Shown here: one piece after another, positions 1 through 41,783 of the stretch
Numbering within the stretch: the first letter of the stretch is position 1
Layout of the letters: each line of letters opens with the position of its first letter
Source of the DNA: Betaproteobacteria bacterium
GTDB taxonomy: Bacteria; Pseudomonadota; Gammaproteobacteria; Burkholderiales; SG8-41
NCBI GenBank assembly: GCA_016183675.1
Contig: JACPEF010000099.1
Location: forward strand, 1-41,783
Direction: 5' to 3'
Length of the DNA stretch: 41,783 nt
The notes under the pieces: generated by a model
The model's input: only the letters and a program-made list of their open reading frames with translations
What the model was told of the DNA's origin: nothing
The model's database searches: none
Position numbers and translations under genes: made by a program

Positions 1-183
1 GAGCACGCGCCAGCTCAAGTGTATCGGATGCCCTTCGTGATCGATCACCTCCATGCGGCGCCCGAGCAGCACGACGCCGACGGCCGTCAGCGCGCCGATG
101 GTCACGAGAAACAGCGTGAAGTAACCGGAGAGGAGCAGCCAAAAGACGAACAGAACGAGCGCCGAGCTCAGCGTATAAGGCAT
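1..183 (-). CDS. mnhE: Na+/H+ antiporter subunit E (MnhE/MrpE), 5' part; runs off the window
   Basis: Not in the ORF track. Manual translation gives MPYTLSSALVLFVFWLLLSGYFTLFLVTIGALTAVGVVLLGRRMEVIDHEGHPIHLSWRVL; FWLLLSG..DHEGHP is typical of MnhE. AAGGA RBS upstream. Confidence 0.8.
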   Translation of the reverse strand, partial: MPYTLSSALVLFVFWLLLSGYFTLFLVTIGALTAVGVVLLGRRMEVIDHEGHPIHLSWRVL

Positions 184-294
184 CGGTCATTCCTTGTTTT
201 CGGCAACGCACGACGTGACGGACTTGCAGTGCGCTGCGTTGTTCTTTGGTGCATTCCGAATTCTACGTAGCCGCTCCGCCGGAAACAAGGCGCG

Positions 295-525
295 CTACAC
301 TGCCGGCGCGGGCGCCGCTGCACAACGAATGACGGCCTTCTCCAGCTCGACCAGCACGAATATCGCCGCCGCGCACGCCGGTATGCCCAGCCAAGCGGCG
401 AGGTCGATGCCGGCGGCGCCGAACCAGCCGTTCAGGAGCGGCGTGTACGTGAACACGACCTGGATTGCCGCGAGCAGCGCAACGGCGAGCAGCATGTTGA
501 CCGCGACCGTGCGTGCAGCCTCGAG
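295..525 (-). pseudogene. Remnant of the C-terminal membrane segment of a cation-transporting P-type ATPase
   Basis: LEAARTVAVN..LLAAIQVVFTYTPLLNGWFG...W...IFVLVELEKAVIR resembles the PacL/CtpF-type C-terminus. No catalytic domains upstream. Confidence 0.55.
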
Positions 526-790
526 CGGACGGACTCTCTCTGGATCGGCGAATAGCGGTGCTGCTGGAGCGAGGCAGGAATGCCGAAAACGACGAGCGCG
601 GCGGCGGCGGCCAGCCCGGTGAGCGCGGGGAAGGACAAGAACGCAAGCGCGCCCGCGCCCCCACAGCGCGCCAGCGCGCGGCGCATGAGAGAGAAAGAAT
701 TCATGATTGTTGTCGTGGGCGGCCGGAAAGCCGCGCAATTCTACCGCAGCGCGCGGTCCGAACCTGAATTCCCGCCACCGGTGCGCGTCC

Positions 791-1915
791 TCACGCGGGC
801 ACCTTCGAACGCCCCATCCACAGCTCGCTCTGCAGGCGCGCCACCTCGTTCAGCGATCCGCGTTCGCGATGCATCTGTCGCAGCCAGCCCGCGTCCGTGC
901 GGCCCGCCTCGACGTCGGCCGCGAGACTCGCCAGCGCATGGCCATTGCCGAGCGCCGCGGCATGCGGCGCCAGTACTTTCAGCGTATCGAGCACCGCTTC
1001 GCGCAGGCTAACCGGGCGCCGCGCGTAGGCGTCCACCAGCTTCGCCTCGATTCCATAGCGGCAGGCCTGGAACCGGTTGTAGTTGTAGAGCGTGTAGACG
1101 TCCCGCTCGGGGGCGAGCGGACGGTCCGCCAGGATCTGGCGGGCGAGCGTCTGGGCGTAGGCCGCGAGCGCGGCCGCGCGCTCCACCGTGAGCGGGGTGT
1201 CAAACACGCGAATTTCCACCGTTCCGTACTCGGGCTTCGGCCGGATGTCCCAGTAGAAGTCCTTCATGCTCTCGACGATGCCGTAGCCGCGCATCATCTC
1301 GAAGTACTCGAGGAACTCCCTCCACGATTGCACGAACGGCATCTGGCCCGACAGCGGAAACGCGGTCACTGTGTTGAGCCGCGAGGACTGGTACGAGGTG
1401 TCCTCGCCCTGCTGGAACGGCGACGACGCCGAGAGCGCGATGAAGTGCGGCACGTAGCGCGACAGGATGTGGGTCAGGTAGATCGCCGCATCGCCGTCCG
1501 GGCAGCCCACGTGTACATGCTGCCCGAAGATCGTGAATTGCTTCGCGAGGTAGCCGTACACCGAGAGCAGGTGCTGGAAGCGCTCCGTGGGATAGATGCG
1601 CCGGTCCGCCCACATGTGGAAGGCGTGTGAGCCGCCGCCCGCGATGCGGACATTGAGCTTCTGCGCAGCCTGGACCACCGTGTCGCGGATCGCCTTCAGC
1701 TCCGCGGCGAGCGTATCGTGGCCCTGGTGAATCGAGCTGTTCAGCTCGACCATGCTCTCCGTGATCTCCGGCTTGACCGCCCCCGCATGGGGGGCCTTCT
1801 CGACTAATCCGATCAAATCGGCGGCATCGCGCGCGAGGTCAAAATCGCGCGAATTGAGAATCTGGAGCTCGAGCTCGACCCCGACCGTGAGGCCCTTCGA
1901 ACCTGGGAACTCCAT
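791..1915 (-). CDS. ybdK: YbdK-family carboxylate-amine ligase (glutamate--cysteine ligase 2)
   Basis: Motifs TVGVELELQI, KPEITESMVE, IFGQHVHVG, YWDIRPKPEYGTVEIRVFD. Start is ATG 1915 or GTG 1930 (overlapping the upstream stop); the longer ORF extension overlaps the antiporter gene. Confidence 0.9.
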   Translation of the reverse strand: MEFPGSKGLTVGVELELQILNSRDFDLARDAADLIGLVEKAPHAGAVKPEITESMVELNSSIHQGHDTLAAELKAIRDTVVQAAQKLNVRIAGGGSHAFHMWADRRIYPTERFQHLLSVYGYLAKQFTIFGQHVHVGCPDGDAAIYLTHILSRYVPHFIALSASSPFQQGEDTSYQSSRLNTVTAFPLSGQMPFVQSWREFLEYFEMMRGYGIVESMKDFYWDIRPKPEYGTVEIRVFDTPLTVERAAALAAYAQTLARQILADRPLAPERDVYTLYNYNRFQACRYGIEAKLVDAYARRPVSLREAVLDTLKVLAPHAAALGNGHALASLAADVEAGRTDAGWLRQMHRERGSLNEVARLQSELWMGRSKVPA

Positions 1916-1926
1916 GTCGGCGCCGC

Positions 1927-3138
1927 TCACGCCGCCGCCTCTTCCCGCGCCTCGCCCGCGCGGCGAAGCGCGAACTGAACCGCAATCGGGCCGACCAGCT
2001 CCAGGATCAGCACCGCGGACAGCACGATCGCCGCGAGCTTCGTGCCGAAATCCGGATAGAGCTGGCCCGTCCGGTGCATCATACCGATCGCCGTGGCGGA
2101 CATGGGCACGAGCGCAAGGCACAGCAGCCCCGCCGCCCCGCGGCGCACGCCGCTCAGGTAGGTGAGGCTCATCACCCCGAGCGACTTGCCCGCGAAGCGG
2201 GCAAGCACATAGACAATGGCGAGCACGCCGCCGGCCGCGAATTCGTCTGCCCTGAGGCTCGCGCCGCTCACCACGAAAAGGACCACGACGAAGAGTTGCC
2301 CGACCGGGCCCACGTCCACCGGCATCAGGTCGTGCCGCTTGTCGAGGTTTTTCGAGAGCGTGCCGAAAGCCAACAGCGCCAGCACGACCGAAAGCTCGAG
2401 CATGCGCGCCGCGCCGACCGTCACGACGATCAGCGCGAGCGACATCACCAGATGGCCGCGCTCGCTCTTGCCGAGCCAGCGCGCGAGCGTCATGGCGACG
2501 AAGCTCGCGCCGTAGCCCAGCAGCGCGGAGCCCGCCAGCAGATAGAGCGGATGCAGGACGACCGTGGCCAGGCTGGCGCGGTACTCATGGTGCAGCCACG
2601 CGAGCAGCATGGCGGAGGTCACGAACGCGATCACGCTGTTCATAGCGGTCAGATTGAGAGCCCGTTCGGTGACTTGCCCCTCGGCCCTCATTTCCTGCGC
2701 CACCACCAGCACCACCGTGGGCGAGGTAGCGATCGCGATCGACGCCGCCACGGCCGCGTAGAGCGGCTGCACGTCGAAAAACAGCAGCGCCAGAAACACG
2801 CACCCGAACGCGAGCGCGCTTTCGAGCACGGCGGTCGCAGCGAGCCACGGCTCGCGCCGCAACCATGCGAAGTCGAGGCGCCTTCCGAGCTCGAACAGGA
2901 TCAGGCCGAGAGCGATGTCGACGAAAATCCAGGCTTCCTTCAGGAGCGCGCTGTCCAGCCAGTTGAGGCCGCTCGCGCCGAGCAGCAGCCCGATCAGGAC
3001 GTAGCCGACGATGCGCGGCAGTCCCAGCGTGCGCCGCGCGAGCTCGCCACCGATGACGCCGGCAAGCAGCAGCAGGCCGAACAACAGAACGGGATTCGCG
3101 GCTGGCGGCAAGGAAGGCAGGAAACTAACCGCGTTCAT
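1927..3138 (-). CDS. Cation:proton antiporter (Na+/H+ exchanger family)
   Basis: 403 aa, many hydrophobic helices; motifs GLILFELG, ATSPTVV, ARFAGK, ELVGP. Confidence 0.85.
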   Translation of the reverse strand: MNAVSFLPSLPPAANPVLLFGLLLLAGVIGGELARRTLGLPRIVGYVLIGLLLGASGLNWLDSALLKEAWIFVDIALGLILFELGRRLDFAWLRREPWLAATAVLESALAFGCVFLALLFFDVQPLYAAVAASIAIATSPTVVLVVAQEMRAEGQVTERALNLTAMNSVIAFVTSAMLLAWLHHEYRASLATVVLHPLYLLAGSALLGYGASFVAMTLARWLGKSERGHLVMSLALIVVTVGAARMLELSVVLALLAFGTLSKNLDKRHDLMPVDVGPVGQLFVVVLFVVSGASLRADEFAAGGVLAIVYVLARFAGKSLGVMSLTYLSGVRRGAAGLLCLALVPMSATAIGMMHRTGQLYPDFGTKLAAIVLSAVLILELVGPIAVQFALRRAGEAREEAAA

Positions 3139-3275
3139 GAACCGTCCATTTCCGCTACTCTCATCTTACAAGAGCCTCCCCCATAGCGGTTCTTCCATCC
3201 CGTGAAGGAACGTGGTGAGCGCAATCGGCGCGAAGCCGCTTCGTTGAACAACGCTCGCAACGGTCATGCCGACGA

Positions 3276-3908
3276 TCAACCAGCTTCGCCGAACAGGGCC
3301 GGCGACCAATTCACTACCTTGCGTCGCAATGAATCAACTTCCACCGGCGTAAGCCTGCTGCGCGCTGATTCCAGGATCCGCCGCGCTTCCGCCTGGACGT
3401 TTTCATCGAGGCCGTACGATCTGACAGCAAGTAACGCCCAGAAGAACGCCGCATCGAATCCGCTCGGCGGAGTCGATTCGTCCGCGTAAATCCGCGCCAG
3501 CGCGAGCTGCACCCGCGCATGGCCCTGCTCTGCCGCGCGCTCATACCAGTCGGCCGCACTCTCGGGATCACGCTCAGTGCCAATGCCGTCCTCGTTCATC
3601 CGGCCAAGCTCGAACTGGGACTCGGCATAGCCGAGCTTGTAACGATTCCGGTAAAGAACACTCTCGCCCGCCATCTCGAACATGGCATGCGCCTGCGCCG
3701 AATCGCGCTGGACATGACGTCCCTCCAGGTACATCGAGCCGAGCTCATGAGCAGCCTTTAGATTACCGTGCAGTACCTGGCGTGTGAGCGCGGCGACGAT
3801 TTCCGTCGATTCCTCCAGCTCCAGCGCAGCCTGCACGCGATTGTCCATGTCATCGGCGAGCGCATCAACTCCACCGAGCAGCAAAATGAATGTCAATAAA
3901 CGTTTCAT
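3276..3908 (-). CDS. Exported Sel1-repeat protein
   Basis: Signal-peptide-like N-terminus; repeats SQFELGRMNEDGIGTERD..AADWYERAAEQGH. Confidence 0.8.
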   Translation of the reverse strand: MKRLLTFILLLGGVDALADDMDNRVQAALELEESTEIVAALTRQVLHGNLKAAHELGSMYLEGRHVQRDSAQAHAMFEMAGESVLYRNRYKLGYAESQFELGRMNEDGIGTERDPESAADWYERAAEQGHARVQLALARIYADESTPPSGFDAAFFWALLAVRSYGLDENVQAEARRILESARSRLTPVEVDSLRRKVVNWSPALFGEAG

Positions 3909-4022
3909 GCGTAAAGCTTGGACTGTAATTCGACAACGGTGGCAAACGAAGCGTTCCGCGGAACCCTACCGCGGCACGTACCCTCGATCATCCGTTCCTG
4001 CCGCGCATTCACCGATCCTCCG

Positions 4023-5090
4023 TCATTGCGTCGCCGCGCCCGGGGCCGTGTACACGTGCAGCGTGCGCGTCGGGTAGGCGAACTCGACGCCCTCGCGCGC
4101 GAAGCGCTCGAAGATGACGAGGTTGATCGCCTGCTGCACGTCCATATGGAGATTGTAGTCGCGGTCGAGCACGTAGTAGACGATCTCGAACACCAGCGCG
4201 GAATCGCCGTACTCCTTGAAGTGCGCGCGGTCGAACCGCGTCCGCGGCTGCGCCTCCACCGCCTCGCGCAGCCACTGCGGAACCGCCTTCAGCTTATCCG
4301 GCGGGGTCTGATAGGTCACGCCGATCGTGAACTCGACGCGCCGCTCCAGCATACGCTGGAAGTTGCGAATGCGGCTCTTCAGCAGGTCGGCGTTGGAAAA
4401 CACCAGCAGCTCCCCGTCGAGGCTGCGCACGCGGGTGGTCTTGATGCCGACGCGCTCGACCGTGCCGCGCAGGCCGTCCACCACGATGAAGTCGCCCACC
4501 TCGAAGGGCTTGTCGAGCACGATGGAGAGCGATGCGAACAGATCGCCGAGGATGTTCTGCACCGCGAGCGCCACCGCCACTCCACCGATACCGAGACCGG
4601 CGACCAGCGCGGTAATGTCGAAGTCGAGCTGGTCGAGCGTCAGCAGGAGCACCAGCGACCACACCGCGATCCGGGCAGCGAACCCGAGCAGGGTGAGAGC
4701 CGTTGCCTCCCTCGGCTCGCGCTCGCGACTGAGTTCCGCCTTGCGCGCGGCCCAGCGTGCGAGGAAGCGGCTCGCCCACAGCCCCGCTTGCAGCAGCAGC
4801 CCGACCACGGCCGCGAGTTGAAGGAAGCGCTCGAAGCGAACCGGAATGTCGAGCGCGGACGCGCCCGCGTAGAGCGCGACAGGCAGCAGGAGCAGCAGGC
4901 TCGTCGCACGCACGGTTTCGGCGAGCAGCTCGTCCCAACGCGCCTGCGTGCGCGGCGCAAACCGCGCAAGCGCGCGCGCTCCGTAATGCCTGGCGAGCGC
5001 AAGCGTGAACCACACGGCGAGCACGATGACAAGCGCGGCCAGGAAGTCGACCGGCTCGTTGGCCTTCACGAGCTGCGTCCACCATCTCAT
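4023..5090 (-). CDS. MscS-family mechanosensitive channel
   Basis: LVAGLGIGGVAVALAVQNILGDLFAS..DKPFEVGDFI..GTVERVGIKTTRVR. Confidence 0.93.
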   Translation of the reverse strand: MRWWTQLVKANEPVDFLAALVIVLAVWFTLALARHYGARALARFAPRTQARWDELLAETVRATSLLLLLPVALYAGASALDIPVRFERFLQLAAVVGLLLQAGLWASRFLARWAARKAELSREREPREATALTLLGFAARIAVWSLVLLLTLDQLDFDITALVAGLGIGGVAVALAVQNILGDLFASLSIVLDKPFEVGDFIVVDGLRGTVERVGIKTTRVRSLDGELLVFSNADLLKSRIRNFQRMLERRVEFTIGVTYQTPPDKLKAVPQWLREAVEAQPRTRFDRAHFKEYGDSALVFEIVYYVLDRDYNLHMDVQQAINLVIFERFAREGVEFAYPTRTLHVYTAPGAATQ

Positions 5091-5233
5091 CGCTCCCCTC
5101 CGAAGGTAAACGACGAACCTTATTCGTGAATCGGACAGCGGGACCTCGAAAAGTTCCCGAGGCCGGTAGGAACCGTGATCTTTAAGCTGGGGGACCCGAT
5201 GCGCGCGCGAGAATGCCCGCGCACTGCGCCAGC

Positions 5234-5268
5234 CTGACTTGACGCCCGCGAGGGCGTATCCTTAAGCT
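5234..5268 (+). promoter_or_regulatory. Candidate sigma70 promoter for otsA
   Basis: TTGACG-18-TAAGCT, or CTGACT-17-TATCCT, about 65 nt upstream of the ATG at 5333. Confidence 0.35.
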
Positions 5269-5332
5269 CGAGTCATGCGGATGGGTCCGCCCTCGAGTGC
5301 GGGCCTCTACTCCACACAAGGAGACGCCAGGC

Positions 5333-7553
5333 ATGCGGATTTCCCTGCGCTTCATTCTCCCTCTCGCGGTGGCCCTCACGGCCATTGCGTACGCGGTCGT
5401 GCCGCTCGTGGACCGGCTCACCCTGAACTGGTTCGTGCGCGACCTGGAAATGCGCGCCAAGCTGATCACCAGCGCGACGCAGGAGCCGCTCGGCGCCCTC
5501 GTGCGCGAGCCGCGCGCGAAGCAGAAGATCATGCGGTTTTTCGAGCGCCTCGTTCAGGACGAGCGCGTCTACGCGCTCGGTTTCTGCGACCACGCGGGCA
5601 AGCTCGCCTACGCCACGCGGGGGTTCCCTGAAACGGTGCGATGCCCGGCCCCAGACGCGCCCGGGCAAACCGAGTTGCTGCAGCGTCCCGATGGCCCGCT
5701 GCACGTATCGGCCCATCCGGTAGCGCTCGAGGGCGAGACGCTCGGCGAGCTGGTGATCGTGCACGACATGAGCTTCGTGCAGCGGCGCAGCGAGGACACG
5801 AAGAAGTATGTGTTTTACCTGTTCGCGACGATCGCGGCCGTGGTCGCGCTGATCACCGTGGTGATCGCCGAGATCAGCTGGCGCGGCTGGGTGGCCGGCA
5901 TCAAGGCGTTGATATCGGGCGAAGGGCTGCTGCGCTCGTCGGGGGAGGTGCGCGCACCCGAATTGCGGCCGATCGCGAAGGACCTGCAGGCGCTCGTGCG
6001 CGACCTGGAGGCCGAGCGGCGCAGCCGCGACGAAAGCCAGGTCGTCTGGGGCCCGGAAGCGCTGCGCCGGATCCTGCGGGAAGACCTGAAGGGCGATGAG
6101 GTGTTGATCGTGTCCAACCGCGAGCCGTACATCCACGTCCGCAAGCAGAACGTGATCGAGATCCAGCGCCCGGCGAGCGGGCTTGTGACCGCCCTCGAGC
6201 CGGTCATGCGCGCGTGCTCGGGGACGTGGATCGCGCACGGCAGCGGCTCCGCAGACCGCGAGGCGGTGGATCCGGGCGACCACGTAATGGTGCCGCCGGA
6301 GCGGCCCGCATACCGCATTCGGCGCGTCTGGCTCACCAAGGAGGAGGAGCAGGGCTACTACTACGGATTCGCCAACGAGGGCTTGTGGCCGTTGTGCCAC
6401 ATCGCGCATGTGCGGCCGGTCTTCCGGGCCCCGGACTGGGAGCATTACCGTGCGGTGAACCGGCGCTTCGCCGACGTGGTCGTGGACGAGGCGCGCACCG
6501 AGGACCCGATCGTGCTGGTGCAGGACTACCACCTCGCCCTGCTCGGAGGGATGCTCGATGATCGCCGGCCCGACGTGCGCGCCGTGTTCTTCCAACACAC
6601 CCCGTTCTGCGGCCCGAACTCGATTCGCGGAGGCCGTGCTCGAAGGGCTGCTCGGCTCGAGCATCCTGGGTTTTCACACGCAGTTCCACTGCAACAACTT
6701 CTTCGACACTGTGGACCGGTTCCTCGAGGCGCGCGTCAACCGCGAGACTTTCACGATCTCCTACAGCGGCGAGCCGACGGAGGTGCAGCGCTACCCGATT
6801 TCGATCGAATGGCCGCCGGAGGCCCTGGGCGGGGAACCCCCGGTGGAGGAATGTCGCAGCCAGATCCGCGCGCGCCTCGGCGTTTCGCCGGAACTGCGCC
6901 TGGGCATCGGCGTGGACCGCCTCGACTACACCAAGGGAATCCTCGAGCGTTTCATGGCGGTCGAGCGCCTGCTCGAGCTCGAGCCGCACTGGATCGGGAA
7001 GTTCTCTTTCGTGCAGATCGCGGCGCCCTCACGCTCATCCATAGACGAGTATCAGGGTTTCGAGGTCAAAGTGAGGGCGCTGGCGACGCAGATCAACCGC
7101 CGCTTCGGGCGTGAGGGATACGAGCCCATCATCCTCATTGTCGAGCACCACGACGCGAAGGAGGTCTACGCCTACTACCGCGCCGCCGACCTGTGCTACG
7201 TGTCGAGCCTGCACGACGGCATGAACCTGGTGGCGAAGGAATTCGTCGCGGCGCGCGAGGACGAGCGCGGAGTGCTCGTCCTGTCGCAGTTCACCGGCGC
7301 CGCACGCGAGCTGACCGAAGCGCTGATCGTCAACCCCTACGACATCGAGCAGTGCGCGGCGGCGTTGAACCTGGCGCTCACCATGCCGCCCGAAGAGCAG
7401 CGCGCCCGCATGCGCAGCATGAGAAATCTCGTGCAGGAGTTCAACGTGTACCGCTGGGCGGGGCGCATGCTGATCGATGCGGCGCGCATGCGCCACCGGC
7501 ACCGCGTGCTCGCGCGGGCCCGCGTCGCGCGGCTGCGCACTGTTCCTCGCTAG
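5333..7553 (+). CDS. otsA: Trehalose-6-phosphate synthase with an N-terminal two-TM extension; frameshifted near 6629 as given
   Basis: First frame: [31 protein letters not shown]. Second frame: [40 protein letters not shown] before ATG 5333. Confidence 0.85.
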
Positions 7554-7660
7554 TGCCGTTCCAACTATTCATGCTAATCCGTCGGTTTCTCCTTGGACCG
7601 ATCGTCGCCAGGAAGCGATGCACCGGAATTCGGAGAAACAAGTTGGAACGGCACTAGCCG

Positions 7661-8458
7661 ATGCAGCATCGGCTGCAGCAACCCGGAAGTGCGGACGCCG
7701 CGGACAATCGCTTGCCGGCATACTCGCCCGACTGGGCGCTCTTCCTGGACATAGACGGCACGCTGCTCGAGCACGCCGAGCGGCCCGACGCGGTCCGCGC
7801 CGACGCGGCGCTTGGGAAGCTGCTGGTCGAGTTGCATGAAGCAACCGGCGGCGCGTTCGCGCTGATCAGCGGCCGTCCGATCGCCGAGCTGGACGTGCTG
7901 TTCGCGCCGCTGCGCCTTCCGGCCGCGGGGCAGCACGGTGTCGAGCGCCGCGATGCAGGCAGAAAAGTGCACCAGCACGCGTTTCCTGTCGAGCCGCTGC
8001 GGCGCGCGACGCGCCAGCTCGGCGAGTTCGCTGCCCGCCACGCCGGGCTGCTGCTCGAGGACAAGGGCCACAGTCTGGCGCTGCATTTCCGGCTTGCGCC
8101 GGAGCTTGCCGGCGCGGCGCGCGAAGCGGTAGCCAACGCGCTGTCGGCGCTCGGCCCGGATTTCGAGATGCAGGCCGGCAAGCTGGTGTTCGAGATCAAG
8201 CCCGGCGGGCGCGACAAGGGCACGGCGATCGAGGAGTTCATGGCCGAAGTGCCGTTCGCGGGCCGGCTCCCGGTGTTCGTCGGAGACGACACGTCTGACG
8301 AGTACGGTTTCGCGAATGTGAACCGGATGGGCGGCCACTCCATCAAGGTCGGTCCCGGCCCCTCGACTGCGCGCTGGCGGGTTGCCGATGCGGCGGCCGT
8401 ACGGAAGTGGCTCGGCGCCTACGTCAGTTACGCTGCATCACGCGCAGGCGGACAGTGA
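7661..8458 (+). CDS. otsB: Trehalose-6-phosphate phosphatase
   Basis: HAD motifs FLDIDGTL, ISGR, DKG, VGDDTSDE; follows otsA. Confidence 0.93.
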   Translation: MQHRLQQPGSADAADNRLPAYSPDWALFLDIDGTLLEHAERPDAVRADAALGKLLVELHEATGGAFALISGRPIAELDVLFAPLRLPAAGQHGVERRDAGRKVHQHAFPVEPLRRATRQLGEFAARHAGLLLEDKGHSLALHFRLAPELAGAAREAVANALSALGPDFEMQAGKLVFEIKPGGRDKGTAIEEFMAEVPFAGRLPVFVGDDTSDEYGFANVNRMGGHSIKVGPGPSTARWRVADAAAVRKWLGAYVSYAASRAGGQ

Positions 8459-10245
8459 CCGCGACCCTCGATCTTGCCATCGTCGGCAACTGCGGCGTCG
8501 CGGCGCTCGTCGATGCGACGGGCGAGATCGTATGGGGCTGCATGCCGCAGCCCGACAGCGATCCGGTCTTCTGCTCGTTGTTGCGCACCCGGCGCGCCGA
8601 CGGCGACTTCGGCTTTTTTGCGGTCGAACTCGCCGATCTCGCGCACAGCGAGCAGGAATACCTCGCCAACACCCCGATCCTGGCGACGCGCCTCTACGAC
8701 CGGCGCGGCGGCGCGATCGAGATCACGGACTTCGCGCCGCGCTTCCTGCAGTTCGGGCGCATGTTCTGCCCGATGACGCTGGTGCGCCAGGTGCGCCGCC
8801 TCGCCGGCAGCCCGCGGGTCACGATGCGACTGCGGCCGGCGACCGGCTACGGCGCCGCGCCAGCGCGCGTCACGTTCGGCAGCAACCACGTGCGCTATGA
8901 GTGCGCCGACGTCGTGCTGCGCGCCACGACCAATTGCTCGATCACGGCGCTGCTGGAGGAAATCCCGTTCGTGCTGCAAGGAACGGTCACGTTCGTGCTC
9001 GGGTCCGACGAGACGCTGCAGGGGTCCGTTCTCGACGTTGCGCGCCGGTTTCTCGAGGAAACGACCGATTATTGGCGCGACTGGGTCCGCGACCTCAGCA
9101 TCCCCTACGAGTGGCAGGACGAGATCATTCGCGCGGCGATCTCGCTCAAGCTTGCGGCGGTGGACGACACCGGGGCGGTCCTCGCCGCCTTCACGAGCTC
9201 GATCCCGGAGGCCGCGGACAGCGGCCGCAACTGGGATTACCGTTTCTGCTGGCTGCGCGACGCGTATTTCACGGTCAATGCGCTCAACCGGCTGAACGCG
9301 ACCAAGACCATGGAGCGCTACCTCGGTTACATCATCAACGTCGCCGCCAGCGCTGAAGACGCGCGTTTACAGCCGGTGTACCGCATCAACGGACGTGGCG
9401 AAATGCCGGAGCGCGTGGTCGCGGCGCTGCCGGGCTACCGCGACCTGGGACCGGTCCGCGTCGGAAACGAGGCCTACCGGCAGGTACAGAATGACGCCTA
9501 CGGGTCGGCGATCCTCGCCGCGACGCACGCCTTCTTCGACAGCCGCCTGCTGCGACCCGGAAACGAGGGGCTGTTCGCGCAACTCGAGACGCTCGGCGAG
9601 CACGCCGCGCAGATCTGGGCACAGCCGGATGCGGGCCTGTGGGAGTTGCGCGGCGCAACGCGGGTGCACACATCCTCAAGCATCATGTGCTGGGCTGCAT
9701 GCGAACGCCTGGCGAAGATCGCCGCGCGACTCCGGCTCGCCGAACGCGCGCAATACTGGCGCCACCATGCCGAAACCATTCATCGCGGGGTGTGCGAGCG
9801 TGCCTGGAGCTCGTCGCGCGGGAGCTTCGCCTCGACGCTCGACGGCGACGGCCTCGACGCGAGCCTGCTGCTGCTCGCGGAACTGGGCTTCCTCCCGGCG
9901 GAAGATCCGCGTTTTGCCTCGACCGTCGCCGCGATCGAGCGCGAGCTGCGCCGCGGCGATTTCGTGTTCCGCTACACCGAGGCGGACGACTTCGGGACGC
10001 CACAAAACGCGTTTCTGGCGTGCACTTGCTGGTACATCGACGCAATCGCCGCGCTCGGGCGGCGGGAGGAAGCAAGAGCGCTGTTCGAAAACCTGCTTGC
10101 CTGCCGCAACCGCCACGGCCTGCTCGCCGAGCATATTGATCCGGCGACACGCGAGCTCTGGGGCAACTTTCCGCAGACCTACAGCATGGTGGGGCTCATC
10201 AACTCCGCGACGCGGCTCTCGATTCCCTGGGACGAGGCGTTTTGA
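8455..10245 (+). CDS. Glycoside hydrolase family 15 (probable trehalase)
   Basis: RNWDYRFCWLRD, DAGLWELRG, GLLAEH..GNFPQTYS; the GTG start overlaps the otsB stop (GTGA). Confidence 0.9.
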   Translation: MTATLDLAIVGNCGVAALVDATGEIVWGCMPQPDSDPVFCSLLRTRRADGDFGFFAVELADLAHSEQEYLANTPILATRLYDRRGGAIEITDFAPRFLQFGRMFCPMTLVRQVRRLAGSPRVTMRLRPATGYGAAPARVTFGSNHVRYECADVVLRATTNCSITALLEEIPFVLQGTVTFVLGSDETLQGSVLDVARRFLEETTDYWRDWVRDLSIPYEWQDEIIRAAISLKLAAVDDTGAVLAAFTSSIPEAADSGRNWDYRFCWLRDAYFTVNALNRLNATKTMERYLGYIINVAASAEDARLQPVYRINGRGEMPERVVAALPGYRDLGPVRVGNEAYRQVQNDAYGSAILAATHAFFDSRLLRPGNEGLFAQLETLGEHAAQIWAQPDAGLWELRGATRVHTSSSIMCWAACERLAKIAARLRLAERAQYWRHHAETIHRGVCERAWSSSRGSFASTLDGDGLDASLLLLAELGFLPAEDPRFASTVAAIERELRRGDFVFRYTEADDFGTPQNAFLACTCWYIDAIAALGRREEARALFENLLACRNRHGLLAEHIDPATRELWGNFPQTYSMVGLINSATRLSIPWDEAF

Positions 10246-10315
10246 TTCCCGGGCAGTTGGAACCGCGATGTGCGCGGCGCCGCACGTGGCTAGCGCGGCG
10301 ATGCTTTGGCCGTGA

Positions 10316-10963
10316 TTACCCTGCAATCACGATGTGGACACGATAGGGCCCGTGCGCGCCGAGCGTGACCGTCTGCTCGATGTCGGCGGTGCGCGACGGG
10401 CCGGAGATAAAGGTGACGGCGCGCGGCGGCCGCCCGAGCTCCGCGCGCGCGAGCTGCCACGCCTCCTCCATCCCGCGCACGATGCGGCTCGAGGAAACGA
10501 CCGTGATGTGCGTCTCGGGTAGCAGGCTCACTGCCGCCGGCGTGTCCGGCCCCGACACCGTCATGAGCGTGCCGGTCTCGGCGATGGCGCAGAAGGCGCC
10601 GGTGATGCCCACGAGATCGTCGCCGCGCGCCGCACGCGCCGCGACCTCCACGCCCGCGGCACGCCAGTCCAGCTTGGCAAGCTCCGGCCAGCACACCGCC
10701 TGCCGCGTCAGGCGCTCGCGCTCGAGATAGCGCGCGACCGCCGCGGGAACAGCCGCGAGCGTCGCGACCTGGTCCACGGTGCTGGCGAGCTTGAGCGCCT
10801 GCTCGCGAAAGCGTGCGATCAGCTCCCAGTCCGCGCACGGCCGCGGGCTTACCGGATGCGTGCGCAGGTGCGACTGCACCGCTTCGCGCTCCGCGATTGA
10901 TGGCTCCGTGCCCTTCCCCTGCCGCGCGCGGATCCGCGCAAGAATGTTTTCGCGGGCACTCAT
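10316..10963 (-). CDS. lutC: Lactate utilization protein C (LUD domain)
   Basis: MSARENILARIR, AIAETGTL, SLLPETH, ISGPSRTADIEQTVTLGAHGP. Confidence 0.9.
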   Translation of the reverse strand: MSARENILARIRARQGKGTEPSIAEREAVQSHLRTHPVSPRPCADWELIARFREQALKLASTVDQVATLAAVPAAVARYLERERLTRQAVCWPELAKLDWRAAGVEVAARAARGDDLVGITGAFCAIAETGTLMTVSGPDTPAAVSLLPETHITVVSSSRIVRGMEEAWQLARAELGRPPRAVTFISGPSRTADIEQTVTLGAHGPYRVHIVIAG

Positions 10964-11043
10964 GCCGCGAAAACATTCTTAATAAGTGAGAATTCGAATG
11001 GCAGCAATGCGAGCAACCGGTTACGCTGCATAAGTGACATTCT

Positions 11044-11085
11044 ATCAGTCACGCCTCATCAGTCACGCTTCATCAGTCACGCATC
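11044..11085. repeat. 3 x 14-nt tandem repeat ATCAGTCACGCNTC
   Basis: Read directly between lutC and mmsA. Confidence 0.85.
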
Positions 11086-12604
11086 ATCCGAGAGTAGGCA
11101 TGTTCAAACCCGGCGCCGGCGTGTCCTGATGCGGCCAGCGGCTGGTGATGGCCTTGGTCCGGGTGTAGAACTTCACCCCCTCCGCGCCGTGCAGGTGCAG
11201 GTCACCGAATAGCGAGGATTTCCAGCCGCCGAAAGAATAGAACGCGACCGGCACCGGTATCGGGACGTTGACACCGACCATGCCCACCTGGATCTCGTTC
11301 TCAAAGCGGCGTGCTGCGCCCCCGGATTCGGTGAAGATCGCCGTGCCGTTGGCGTAGGGATTGCGGTTGACGAGTGCGATCGCGTCCTCGAGGGTTTTCG
11401 CGCGCAGCACGACGAGCACCGGCCCGAAGATCTCGTCCTGGTAGATCTTCATCTCGGGTGTGACGTGATCGAAGAGCGACGTGCCGAGGAAAAAGCCGCC
11501 TTCGTGCCCCGGGACCTTGCAGTTGCGCCCGTCCACGACGAGCTTCGCGCCCTCCTTCACGCCGTGGTCGATGTAGCCCGCCACCTTGTCGCGGTGCTGG
11601 CGCGTGACGAGCGGCCCCATGTCCACGCCCTCCTTCTCTCCCGGGCCGACCATGATCGCCTCGGCCTTTTTCTTGAGCAGCTTCACCAGCGGCTCCGCGG
11701 CCTCACCGACCGCGACCACCGCCGAGATCGCCATGCAGCGCTCGCCTGCGGAGCCGTAGGCCGCGCCCATCAGGGCATCGGCCGCGAATTCGAGGTCCGC
11801 GTCCGGCAGCACCACCGCGTGGTTCTTGGCTCCGCCCAGCGCTTGGACGCGCTTCGCGTTTTTCGCGCACGTCTCATAGATGTACTTGGCGATCGGGGTG
11901 GAGCCGACAAAGGAGACCGCGTTGACACCGGGATGGTTGAGGATCGCATCCACCGCCTCCTTGTCGCCGTGCACGACATTCAACACGCCGTCGGGCAGGC
12001 CCGCTTCCTTGGCGAGCTCGGCCATGCGCATCGAGGCCGAGGGCACCTTCTCCGAAGGCTTCAGCACGAAAGCATTGCCGCAGGCGATCGCGACCGGGAA
12101 CATCCACAGCGGCACCATCACCGGAAAGTTGAACGGCGTGATGCCGGCGCATACGCCGACCGGCTGGCGCACCGTGTGGCAGTCCACGCCGGAGCCGACG
12201 TTCTCGGAGTGCTCGCCCTTGAGCAGGTGCGGGATGCCGCAGGCGAACTCGACTACTTCGATGCCGCGCTGCACCGAGCCCATCGCGTCGGGCAAGGTTT
12301 TCCCGTGCTCCTCCGTGACGAGCCCCGCAAGCTCCTTCTGGTTCGCCTGGAGGAGCAGGAGGAACTTTTGCATCACGCGCGCGCGCCTGAGCGGCGGCGT
12401 GTCGCGCCAAGCCGGAAACGCGCGCTGCGCCGACCGGACCGCGGCGTCAATGTCGGCCGCGTTGCAGAACGAAACTTTGCGCGCGACCCGCCCGGTCGCG
12501 GGATTGGTCACCTCCCCGGCGCGCGTGCTCGAGGCGGGCTGTGGCTTGCCGCCCACCCACATCGGCACTGTCGTCAATGGGGTGCGTTCTCGCGGGTCGT
12601 TCAT
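11084..12604 (-). CDS. mmsA: CoA-acylating methylmalonate/malonate-semialdehyde dehydrogenase
   Basis: GITPFNFPVMVPLWM, FVGST, GGAKNH, GSAGERCMA, EIFGPV, GMVGVNVPIPVP; AAGGAG RBS before ATG 12604. Confidence 0.93.
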   Translation of the reverse strand: MNDPRERTPLTTVPMWVGGKPQPASSTRAGEVTNPATGRVARKVSFCNAADIDAAVRSAQRAFPAWRDTPPLRRARVMQKFLLLLQANQKELAGLVTEEHGKTLPDAMGSVQRGIEVVEFACGIPHLLKGEHSENVGSGVDCHTVRQPVGVCAGITPFNFPVMVPLWMFPVAIACGNAFVLKPSEKVPSASMRMAELAKEAGLPDGVLNVVHGDKEAVDAILNHPGVNAVSFVGSTPIAKYIYETCAKNAKRVQALGGAKNHAVVLPDADLEFAADALMGAAYGSAGERCMAISAVVAVGEAAEPLVKLLKKKAEAIMVGPGEKEGVDMGPLVTRQHRDKVAGYIDHGVKEGAKLVVDGRNCKVPGHEGGFFLGTSLFDHVTPEMKIYQDEIFGPVLVVLRAKTLEDAIALVNRNPYANGTAIFTESGGAARRFENEIQVGMVGVNVPIPVPVAFYSFGGWKSSLFGDLHLHGAEGVKFYTRTKAITSRWPHQDTPAPGLNMPTLG

Positions 12605-12756
12605 CCTCGGCTCCTTGCTGGAGATCGCCGGTCGCAGCGCGCTGGGCTGCGCGCGTTGATGACTCCCGGCCGGAGTGGGGGAGTCTACCACAAGGCGGCG
12701 CCTGGCCGCCCGCCTGCGGCGGGATACTAAGAGCCCGCAACAAAATCGAAAATATC

Positions 12757-12943
12757 AGCCGCAGATGAACGACAACAAACGCCGACGAAAACCAAAAAAT
12801 CAAGCCAAAGAGGACACGGAGTTCGCAGTGCGTGATCCGGGATACGCGATTCGCGATTGCTAGCGGGGGTTCCCATCCCGCATCACGTATCCCGCATCGA
12901 CTCTTTGGTTTTCCTCTGTGTTCTCCGTGATCTCTGTGGCTAA
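12757..12943. repeat. Composite inverted-repeat element (9-mer arms enclosing 7-mer arms), copy 1
   Basis: AGCCAAAGAGGACACGGAG...CTCCGTGATCTCTGTGGCT encloses GGGATACGCGAT / ATCACGTATCCC heptamers. Confidence 0.75.
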
Positions 12944-12967
12944 TCGGTGTTTCTCCGATTCTTGAGA

Positions 12968-14071
12968 TCACCTATTGAGCGTCCGGTAGCGGGCGACCGC
13001 CTCGGCGTTCCAAGCGAGGCCGTTGCCCGGCTTTTCGGGGATGACTGCCGCGCCATCCACTATGCGCAGCGGCTCGGCAAGAACGGGCGCCGCCCAGTCG
13101 ACGTACTCGAGCCAATGACAGGTGGGAGTGATCGCAAGCAGATGCGCGCTCACTTCCGGGAACAGGTGCGAGGACATCTCGATCCCGGTCGCCGCCGCGA
13201 GACCGGAGGCGCGTTGCCAGCCGCTGACGCCGCCGATCCGCTCGAGATCGGGCATCACGTAATCACAGGCGCGCGCGGCGAGCGCCGCGGCCATCGCCTG
13301 CGGGCCCGAAAAGTTCTCCCCGATCTGTACCGGAGTGACGAGCTTGCGCGCCACCCTGGCGCAGCCGGCGTAATCATCGTGCCGGATCGGCTCCTCGATC
13401 CAGTAGACGCCTTCGCCATCGAGCGCATGGCCGCGCCGCACGGCTTCGGCGACGCTCAAAGCCTGGTTGAAGTCGACCATCAGCGCAACGCCGTCGGGCA
13501 GGCGCCGCCGCACGGCGCGCGCCACGGCGAGGTCGCCCTTCAAGTCCGGGCGCCCGAGCCTCAGCTTCACGCCGCGGAATCCGCCCGCGAGCAGCGCCTC
13601 GGCCTCGTCCGCCGCCGCTTCCGGCGTCAACGTGAGGCCGAGACCGTTGCTGTTGTAGGCGCGCACCGGCGTGGGCACGCCGCCGAGAAAGGTGACAAGG
13701 GGCACGCCGGCGGCGATCGCCAGCGCATCCCAGCAGGCGATGTCGAGCCCGGCGATCGCCATGCGCACGATGCCCTGCACGCCGATCAAGAAGAAGTGGC
13801 GCGCGAGCTTCGCGCCAATCTTGACCGGCGCGACCCGATCGCCCCTGACCACCCGCGACACCTCTTCCAGCATATGCGCGATCGCGGGAGCGGCGGCCGG
13901 CAGATAGCAAAACAGGTACGATCGGCCCGTCACGCCCTCCTCGGTCTCGAGGTCGATCAGCAGCAGCGGCGCGGTCAAAAGCGTCCCCCGGCTCGTGCCG
14001 AGCGACCGCGCCATCGGCGCGTCGACCGCCACCACGCGCAACGCGCGGATGGTGAGCTTAGGCGGCGTCAT
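12968..14071 (-). CDS. Mandelate-racemase-like enolase superfamily enzyme
   Basis: Metal ligands in MVDFNQ, WIEEP, QIGENF; also MPD..RIGGVSGW, SSHLFPE, WLEYVD. Confidence 0.9.
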   Translation of the reverse strand: MTPPKLTIRALRVVAVDAPMARSLGTSRGTLLTAPLLLIDLETEEGVTGRSYLFCYLPAAAPAIAHMLEEVSRVVRGDRVAPVKIGAKLARHFFLIGVQGIVRMAIAGLDIACWDALAIAAGVPLVTFLGGVPTPVRAYNSNGLGLTLTPEAAADEAEALLAGGFRGVKLRLGRPDLKGDLAVARAVRRRLPDGVALMVDFNQALSVAEAVRRGHALDGEGVYWIEEPIRHDDYAGCARVARKLVTPVQIGENFSGPQAMAAALAARACDYVMPDLERIGGVSGWQRASGLAAATGIEMSSHLFPEVSAHLLAITPTCHWLEYVDWAAPVLAEPLRIVDGAAVIPEKPGNGLAWNAEAVARYRTLNR

Positions 14072-14099
14072 GAGTTCATCTCAACAAAAAATCAGAATT

Positions 14100-14742
14100 A
14101 ACCGCCAAGACGCCAAGAGAAGCGAAAATGAAAAGCGAAAATGAAAAGCGAAAACACGACGGACACCAGAATTCATCTCAAGAATCCCCTCGCCCAGAAT
14201 TCATCTCAAGAATCCCCCCGCCCCCTCTTTAGGGGGAGAGGGAGAGTTTTTGAGCCCGCCATTATTGATCGTTGCGGAAATGGTTGACACACCATTTCCG
14301 CACTGGACATTTCCCCTCGCCCTCTGGGAGAGGGGGAAGGGGCGAGGGTCGAGCGGCGTAAAGCATTTACGCAAAGCTCGATAGTTGTTATGTCTTGTCC
14401 TTCCTTGGCGTCTTGGCGCCTTGGCGGTTCAGTCGTTGATCTTATCGGCGTCCATCCCGTTCCAATGTCCGTTTTCCAAGCGCGTCGCGAACCATCAATC
14501 ATAAGGCGCTGCCGGAGGTCATTGGAACGGGATCCATCGGCGGCTCAAAGGTTTTCCTTCGTGTCCTTTGTGTCCTTTGTGGTTCGGCTTTTTTGTTCCT
14601 TGGCGGCCTTGGCGGCGAAAATTAAGGGATGAGGGAGGAGGGTTGAGGGATGAGGAATCAGTTTTCGTTTTCATCCGCGTTTATCTGCGTTTATCTGCGG
14701 TTCCACTTGATCTTCTTGGCGGCCTTGGCGTCTTGGCGGCTA
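14100..14742. repeat. Intergenic mosaic of short-repeat families
   Basis: CGCCAAGA/G 9-mers at 14100, 14404, 14599 and 14715; AAGCGAAAATGAA 13-mers; a 24-nt duplication at 14166/14194; CCCTC..GAGGG hairpins at 14211-14348; CTTYGTGTC 9-mers near 14556; TTTATCTGCG 10-mers near 14680. Confidence 0.8.
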
Positions 14743-15660
14743 TTTTTTGCCGCCGGCGTGCAGCACCAGGATGTCCCGCACCGCGCGGTGGATGGGTGTC
14801 GCCACGCCGACGGCCTTGCCCAGCTCGACCACGGCGCCGGAGAGCCACTCCACTTCGAGGCGGTTGCCGCGCTCGAGATCGTGGTGCAGCGAGGCGGTCA
14901 TCGTCCCCGGGAGCGTGTCGGTGAACGCGAGGCGCTCCTCGGCAAAGTTCTCCGGGAGGCGGACCCCGTGCGCTCTTCCCACGGCGACCACCTCCCGCAT
15001 CGCGTCGAGGTAGAACGCGCGGGTCAGCGGGTTCTCGCGGATCGGCCCGATCGGCAGCCGCACGGTGGCGGTGACGGCGGCCATTCCTACCAGGAACACG
15101 AATTTCTCCCAGATCGAGCGGCGGATATCGTCGGAGAGCTTGGCGTCGAAGCCCGCCTTGAGGCAGAACTCGAGCAACGTCTCGGCCCGCTTCGAGCGCC
15201 GCCCATCGTACTCGCCGAACACCACGCGCTGCATCGTCCCGGTGTGCTGGATCACGCCGGGGCGGGAGATCGTGGTGGCCATGTACGCGACGCCTCCCAT
15301 CAACGCCTTCTCGCCGACGATGGGCCGCAGGATTTCGTCCTTCACGACGCCGTTCTGCAGCGACAGCACGCCGGTTTCGGGGCCGACGAGCGGCAGGATC
15401 GTGCGCGCCGCGGCCTCGGTATCCCAGAGCTTGACGGCAAACACGACGAGATCGGCCGGTCCGAGGGAGCCGGGGTCATCCGTCACCCGCACCTTTGGCA
15501 GGTGCACGTTGCCGAGCGGGCTTTCCAGCGTGAGCCCGTGCTCGCGCATGGCTGCAAGGTGCGCCCCCCGGGCGACGAATGACACGTCGCACCCGACTTG
15601 CGCGAGGCGGGCGCCGACCAGGCCGCCCACCCCGCCGGATCCCATCATGACTATTCTCAT
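14740..15660 (-). CDS. Ketopantoate reductase (PanE/ApbA) family oxidoreductase
   Basis: GSGGVGG Rossmann motif, AVKLWD, LQNG, WEKF, SLHHDLERGNRLE. Confidence 0.88.
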   Translation of the reverse strand: MRIVMMGSGGVGGLVGARLAQVGCDVSFVARGAHLAAMREHGLTLESPLGNVHLPKVRVTDDPGSLGPADLVVFAVKLWDTEAAARTILPLVGPETGVLSLQNGVVKDEILRPIVGEKALMGGVAYMATTISRPGVIQHTGTMQRVVFGEYDGRRSKRAETLLEFCLKAGFDAKLSDDIRRSIWEKFVFLVGMAAVTATVRLPIGPIRENPLTRAFYLDAMREVVAVGRAHGVRLPENFAEERLAFTDTLPGTMTASLHHDLERGNRLEVEWLSGAVVELGKAVGVATPIHRAVRDILVLHAGGKK

Positions 15661-15689
15661 TCTTCCACTCTTCTCGAACAAAAGAATTC

Positions 15690-15833
15690 AGCCACAGAGG
15701 ACACCGAGTTCACAGAGCGTGATCCGCGATGCGCGATCCGCGATGGACAACGGGTGTTCGTATCCCGTATCCCGTATCCCGCATCCCGAATCCTGAATTC
15801 TCATTCTCTGTGTTCTCTGTGCTCTCTGTGGCT
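15690..15833. repeat. Composite inverted-repeat element, copy 2
   Basis: AGCCACAGAGGACACCGAG...CTCTGTGCTCTCTGTGGCT encloses CGCGATS / CGTATCC heptamer arrays; same layout as 12803-12942. Confidence 0.8.
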
Positions 15834-15851
15834 AATGTTTCAGGTTACAAG

Positions 15852-17258
15852 CTAGCGCCGGGTTGCGCGGCGATGAAGTTCCCTGAAAGTCCTGCCGTGC
15901 GGCGCCGGGAGGTCCCGGCCATCGGTCCAGCCGCCGCCGAACGGCAGCCGGTGGATGAGGCCGTTCTTTCCGCCTATCCAAGCGAGCGCGCGCGCACCGA
16001 TTGTCGAAATCATCGCATAAATCGCCGGGTGCCGAGCGGCCCAGCTCCACAATGTGAGCCCCGCTCTTTCCGTCCAGGGCTTCAATTTGCGCTCGAACTG
16101 CTGCTCGCGCAGTTTCCGCATCAGATCCGGCAGCGGGATCTTGACCGGGCACACCACGCCGCACTGATTGCAGAACGTGGCGGCATTGGGCAGATCGAGC
16201 GCATTCTCCAGGCCGATATAGATCGGCGTGAGGACCGAGCCCATCGGCCCCGGATAGACCCAGCCGTAGGCGTGTCCGCCGACGCTCTGGTACACGGGGC
16301 AGTGGTTCATGCACGCGCCGCAGCGGATACAGCGCAGCATCGGCTGCAGGTCGCCGCCGATCAGTTTGGTGCGACCGGCGTCCACCAGGACGACGTGGAA
16401 ATGCTCCGGCCCGTCACGGTCGCCCTCGCCCTTCACGCCGGTTGTGACCGAGATGTAGTTGGAGATGGTCTGGCCCGTGCCGTGCGGCGGTAGCAGCCGC
16501 ATGAGCGTCGCCACGTCCTCAAGCGTCGGCACTACCTTCTCGATGCCGGTGATCGCGACGTGCACGCGCGGCAGCGTGGTGACCATCCGTCCGTTGCCCT
16601 CGTTGGTGACGATCAGCGTGGAGCCGGTCTCCGCGACGACGAAGTTCGCTCCCGTGATCCCCATGCCGGCGGACAGGAAATGGCTCCTCAGCATCTCGCG
16701 CGCTTCGCGCGTGAGCTCGCCGATGTCGGTCTTGCGCGGCCTGTGGTGCTTTTCCTCGAAGAGATCCGAGACCTCGTCCCGCGTCTTGTGCACGACCGGC
16801 GCCACGATGTGCGAGGGGGGTTCCCTGGCGAGCTGCAGGATGTACTCACCGAGGTCGGTCTCGACGACCTCGATGCCCGCGGCCTCCAGCGCTTCGTTCA
16901 GCGCGCATTCCTCGCTCACCATGGACTTCGACTTGACAGCCTTGCGCACGCCGTGCCGGCGGGCGATCTCGCAGACGATACGGGTGACCTCTTCGGGCGT
17001 CTCGGCCCAGTGCACCACCGCGCCGCGCTCGACGGCGTTCCGCTCGAATTCCTCCAGATACACATCGAGATGCTCGAGGGCGTGGTCGCGGATCGCGGCC
17101 GCCGCGTCGCGGATCGCCTCGAAGTTGTCCATCTCGCGCACGCGCTCGGCGCGCCCGCGCACGAAGTTGCCCTGGAGCTTCTTGAGCGCCGCCTGCAGCT
17201 TGGCGTCCCTGAGCTTCTCGCTCGCGCGGGTTTTGAAATGCATCGAGGTAACTTGCAT
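15852..17258 (-). CDS. lutB: Lactate utilization Fe-S protein B (LutB/LldF)
   Basis: KSKSMVSEE, ETDLGEYI, PSHIVAP, CIRCGACMNHCP, YPGPMGS. Confidence 0.95.
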   Translation of the reverse strand: MQVTSMHFKTRASEKLRDAKLQAALKKLQGNFVRGRAERVREMDNFEAIRDAAAAIRDHALEHLDVYLEEFERNAVERGAVVHWAETPEEVTRIVCEIARRHGVRKAVKSKSMVSEECALNEALEAAGIEVVETDLGEYILQLAREPPSHIVAPVVHKTRDEVSDLFEEKHHRPRKTDIGELTREAREMLRSHFLSAGMGITGANFVVAETGSTLIVTNEGNGRMVTTLPRVHVAITGIEKVVPTLEDVATLMRLLPPHGTGQTISNYISVTTGVKGEGDRDGPEHFHVVLVDAGRTKLIGGDLQPMLRCIRCGACMNHCPVYQSVGGHAYGWVYPGPMGSVLTPIYIGLENALDLPNAATFCNQCGVVCPVKIPLPDLMRKLREQQFERKLKPWTERAGLTLWSWAARHPAIYAMISTIGARALAWIGGKNGLIHRLPFGGGWTDGRDLPAPHGRTFRELHRRATRR

Positions 17259-17349
17259 ACGCGTGACCAGAATCTGGAAGCAGGGAGGGAATACAGCGCG
17301 TGCGATTATAGCGCGAGCCGCGCGGCGCTCCTCCCGGCGCGGCGCATCA

Positions 17350-18210
17350 TCAGCCCTTCGCCACGCCGCGACGGATCATGTAGATGCCGCTGGCGACCAC
17401 GACCGCCGCGCCCGCGAGCATCCAGGAGTCCGGCAACTCGTTCCATACCAGGAACCCGACGAGCATCGCCCACAGCAGCCCGGAATACCGGAACGGCGCC
17501 ACCACCGCCGCGCGCCCCATGCGCAAGGCCTCGATCACCATGAAATGGGCGCTGGCGTTGAAAAAGCCCGCGGCCAGGAACCAGGCGGCCCCGCGCGCAT
17601 CGAGGGGTTGCCAGCCCAACGGGATCGTGAGCAGTCCGGCCACCATAACCATGGCGCCGGACCAGAACAGCACCGAGACCGAATTCTCGGTGCGCGACAG
17701 CCGCCGGGTGAAGGCGTCGCGCAAGCCGTTCGTGAACGCGGCGCAGACGGGCAACAGGACCACCCACTCGGATCCGCCGCCGGCGGGCCGCACGATGAGC
17801 AGAACGCCGGCGAAGCCGGCCGCGATTGCAGCCCATTGCCGGCCGTGCACCCGCTCGCCCAGCAATGGCGCCGACCAAAGGGCAATAAAAATGGGGCTGG
17901 AGAACAGAACCGCGATAACAAACGACAGGGGCAGCAGGCTCAGGCTCCACAGGACCAGCCCCGTGCCGGAGACAAACAGCAGCGCGCGCAGGAACTGCCC
18001 GCCCCGGTTGACGGCGCGCAATGCGCCCAGACCGGTCACGGACATCGCATAGGGCAGGATGAACAGGAACGCGGCGATCTGGCGCAGGCAGATGACCTGG
18101 CCGATGGGATAATTCTCGGTCAGGTGCTTGGAAACGGCGTCATTCAGCGTGAGCAGTCCCGCCCCCACCACCATCGCGACTATCCCGCGCAACGGGGACG
18201 GCCCGGTCAT
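17350..18210 (-). CDS. DMT/EamA-family transporter
   Basis: About 10 hydrophobic helices; LLGERV, VVAPFRY. The ATG overlaps the lutA stop (TGATG). Confidence 0.85.
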   Translation of the reverse strand: MTGPSPLRGIVAMVVGAGLLTLNDAVSKHLTENYPIGQVICLRQIAAFLFILPYAMSVTGLGALRAVNRGGQFLRALLFVSGTGLVLWSLSLLPLSFVIAVLFSSPIFIALWSAPLLGERVHGRQWAAIAAGFAGVLLIVRPAGGGSEWVVLLPVCAAFTNGLRDAFTRRLSRTENSVSVLFWSGAMVMVAGLLTIPLGWQPLDARGAAWFLAAGFFNASAHFMVIEALRMGRAAVVAPFRYSGLLWAMLVGFLVWNELPDSWMLAGAAVVVASGIYMIRRGVAKG

Positions 18211-18938
18211 CACGTGTTTTCGCCCGCAAGCACCTCGGCAACGTGCAGGACTCTGGTTTTCATGTCTCCCCGGCGGCGCAGGCGTCCCTCGATATTCAAC
18301 ATGCAGCCCAGGTCCCCCAGCACTACCGCGTCTGCACCGCTGGCGGCGATGTTGGCGCACTTGCGCTCGGCAATGTGGGTGGAGATCTCGCCGAACTTGA
18401 CAGCGAAGGTCCCGCCGAAGCCGCAGCAGGTCTCGGCCTCCTCCATCTCAATAAGCTTCAGTCCAGGCACTTTAGCGAGGAGCTGACGCGGCTGAGCCTT
18501 GATTGACAATTCTCGCAAACCCGCGCAAGAGTCATGATAAGTAATGGTTTTATATAGATTTCCTGGGACGGCGCCCGGCCTGGCGACGTTCACCAGGAAA
18601 TCTGTGAGCTCGTAGGTGCGGTCGCACAGCCGTTTCACGCGCTCCAGCTCCGCTGGCTCGTCGGCGAACAGTTCCGGATAGTGGGTGCGGATCATGCCGG
18701 CGCACGAGCCCGAGGGCGCAACGACGTACTCGAACTGCGAGAACTCATCGAGCACCTTGCGCGCGAGCGTCTTCGCCGCCGCCCGCGCGCCCGAGTTGTA
18801 GCCCGGCTGCCCGCAGCAGGTCTGCGTGTCCGGCACCACCACTTCGCAGCCAGCGGCCTCGAGCAGCTTCAGCGCCGCAAAACCAATCCGCGGTCGCATC
18901 AGGTCCACCAGGCAAGTGACGAAGAGACCGACACGCAC
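18210..18938 (-). CDS. lutA: Lactate utilization protein A (CCG-domain Fe-S protein)
   Basis: LFVTCLVD, QTCCGQP, PSGSC, YHDSC, CCGFGGTF, DLGCMLN. Confidence 0.93.
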   Translation of the reverse strand: MRVGLFVTCLVDLMRPRIGFAALKLLEAAGCEVVVPDTQTCCGQPGYNSGARAAAKTLARKVLDEFSQFEYVVAPSGSCAGMIRTHYPELFADEPAELERVKRLCDRTYELTDFLVNVARPGAVPGNLYKTITYHDSCAGLRELSIKAQPRQLLAKVPGLKLIEMEEAETCCGFGGTFAVKFGEISTHIAERKCANIAASGADAVVLGDLGCMLNIEGRLRRRGDMKTRVLHVAEVLAGENT

Positions 18939-18944
18939 GACTTA

Positions 18945-19028
18945 AACGATGAACGATGAATGATGAATGATGAATGAAGGGCCCATTGTGACAACCAGTT
19001 CCGCGTTCATCGTTCCGCGTTCCTCGTT
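18945..19028. repeat. Heptamer tandem/inverted repeat (GATGAAY ... CGTTCMK)
   Basis: Read directly between the protease stop and the lutA start. Confidence 0.8.
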
Positions 19029-19032
19029 GTCC

Positions 19033-20007
19033 TTAGATGCGCCACGGCAGCAGGTATTCCATGCGGTCTGCCGAGTGCACGCTCAACTGCCGGACCGCCT
19101 TTTTGTGCAGCACGTGCAGCACCACCGACGCTCCGGCCTCTCCGCTCGCCCACAGCCTCTGGTAGAACTCGCTCTGGTGCCCGATCGCCTCGCCGCCCAC
19201 GCCGAGGATGATGTCCCCGCGGAAGAGCCCCGCCTTGTCCGCCGGCGAATCAGCCAGCACGCGCGTCACCACCACGTGCCCTTCGATCTCCTCGGAGTAC
19301 ACGCCCAGCCACGGGCGCGGCGGCTCGCGGCGGCGCCCGGTCGCAAGCAGGTCGTCGAGCAAGGGCTTCAACAGGTCGATGGGAACGAACATGTTGCCGG
19401 GGAAGGCGGCGCCGACCTCGAGCGCGTCGCTCACCCACAGCGAGCCCACGCCCACCAGCCTGCCTTCCGCGTCGAGCAGCGCGGCGCCGCTGTGCTCGAA
19501 GCGCGGCGGCGCGGTGAAGATCCCGCCTTCGATCATGTACTCCCACCAGCCGGTGAAACGGCGCTGTGACACCACGCAGGCGCGGGATGCGCCGCCGGCG
19601 GCGCCGTGGGCGGCTACCAGCACCGTGGCGAGCTCCCTTACATCGGCCGAGTTCCCCACCTCGACCGGCCGGCAGCTCAATCCTGCACGCACCAGCCCGA
19701 AGCCGGTGGCATGGTCGTAGCCCACCACGCTCGCGGGAAATACGCGCCCATCGCCGGTCATCACCAGTATGGAGCCCGCTTCGAGTATCAGGTAGCCGAT
19801 GGTGAGTATGAGGCCCCTGTCGTCGAGGACGACCCCGCTGCCTTCGCGCTCGGCCCCGAGGTTCTCGGCGGTGCGCGCTTCGGGGAGGGCCTTGATGCTC
19901 AGCTTCACCACCGCGTCGAGCGGGAGCGTGTCGGTGCGCACGTCGGGTACGGCGACATGGGCTGCGCGCCAGGCGGAAAGGGCCGCTGTGAAAAACGAAA
20001 CGGTCAC
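19033..20007 (-). CDS. S1C (HtrA-like) protease-family protein with a PDZ domain
   Basis: GSGVV..GLILTIGYL, YDHATGFGLVR, RPWLGV, SPADKAGL..GDIIL. Confidence 0.8.
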   Translation of the reverse strand: MTVSFFTAALSAWRAAHVAVPDVRTDTLPLDAVVKLSIKALPEARTAENLGAEREGSGVVLDDRGLILTIGYLILEAGSILVMTGDGRVFPASVVGYDHATGFGLVRAGLSCRPVEVGNSADVRELATVLVAAHGAAGGASRACVVSQRRFTGWWEYMIEGGIFTAPPRFEHSGAALLDAEGRLVGVGSLWVSDALEVGAAFPGNMFVPIDLLKPLLDDLLATGRRREPPRPWLGVYSEEIEGHVVVTRVLADSPADKAGLFRGDIILGVGGEAIGHQSEFYQRLWASGEAGASVVLHVLHKKAVRQLSVHSADRMEYLLPWRI

Positions 20008-20075
20008 GGGGGCGTGCGTGCGAGGACGCCTTCGCTAATGCCACGGTTGCTTGCGGCGACCGCCGCCAGCAACAA

Positions 20076-20229
20076 GCCGCGTGTTGCACGGCAATAATCT
20101 TGCCCGTTCGAACACGCGGAGTTAAACCGGCGCTCTGCCTCTGGATTTGGCCGCGTGTTGAACGGCAGCAATCCTGTCCGTTCGAACACGCGGAGTTAAA
20201 CCGGCGCTCTGCGTCCGGATTTAACTAAT
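20076..20229. repeat. Tandem 74-bp duplication of a double-hairpin unit
   Basis: Units 20076-20149 and 20150-20222 are near-identical; each holds CCGCGTGTT...AACACGCGG and a CCGG hairpin. Confidence 0.85.
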
Positions 20230-20277
20230 GTTATCGGGGCACCCGCCGCGCGGCAACGGGTACCGGCGGGAACGTCG

Positions 20278-20838
20278 TTACCCCGCGGTCGGGTAACGGA
20301 CGGTGATGATCTCGATCTCGGCCTCGCCGGCCGGGGTAGCGAGCGTCACGACGTCGCCGGAGCGCTTCTTCAGGAGCGCGCGGGCGATGGGCGAGAGCCA
20401 GCTGACCTGGCCGCGTTTCACGTCCACTTCGTCCATGCCGACGATGGTGATGGTGCGCTGCTCGCGCCCGCCCCGCACGTAGGCATAGGTCACGGCCGCG
20501 CCGAAGAAGATCTGGGAGCTGTCGCCGCGCCGCGCCGGATCCACCACCTCCGCGCTATCGAGGCGCTTGGTGAGGTAGTGGATGCGACGGTCGATCTCGC
20601 GCAAGCGCTTCTTGCCGTAGATATAGTCACCGTTCTCGGAGCGGTCGCCGTTCGAGGCTGCCCACGCGATGACCTTCACGAGTTCCGGACGCTCGACATC
20701 GAGCAGGCGCGCGAGTTCGGCCTTAAGGCGCGCGTAACCTTGCGGCGTAATGTAATTTTTTACGTCGTGCGCAACATGCGCGAGCGCAGCTGCGTTGCGG
20801 CCGTTGCGAGTGCGTGAGAGTGTCACTGACTTTCCCAT
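20278..20838 (-). CDS. greB: Transcription elongation factor GreB (start uncertain)
   Basis: KNYITPQG, WAASNGDRSENGDYIYGKKRLREIDRRI, VSWLSPIARAL. Confidence 0.92.
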   Translation of the reverse strand: MGKSVTLSRTRNGRNAAALAHVAHDVKNYITPQGYARLKAELARLLDVERPELVKVIAWAASNGDRSENGDYIYGKKRLREIDRRIHYLTKRLDSAEVVDPARRGDSSQIFFGAAVTYAYVRGGREQRTITIVGMDEVDVKRGQVSWLSPIARALLKKRSGDVVTLATPAGEAEIEIITVRYPTAG

Positions 20839-20944
20839 AGAGAGGCACCAGCAGAAACGCGAGCCTTATATTATAGCAAAAACAACGCATTACTGGCGAT
20901 ATCTGCAAGCAGGGTCAGATTGCACTGCAACGCGGCCATTTTAG

Positions 20945-20973
20945 TTGTCGCTGCGGATTTCATATTATAAAAT
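20945..20973 (+). promoter_or_regulatory. Sigma70 promoter of iclR with an overlapping imperfect palindrome (candidate operator)
   Basis: TTGTCG-17-TAAAAT; ATTTCATATTATAAAAT (20957-20973) is an imperfect inverted repeat. Confidence 0.55.
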
Positions 20974-21006
20974 CGCCCCTCAGATTTCGCGATTGGCGCC
21001 CCGCCC

Positions 21007-21774
21007 GTGGCACAGCAGGAAGCCAAGTCCTCGATCCAGGTCATCGAACGCATGATGAGCCTGCTCGGGTCGCTCGCCCGGCAGTCTGCGCCGGTCAACC
21101 TCAAACACCTCGCCACCGAAACCAGGCTCCACCCCTCAACCGCACACCGGATCCTGTCGGTCATGGTGGAAAACCGCCTGGTGGACCGCATCGAGCCGGG
21201 CACCTACCGCCTCGGGATCCGGCTGCTCGAGCTGGGGAACCTCGTGAAATCGCGCATCAGCGTGCGCCAGGAGGCCCTGCCCCACATGCAGGCCCTGCAC
21301 CACGAGCTGGGAGAGACGGTCAACCTCTCGGTACGCAACGACGACGAGGTCGTTTACATCGAGCGCACCTCGGACAGCCGTTCGATGATGCGGGTCGTCC
21401 AGATCATCGGGGCGCGCGCGCCCCTGCACATCACGGCCGTGGGGAAGATCTTTCTCGCGGAGGACAGTCCGGAGCAGTGCGCCGTGTATGCGCGCCGCAC
21501 CGGGCTGCCCCGGTACACGGACAACACGCTCACCGACCCGGACAGCCTGGCGAGGGAGCTGGAGAAGATCCGCCGGCAGGGCTACGCCTTCGACAACGAA
21601 GAGGCGGAGAAAGGCGTCTCCTGCATCGGCGCCGGCATCTTCAACGACGAGGGCAGGCTCGTCGCCGGACTTTCGGTGTCGGCCCCTTCCGACCGGCTGA
21701 ACAAGGCGTGGGCCGCCCAGGTGCGCCAGACCGCCCAAAAGATTTCACACGCGATCGGCCACCAAACCCGGTGA
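21007..21774 (+). CDS. IclR-family transcriptional regulator
   Basis: HTH LHPSTAHRIL, YRLGIRL, PLHITAVGK, GYAFDNEEAEKGVSCI. Confidence 0.93.
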   Translation: MAQQEAKSSIQVIERMMSLLGSLARQSAPVNLKHLATETRLHPSTAHRILSVMVENRLVDRIEPGTYRLGIRLLELGNLVKSRISVRQEALPHMQALHHELGETVNLSVRNDDEVVYIERTSDSRSMMRVVQIIGARAPLHITAVGKIFLAEDSPEQCAVYARRTGLPRYTDNTLTDPDSLARELEKIRRQGYAFDNEEAEKGVSCIGAGIFNDEGRLVAGLSVSAPSDRLNKAWAAQVRQTAQKISHAIGHQTR

Positions 21775-21796
21775 TGAGTGATGGGTGACGCTAATC

Positions 21797-21883
21797 CTGT
21801 TCAAAGTTCCAAGTTCCAAGTTCCAAGTTCAACTTCCATGTTGCACGACAAACCTTGAACCTGGAACCTGGAACCTGGAACAG
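21797..21883. repeat. Heptamer tandem/inverted repeat (AAGTTCC)n ... (GGAACCT)n
   Basis: Read directly; overlaps the called start of the nuclease ORF. Confidence 0.85.
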
Positions 21884-21902
21884 CACCTCGCCCTCCTCCC
21901 TC

Positions 21903-23354
21903 TTGCTTGACCAGCCCCTCGTCATACTCGACGTCGAGACCACCGGCGCCCATCCCGCCTACGACCGCATCACCGAAGTGGGGCTCATCGAGGTCGAGCG
22001 CGGCCGCTGCATCGGCGAGTGGTCCACGCTCGTCAACCCTGGCGAGAGCATCCCGCCCGCGATCCAGGGGTTGACCGGCATCACCAACGAGATGGTGGCG
22101 CTTGCTCCGTCCTTCGCCGAGATCGCGCCGCGGCTGCTCGCACGGCTCGAGGGAAAGTTGCTGGTCGCGCACAACGCCCGGTTCGATTACGGATTGCTCA
22201 GGAACGAATTCCGCCGCGCCGGGCTGCGCTATTCAAGCCGGGTGCTATGCACGGTCAAGCTCTCACGCCGGCTCTTCCCTGCGGAGACACGCCACAATCT
22301 CGATGCGCTGATGGCGCGCCATGACGTAGCGTGCGATGCCCGCCACCGCGCGCTCGGCGACGCGCGCGCGGTGTGGCTGCTCGTGAGCCAGTGGCGGCGC
22401 GAGCTCTACCCGGCGGTGCTCGCCGCGGCGGTGGAGCGTCTCCTCAAGGCGCCCGCCGTCCCCGCCGGGCTGCCCGAGGGCGCCCTCGACGAGGTCCCCG
22501 AGGCGCCGGGCGTCTATCTCTTCCACGGCGAGAACGACGTCGCGCTCTACGTTGGCAAGAGCATCAACTTGCGCGCGCGCGTGATGGCGCATTTCGCCGG
22601 CGACCACCGCGACTCCCGGGACATGAAGATCGCGCAGCAGGTCAAGCGCATCGACTGGATCGAGACCGCCGGCGAGCTGGGGGCCCTCATCGAGGAGGCG
22701 CGGCTGGTGAAGGCGCTCGCACCGGTCCACAACCGGCGGCTGCGCCGGACGAACGAGCTGTGCGCGTGGCGCTGGCGGGCAGAAGGGGAGAAAGGCGCAC
22801 GACCGGCCGATAAGACAAAGTCTCATTCCCGCGACTCCGCGCTCGGGGGCGGCACGCCCCGGCTGGTGAGCGCGCGCGAGCTCGACCCCGCGCAGCTCGG
22901 CGATCTCTACGGCTTGTTCCGCTCGCGCAGCGCGGCGCTCGAGGCGTTGCGCGGGCTCGCCGCCGAGCACGAGCTCTGCCCGATAATGCTCGGGCTGGAA
23001 AAAGGCCGGGGGCCCTGCTTCGCCTACCAGATCAAACGCTGCCGCGGCGCCTGCGCGGGCAAGGAAAGCCGCGCCGTCCACGGGCTGCGGCTGGGACAGG
23101 CGCTCGCGCGCCTCAAGATGCGGCCGTGGCCGTTCAAGGGCCGCGTGGGCGTGCGCGAGGCGGGCGATGCAGGCGAGCAGCTCATCGTGCTCGATCGCTG
23201 GTGCTATCTCGGCACGGTGCGCTCGGAGGCGGAACTGCACGAATGGACGGAGCGCCGCCTGCAGCCGGTGTTCGACCTCGACACCTACCGCATTCTCTCG
23301 CGTTTTCTGTCGAGTTCGCGTCAGAATTACACGGTGGTCGAGCTGGCCACCTGA
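21903..23354 (+). CDS. DEDDh 3'-5' exonuclease (Pol III epsilon-like) fused to a GIY-YIG (UvrC/Cho-like) domain
   Basis: LDVETTG, AHNARFD, HRALGDA; PGVYLF..LYVGKSINLRARV; Cys cluster C..CFAYQIKRCRGAC. Start uncertain (TTG 21903 or 21855). Confidence 0.88.
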   Translation: MLDQPLVILDVETTGAHPAYDRITEVGLIEVERGRCIGEWSTLVNPGESIPPAIQGLTGITNEMVALAPSFAEIAPRLLARLEGKLLVAHNARFDYGLLRNEFRRAGLRYSSRVLCTVKLSRRLFPAETRHNLDALMARHDVACDARHRALGDARAVWLLVSQWRRELYPAVLAAAVERLLKAPAVPAGLPEGALDEVPEAPGVYLFHGENDVALYVGKSINLRARVMAHFAGDHRDSRDMKIAQQVKRIDWIETAGELGALIEEARLVKALAPVHNRRLRRTNELCAWRWRAEGEKGARPADKTKSHSRDSALGGGTPRLVSARELDPAQLGDLYGLFRSRSAALEALRGLAAEHELCPIMLGLEKGRGPCFAYQIKRCRGACAGKESRAVHGLRLGQALARLKMRPWPFKGRVGVREAGDAGEQLIVLDRWCYLGTVRSEAELHEWTERRLQPVFDLDTYRILSRFLSSSRQNYTVVELAT

Positions 23355-23360
23355 AAGGCC

Positions 23361-23456
23361 GTGAGTCGTGAGGTCGTGAGTTCGGAAGTGGAACGTAAAG
23401 GCCGTCAGTCGTAAGTGGAAAGGGAATCCCGCTCTCACGCTCTCCCGCTCTCCCGC
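23361..23456. repeat. Degenerate 7/8-mer repeats
   Basis: GTGAGTCGTGAGGTCGTGAG... and CTCTCACG CTCTCCCG CTCTCCCG. Confidence 0.55.
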
Positions 23457-23521
23457 CGGTAACCGGCGTTGTGCGTTGAGGCATAATCTCGGTACAACGA
23501 CGCCAACAGAGGGAACTTGCC

Positions 23522-24490
23522 ATGAACATCGCCGTCCGTTACGCGCTGGCACTTGTTTTCGTGATCCTGCCTGCAACCGCTGTGCTCGCGCAGGCCTATC
23601 CTGCGAAGCCGGTGCGCATCATCATCCCCTTCCCGCCGGGCGGGCCGACCGACCTCATGGGGCGCCTCGCCGCCGATCGTCTGACCAGGGCGTGGGGCGT
23701 GCAGGTCGTGGCCGACAACCGGCCCGGCGCCGGCGGCAACATCGGCACGGAGCTGTGCGCCAAGTCGCCGCCCGACGGCTACACCCTCTGCATGTTGACG
23801 GTGGCGCAAAGCATTTCGCCCGGCATCTACAAGAAGCTCGGCTTCGATCCGATCAGGGATTTCGCGCATGTGACACTGATGGCGATCCTGCCGAGCCTCC
23901 TCACCACCCACCCGGCGCTGCCGGTAAAAAACGTGAAGGAATTGGTCGCGCTGGCGAAGGCGCGTCCCGGGCAGCTCATTTACGCCTCCACCGGCAATGG
24001 CACGAGCCCTCACATGCTGATGGAAATGTTCAAGTGGATGGCGGGCGTGAACATGGTGCACGTCCCGTACAGGGGTCAGGCGCCCTCCGTGATAGACCAG
24101 ATCTCGGGCCAGATCGAGCTCGCCTTCAATACCGCGATCACCGTGATGCCGCATGTCAATCAGGGCAAACTGCGCCCGATCGCGGTGTCCACCGTGGATC
24201 GCTTCCCGCCGCTGCCCCACCTGCCGACCGTGAACGAGTCCGGCGTCAAGGGCTTTGATGGCAGCTCGTGGCAGTCGGTGGTGATGCCGGCGGGCACCTC
24301 GCGCGACATCGTGGCGAAGGTCTATCTGGAGCTTTCCGCCATGTTGAAATCCGCCGATACCCGCGAGAAATTCCTGGCGCAGGGGGCGCTCGCCTCCGGC
24401 ATCGAGCCGGACCAGTTCGCGGCCTTCGTCAAGCGCGAGACCGAGAAGTGGGCGCGCGTCGCGAAGGCCGCCAACGTCAAGGTCGACTGA
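23522..24490 (+). CDS. Tripartite tricarboxylate transporter substrate-binding protein (Bug/TctC)
   Basis: YPAKPVRIIIPFPPGGPTD, NRPGAGGNIG, PDGYTL, HVPYRG. Confidence 0.93.
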   Translation: MNIAVRYALALVFVILPATAVLAQAYPAKPVRIIIPFPPGGPTDLMGRLAADRLTRAWGVQVVADNRPGAGGNIGTELCAKSPPDGYTLCMLTVAQSISPGIYKKLGFDPIRDFAHVTLMAILPSLLTTHPALPVKNVKELVALAKARPGQLIYASTGNGTSPHMLMEMFKWMAGVNMVHVPYRGQAPSVIDQISGQIELAFNTAITVMPHVNQGKLRPIAVSTVDRFPPLPHLPTVNESGVKGFDGSSWQSVVMPAGTSRDIVAKVYLELSAMLKSADTREKFLAQGALASGIEPDQFAAFVKRETEKWARVAKAANVKVD

Positions 24491-24494
24491 GCGG

Positions 24495-25175
24495 GTGAGC
24501 GGGACCGAGGCAGCTGCCGGCACGGCGCTGCCGGCCGATATCGTCCGGCTGACCCGCTTCCATCAGGGCATCGATCTCTACTTCCCGCCGTTGCGCACTC
24601 CCGGGGTCGCGCTGGCGCTGGCTTTGTTCGGTGCGGCGTGCCTCGCGCCGGGCCTGCTCGCCGCGGCGGCGGTAGCGCCCGCCTCCGGGTCCGATTCCGC
24701 CGGTCTGATCGCCTTCTGGCTGATGAGCATCTTCATCCTGCCCTTCGTCGTGTTCGGCGTGGCGTTCATCGCACCCGCCGTCTATCTGCTCGCCAACTCG
24801 CTCAGCGTGCGGGTCACCGAGTCCGGGATCGTGAGCGCGCGCCGCGTTTTCGGGCTGCCGCTCGGCGAGCGCCGGGTCGCGCGCGCCGATATCGCCATGC
24901 TCGAGGCAGCGACGCCGCTGCGCTATCGCGAGCTGCGCGCGGAGGCCCCGTACTACAGTTTGGTCATCAAGACAAAAAGCGGAATGGGGCTCACGCTGCG
25001 CGAGGCCTACCGCACCGGCCGGCTCGACCACTACCGCAACCGCATCGTCACGGTGGCGGAGAGCCTGCGCGGCGAGGCGCTGATGGAGCGCGTGAGATCG
25101 GAAATCCTCAAGGCAGGGCGGCTTGCGCACCTCGCGTCGCGCGCCTCCGCGCAGGAGCCACACGAGGCCCCGTAA
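24495..25175 (+). CDS. Hypothetical membrane protein (2 TM)
   Basis: 226-aa ORF starting 4 nt after the tctC stop, with GC3-rich codons and two hydrophobic segments. Confidence 0.65.
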   Translation: MSGTEAAAGTALPADIVRLTRFHQGIDLYFPPLRTPGVALALALFGAACLAPGLLAAAAVAPASGSDSAGLIAFWLMSIFILPFVVFGVAFIAPAVYLLANSLSVRVTESGIVSARRVFGLPLGERRVARADIAMLEAATPLRYRELRAEAPYYSLVIKTKSGMGLTLREAYRTGRLDHYRNRIVTVAESLRGEALMERVRSEILKAGRLAHLASRASAQEPHEAP

Positions 25176-25208
25176 GAAGGAGGTCGAGGCGCGCCTCGAC
25201 CGCGCCGA

Positions 25209-25442
25209 TCAGTGGTAGACGAGAGGCAGGTTCATCAGGACGTCGAAATTGCCGAGGAATTCGTCGACGTGCTCGACCGAGGCGTTTTCCGAGACCGCGT
25301 TCCGCATCGACTGGGCGAACCGGTCCGCGACATCCCCCTGGAAGAACGTCCCGCGCTGGGTGCGCTTGTCCACCAGCTCGTAGCCGTGCTGCGCGGGGTA
25401 TTCCACCACGTAGTAGTTGTCGCTGTTGTAGAGGATGTTCAT
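25209..25442 (-). CDS. DUF3567 (BTH_I0359)-like small protein
   Basis: MNILYNSDNYYVVEY...GYELVDK...VDEFLGNFDVLMNLPLVYH; true start is ATG 25442 inside the 248-aa ORF. Confidence 0.8.
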   Translation of the reverse strand: MNILYNSDNYYVVEYPAQHGYELVDKRTQRGTFFQGDVADRFAQSMRNAVSENASVEHVDEFLGNFDVLMNLPLVYH

Positions 25443-25689
25443 AGAGCGCCTTGGGCGCGTCGCCCCAGTCCTGTTAACGCATCGGCCCGCGCCGGGGCTG
25501 ACACACCGTCCCCGGTAGGGCCCCGCGAGAAATCCGTCACGAACGCCATCATCCATTCCGTCACGGAATCCCGTGCTTGACCATAATTTTGGGTTTCCGA
25601 GCGGGATTTTCAAGGGATCGTCCGGGCGGGGCGCACTGTCGTAGGTGTTATATTGGCCGAAACGGCTCGCAAGCCGGTTCCCCGCCGGA

Positions 25690-26787
25690 ATGAATCGTAG
25701 AATCGTCTCCCGCGCCCTCCTCGCGGCCCTGCTCGCGCTCCCGCCGCTCGTCTCGCAGCCGGGATACGAGCACGGAAAGGAGGCCTTGAAACGCGGCGAA
25801 TTCGGCACCGCTGCACAGCAGTTCGCCGAGGATGCGCGCGCGGGCCATTCGAGGGCGCAGCTCGCGCTCGGGCTCCTCCACGCGGCGGGGCTTGGCGTCG
25901 CGCAAAGCAACGCGGAAGCGACGACGTGGTTCGCCCGCGCGGCGGAACAGGGCAACGCTCACGCCCAGTACAACCTGGGCCTGATGCGCCTCGTCGGCAT
26001 CGGCGTCGCGCGGAACGAGACGGAGGCCGTCCGGTGGTTCCGTGAAGCCGCCAGGATGGGCCTTCCACAGGCGCAGTCCGACCTCGGGGCCCTCCATTTC
26101 TACGGCCAGCACGGTGAGATCGCGTATCCGGAAGCCCTGTCGTGGCTGCGCGCCGCCGCGGAGCGGGGCCATCCGCTCGCACAGGTGAATCTCGCCAGTG
26201 CATACCTGACCGGCGGAGCCGCGTCGCGGCCGGGCTTCGGGGGCGCGCCGTTTTCGCGCCCGCCGGGCGTCACGGGCGACCTCATTCCGAAGGACGAGCG
26301 CGAAGCCGCGCGCTGGTTTCAGATGGCGGCGGCGCAAGGGGTCGTCGTGGCGCAGTTCAATCTCGGCCTGCTCCATGAAAAAGGCCGGGGCGTGGAGCTC
26401 AATCCATCCGAGGCGATGAAGTGGTATGCGAGAGCGGTCGACGCGGAGTTCGTCCCGGCCTTCCTCAATCTTGCGAGACTGTACGAATCCGGACCCGAGG
26501 CGGCGCGCGACCGCGCGGCAGCCATCCAGTTGAGGATCCGGTCCTGGCAGAGTGGCTTGCACCGGACGCAGCAGCATCCGATCGTCGTGATGCACTTCGG
26601 AATCCGCACCCTGCGGCACCTCGACGGGCGCAAGATCTGGGCCGATCGCCGGCAAATCGGGACCGACGACCCGCGCGGGGGCACCCTGTTTTTTCTGTTC
26701 GAACCCGATTTCCTGATCGATCCCGACCTCGGATTCGATCTCCCGCACGCCTTCCGTCCCGTCGGGCTCGGCCCGCAGCCGCGGTGA
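25690..26787 (+). CDS. Exported Sel1-repeat protein
   Basis: Signal peptide; several AQYNLG..G.GV..N..EA..WF..AA.QG repeats. Confidence 0.88.
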   Translation: MNRRIVSRALLAALLALPPLVSQPGYEHGKEALKRGEFGTAAQQFAEDARAGHSRAQLALGLLHAAGLGVAQSNAEATTWFARAAEQGNAHAQYNLGLMRLVGIGVARNETEAVRWFREAARMGLPQAQSDLGALHFYGQHGEIAYPEALSWLRAAAERGHPLAQVNLASAYLTGGAASRPGFGGAPFSRPPGVTGDLIPKDEREAARWFQMAAAQGVVVAQFNLGLLHEKGRGVELNPSEAMKWYARAVDAEFVPAFLNLARLYESGPEAARDRAAAIQLRIRSWQSGLHRTQQHPIVVMHFGIRTLRHLDGRKIWADRRQIGTDDPRGGTLFFLFEPDFLIDPDLGFDLPHAFRPVGLGPQPR

Positions 26788-26796
26788 TCTCTGTGG

Positions 26797-27696
26797 CTAA
26801 TTTCGCTTCTGCGCGCGGCGCAGCTGGCTCAGGGCGATGCCGGTAAGAATCAGCAGAAGCCCGGTGTAAGCGTTGGCGCCGGGCTCCTCCCCCAGGATCG
26901 CCACGCCCACGAACAGGGCGACGACCGGGATGCAGTAATTCGCCAGGGACATGAAGGTGGGGCCGGCCGAGCCGATGAGCTTCAGGTACGCCAGGGTCGC
27001 GATCGCGGTCGGGCCGATGCCGATCCAGATCACGGCGGAAACTGAGAGTCCGCTCGGCGCAAGCCGCCACGGCTGGTCCACCACGAGCGCGATCGGCACG
27101 CTGATCACCGCTGCCACGGCGATGATCGCGGCGGAGGCGACCATCACGTCACCCTTGAGGGTCCGGCGCACGAGCACGGTGTTCGTCGCGTAACAGAGCG
27201 CGCCTGAGAGCACCGCGAGCTGGGCGAGGATTTCGATCAGCGCCCCGCCCAGGCCGGCGAGCGCGGCCGGCCCCATCAGCACCACGATCCCCCCGAAGCC
27301 CGACAGGAAACCGGCGACGCGGTTGCGGGTCATGTGCTCGCCGGCGACCCAGACGTGCGCGAGCACCATCGTCGCGAGCGGCATGATCGCCATGAGAATG
27401 CCGGCGAGCGCGCTGTCAATGTGCTGCTGTCCCCAGGTGATGAACCAGAACGGCAGGCAGTTTCCCACCAGCGCGAGCACGACGTACGGCGACCACGCCC
27501 GCCCGCTCCGCGGCAGGGTGTAGCCCCGCGCTCGAATCACCGCGACCAGGATCACGGCGCCGATCACCAGCCGCGAGGCCACCAGCGTCGCCGGCGGCAC
27601 CGTTGCGACACCGAGCTTCACGAACATGAAGTTCGAGCCCCACAGCGCGACGAGGGTCGCGAGCAGGGCCCAGTCCTTGAGGGAGCGGCCGGGCAT
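26797..27696 (-). CDS. DMT/EamA-family transporter
   Basis: LWGSNFMFVK, WGQQHIDSALAGILMA, GVAILGE. Confidence 0.88.
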   Translation of the reverse strand: MPGRSLKDWALLATLVALWGSNFMFVKLGVATVPPATLVASRLVIGAVILVAVIRARGYTLPRSGRAWSPYVVLALVGNCLPFWFITWGQQHIDSALAGILMAIMPLATMVLAHVWVAGEHMTRNRVAGFLSGFGGIVVLMGPAALAGLGGALIEILAQLAVLSGALCYATNTVLVRRTLKGDVMVASAAIIAVAAVISVPIALVVDQPWRLAPSGLSVSAVIWIGIGPTAIATLAYLKLIGSAGPTFMSLANYCIPVVALFVGVAILGEEPGANAYTGLLLILTGIALSQLRRAQKRN

Positions 27697-27810
27697 GTCA
27701 GGAAACCGCGGAATAATTAGCCACCAAGGCGCCAAGAAAAGTTCTCAACGCAGAATCGGGAGCCGTAGAATCGGGGAAGCGGGGGTTGATTTTTGAGAAA
27801 GGATACACGA

Positions 27811-28656
27811 ATGACCCGTCCCTCCGTTGCGAAGGTTATGCTGCTGGCCGCGCTCCTTGTGTCGCCGGGAGTGGCGCAGCAACTTCAGTTTGAGGCCCCG
27901 CCGAAGGCCGCGGCCGGGCGCAGCGCGCTGCCGGCGAAGCCGATTCCGGGCACGGAACTTCTCGCCGAGCTGCGCAAAGGCGGCTATGTCATCTATTTCC
28001 GCCACGCCTCGACCGATTTCTCGCGCAACGATTCCCAGTCGAAGAGCGACGACGACTGCGAGAACCAGCGCCCGCTCACGGACAAGGGCCGTGAAGAGGC
28101 CCGGCAGATCGGGGCGGCGCTCCGCGAGCTGAAGATCCCGGTCGCAAAGGTGCTGTCGAGCCCGCGCTGCCGCACCATGGAGACCGCGATGCTCGCGTTC
28201 GGCCGCGCGGAGCAGGAGAGCGCGGTGCGCGGGGGGCCGGCCCGAACGGCCGATCCCCAGCGCTACGCCGGGCTGCGGCGCCTGCTTTCAACCCTTCCGG
28301 AGCCGGGGCAGAACGTGGTGATCTCAAGTCACGGCAATCCGTTCTACGGCGTCGCCGGCGCGCCGTACCTCGCCGAGGGCGAAGCGGCTATCGTGCGCCC
28401 GCTGGGGAAAGACTTCGAAATCATCGCGCGCGTCCGCCACGACGCCTGGCGTGCATACCTCTATAGCTGCTCGCGCAACGCCTTCGCAGCGGCGACCATA
28501 TTGGCTAGCGCCACCCTGGTCTCCGGCCACCTTCGGGTCTTCAGGCCGCAGTCGGGATTGACCCAAAGGTTGCGGGGTGGAAGCACGGCCCGCGCCCTAC
28601 GCAGCAGCGTGCACATTTCCTTTTCGGTAGGAACACGTGGCGAGTGGATGTCGTAG
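27811..28656 (+). CDS. Histidine phosphatase family protein; 3' end runs antisense into metE
   Basis: Signal peptide, YFRHAST, SSPRCRT, SHGN. Family-like sequence ends near 28450. Confidence 0.75.
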   Translation: MTRPSVAKVMLLAALLVSPGVAQQLQFEAPPKAAAGRSALPAKPIPGTELLAELRKGGYVIYFRHASTDFSRNDSQSKSDDDCENQRPLTDKGREEARQIGAALRELKIPVAKVLSSPRCRTMETAMLAFGRAEQESAVRGGPARTADPQRYAGLRRLLSTLPEPGQNVVISSHGNPFYGVAGAPYLAEGEAAIVRPLGKDFEIIARVRHDAWRAYLYSCSRNAFAAATILASATLVSGHLRVFRPQSGLTQRLRGGSTARALRSSVHISFSVGTRGEWMS

Positions 28657-30767
28657 ACGCCCGGGCCGATTTCATTCGGATAATGGAAACTCGCGAAGGC
28701 GTCGAGCAGCTCCATCTGCGACCGGGATGTTTCGATGGTGATGACATCGGCATCCATCTCGGCGACGGAATCGATGATGTCGTTGAACTCCGAGTAGCAC
28801 ATATGGGTATGGATCTGAGTCTCGTCAGCCACCCCGGAGGAGGCCAAGCGGAATACATCCACCGCCCAACGTAGATAATCCTTCCACTCCGCCTTGCGCA
28901 ACGGCAGCCCCTCGCGGATGGCCGGCTCGTCGATCTGGATGATACGGATGCCGGCTTTTTCGAGGTCGCACACTTCATCACGGATCGCCAGAGCGATCTG
29001 TTTCGCCGTGATCGAACGCGGCTGATCGTCCCGTACAGATGACCACTGCAGGATCGTGACCGGCCCGGTGAGCATTCCTTTGACGGGCTTCGCGGTCAAC
29101 GACTGCGCGTATTGCGACCATTTCACGGTCATCGGCGCTCGGCGTTCCACGTCGCCATAGATGATGGGCGGCTTGACGCAGCGTGAACCGTAGCTCTGCA
29201 CCCAACCGTTTGCGGTGAACGCGAACCCCTCCAGAAGCTCGCCGAAGTATTCCACCATGTCGTTGCGCTCGAACTCGCCGTGCACCAGCACGTCCAGACC
29301 GACGTCCTCCTGCCAGCGGATGGCTTGCTCGGTCTCCCTGCGAATTGCCCCCTCGTACTGTTCTTGCGTCAATTCACCCTTGCGGAAGCGGAGCCTGAGT
29401 TTTCGTACTTCATCGGTTTGCGGGAAGGAGCCGATTGTGGTTGTGGGATATAAGGGCAAATTGAGGAGCGCGTGCTGTTTTGCCTGGCGCACGCTAAAAG
29501 GGCTTTGGCGGCTGAGATCGCCGGGAAGAACAGTTGCAAGACGCTGCTTCACGGCCGGCTTATGGATCAAAACCGACTGGCGGCGGCTTTCCATGTCGAG
29601 TAGGTTCTCCTTGAGCTCGTTCGAATGTTGTCTGTGAGAGTCGGACTGTGCCAGTTCCTTGAGAGTGACGACTTCATCCAGTTTTTGTCGGGCAAACGCC
29701 AGCCAACGCTTGATCTCGCCAGGCAGCGCTACCTCGTTGTTTTCGATGGTGAGGTCACAGGGCGCATGCAGCAGCGAACAGGAAGGCGCCAGCGCCACTC
29801 GCTCGCTGCCGAGCATTTCCACGGCCTTGGCGATCAGCGCCAAGGAATGGACGAAATCGTTTTTCCACACGTTGCGGCCATCCACGACCCCGAGCGAGAG
29901 GCCCAACTCGGGCGGAATTAAAGACAGCACGGCGTCCAGTTGCGCCGGCGCCCTGGCCAGGTCCAGATGCAGGAAGCTCACCGGAAGACTCGCGGCAAGC
30001 CTGGTGTTATCGTCGAGTCCCGCAAAATAGGTGGCAAGAATGATCTTGAGTTCAGGACACGCCTTTGCAATCTCGGCATAGGCCGATACGTAGCCGTGCT
30101 TAGCTTTGTCCTGCAAATCCAGCGCGAGAAAGGGTTCGTCGATCTGGACATATTTCGCGCCTAGATCTTGAAGTTCGCCGAGGATTTGCAAGTAAACCGG
30201 CAGAAGCCGGTCGAGCAAATCGAGGCGGTTGAAGCCCGGTTCTTTCTCCTTACCCAGAAGCAGATAACTCACCGGTCCGATCAAAACGGGTTTTGCATTA
30301 AAGCCAAGCGATCGTGCCTCCTGAAACTCATCCAAAGCCTTCCGTGAAGTGAGGCTGAATGTCTGATCTTTCGTGAACTCAGGGACCAAGTAGTGGTAGT
30401 TGGTGTCGAACCACTTGGTCATCTCCATGGCGATGAGATCGAGACCGTCTTTCTGATAGCCCCGCGCCATGGCGAAGTACAAATCCAACTCTGAACTATC
30501 GGATTTTTCAAGCAGCGGCCGGTAACGCGCGGGGATCGCGCCGACCATGAGCGAGAGATCGAGCACATGGTCATAAAACGGGAAATCGTTGCAGGGGATT
30601 AAATCGATGTCCGACTCGCGCTGGAGCTGCCAGTTATTCCGGCGGATGGCCCGGGCAGCCTCCAGGAGTTCATCACGGCTGATCCGGGAAGACCAGTAAT
30701 CTTCGCAGGCTCTCTTGAGTTCTCTGTGGCTACCAATACGCGGATAGCCGAGGTTGTGCGTAAGCAT
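28461..30767 (-). CDS. metE: Cobalamin-independent methionine synthase
   Basis: LGYPRIG..RELK, EMTKWFDTNYHY, TTTIGSFPQT, HGEFERNDMVEYF; Zn ligands in HMCYSE and NPDCGLKTR. Confidence 0.97.
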   Translation of the reverse strand: MLTHNLGYPRIGSHRELKRACEDYWSSRISRDELLEAARAIRRNNWQLQRESDIDLIPCNDFPFYDHVLDLSLMVGAIPARYRPLLEKSDSSELDLYFAMARGYQKDGLDLIAMEMTKWFDTNYHYLVPEFTKDQTFSLTSRKALDEFQEARSLGFNAKPVLIGPVSYLLLGKEKEPGFNRLDLLDRLLPVYLQILGELQDLGAKYVQIDEPFLALDLQDKAKHGYVSAYAEIAKACPELKIILATYFAGLDDNTRLAASLPVSFLHLDLARAPAQLDAVLSLIPPELGLSLGVVDGRNVWKNDFVHSLALIAKAVEMLGSERVALAPSCSLLHAPCDLTIENNEVALPGEIKRWLAFARQKLDEVVTLKELAQSDSHRQHSNELKENLLDMESRRQSVLIHKPAVKQRLATVLPGDLSRQSPFSVRQAKQHALLNLPLYPTTTIGSFPQTDEVRKLRLRFRKGELTQEQYEGAIRRETEQAIRWQEDVGLDVLVHGEFERNDMVEYFGELLEGFAFTANGWVQSYGSRCVKPPIIYGDVERRAPMTVKWSQYAQSLTAKPVKGMLTGPVTILQWSSVRDDQPRSITAKQIALAIRDEVCDLEKAGIRIIQIDEPAIREGLPLRKAEWKDYLRWAVDVFRLASSGVADETQIHTHMCYSEFNDIIDSVAEMDADVITIETSRSQMELLDAFASFHYPNEIGPGVYDIHSPRVPTEKEMCTLLRRARAVLPPRNLWVNPDCGLKTRRWPETRVALANMVAAAKALREQL

Positions 30768-30909
30768 GTGCACTTTTCCTTTCACAGGTTGACTCTATCG
30801 AGAACATAGCGATCCCGCCACGGAAAGAGGAAAGGCGAACACGCCCCGCGACCGCAGGCGCAAAGAGTCCACCCGACTGAGCCTCAGACCGCGGAAGCAT
30901 CGCCGTGGT

Positions 30910-31075
30910 GGATAAGGTAGGTCTCCTGGCTTGTAACACTTTCGCCACCCTTCCCATTCCGTTGCCGAAACAGTGGGTATTGCCGGCGAAAGCTTATGTG
31001 TTACTCACAGTTGCGCGACAGCTCGTGATTTGCACACGATTCCCTGCTACTTCGCGTAAAGCCAAACCTTATCCG
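30910..31075 (-). ncRNA. Cobalamin riboswitch
   Basis: Minus strand reads GGATAAGGT..AGGGAATCGTGTGCAAATCACGAGCTGTCGCGCAACTGT..CCACTG..TGGGAAGG..AAGCCAGGAGACCTACCTTATCC (B12 box, P1 pairing), upstream of metE. Confidence 0.92.
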
Positions 31076-31143
31076 TGGATAAAAATCCAAGACGAAGAAT
31101 AGCGGTTTATCGTGCTTGTGTATAGCTTTCGGTCGCCTGCAAC

Positions 31144-31264
31144 CTAACCGGTCCCGGCCTTCTCCGCCCGGCTCGCGGAGGGCGTCGAGCACCGCGTTGT
31201 CAATGAAAATGGAAATGCGCGTTTTCCCTTTCTGGGGAATGACCGCGCCGCGTTTACCTTTCGA
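31144..31264 (-). pseudogene. BrnA-family antitoxin fragment
   Basis: SKGKRGAVIPQKGKTRISIFIDNAVLDALRE, then after a 1-nt shift RAEKAGTG-stop. No start codon and no toxin gene. Confidence 0.7.
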
Positions 31265-31305
31265 TTTCTCTTGGTCTCTTGGGGTCGGAGTACTATTATT
31301 GGGCG

Positions 31306-31608
31306 CTAATGTCGAGCAGTAAATTCATCAGGCCATCCAGGAAATTTTTGCTTCATTTCGTCAACCAGTTGCCACAAGGATTGACGCAGGCTGCACGGAA
31401 AGGGCGAACCAAAGTAGAACTCAAGCCGTCTCCGACACTCCGTTTCATCATGAGACGTCGCATCCAGCAATGTGGACTCGTCCGAGAGAAAGATCGGTTG
31501 GTACTCGGGATCGGGCTCAACGATATTAAAGATCAAGCGGACCTCCCGTTCACGATCCTCAATCTCGGTGGTTTCCGCAAACTCAATTTTCTTCCGTCGT
31601 AAATCCAT
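31306..31608 (-). CDS. Hypothetical protein (100 aa, lower GC)
   Basis: ORF fills the spacer and has natural-looking composition; no family recognised. Confidence 0.55.
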   Translation of the reverse strand: MDLRRKKIEFAETTEIEDREREVRLIFNIVEPDPEYQPIFLSDESTLLDATSHDETECRRRLEFYFGSPFPCSLRQSLWQLVDEMKQKFPGWPDEFTARH

Positions 31609-31668
31609 GTGGTCGCTTAAACGAACCTGCTCGATGCTGTCCGTGTTGTCGTTTCCTAATTGATTCGT

Positions 31669-32199
31669 TCAGGCGGTCAGCTGGCGCACCATCTGGTCCA
31701 CGTATTTCAGCGTGAGCGCCCGCATCTCGTCGGGCGTGAGGTTGCTGACCGGATGCGGCAGCTCGATGTAAGGGTGCCCGTCCATGCCCTTGCTCCGGAA
31801 CTGATGCACCGCCGCGTTCTTGAAGACCTGCGTAAGGAACACCGTGGCGGGGATGCCGCGCTTCTCGAATTCCACCGTGTCGTGCACACTGCACAACGTG
31901 CAGGACCCTCACCCGCCGAGGGCAGCCGCGGCCACCTGCACCTCCTTCGCCATCTCGTTCAGCAGCTCGTCGGTCGCCGGCCGCGAAAAGTATTCCTTGC
32001 GCCGGATGATGACTTTCGCGACCCCGTAGCGTTCGCGCAGGACGTCCGCGACGGTTTCCAGGATCACGTCGGCCTGCTCCTTGGTGTTGTCGAGCAATCC
32101 CACCACCTTGCCCGCGAGGTCCATGGGGCGCGGCGCCAGCACGATTTTTGCCCTCGCCCCGCCGGCGGTGGGATCGATGAATCCAATTTCGCTCGTCAT
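31669..32199 (-). CDS. UGSC-family selenoprotein (in-frame UGA at 31909-31911)
   Basis: ORFs 31909..32262 and 31669..31896 share a frame. Read-through gives ALGG-U-GSCTLCSVHD..EKRGIPA; also GLLDNTK and PHPV. GGGAGG RBS before ATG 32199. Confidence 0.88.
31879..31906 (-). promoter_or_regulatory. Candidate bacterial SECIS hairpin
   Basis: Just 3' of the UGA: GTC-C-TGCAC-GTTGTGCAGT-GTGCA-C-GAC can form a stem-loop. Confidence 0.5.
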
Positions 32200-32216
32200 G
32201 CTACCTCCCAAATAAA

Positions 32217-32286
32217 GTGACGAGGTGACGAAGTGACGAAAGACAAGCCGCTGCCCCGTCACTGCGTCACTGCTTCACTGCGTCAC
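32217..32286. repeat. Octamer tandem/inverted repeat (GTGACGAR / CGTCACTG)
   Basis: Same family recurs at 33306-33335 and 39715-39744. Confidence 0.85.
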
Positions 32287-33293
32287 ACCTCGTAAGTGCC
32301 ATGGACGGCGCGGCTGGTCTCGTTCCAGCCGTGGCACACGGCGGTGATCGGTCCGATGCCCCCCGCGACGATGAGATGCAGGCGCTGCGGGTCCTTCACG
32401 GCCGCGATGAGGGCATTATCGTCGTCCGGGTCGATGCCCATCGCGCGTGCCCGCTCGCGACGCCAGTTGCCGCCGCGCTTCAGACTCGCCTGCCGGCGCA
32501 CGGCAAGCTCGCTCAGGCGCTCGATCACATCCGCGCGGCTCATGCCCGCGGTTGCGCACAGCTTCGCATGCTGCGGGCTCATGGCGACCACCATGTCGGA
32601 GACGAACCACATGTTCCACGAGCCCGGCGCGGTCATGGCGTCGCCGATGCCGGTGAGCAGCCGCTCCGGGTCCGTGCTGGCGTCGTCGAAGTGCAGACGG
32701 GGGTTTTCGGCCATGGCGCAAGTGATCACGTTGTCCTGCGGCGCGTAGCCGCGCGAGATGGCGAGGCTTTCCCACGGGCTCGACGCCATGTTCTCGGTGA
32801 GGCAGGCGGTATAGCGTATGGGCGAGCTGAAAATCGTCGCAGAGGCGCGCCCCGAGATGCCGCCGCCGAGGTTGAGCAAGATCAGCCGGATCGCGCGGCC
32901 GATCGTGGCGTTGGCGCGGAATCCCGGCCCGAAGCAGCCATTGCCGCCGTGCAATCCGATTCTCTCCGCGTACGGACCGTTGACGATCATGAGCGGTGCG
33001 ACGCCGTGCATCGTGCACTGCACGCCGCCCATGTTGAATTCCTCACGCAGGATGAGCTTCGCTCCGCCGAGCACCACTGGCAGATACTCGGGCTTGCATC
33101 CCGCCATCAGCGCGTGGATGGCAACGGTGCGCACGGTGGCGGCCTCCATGGCCGGAGGAATGGCACCCACCACCTCGTCAGGATCGCGGCGCGTGCCCCC
33201 GAGCATCCACCGCACGCGCGCCTCGGTCGGGGTGACGACAGGGAAGCCGTCCGTCCAGTCCTTCTCGAGAAAGAACTCGAACTCGTCAACCAT
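32283..33293 (-). CDS. Conserved hypothetical protein of the type that accompanies UGSC proteins
   Basis: WTDGFPVVTPTEARV..ML, A.MAGCKPEYLPVV, IVNGP, RANATIGRAIRL. Start 33293 or 33311. Confidence 0.8.
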   Translation of the reverse strand: MVDEFEFFLEKDWTDGFPVVTPTEARVRWMLGGTRRDPDEVVGAIPPAMEAATVRTVAIHALMAGCKPEYLPVVLGGAKLILREEFNMGGVQCTMHGVAPLMIVNGPYAERIGLHGGNGCFGPGFRANATIGRAIRLILLNLGGGISGRASATIFSSPIRYTACLTENMASSPWESLAISRGYAPQDNVITCAMAENPRLHFDDASTDPERLLTGIGDAMTAPGSWNMWFVSDMVVAMSPQHAKLCATAGMSRADVIERLSELAVRRQASLKRGGNWRRERARAMGIDPDDDNALIAAVKDPQRLHLIVAGGIGPITAVCHGWNETSRAVHGTYEV

Positions 33294-33305
33294 CGCAGGC
33301 GATCC

Positions 33306-33335
33306 CGTCACTTCGTCACCTCGTCACTGCGTCAC
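33306..33335. repeat. Octamer tandem repeat (CGTCACYK)
   Basis: Read directly. Confidence 0.8.
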
Positions 33336-33337
33336 CT

Positions 33338-34687
33338 TCACAAGGCAAAATCGAGCGTGCTGAAATCCTCCACCTTCTCCACCTCCGCGAGCTGCGCGAA
33401 CAGCCGCTCCGCCTTCGCGCGATCGCGGTGCGCAACCAGCTTCAGGAACTTCTCGCGAAGCTCTTCGCGGGTGAGCGGCTTGGCCGGCATGCCCTTGAAG
33501 TCCTGCGCTTCGACGCTCACTTCCCTCCCGTCCTTGAGGTTGAGCGTCACGCGGCTCGCCAGCGCGGTGTCGCCGGGTGCGGCCTTACGCAGTTCAACCC
33601 GCGCGCTCTTCGCCAGCGCCCGTATCTTCGGGTCTTTGAGGCTCGCCTCGGAGAATGAGCGCGGGTCCATGGGGTCGAGGTAGAGCGCGAGCGCGGTGCA
33701 GAAGGGCGTGCTGTACTGTGCCATCGCCAGGTCCTGCGGATCGTTGATCGCGTGGTGGCTCACCATTTTTTCGCCGCCTGCGATCCGAACCTGGGCGACG
33801 TCGTCGCCCGAAAGCCCGTGCCTGGCCTTGAGCTCGAGCGCCAGCGTGACGGGCACGTGCGCGGTGATGTGGCAGGCGTAGCGTTTGATCGTGGTCTTGA
33901 GCGCGTGCCACTCCGCGCCCAGCGCGCGCGTGAGACGGTCCGGCTCCGCGTCGCGGCAGAAGGCGTTGAGAAAGCCGAATTTCCCTTCCAGCACGCTGTC
34001 GGGCCCGGTGTAGCCGTCGCGCGCGAGCACCGCCGCCATGAATCCTCCCTCCGCGGCGCGCCCGAGATGCAGGCGCTTCACCATGCCGCCGCCGGAGCGC
34101 GAGAACTCGAGCAGGCCCGAGCAGAGGGACCCTGCGATGCCGAGCGCGTTAGCCATGCCCTTCGCGTCGAGCCCCATCAGCCTGCCCACCACGACCGCGC
34201 CCCCGAACACGCCCGTCAGCCCCGGCGCGTGGAAGCCGAGCTTCTCGCTGGAGTGGCGGCCCGCGTCTCCGATCCGGTACAGGACCTCGTAGCCCGCGAC
34301 CATCGCCGTGATGAGATCCTTGCCGCTTTTCTTGCGGCCCTGTGAAACGGCGAGCCCCGGCACGACGAGCGAGGCGCCGGGATGGACCCCCACGCTGGGC
34401 TGGCACAGGCAGTCGAGCTCGAAGGCGTGCGCGAGCGCACCGTTGCACAGGGAGGCAAACGGGGCGCGCACCTTGATGTCCGTCCCCAGCACGCTGCACT
34501 CGCCCGGCGCGCTGTTGCGCTGCGCATAACCGATCACGATCCTGCTCCAGGGAAGCTCCGCGCCGAAGACGCAAGCCCCGACCGTATCAATCAGGCAGTC
34601 CTTCGCGCGCTCGAGGACCTTGGGCGGTATGCGGTCATAGTTCAGGCCGACGGCGAACTCAGCCAAAAGATGACTTGCGGTCCGCAT
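33338..34687 (-). CDS. MmgE/PrpD family protein
   Basis: NGALAHAFELD..HPG, GYEV, GFH..G, KRLHLG, EGKFGF, KRYACH. Confidence 0.92.
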   Translation of the reverse strand: MRTASHLLAEFAVGLNYDRIPPKVLERAKDCLIDTVGACVFGAELPWSRIVIGYAQRNSAPGECSVLGTDIKVRAPFASLCNGALAHAFELDCLCQPSVGVHPGASLVVPGLAVSQGRKKSGKDLITAMVAGYEVLYRIGDAGRHSSEKLGFHAPGLTGVFGGAVVVGRLMGLDAKGMANALGIAGSLCSGLLEFSRSGGGMVKRLHLGRAAEGGFMAAVLARDGYTGPDSVLEGKFGFLNAFCRDAEPDRLTRALGAEWHALKTTIKRYACHITAHVPVTLALELKARHGLSGDDVAQVRIAGGEKMVSHHAINDPQDLAMAQYSTPFCTALALYLDPMDPRSFSEASLKDPKIRALAKSARVELRKAAPGDTALASRVTLNLKDGREVSVEAQDFKGMPAKPLTREELREKFLKLVAHRDRAKAERLFAQLAEVEKVEDFSTLDFAL

Positions 34688-34688
34688 T

Positions 34689-35681
34689 TTAGCGGTTGAC
34701 CCCCAGTTTCGATTGCTTGATCACCTTGGACCATTTAGCAATTTCCAACTTGATCAATGCGCCGAACGCCTGCGACGTGCCGCCCACCGCCTCCGATCCG
34801 CCTGACAGGAAGAACTGCTTCGCCTTCGGCAGATCGAGAACGGCGTTGACGTCCCGGTTGACCCGCTCGATGCGTGCGCGCGGCACGCCACGTGGCGCAA
34901 GCATACCGCTCCATTGTATGACTTCATATTGTGGAACTCCGGCCTCCTGCATGGTCGGAACATCCGGCATGCCATCGGCGCGTTTGGCGGTGCTGACGGC
35001 CAATGGACGCAGCCGCCCCGCCCGGACGTCACTCGCCGCCGCCAGCATGTTGCCGAAATTGACCTGCACCTGTCCGCCGATCAGCGCGGTGCGCGCCGGG
35101 CCGCCGCCCCGGTACGGCACGTGGACCATGTCCGTTCCGGTGAGGAGCTTGAACAGCTCCCCGGCGAGATGACTGATCGTGCCTTCGCCCGACGAAGCGA
35201 AGTTGATCTTGCCCGGCTGCGCTTTCGCCAGGCTGATCAGGTCCTGAACCGATCTCGCCGGCACGGCGGGATGCACAACCAGGATCAACGGGACGTTCGC
35301 GATGTGGACCACGGCGTCGAAATCCCGGATCGGGTCAAAACGCACCTTGTTCACCAGCGGGTTGATCACGATCGTGCTGGCGGTCGCCATCAGCAGGGTA
35401 TAGCCGTCCGGAGCCGCCTGGGCGGCGAGCTCGGTGCCGATTGCGCCCCCGGCGCCACCCCGGTTGTCGACGACCACCGCCTGGCCAAGACGCTCCGTAA
35501 GGATCTGGCCTACAAAGCGCGCCGCGACATCGGCGCCGCCGCCGGGAGGAAACGGCTGGATCAGGCGAATCGGACGATATGGGTAGCGCTCGGCCGGCGC
35601 CTGGCACCAGGCCGACGACGCCGCGACGCCCAGGATCGCGGCCGCGGCCATCGTTGCCGCCCCGTGCATTCTGCAGTCCAT
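34689..35681 (-). CDS. Bug/TctC substrate-binding protein
   Basis: YPYRPIRLIQPFPPGGGAD, NRGGAGGAIG, PDGYTL, HVPYRGG. Confidence 0.92.
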   Translation of the reverse strand: MDCRMHGAATMAAAAILGVAASSAWCQAPAERYPYRPIRLIQPFPPGGGADVAARFVGQILTERLGQAVVVDNRGGAGGAIGTELAAQAAPDGYTLLMATASTIVINPLVNKVRFDPIRDFDAVVHIANVPLILVVHPAVPARSVQDLISLAKAQPGKINFASSGEGTISHLAGELFKLLTGTDMVHVPYRGGGPARTALIGGQVQVNFGNMLAAASDVRAGRLRPLAVSTAKRADGMPDVPTMQEAGVPQYEVIQWSGMLAPRGVPRARIERVNRDVNAVLDLPKAKQFFLSGGSEAVGGTSQAFGALIKLEIAKWSKVIKQSKLGVNR

Positions 35682-35703
35682 CTGTCACCTCCTCGCTAGC
35701 CGC

Positions 35704-37047
35704 TTACCGTGCGCCTTCCAGTTCCGCCATCAGATCCTTGACGCTTGCCACCGCATCGAGCCGTTTCATCAGACGTTCGAGCCGCCGCGCCTTCGCCTCC
35801 CCGAAGCGGGGTGTAACCAGGCCGTGAAACTTCGTGTCGAGCTCCGACGCGTCCATCGGCCGGTGCCGCACTTCCTCGGACAACGTATGTCCTGCGCGCG
35901 TCTTGATGGTCACGATCGCACGGTGGCCGGCCTGCAGATCCGTCCAGTCTTCGCGCCCGACGAACTTGACACGGCCCCGCATGTCGCGTGCCGCGGCATC
36001 CATGGCCCCTTCGGCATCGTGCAGGCGGTAAAAATCGAGTTTTCCGTGCGCCGCCGCGATGGCGCATACCGAAAGCGCCGAAATTGAGGCGTGGCGCGTC
36101 GTCGGGACCCGTTTCAGGCCGCGAGCCGGTATCTGCACCTCGATCTCGGCGATATCGTCGGGCCGCACCGTGTGTTTCTTCATCAGGCCGAAGAGGCCCT
36201 GCAGGTACGCCTGGTTCGGGCTGCCCGCCGGATAGCGCTTGTGCATCACATCGGTGATCGCGTAATAGCCGCCCAGGTCCTTCAGCATCTCAGCGCCGGC
36301 GTCGGGCTTCGCGACGAATGCGTCGAACAATCCCTGCTCCCCGTCGAGAATGTCGAGCGGCACGTAGCAACCCGTTTCGGCCAGCAAGGCCGCGGTCACG
36401 CCGTTGCGGTTCGCGGCGCCGACCTGGAAGGTCTTGCCCATATGGGCGGAGTCCTTGGTCATGTTGTCCGGGCCGGCCGCCTGATAGGCGGCGAGACCGA
36501 GCGCTGCCTGCATCTGGATGCGGTTAAGTCCGAGCAAGGCGCCTGCAGCAACCGCCGAGGTGATGTTCGCCGCGACGGCAGTATGGTAGAAGCGCCGCTG
36601 CGTGTAATCGCGCTCGCGGTAGAGGATCGTCATGAGCCTGCCGCCGACTTCGTACCCGAGGACGATTGCCCGCAGCACGTCCGCACCGCTTGAACCGAGC
36701 CACTCACCGACCGCGAGCGCCGTAGGCACAGGACCGGCGGCTACGTGCCCACCGGCCGAAGTCCGGTGCACCGGATCGACTTCGTCGCCGTGGGCCATGG
36801 CGCCGTTCGCCATCGCCGCGTTGACCACGCTCGTCAACTCGGAACGGCCGATGACGGTGCACTCCGGCGTTCCACCCATTCGCTGCACGAAGGCGACGAT
36901 GGATGCCACCTCGGGCAGGGCCGAGCACGCGACCATCCCGCCCACCGAATCGAATGCGACATCGACGGCCTTCTGCTGCACCGGGCCGGGAAACCCGGCC
37001 CAACGCGCCTGGCACAGCCAGTCGGCGAGCGTCTCCGTGACCGTCAT
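35704..37047 (-). CDS. MmgE/PrpD family protein (divergent)
   Basis: NGAMAHGDEVDPVH...GH, GYEVGGR, KTFQVG, KRYPAG. Confidence 0.88.
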   Translation of the reverse strand: MTVTETLADWLCQARWAGFPGPVQQKAVDVAFDSVGGMVACSALPEVASIVAFVQRMGGTPECTVIGRSELTSVVNAAMANGAMAHGDEVDPVHRTSAGGHVAAGPVPTALAVGEWLGSSGADVLRAIVLGYEVGGRLMTILYRERDYTQRRFYHTAVAANITSAVAAGALLGLNRIQMQAALGLAAYQAAGPDNMTKDSAHMGKTFQVGAANRNGVTAALLAETGCYVPLDILDGEQGLFDAFVAKPDAGAEMLKDLGGYYAITDVMHKRYPAGSPNQAYLQGLFGLMKKHTVRPDDIAEIEVQIPARGLKRVPTTRHASISALSVCAIAAAHGKLDFYRLHDAEGAMDAAARDMRGRVKFVGREDWTDLQAGHRAIVTIKTRAGHTLSEEVRHRPMDASELDTKFHGLVTPRFGEAKARRLERLMKRLDAVASVKDLMAELEGAR

Positions 37048-37132
37048 CGCCGTCCGTCGGAAGACATCACGCCCTGCCGCCCGCCTCCCCGAGCGCGGCG
37101 GAATCGACGAGGCAGGGGCGCACCGGAACTCC

Positions 37133-38170
37133 TCATTTCGCGAGTTTCAACTCGGCAAGAATTTTCCGGTACTCGGCGTGCCGCATTCCGAGGTACTGGA
37201 GGCTGTCGGCGCTGTTCAGGTAGGAGCCTTGCCATTCGTTCGCGGCCAGTTCCTTCTTCCACTCGTCGCTTTTCGCGAGCTTCCCGAACACGGCGTCCCA
37301 GTACCGCAACTGCTGCGCGCTCAGCCCCTTGGCGGCGATGAACATGCGGTAGCTCGGCATCACCGCGTCGTAACCCTGCTCCTTCCAGGTCGGCACGTCC
37401 GCGAATTTTCCGGTCACGCGTCTCGGCGCCGCGACGGCGATGAGGCGTATCCTTCCCGAATCCAGCACCGGCAGATAGGTGGACATCGGCGTCGCCACCA
37501 CGTCCACGTGGCCACCCATGAGCGCGCTGGTAGCCTCGATCGACGCCTTGTAGATCACGACCTTGATCTTGCTCACATCGACGCCGGCCGCTTTCATCGC
37601 CAACGCGACGCCGATGTGGTTGGCGTTGCCGCGGCTGGTCCCGAACGCGAACGTAACCGACTCCGGCGCGCTCTTCACGCGGGCGACGAGATCGTTCCCG
37701 GTCCTGAACGGGCCGTCCGCCTGGGTGGCAAAGCCGATGTATTCCCCGTAGAGCACGCTCACCGCAGTGAAGTGGGTGTAATTGAGCGGGCTCACGCCCA
37801 GAATATGGTTGGTGAGCAGCGTCGCCGTGGCGGTCGCCAGATAGTGGCCGTCTCCCGGGAACTGGTTGAGATAGATATAGGCGATGTTGCCGCCGCCGCC
37901 CGGCTTGTTCAGGATCGTCACCGTCGTCGGCACCAGCCCGTCCTGCATGATTTTCTGGATGATCCTGGCGGTGCGGTCCTGCCCGCCGCCCACGCCTCCG
38001 GGAATGATGAGCTCGACGTTCTTCGCGGGCTTCCACCCTTGGGCAGCGGTAGGCGCCGCCGCGAGCGGCGCGATCGCGACCAACAGGACCAAGGCACGCC
38101 CTGCCGCGCGCACGAGCCTGTGCGCGCGCTCGGGACCGAAGACGACTGGCGGCCCGTTAGGGAAGATCAC
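37133..38170 (-). CDS. TctC-type substrate-binding protein (start uncertain)
   Basis: WKPAKNVELIIPGGVGGGQDRTAR, NKPGGGG, VPTWKEQG. Confidence 0.88.
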   Translation of the reverse strand: MIFPNGPPVVFGPERAHRLVRAAGRALVLLVAIAPLAAAPTAAQGWKPAKNVELIIPGGVGGGQDRTARIIQKIMQDGLVPTTVTILNKPGGGGNIAYIYLNQFPGDGHYLATATATLLTNHILGVSPLNYTHFTAVSVLYGEYIGFATQADGPFRTGNDLVARVKSAPESVTFAFGTSRGNANHIGVALAMKAAGVDVSKIKVVIYKASIEATSALMGGHVDVVATPMSTYLPVLDSGRIRLIAVAAPRRVTGKFADVPTWKEQGYDAVMPSYRMFIAAKGLSAQQLRYWDAVFGKLAKSDEWKKELAANEWQGSYLNSADSLQYLGMRHAEYRKILAELKLAK

Positions 38171-38183
38171 GGCCCGATTCTAG

Positions 38184-39638
<1,455 letters not shown>

Positions 39639-39651
39639 CAGCAAGACCTCT

Positions 39652-39744
39652 CACCGCAGAGGACGCGGAGGACGCAGAGGAACATCAGAAAGAGAACCGG
39701 GGCATTTCCTTAGTCGTCACTGCGTCACTTCGTCACCTCGTCAC
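39652..39744. repeat. 9-mer (CGCRGAGGA) array and octamer (CGTCACYK) array
   Basis: Read directly after the purB stop. Confidence 0.8.
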
Positions 39745-39758
39745 GCTTTATCAGAATA

Positions 39759-40304
39759 ATGGCTCGTGTTCCCCTCCTCGACGAGCACGCCAGCCCCGAC
39801 GTCGCCGCGCTCATCGCGAAGATCCGCGACGCGCGCGGGGGCCGGCTGCTCAACCTTTACCGCCTGCTGCTGCATAACCCGGCGGTGGCGGCCGCCTGGC
39901 TGGAGTTCAACAACGCGGTCCGCTACCAGACGGAGCTCGACGAGAGCGCACGGGAGCTTGCCATCCTGCGCGTCGCGATCCTGAACGGCGCCGACTATAT
40001 CCTGCGAATTCACGGCTCGCGCTACGCCGGAAAGGCGGGGCTCACGCAGGAACAGCTCGCGGCGCTTCCCGCCTGGCGCGACTCCGCGCTGTTCAGCCGG
40101 AGCGAGCGCGCGCTGCTCGCCTACGTGGATGCGATGACCCGCGACGTGGAAGTGCCGGATGACGTATTCAATGGCTTGCGGGGGCATTTCAGCGAACGCC
40201 AGGTGGTGGAGCTCACGGTGCTGATCGGCGCCTACAATATGCACACCCGCGTGCTGAAGGCGCTCAGGGTCGACCCCGAGCCGGCATCCGGCGAGAACAA
40301 CTGA
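39759..40304 (+). CDS. Carboxymuconolactone decarboxylase/AhpD-like protein
   Basis: LNLYRLLLHNP, RELAILRVA..NGADY...H, VELTVLIGAYNM. Confidence 0.85.
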   Translation: MARVPLLDEHASPDVAALIAKIRDARGGRLLNLYRLLLHNPAVAAAWLEFNNAVRYQTELDESARELAILRVAILNGADYILRIHGSRYAGKAGLTQEQLAALPAWRDSALFSRSERALLAYVDAMTRDVEVPDDVFNGLRGHFSERQVVELTVLIGAYNMHTRVLKALRVDPEPASGENN

Positions 40305-40470
40305 ACCGCCAAGATGGCATGGACGCCTCCCGCCCCCTTCGGGGGAGGCGAGCATGCCATCTTAATTAGGACAGGGAGGGTTGGCCAAGATGGAGCGGGG
40401 CTCTCACAATCCTGACGGCATCGTGTGCCACGGTGATTGTTCCAATCACGAACGGAAAGGAGAGCCCCAC

Positions 40471-41499
40471 ATGGATCGTACGCTATATGCACTGGATCTG
40501 GCAAAGCAGGTGTTTCAGGTGTTCTGGGTAGAGGAGCGCAGCCGCACGCGCGAGAAGCGGCTCAAGCGCGCGCAGGTGCTGGAGTTCTTTGGTGGGCTCG
40601 CGCCGGCGCGGGTGGCGATGGAGGCCTGTGGGAGCGCCCACTACTGGGGGCGCGAGCTCATGAAGCTCGGCCACGAGGTGATGCTCATCCACCCGCGCTA
40701 TGTGCGGGCCTTTGTGAAGACGAACAAGACCGACTGCGCCGATGCGCGGGCGATTTGGAGCGCGGCGCAACAGCCCGAGATGAGAGCGGTGCCGGTGAAG
40801 ACGGTGGAGAGCCAAACGATCCTCGCGCTGCACCGGGTGCGCGCGGGGCGGCGCGATATGCGCACGGCGCTGATGAACCAGTTGCGCGGGCTGCTCGCCG
40901 AGTTTGGGGTGGTGCTCAAGCGCGGGCGCGCAGCGGGGCTGGCGGAACTCTATCGCCGCTCCTCCGAGCTCGAGGCGAAGCTGCCCGGGACGATGATGAG
41001 CCTGCTGCGCGAGCAGTGCGAGGCGATCGCGCGGCTGGAGCGCGACGTGCGCGCGCTGGAAGGCCGCATCCGGGCTGCCCACGCGGGCGATGAGCGCTTC
41101 GCGAGCCTCACCGGCATCCCCGGCATCGGGCTGCTGGGGGCGAGTGCGCTGCTGGCCCGGGTCGACAACGGGCAGCAGTTTCGCTCGGGGCGCCAGGCGA
41201 GTGCGTTCGTCGGGATCGTGCCGCGCCAGCACGGCACCGGGGGAAGCGTGCGCCTGGGGGCGATCAGCAAGCGCGGCGATCCCTATCTGCGCACCCTCCT
41301 CATCCACGGGGCGCGCTCGGTGATCGCCAGATCCAAGCACCCCTCGCCGTGGTTGCAGGGGCTCATCGCGCGCCGCGGCAAGAACGTGGCGGCGGTGGCG
41401 CTCGCCAACAAGAACGTGCGGATTGCCTGGGCGCTGCTCAGGCGCGGCGGGCGCTATGAGCCGGATCATCAGGCCCGGGTGCTGGCAGTGCAGCATTGA
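40471..41499 (+). CDS. IS110-family DEDD recombinase/transposase
   Basis: ALDLAK, MEACG, KTDCADA (DEDD); GIPGIG, GIVPRQHGTGG, ISKRGDPYLRTLL, VALANK. AAGGAG RBS before ATG 40471. Confidence 0.96.
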   Translation: MDRTLYALDLAKQVFQVFWVEERSRTREKRLKRAQVLEFFGGLAPARVAMEACGSAHYWGRELMKLGHEVMLIHPRYVRAFVKTNKTDCADARAIWSAAQQPEMRAVPVKTVESQTILALHRVRAGRRDMRTALMNQLRGLLAEFGVVLKRGRAAGLAELYRRSSELEAKLPGTMMSLLREQCEAIARLERDVRALEGRIRAAHAGDERFASLTGIPGIGLLGASALLARVDNGQQFRSGRQASAFVGIVPRQHGTGGSVRLGAISKRGDPYLRTLLIHGARSVIARSKHPSPWLQGLIARRGKNVAAVALANKNVRIAWALLRRGGRYEPDHQARVLAVQH

Positions 41500-41559
41500 T
41501 GGCTGAGAGACGGAAAGGAGACCCTTCACGGGCTGGCGCAGGTTGATTGACGAGGTGAT

Positions 41560-41716
41560 GGCAGGACTGGTCGGACCGCGGGGAAGTGAAACCTGCTTGG
41601 CGTCGAGTGCCACGAGCACGTTGTCCAAGATGAGAGCTTCCCCGGCGAATTCCATCATGTGCCCGCAGGCTTATACACTGAGCCTGCACCACGAGGCCGG
41701 ATATAAGACTGCAGCC
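41560..41716 (+). ncRNA. Putative bridge/seek RNA (ends approximate)
   Basis: Two stem-separated guide pairs: target-matching CTTGGCGTC and CCAAGA; donor-matching AATTCCATC and ATATAAGA. Confidence 0.75.
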
Positions 41717-41747
41717 CTTACCACTCTGTCACCATCGAGAAAATCAC

Positions 41748-41775
41748 TTGCCAAGCGGGGGGCGTCCATATAAGA
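41748..41775 (+). promoter_or_regulatory. -35 half of the circle-junction promoter
   Basis: TTGCCA-17 nt-TAAGA(C) in the inserted form; becomes TAAGAT when joined to the left end. Confidence 0.65.
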
Positions 41776-41783
41776 CGCCAAGA

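Follow-up and report, generated by a model that had tools for sequence, protein, structure and literature searches.

An IS1111-type insertion sequence at the end of the contig

The stretch of DNA analysed here (the window, 41,783 nt) is the whole of contig C189 of its own assembly (G000; 3.0 Mb, 287 contigs, 65% G+C). Near its end a CMD-family gene (39759-40304) terminates in a TGA stop codon (40302-40304), and the remainder of the contig is occupied almost entirely by an insertion sequence (IS), whose features are collected in Table 1. The initial annotation had placed this element just after the stop at 40304; the position is right, with the refinement that the occupied site overlaps the last base of the TGA codon.

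Outside the 15-bp subterminal inverted repeats the element extends by AGATGGC (left) and ATA (right). For IS1111 members PMC11187229 gives subterminal inverted repeats of 7-17 bp, with 7 bp (left) and 3 bp (right) beyond them. The trinucleotide AGA is common to element and target (40312-40314 and 41773-41775), and the boundary may slide by up to 3 nt. The transposase matches PF01548 (8.1e-09) and PF02371 (4.9e-20) and, with 302.5 bits, exceeds the cut-off of 140 for NF033542 ("IS110 family RNA-guided transposase"); its length falls inside the 330-350 aa range of the IS1111 group. Its DEDD residues are D9, E51, D88 and D91, of which E51 and D88/D91 align with ISCro4 and D9 was assigned from the sequence itself. 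The stretch G248-I-V-P-R-Q-H-G-T256-G257 aligns with G-L-T-P-R-R-Y-E-S-G of ISCro4, so that the C-terminal GL-P----S(T)G motif of IS1111 is present with L replaced by I at the second position. The non-coding region is longer downstream of the gene (273 nt, 41500-41772) than upstream (159 nt, 40312-40470).

A scan of representative genomes with the transposase returned best relatives that were 28-57% identical, and neither a close copy nor a common target. Among plasmid-borne relatives the best reach about 50-52% identity over 96-99% of the length, one of them being annotated "ISPa11 family". Repeats beginning with ATGGAC recur in the distant relatives (34-51% identity) that we compared; 16 of 18 have ATA as their right extension and the other two GTA. 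By every sequence feature tested, the element is a member of the IS1111 group of the IS110 family.

The left end (40311-40366) is able to fold on itself, with AAGATGGCATG...CATGCCATCTT around GCCTCCC...GGGAGGC. We considered this hairpin as an intrinsic terminator and rejected it, a terminator scan calling none there. Solitary copies of the hairpin (about 55-60 nt, 89-91% identical) were found at L053 (G002:C1:249500-250050) and L054 (G008:C134:25800-26300), directly after AACCACCGAGA and AACCGCCAAGA and with no transposase behind; these may be insertion remnants, or a small hairpin element at the same site. At a further locus (L055, G021:C309:7000-7500) otherwise unrelated sequence surrounds an 80-nt fragment that shares 84% identity with the start of the transposase gene and is probably a decayed copy.

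Table 1. Features of the insertion sequence, its predicted RNA module and the host repeat arrays in the window
Feature	Position	Strand	Basis or remark
Unoccupied perfect target AACCGCCAAGACGCCAAGA, two 8-nt units	14100-14118	+	exact sequence match
Three-unit array (CCTTGGCG x3 on +)	14403-14426	-	contains exact 13-mer 14404-14416
Variant array, 9-nt period (CCGCCAAGG x2)	14598-14616	-	imperfect guide match
Array with exact 13-mer 14724-14736	14715-14740	-	sequence match
Variant array GCCACCAAGGCGCCAAGA	27720-27737	+	1 mismatch to the 13-mer
Left half of occupied target AACCGCCA	40304-40311	+	begins on last base of TGA stop
Insertion sequence, 1461 bp	40312-41772	+	ends by 7-bp left / 3-bp right extension rule
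Left subterminal inverted repeat ATGGACGCCTCCCGC	40319-40333	+	sequence comparison
Transposase gene, 342 aa	40471-41499	+	PF01548 + PF02371; NF033542
Predicted seekRNA / bridge-RNA target-binding module	41560-41663	+	predicted fold
Outer stem of predicted module	41560-41575 with 41651-41663	+	predicted fold
Inner stem of predicted module	41577-41587 with 41636-41647	+	predicted fold
Putative T guide CTTGGCGTC	41596-41604	+	complementary to target top strand GACGCCAAG
Small hairpin of predicted module	41607-41619	+	predicted fold
Putative B guide CCAAGA	41625-41630	+	equals target top strand; would pair with bottom strand
Right subterminal inverted repeat GCGGGGGGCGTCCAT	41755-41769	+	14/15 complementary to left repeat
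Right half of occupied target AGACGCCAAGA	41773-41783	+	runs to contig end

The element occupies a short tandem repeat of the host

It had been proposed from the window that the element targets an intergenic repeat of the host, three perfect copies of which lie unoccupied in the same stretch. All three were recovered, the 13-mer CCAAGACGCCAAG being present exactly at 14105-14117 (+), 14404-14416 (-) and 14724-14736 (-). When up to two mismatches are allowed, the window holds nine matches, compared with a mean of 1.37 in shuffled sequences, and none of 100 shuffles reached nine. The 19-mer AACCGCCAAGACGCCAAGA, reconstructed earlier as the empty site, is indeed the sequence of 14100-14118, and the variants noticed near 14599 and 27721 are real, corresponding to 2.1 copies of CCTTGGCGG (14598-14616) and to GCCACCAAGGCGCCAAGA. 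A minus-strand enolase-superfamily gene has its start codon (14071) 29 nt downstream of the target at 14100-14118, whose inverted partner is the array at 14403-14426, and the array at 14715-14740 abuts the TAG stop (14740-14742) of a minus-strand gene of the ketopantoate-reductase family.

Other repeats are found in the same intergenic DNA. The spacer 14072-14742 carries AAGCGAAAATGAA x2.7, a 28-nt unit x2.1, TCCTTTGTG x3 and ATCTGCGTTT x2.7, and several such short tandem-repeat families besides CGCCAAGR make the intergenic DNA of G000 a mosaic; GCAGATAAACGC occurs 245 times genome-wide. A 37-nt dispersed repeat built from 9-nt units, ACCTCTCACCGCAGAGGACGCGGAGGACGCAGAGGAA, is present at 39646-39682, with 40 BLAST matches on 35 contigs of G000 and many near-identical copies in genomes of the same genus.

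We collected the flanks of other copies of the element from G000, from the same-genus genome G021, from metagenome contigs and from contigs of four groundwater runs (X1-X4). All 17 left and all 11 right junctions lie in (C)CGCC[A/G/C]AG units, in one orientation, and none in unrelated sequence, as the proposed targeting of the repeat predicts. X1-X4 come from a single study, and the source sample of the window may be among them; the occupied state that they show is therefore not independent, whereas the empty allele described below is informative nonetheless. These runs added four left flanks and one right flank to the set.

Two left junctions (C189, C45) and two right junctions (C272, C270) come from G000, all in AACCGCCAAGA / CGCCAAGA. 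Both left junctions read AACCGCCAAGA|TGGCATGG and lie 0-1 nt past the stop codon of a real gene, which on C45 is a 366-codon ORF with a GC3 of 0.83. In G021, where the element ends are 91-96% identical, the element body is unassembled, and this genome contributes junctions only (five left and three right, at contig ends, in the same repeat) and no guide sequences. Four of its left flanks read ...AACCGCCAAGA (one of them TTACCGCCAAGA) and one, on C302, reads GGCGCCCAGA (CCCAGA); its right flanks are AAGA|CGCCAAGCCCGCCAAG, AAG|GCCGCCAAGAAG and AAG|GCGCCAAGAAG. Transposases that are 76-90% identical were found on seven metagenome contigs, six of which (L056-L061, 81-90% identical) have junctions, again all in the repeat.

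The final 141 bases of the window recur at the start of both C272 and C270, which diverge from each other past CGCCAAGA. The assembly thus branches at this point, with at least two diverging IS copies, which is why the window contig stops 8 nt past the IS; the right flank as it was first read holds only for the 8 bases that these two junctions have in common. More generally, repeat-targeted copies explain the contig breaks at these places in the assembly of this genome. Six loose-end flanks from the X1-X4 contigs gave only generic repeat matches in G000, which places the actual right flank of the window's copy outside the binned contigs.

An unoccupied allele in the same set of samples

A 506-nt contig from X1 matches 39854-40314 with 0 mismatches and then continues with CGCCAAGAAGAACAAG... 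and without the IS (continuation past 40314: CGCCAAGAAGAACAAGAACAATAATT). The unoccupied allele of the window's site therefore reads ...TGAACCGCCAAGA|CGCCAAGAAG..., which can also be written ...AACTGAACCGCCAAGA|CGCCAAGAAG..., and this read-level check returned the empty site just as it had been reconstructed, AACCGCCAAGA|CGCCAAGAAG. Contigs from X3 and X4 enter the IS from the same flank, reaching 40331, and the insertion is thus polymorphic within the samples of one study. Between the occupied and the empty allele the element is the sole difference, with no footprint and no target duplication. At the end away from this junction the X1 contig terminates in AGATGTGTATAAGAGACAG, which we take to be library adapter sequence.

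The right flank of the empty allele is that of neither C272 nor C270, which suggests that there are probably at least three copies of the element. The summed contig depth of the element is about 4x that of the flank in X1 and X2, a rough figure to which other organisms may contribute. Congeners were also searched by synteny for an empty site: G000 was not found to contain the gene that comes after the CMD gene in these relatives, and the intergenic DNA has diverged too far for an empty site to be defined in this way.

Two putative guide segments match the two halves of the target

The longest match between element and target is the 9-nt segment CTTGGCGTC, which lies in the 3' non-coding region within the predicted target-binding module. 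The predicted guide CUUGGCGUC would bind the right half-site by pairing with its top strand, and the predicted guide CCAAGA the left half-site by pairing with its bottom strand. The T segment lies 5' of the B segment (20-nt gap, 29 nt from start to start), both being in a loop that is closed by a conserved stem, CGCGGGGAAG / CUUCCCC-GCG. On the target, the footprints CCAAGA and GACGCCAAG overlap on GA, and together the two guides would cover CCAAGACGCCAAG, exactly the 13-mer identified in the initial annotation. The same arrangement, with the top-strand complement preceding the bottom-strand complement and the two overlapping in the target, is described for IS1111 seekRNAs in PMC11187229.

The guide segments differ between related elements in step with their targets. 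The window's element, L058 and L061 occupy CCAAGA sites and carry CTTGGCGTC and CCAAGA (A-type), and L057, L059 and L060 occupy AACCGCCGAGA|CGCCGAGA sites and carry CTCGGCGTC and CCGAGA (G-type), the downstream region of these relatives at CCGAGA/CGCCGAG sites containing CUCGGCGUC together with CCGAGA. L059 and L060 also have an A-type array (...CCGCCAAGACGCCAAGA...) that is unoccupied, some 25-40 nt upstream of the G-type site in which the element sits.

With a direct repeat as target, the T and B segments are mutually complementary (CUUGG/CCAAG). This leaves room for the view that the transposase protein alone reads the repeat and that the matches in the non-coding region are coincidental or purely structural: T and B can pair as an ordinary stem, and their A-to-G covariation taken by itself could reflect such an internal stem. 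The matching changes in the flanks argue for guiding: L057, L059 and L060 differ in both segments and in both flanks at once, and their G-type elements sit in G-type sites, in L059 and L060 beside an A-type site that was left unused. We therefore consider recognition by the protein alone improbable, the more so as the IS1111 seekRNA was required and programmable in the experiments of PMC11187229.

A further point against recognition by protein alone comes from 18 more distant relatives with identifiable ends, each of which was compared with its own, unrelated flanks at the homologous positions. A T-type match (at least 8 nt complementary to the right flank, starting from the junction) was found in 11 of the 18, and a B-type match (at least 7 nt of the left flank, across the junction) in 10. 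Seven relatives have both, always with T first and with starts 24-34 nt apart. A T match of at least 8 nt is missing in seven of the 18 (in L092 it is 7 nt at the junction), and a B match of at least 7 nt in eight.

The fit of the guides is not uniform. The B segment is only 6 nt long; some junctions deviate, among them the left one on C302 of G021; at the four right junctions that start AAG|G(C)CGCC the guide fit needs a G-U wobble and one mismatch; and the T segment of L056, UUUGGCGGC, has to be shifted by one base to fit its own right flank. A scan of 40200-41783 against Rfam 15, with E values up to 1, gave no matches. We also examined an upstream motif with a 10-nt match to the left junction, GCCAAGATGG (40384-40393), as a possible guide, and rejected it, since L057 keeps CCAAGA there despite its CCGAGA target. 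Candidate donor-binding segments are GATGGCA at 41557, ATATAAGA at 41701 and, as read from the alignment, CCATC near 41649; these are invariant among the relatives and so offer no covariation.

The host repeat in the genome and in the genus

In G000 the 13-mer CCAAGACGCCAAG occurs 139 times, on 72 of the 287 contigs, compared with 0.12 occurrences expected from base composition, which bears out the earlier proposal of many sites genome-wide. The 19-mer AACCGCCAAGACGCCAAGA occurs 25 times, and a reversed-pattern control had no occurrence in this genome. The units are spaced by 8 nt (n = 211) or 9 nt (n = 138) and form 236 arrays of 2-4 units each. The repeat, described at first as a multi-copy 9-mer, is thus multi-copy but has a unit of 8 or 9 nt, the period of the target itself being 8. 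As the 13-mer arises wherever two (C)CGCCAAGR units abut, the host offers well over a hundred sites to the element.

Most of these sites are intergenic, as had been claimed: 125 of the 139 13-mers fall outside crude ORF calls, which cover about 75% of the genome. A gene on the 5' side could be assigned for 192 arrays, 144 of which follow the stop of a co-oriented gene at a median distance of 26.5 nt (54 of them at no more than 15 nt), and the remaining 48 face a gene start. The idea that the repeat serves as a safe harbour therefore agrees with the majority of arrays, which lie after gene ends and where insertion spares genes, but not with about one quarter, including the target at 14100-14118.

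Neighbouring arrays less than 800 nt apart form 33 convergent and 3 divergent pairs, with a median gap of 136 nt. The convergent pairs bracket heterogeneous intergenic sequence, their interiors being unrelated to one another, and the arrays thus behave like the arms of REP-like extragenic palindromes. Examples of convergent inverted pairs in G000 are C15:1801-1940, C196:1372-1502 and C258:2909-3009; such pairs often begin at TAG, TAA or TGA on each side and in this resemble a bidirectional hairpin between two genes.

In the same genus the 13-mer is also abundant in G009 (106 copies), G019 (93), G020 (73) and G012 (61), other genus members having 0-2 copies and 16 genomes from other genera of the order 0-1. 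Arrays are present in six same-genus genomes that have no match to the IS (G004, G006, G009, G012, G015 and G016); the unpublished genome G011 enters our tallies only as a match-free genome, and no claim depends on it. Because the 13-mer is abundant in genomes without the IS, it is a host feature that the element exploits and not one that the element makes.

The opposite direction, in which the octamer arrays are footprints or copied ends of the IS and the element makes its own targets, could be suspected from the AAGA that arrays and IS have in common and from the clustering of arrays where IS copies sit. We regard it as very unlikely, given 236 arrays against few IS copies, the presence of arrays in the six IS-free genomes, alleles that differ by the exact element and retain neither footprint nor duplication, and arrays that form inverted brackets around unrelated interiors while the element ends have no octamer arrays. 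That CGCCAAGA on both sides represents the true termini of the element, the apparent target being an artefact of misplaced ends, is less credible still: although AGA is common to element ends and flanks and the window alone, stopping 8 nt past the IS, cannot decide the matter, the X1 empty allele keeps AACCGCCAAGACGCCAAGAAG without the IS, nearly all of the 139 13-mer copies are IS-free, the repeat abounds in IS-free congeners such as G009 and G012, and the flanks vary (A/G variants, 8- or 9-nt spacing) where the element ends are constant.

A full-text literature search with the sequence of the repeat (CCAAGACGCCAAG, CTTGGCGTCTTGG, CGCCAAGACGCCAAGA, CGCCAAGGCGCCAAG) yielded an unrelated primer match only. 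The arrays are unusually dense and lineage-restricted, and terminator or mRNA-end structures are candidate roles for them. One speculative possibility, which we put forward tentatively, is that the (C)CGCCAAGR arrays form the arms of a REP-like system, as yet undescribed and peculiar to part of the genus, whose inverted pairs begin no more than a few bases from stop (or start) codons, that the IS lineage has co-diversified both guides with the repeat variants (AAG versus GAG) across hosts, and that self-pairing of the guides could mask the guide RNA until the target is met.

Other short-repeat arrays follow the stop codon of the CMD-gene homologue in congeners (L114, L116 and L118), examples being CTCGTTG... 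paired with ...ACGAG and GTGATGA... paired with ...CCATCAC. It seems, therefore, that inverted short-repeat brackets are a habit of the whole genus and that their units are specific to the species.

A proposed model for RNA-guided insertion, and its relation to known systems

Taken together, these results make it very likely that 40312-41772 is an active IS1111-type element and that an RNA from its 3' non-coding region probably directs its insertion into the host repeat. The reading given in the initial annotation is thus supported, with corrections to the unit length, the position of the cut and the mechanism, which would be one of RNA guidance. In the proposed scheme a short RNA, produced from the 3' non-coding region and bound by the transposase, would set the insertion site, and insertion would proceed from a circular intermediate, in a single orientation and with no target duplication.

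The crossover would take place inside the AAG that is common to the target (CCGCCA-AGA-CGCC) and the circle junction (ATATA-AGA-TGGC). Two right junctions in G021 and one each in L056 and L061 read ATATAAG|G(C)CGCC; these are informative here, as the base after AAG comes from the target, pointing to an exchange within the AAG of donor (ATATA-AG-ATGGC) and target (CCGCCA-AG-R). The cut had originally been placed after AAGA; the site was correct, and the crossover probably lies 2-3 bases further left, in AAG. In the circle, and only there, TTGCCA (41748-41753) followed after 17 nt by TAAGA|T would form a promoter, as judged by eye. No back-joint of 41772 to 40312 was seen among the X1-X4 contigs, where, these being assembled contigs, its absence is uninformative.

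RNA-guided targeting of REP, attC or transposon-end sequences by IS1111/IS110 members is already known (PMC11187229, PMC11208160, PMC12288879), and the element is a new example of this known mechanism. It is distinguished by a target at the junction of tandem repeat units, by guides that are complementary to each other, by natural retargeting through single bases and by an empty allele from the same population. It provides a clean natural case of RNA-guided transposition, as read from sequence alone, that combines many independent insertions with an empty allele and with single-base retargeting of two guides beside unused sites. IS1111 targets therewith extend beyond REP palindromes, attC and transposon ends to the junction of two short tandem units, and the 13-nt target and its guide pair could serve in bridge/seekRNA engineering.

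One close parallel is ISPa11, an IS1111-family element that targets REP sequences of Pseudomonas aeruginosa. As described in PMC11187229, it likewise has a DEDD transposase, subterminal inverted repeats, a 3' non-coding source of the seekRNA with T located 5' of B, and a multi-copy extragenic host repeat as target; in our case the RNA is a prediction. The two are only about 50% identical in protein, the ISPa11 target is a REP palindrome whereas the target here is the junction of two direct tandem units of 8/9 nt, and the guides here, with a direct repeat as target, complement one another. For ISEc11 and ISXne4, the same source records guides of close relatives that differ in step with their flanks, as do those of the window's element, L058 and L061 compared with L057, L059 and L060. 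Here the difference is a single A-to-G change per guide, which would retarget the element to a variant of the same repeat family as opposed to an unrelated site.

The bridge RNA system of IS621 and the IS110 group resembles the present one in having a DEDD recombinase and two short guides that read both strands and overlap at the core, as set out in PMC11208160, which also contains the prediction that IS1111 members encode a bridge RNA in their right end. The sequence relation to IS621 is weak (E 8e-11 to PDB 8wt6, in the C-terminal part only), and our element differs from it in the position of the predicted RNA, 3' of the gene, and in its long inverted repeats. Another IS1111 member, mentioned in PMC11187229 and cited in PMC11208160, reportedly uses one arm of an inverted-repeat pair as its site; in contrast, the arrays described here bracket heterogeneous intergenic sequence and not a recognisable transposon.

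Follow-up and report, generated by a model that had tools for sequence, protein, structure and literature searches.

The window, the whole stretch of 41,783 nucleotides that was analysed, carries close to its right end an insertion sequence (40314-41774, + strand; 1461 bp, including one copy of an AG core at the right end) built around a single transposase gene (40471-41499, + strand; 342 aa), with 157 nt of non-coding DNA upstream of the gene (40314-40470) compared with 275 nt downstream (41500-41774). The ends of the element were set by comparing junctions in the window, in five metagenome loci, and in two genomes of the genus. An inverted-repeat search between both ends returned a pair of 9-bp subterminal inverted repeats, ATGGACGCC on the left (40319-40327, + strand) and GGCGTCCAT on the right (41761-41769, + strand), each followed outward by a 5-nt terminal extension, which on the left reads ATGGC (40314-40318) and on the right includes the AG core; the same arrangement of subterminal repeats recurs in 49 homologous loci. 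Across the left junction runs a near-palindrome (AAGATGGCATG ... CATGCCATCTT; 40311-40363, + strand) that surrounds a G+C-rich hairpin and is conserved in close homologues.

The transposase matches the N-terminal DEDD, RuvC-like domain PF01548 (E 8e-9), with D9, E51, D88, and D91 located in the motifs LDLAK, MEACG, and KTDCADA, as well as the C-terminal Tnp domain PF02371 (E 5e-20). From residue 248 it reads GIVPRQHGTGG, the Thr-Gly variant (T256-G257) of the G..P....(S/T)G motif as defined by Siddiquee et al. (2024; PMC11187229). The NCBIfam model NF033542, "IS110 family RNA-guided transposase", is matched with 302.5 bits (cut-off 140), and relatives of known structure include the recombinases of ISCro4 (PDB 9t56) and IS621 (PDB 8wt6; E 8e-11). 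The best NCBI-named proteins are 51-53% identical to the transposase, and no relative above 51% identity was found among 40 transposase relatives and the genome contigs; seven close homologues (76-90% amino acid identity), five of them with both flanks present, all come from metagenome contigs. Among metagenomic proteins, 22 clusters share at least 67% identity with the transposase.

Insertion site and host repeat

The left flank reads ..GAACCGCCAAGA|TGGCATGG.. and the right flank ..CCATATAAGA|CGCCAAGA, the latter at the very end of the window, where the contig stops nine bases past the element and the assembled right flank of this copy is limited to these bases. The left half of the target, CCAAG (40309-40313, + strand), contains at 40312-40313 the AG that would be the left copy of the proposed core; on the other side, the right core copy (AG, 41773-41774) is followed by the right target half ACGCCAAG and the flank base A at 41783 (together 41773-41783, + strand). 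When the flank sequence was re-read, the rejoined flanks and the joined ends of the element came out as the first-pass annotation had given them, and the recognised target proved to be the 13-mer CCAAGACGCCAAG specified by both target arms of the RNA described below, again as proposed there. The left flank CCAAG recurs at a second genomic copy (C45) and, within the subfamily, at another 16 left junctions, and the 18 left and 11 right junctions, all at one position of a repeat, reveal no target duplication beyond the shared core.

This repeat is abundant in the host. The 3.0-Mb genome contains 131 non-overlapping copies of the 13-mer, where 0.12 would be expected from base composition, and the heptamer CGCCAAG occurs 1855 times in the same host genome (assembly G000) against approximately 669 expected; by sequence search, unoccupied copies of the 13-mer lie in the window itself at 14105-14117 (+ strand) and at 14404-14416 and 14724-14736 (both - strand). 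As the target is a unit of a very abundant intergenic repeat, the element would have more than 100 safe landing sites.

An empty site is represented by a contig of run X2, in which 40100-40314 is followed by the right half of the target and then by sequence unrelated to the window, the left target half running straight into the right with no element between them, and other metagenome contigs show other flanks. The host assembly contains two left and two right junction contigs, and the right flank of the empty site was not found in it. The joined-ends (circle) form was not seen among the metagenome contigs, a kind of source that cannot show absence. Nor was the empty site found in genus relatives, in which the BLAST search with the left-flank gene covered the coding part only (at most 76-77% identity) and fell short of the target; one genus relative (L009) has an uninterrupted copy of the repeat, but elsewhere.

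Predicted RNA, target guides, and donor segments

The first-pass annotation had read the 3' non-coding end as a guide RNA and had named a covariance model of homologues as a means of checking this. The model that was built (R1) has 79 matches 3' of the transposase across 99 sources, with covarying stems and with guides that covary with the flanks, and in the window it delimits a predicted bridge or long seek RNA of 164 nt (41555-41718, + strand; 132.3 bits, E 2e-37). In the family alignment, 94.9% of cells are paired, compared with 70.9% in shuffles and at most 47.4% in slid controls, and 26 of the 31 pairs of the family structure change on both sides. Rfam yielded 0 matches at E values up to 1 across 40200-41783, which means either that the release contains no bridge-RNA family or that none of those in it extends to this clade. 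Folding of the single sequence was modestly better than shuffles for 41560-41720 (z -2.31) and no better for 41500-41775 (z -0.74), and alone decides nothing. The 41555-41718 region would be produced as an RNA and bound by the recombinase.

The segments and hairpins listed in the first-pass annotation were all found at the positions it had assigned to them, and the family alignment places them within a defined fold. The 5' strand of helix P1, TGATGG (41556-41561, + strand), which shares letters with the left-end extension (G)ATGG, is paired with CCATCA (41652-41657) in 90.7% of cells, and two of the pairs (3-143 and 8-139) have changed in a compensatory manner. The target-binding loop is closed by P2, whose 5' strand (41579-41586, + strand) pairs with 41637-41644, all eight pairs covarying family-wide; the GGGGAAG/CTTCCCC stem (41580-41586 with 41637-41643) belongs here. 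Alignment and sequence place a distal hairpin, P3, within this loop (41607-41619, + strand), formed by GTGC and GCAC (41607-41610 with 41616-41619). Further downstream, stem P4 (41659-41663 with 41695-41698) encloses hairpin P5 (41665-41669 with 41683-41687), in which GCAGGCT and AGCCTGC face each other (41665-41671 with 41681-41687), and the two together (41659-41698, + strand) separate the donor segments. A candidate 3-bp stem that would close the donor loop has 91.4% of its cells paired, where shuffles reach 89.2%, which is too weak to claim.

The two target guides occupy the arms of the P2 loop. The left target guide, CTTGGCGTC (41596-41604, + strand), pairs with the + strand GACGCCAAG, comprising the core G and the right flank, and is complementary in 9/9 positions to the right junction; the right target guide, CCAAG (41625-41629, + strand; CCAAGA at 41625-41630), repeats the letters of the left flank on the + strand, including the core AG, and pairs with the - strand. 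The match to the top strand (41596-41604) thus lies 5' of the match to the bottom strand (41625-41629), which is the IS1111 order described by Siddiquee et al. (2024; PMC11187229) if the "top" strand of that account is taken as the transposase-sense strand. The 5' arm ends at the first core base, and the G that follows (41605) leaves the second core base unpaired.

That both target segments are guides, as the first-pass annotation had held, is borne out by homologues, in which they change together with the flanks. Three homologues (L059, L061, and L062, of which the last two represent two distinct sites) carry CTCGGCGTC/CCGAG guides, their 5' arm showing T>C and their 3' arm A>G, and occupy CCGAG|...|ACGCCGAG sites, both flanks being altered to match; in a fourth (L058), a 5' arm with three changes is an exact 9-nt match to its own, different right flank. 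Over 47 distinct sets of RNA and junctions, alignment columns 52-60 (the left target guide) complement the right flank (z 3.3-6.1) and columns 99-105 (the right target guide) equal the left flank (z 6.5-9.4), permutation figures that overstate independence because related sequences were compared in an alignment (A4) that had itself been fitted to the model. Among family members, the 5' arm shifts in register by one column. Exact 5'-arm runs of at least 7 were obtained against own targets in 29/43 cases and against foreign targets in 38/1788, and 3'-arm runs of at least 6 in 28/43 and 48/1788, respectively. With a direct repeat as the target, the left and right target guides are mutually complementary (CTTGG/CCAAG), and RNAalifold applied to close homologues pairs one with the other, so that the T>C/A>G change alone would equally fit an RNA helix; for these homologues, it is only the simultaneous change of both flanks that argues for pairing with DNA. 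Likewise, although CTTGGCGTC occurs eight times in the window against 0.67 expected, this count alone proves little because six of the eight are other copies of the host repeat, and the main support for the predicted guides comes from homologues rather than from chance counts.

The candidate left donor guide, AATTCCATC (41648-41656, + strand), matches the complement of the left end in 7/9 positions; by our own rough estimate approximately 0.4 such matches are expected in the 275-nt region, so that the segment is not significant on its own, and its bases 41652-41656 also lie in the 3' strand of P1 (41652-41657). The right donor guide, ATATAAG (41701-41707, + strand), is letter for letter the right end of the element (41768-41774), core AG included, and the eight bases at 41701-41708, ATATAAGA, occur twice in the window (in the RNA and at the right end) against 0.04 expected. 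Variants of the right donor segment in other members (ATGTACG, ATCTA.G, ATATACG, and ATATATG) follow the right ends of those members. A three-way covariation links P1, the left donor guide, and the left end, an observation that belongs to the switch reading discussed below.

Alternative readings of the guides and of the core

Protein domains, repeats, and the RNA model agree with the original proposal of an intact IS110-family (IS1111-group) element with a bridge or seek RNA 3' of its transposase, and the element at 40314-41774 is very probably such a member, its DEDD/Thr-Gly recombinase being steered by the downstream-encoded RNA (41555-41718). It is hardly credible that the matches are accidental, arising from a chance copy of a common host repeat in the non-coding end without any RNA guide: the surplus of CGCCAAG in the genome and the eight occurrences of CTTGGCGTC speak for such an accident, but the segments occupy loop arms with covarying stems across 79 homologues of quite different targets, the arms of homologues match their own flanks, and both segments shift with the flanks in L059, L061, and L062. 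A reading that we regard as unlikely, though by no means negligible, is that the target loop alone guides, as in a short seekRNA, while the protein reads the ends via the subterminal repeats and the "donor guides" amount to the P1 scaffold plus an echo of the right end. An 82-nt seekRNA of ISEc11 was sufficient for transposition, so that the donor half may be dispensable, and the account that reports this leaves the role of the long form unestablished (Siddiquee et al., 2024; PMC11187229); the prevalent CCATCA-TGATGG pairing with its two compensatory pairs, the two mismatches of the left donor segment, and column 144, which agrees with the shared base in only 21/47 sets, point the same way. 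Yet column 135, just outside P1, follows position -1 of the left end in 36/47 sets (0/2000 permutations as high), and three members (L073, L042, and L049) combine changed left ends with RNA changes to match. The right donor segment follows two variable positions of the right end, column 207 agreeing with +1 in 47/47 sets and column 210 with +4 in 43/46 (z 7.8 each), and loops complementary to target and donor have been described in three IS1111 examples (Durrant et al.; PMC11208160). Columns 139-141 also covary with left-end positions -2 to -4, in a set with few variable sequences (39-46/47 share the commonest letter). Of the donor segments proposed in the first-pass annotation, then, the covariation with the ends of the element is seen across the family, whereas the variable positions are few and the left segment is both imperfectly matched and embedded in helix P1. 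A donor-gated switch, which we consider distinctly doubtful, would take this embedding literally: the left donor guide (..CCATCA) would be masked in P1 by a 5' copy of the left end (TGATGG, compared with GATGG), the real left end would displace this decoy, and a two-loop form would follow in which a 3-bp stem (126-128/214-216 in A4) closes the donor loop.

Under the preferred reading, in which the RNA carries both target and donor guides, the core is probably AG on the + strand and hence CT on the - strand, as in IS621; the TC core unlike that of IS621 that had originally been proposed is not upheld by the family. Family-wide, one shared base, x, is present in both 3' arms and both junctions, and the RNA base after it is G (41/47 and 47/47), which agrees with the right junction (40/46 sets) but not with the left (18/47); as both 3' arms carry x followed by this G (AG here), the core is most simply AG. 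In the present element AG/CT is common to both junctions, both 3' arms contain AG, and each 5' arm reaches the first base only. The competing choice, a + strand GA (- strand TC), with which all four guides end and by which the core would differ from that of IS621, appears rather improbable. The target arms do overlap exactly on GA (5'-arm run +1 to +9, 3'-arm run -3 to +2), as do the donor arms, the 10-bp spacer between the subterminal repeats of the joined ends would be symmetric about GA, and IS1111 members have been reported with varied insertion points rather than CT alone (PMC13604230); against this, the A is conserved in 36/47 family RNAs regardless of the flank and equals the invariant first base of the left end. 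Moreover, the base after ATATAAG is G, not A, in 4/11 right junctions of the subfamily, and all 18/18 left junctions keep ..AG|ATGGCATGG, so that a mismatched GA core must always have been resolved one way, to which we would roughly assign a few per cent probability. Taken literally, all four segments do end on TC/GA here, but the family data indicate that the closing A in CCAAGA and in ATATAAGA does not pair with the core.

What follows the 3' arms is in keeping with an AG core, in that covariation resembling that of handshake guides begins immediately 3' of x-G, at column 212. The AT after the right target guide (41630-41631, + strand) is family-conserved and equals the first two bases of the left end, columns 107-108 agreeing with left-end positions -5 and -4 in 37/47 and 42/47 sets. 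The AC after the right donor guide (41708-41709, + strand) equals the first two flank bases after the core; column 212 agrees with position +6 in 22/46 sets (0.27 expected; 3/2000 permutations as high), and column 213 was not significant in the family-wide comparison with the flank after the core.

Proposed mechanism and relation to known systems

In the mechanism that we propose, P2 would shut the target loop, in the right target half the 5' arm CTTGGCGTC would pair with the + strand, and in the left half the 3' arm CCAAG would pair with the - strand, the arms jointly specifying CCAAGACGCCAAG. The second pair of segments, around P4/P5, would match the joined ends of the element (..CCATC on the left, ATATAAG on the right), and exchange, with presumed cleavage positions, would take place at the AG (+ strand) or CT (- strand) common to donor and target. 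The AT and AC after the 3' arms, which match the partner DNA, may act in the manner of the handshake guides of IS621 (PMC11208158), and the element would land in one unit of the abundant intergenic host repeat. The joined ends may also form a junction promoter: a possible -35 box, TTGCCA (41748-41753, + strand), would belong to a complete promoter only once the ends are joined, which in silico yields TTGCCA-17-TAAGAT (9/12). Scores of at least 10/12 were obtained for the joined ends in 16/42 family cases compared with 1/42 for integrated elements, and a promoter scan revealed no sigma-70-like site in the right end of the integrated element (spacing 15-17, poor -10 box). In most members the donor carries xA whereas the target and both guides carry xG, so that, on the switch reading, a TAxAAT -10 box would exist only in the circle.

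The element shares many features with IS1111-group elements for which a seekRNA has been described, namely ISEc11, ISPa11, ISKpn4, and ISPst6 (Siddiquee et al., 2024; PMC11187229). These include a DEDD transposase of approximately 340 aa with the G..P....(S/T)G motif, subterminal inverted repeats, a long non-coding region downstream of the gene, a top-strand match 5' of the bottom-strand match with overlap at the insertion point, and relatives that have been naturally retargeted (PMC11187229). At 164 nt, the predicted RNA has a length within the 148-172 nt given for the "long" form (PMC13604230). Unlike those elements, the present one has another target and other guides, and its transposase is distant in sequence from named relatives; in addition, the distal half of the RNA covaries here with the ends of the element, whereas the role of the long form is left open in the description of the seekRNA elements (PMC11187229).

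With IS621 (PMC11208160; PMC11208158) the element has in common two guide pairs, that for the donor being a candidate, each of which would read both strands, a left target guide of 9 nt, a core that would lie within the pairings and is probably CT, a host target that is a repeat, and a related recombinase. It differs from IS621 in that the RNA is encoded at the right end rather than the left, the subterminal repeats are long, Thr-Gly replaces Ser-Gly at the catalytic position, the left donor segment is paired in P1 with a 5' stretch rather than unpaired within an internal loop, and the stem closing the donor loop is weakly supported (3 bp). Insertion at a fixed position of an abundant intergenic repeat recalls both IS621 in REP and ISPpu9 in REP, the latter recombining at an AG dinucleotide (PMC12288879). 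The repeat occupied here, however, consists of direct CGCCAAG units, whereas the REP sequences of E. coli or Pseudomonas are palindromic.

As the first-pass annotation had stated, the class to which the element belongs was already described, having been published in 2024, and its known picture is unchanged by the present element. RNA-guided IS110/IS1111 recombinases are under development as programmable DNA-insertion tools. In this setting, the locus adds one more natural system in which a 13-bp target, the guides, and the ends can be read directly, and in which a single matching base change in each guide (CCAAG to CCGAG) has retargeted close relatives. The 79-member alignment provides, for an IS1111-type clade, column-wise covariation of the RNA with the target and with the element's ends, and could thereby help to decide whether the long seekRNA uses its distal half to read the donor.

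The element and its predicted RNA

An insertion sequence occupies the final 1.47 kb of the window, a complete contig (C189) from a 3.0-Mb assembly of 287 contigs with 65% G+C. Sequence and homologue junctions place its left end at ..GAACCGCCAAG|ATGGCATGGACGCC.. (the A of ATGG being 40314) and its right end at ..GGCGTCCATATAAG|ACGCCAAGA (ATATAAG ends at 41774, the contig at 41783). The transposase ORF (40471-41499; 342 aa; PF01548 and PF02371) scores 302.5 bits against the NCBIfam model NF033542, "IS110 family RNA-guided transposase" (cut-off 140), and carries residues D9, E51, D88, and D91 together with a G..P....T256-G257 motif, the TG variant of the G..P....(S/T)G motif described for IS1111 transposases (Siddiquee et al.; PMC11187229). 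Nine-base subterminal inverted repeats (40319-40327 and 41761-41769) and a longer non-coding region on the 3' side of the gene are marks of the IS1111 group. Relatives with solved structures are the ISCro4 and IS621 recombinases; close relatives come from metagenomes only, and named ones are at most 53% identical. The first 50 element bases and three flank bases (40311-40363) form a near-palindrome, kept in close homologues, with arms AAGATGGCATG and its reverse complement CATGCCATCTT around a G+C-rich hairpin; the inner arm is a copy, on the opposite strand, of the left junction with its core.

As Rfam returned no match to the non-coding region and folding of the single sequence was uninformative about the RNA, the analysis turned to homologues, both close (n = 7; 76-90% at the amino acid level; all from metagenome contigs) and distant (many; 34-55%; from genomes and metagenomes). 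Among the close homologues, conservation 3' of the gene exceeds that of the protein, and variation clusters in both arms of the first loop. A covariance model of homologous right ends, proposed in the first-pass annotation and built here on 19 sequences (R1), placed an RNA 3' of the transposase in 79 places across the 99 sources searched. In the family alignment, 94.9% of paired cells can pair (70.9% in shuffles; at most 47.4% with slid partners) and 26 of 31 base pairs have changed on both sides, figures that are generous given an alignment fitted to the model and related sequences, the signal being large nonetheless. In the window, the predicted fold comprises P1 (41556-41561 with 41652-41657), a small hairpin (41569-41577), P2 closing the target loop (41579-41586 with 41637-41644), P3 (41607-41609 with 41617-41619), P4 (41659-41663 with 41695-41698), P5 (41665-41669 with 41683-41687), and a single-stranded 3' tail after P4/P5. 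At one locus of a distant homologue, L038, the RNA is present in two identical copies (2607-2762 and 3255-3410) 648 bases apart; the element there may be in tandem or duplicated in part, or one copy may be a solo RNA module of the kind reported for ISPpu9. L068 has a second, weaker R1 match (29-188; 53 bits) directly upstream of the element's left end, apparently through insertion of one family member next to remnants of another.

Target guides and the host repeat

The four proposed guide segments, two hairpins, and closing stem that had been read from the bare sequence all lie exactly where they were first placed (segments at 41596-41604, 41625-41630, 41648-41656, and 41701-41708). It had also been proposed that guides staying constant while flanks differ would speak against RNA guidance; the opposite was found. 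In three homologous loci (L059, L061, and L062), CTCGGCGTC and CCGAG replace the CTTGGCGTC and CCAAG of the window element, and the flanks read ..CCGCCGAG on the left and ACGCCGAG.. on the right; L061 and L062 are one element at two different sites. At L058, three other positions of the 5' arm have changed, and the RNA matches exactly, over 9 nt, the different right flank found at that locus; one G-U is tolerated in the target pairing of L063. RNAalifold, run on the close set, pairs the two target guides with each other, as they are mutually complementary because the target is a direct repeat; a purely RNA-internal pairing is ruled out by the concurrent flank changes.

The same covariation extends across the family, where 49 loci with both junctions gave 47 distinct RNA and junction sets. 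RNA columns 99-105 equal left-flank positions -12 to -7 in 30-42 of 46-47 cases (0.24-0.37 expected; z 6.5-9.4), and columns 52-60 are complementary to right-flank positions +11 to +4 (z 3.3-6.1; 47 sets). After four of the 47 sets were left out for short flanks, exact 5'-arm runs of at least 7 matched the locus's own rejoined target at 29/43 loci versus 38/1788 foreign-target pairs, and exact 3'-arm runs of at least 6 did so at 28/43 versus 48/1788. The order of matches is that of IS1111 elements, with the top-strand match 5' of the bottom-strand match (Siddiquee et al.; PMC11187229).

The 13-mer CCAAGACGCCAAG occurs 131 times without overlap in the source assembly (139 with overlap), against 0.12 expected by composition, and the heptamer CGCCAAG 1855 times against about 669. 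Free 13-mer copies lie in the window at 14105-14117, 14404-14416, and 14724-14736, and it is because of further host-repeat copies that CTTGGCGTC occurs there eight times. CGCCAAG units make up a very abundant intergenic host repeat, usually ..TTAGCC/TGAACC-GCCAAG-N-CGCCAAG-NN-CGCCAAG-AAA, which often adjoins other short repeat families (..GCAGATAAACGC.., ..CACAGAGAAC..). One unit elsewhere in the assembly (contig C192, minus strand, about 6976-7000), CCAAG-ATGGCATGGA-CGCCAAG, is identical to the element's left junction over 19 bases and is not followed by an element; it could represent a scar of excision, a solo left end, or a repeat variant ancestral to the left end.

Candidate donor guides, probable core dinucleotide, and putative junction promoter

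Covariation supports the right donor segment well: its base 1 follows right-end +1 in 47/47 cases and base 4 follows +4 in 43/46 (z 7.8 each), and every donor variant (ATGTACG, ATCTA.G, ATATACG, ATATATG, and ATATAAG) is paired with a matching right end. The window has just two copies of ATATAAGA, one within the RNA and one at the right end. As a guide, the left donor segment is less certain. Its 7-of-9 match, with two mismatches, is not significant by itself; the weight of the four-segment observation as a whole has to come from the homologues. Among these, the register first proposed holds at the family level: columns 139-141 complement left-end -2 to -4, column 135 complements -1 in 36/47 (0/2000 permutations as high), and L073, L042, and L049 have altered left ends with RNA bases altered to match. 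The CCATCA of this segment doubles as the 3' strand of P1, whose 5' partner, TGATGG, repeats letters of the IS left end, and two of the P1 pairs have undergone compensatory change (G-C to C-G five times; G-C to A-U nine times). Donor-complementary loops have been reported in three IS1111 elements by Durrant et al. (PMC11208160); for ISEc11, a short seekRNA without the distal half was sufficient, the role of the long form being left open by its authors (PMC11187229). Given the tracking of the right arm and the doubts over the left (P1, the mismatches, and ISEc11), reading of the donor by the RNA is likely, not settled.

Across the family, one base (x) is common to both junctions and both 3' arms, and the RNA base after it is G in 41/47 target arms and 47/47 donor arms. 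This G equals the right-junction base in 40/46 but the left-junction base, mostly A, in only 18/47. After x-G, the target arm continues with a conserved AT that matches the left end's opening two bases, and the donor-arm base tracks the first flank base (22/46 versus 0.27 expected; 3/2000 permutations as high). Such a layout, x-G followed by bases matching the partner DNA, is that of IS621, whose handshake guides lie directly 3' of the core-pairing bases (PMC11208158), and it would place the core at x-G. The core is thus probably AG on the plus strand (40312-40313 and 41773-41774) and CT on the other, AG being also the dinucleotide at which ISPpu9 recombines (PMC12288879). The first-pass annotation had instead read TC (GA on the plus strand), which we consider unlikely. 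What stands of that reading is that the two arms literally overlap on GA in the window element, an overlap that arises because the next base of the 5' arm (G, 41605) is unpaired with the second core base. A GA core would, on the other side, require that a mismatch in the core be tolerated and be resolved in the same direction every time. The junctions of the subfamily give independent support for AG: of the 11 assembled right ones, seven have AAG|A and four have AAG|G (L058, L063, and two in the same-genus genome G021), and the left ones read AG|ATGGCATGG in 18/18; the second base of GA accordingly goes with the flank at right junctions and with the element at left ones. Junctions and family covariation therefore favour AG/CT.

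The joined ends would complete a putative junction promoter: those of the window element, joined in silico, give TTGCCA-17-TAAGAT (9/12), and a -35 in the right end with TAxAAT across the joint (at least 10/12) is found in 16/42 joined forms of the family versus 1/42 integrated. This agrees with the Pjunc promoters described for ISEc11 and IS621 (PMC12288879). In alignment A4, fitted to R1, the base after x is A at the left junction in 29/47, and G at the right junction (39/46) and in both RNA arms; in most family members this A lets the joined ends form the TAxAAT -10 box. The subfamily of the window element has G after x at both junctions alike.

Mobility and standing within the family

The source assembly holds at least two left and at least two right junction contigs, and at least 85% of sampled words are present in four DNA runs of a single groundwater study. 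One contig from these runs (X2) carries 40100-40314, then the right target half and sequence unlike the element; it is the unoccupied form of the window locus. Further flanks appear in other contigs of the groundwater runs, and the element lies at several sites in two more genomes of the genus. The element is thus polymorphic in the population and recently mobile. Shorter forms also occur: G021 has palindromic mini-elements of about 55 bp (L134:1504-1570 and L135:1504-1570), each a left end plus its inverted copy, bordered on either side by the left half of the target, inverted, and in a second genome of the genus, G042 (L131:1501-1540), and X1 contigs the left end is cut after about 38 bases. 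These are possibly non-autonomous derivatives or recombination by-products. Contig C45 of the source assembly ends at window position 40427, and X1, X3, and X4 contigs share about the first 120 element bases before diverging after 40434 into unrelated sequence, which suggests a truncated or rearranged copy.

The class to which the element belongs was published in 2024, and the first-pass account of it was correct and careful. Only two points would extend the published picture, both unproven: that the left donor guide may be masked within P1, and that donor and target may differ at the second core position.
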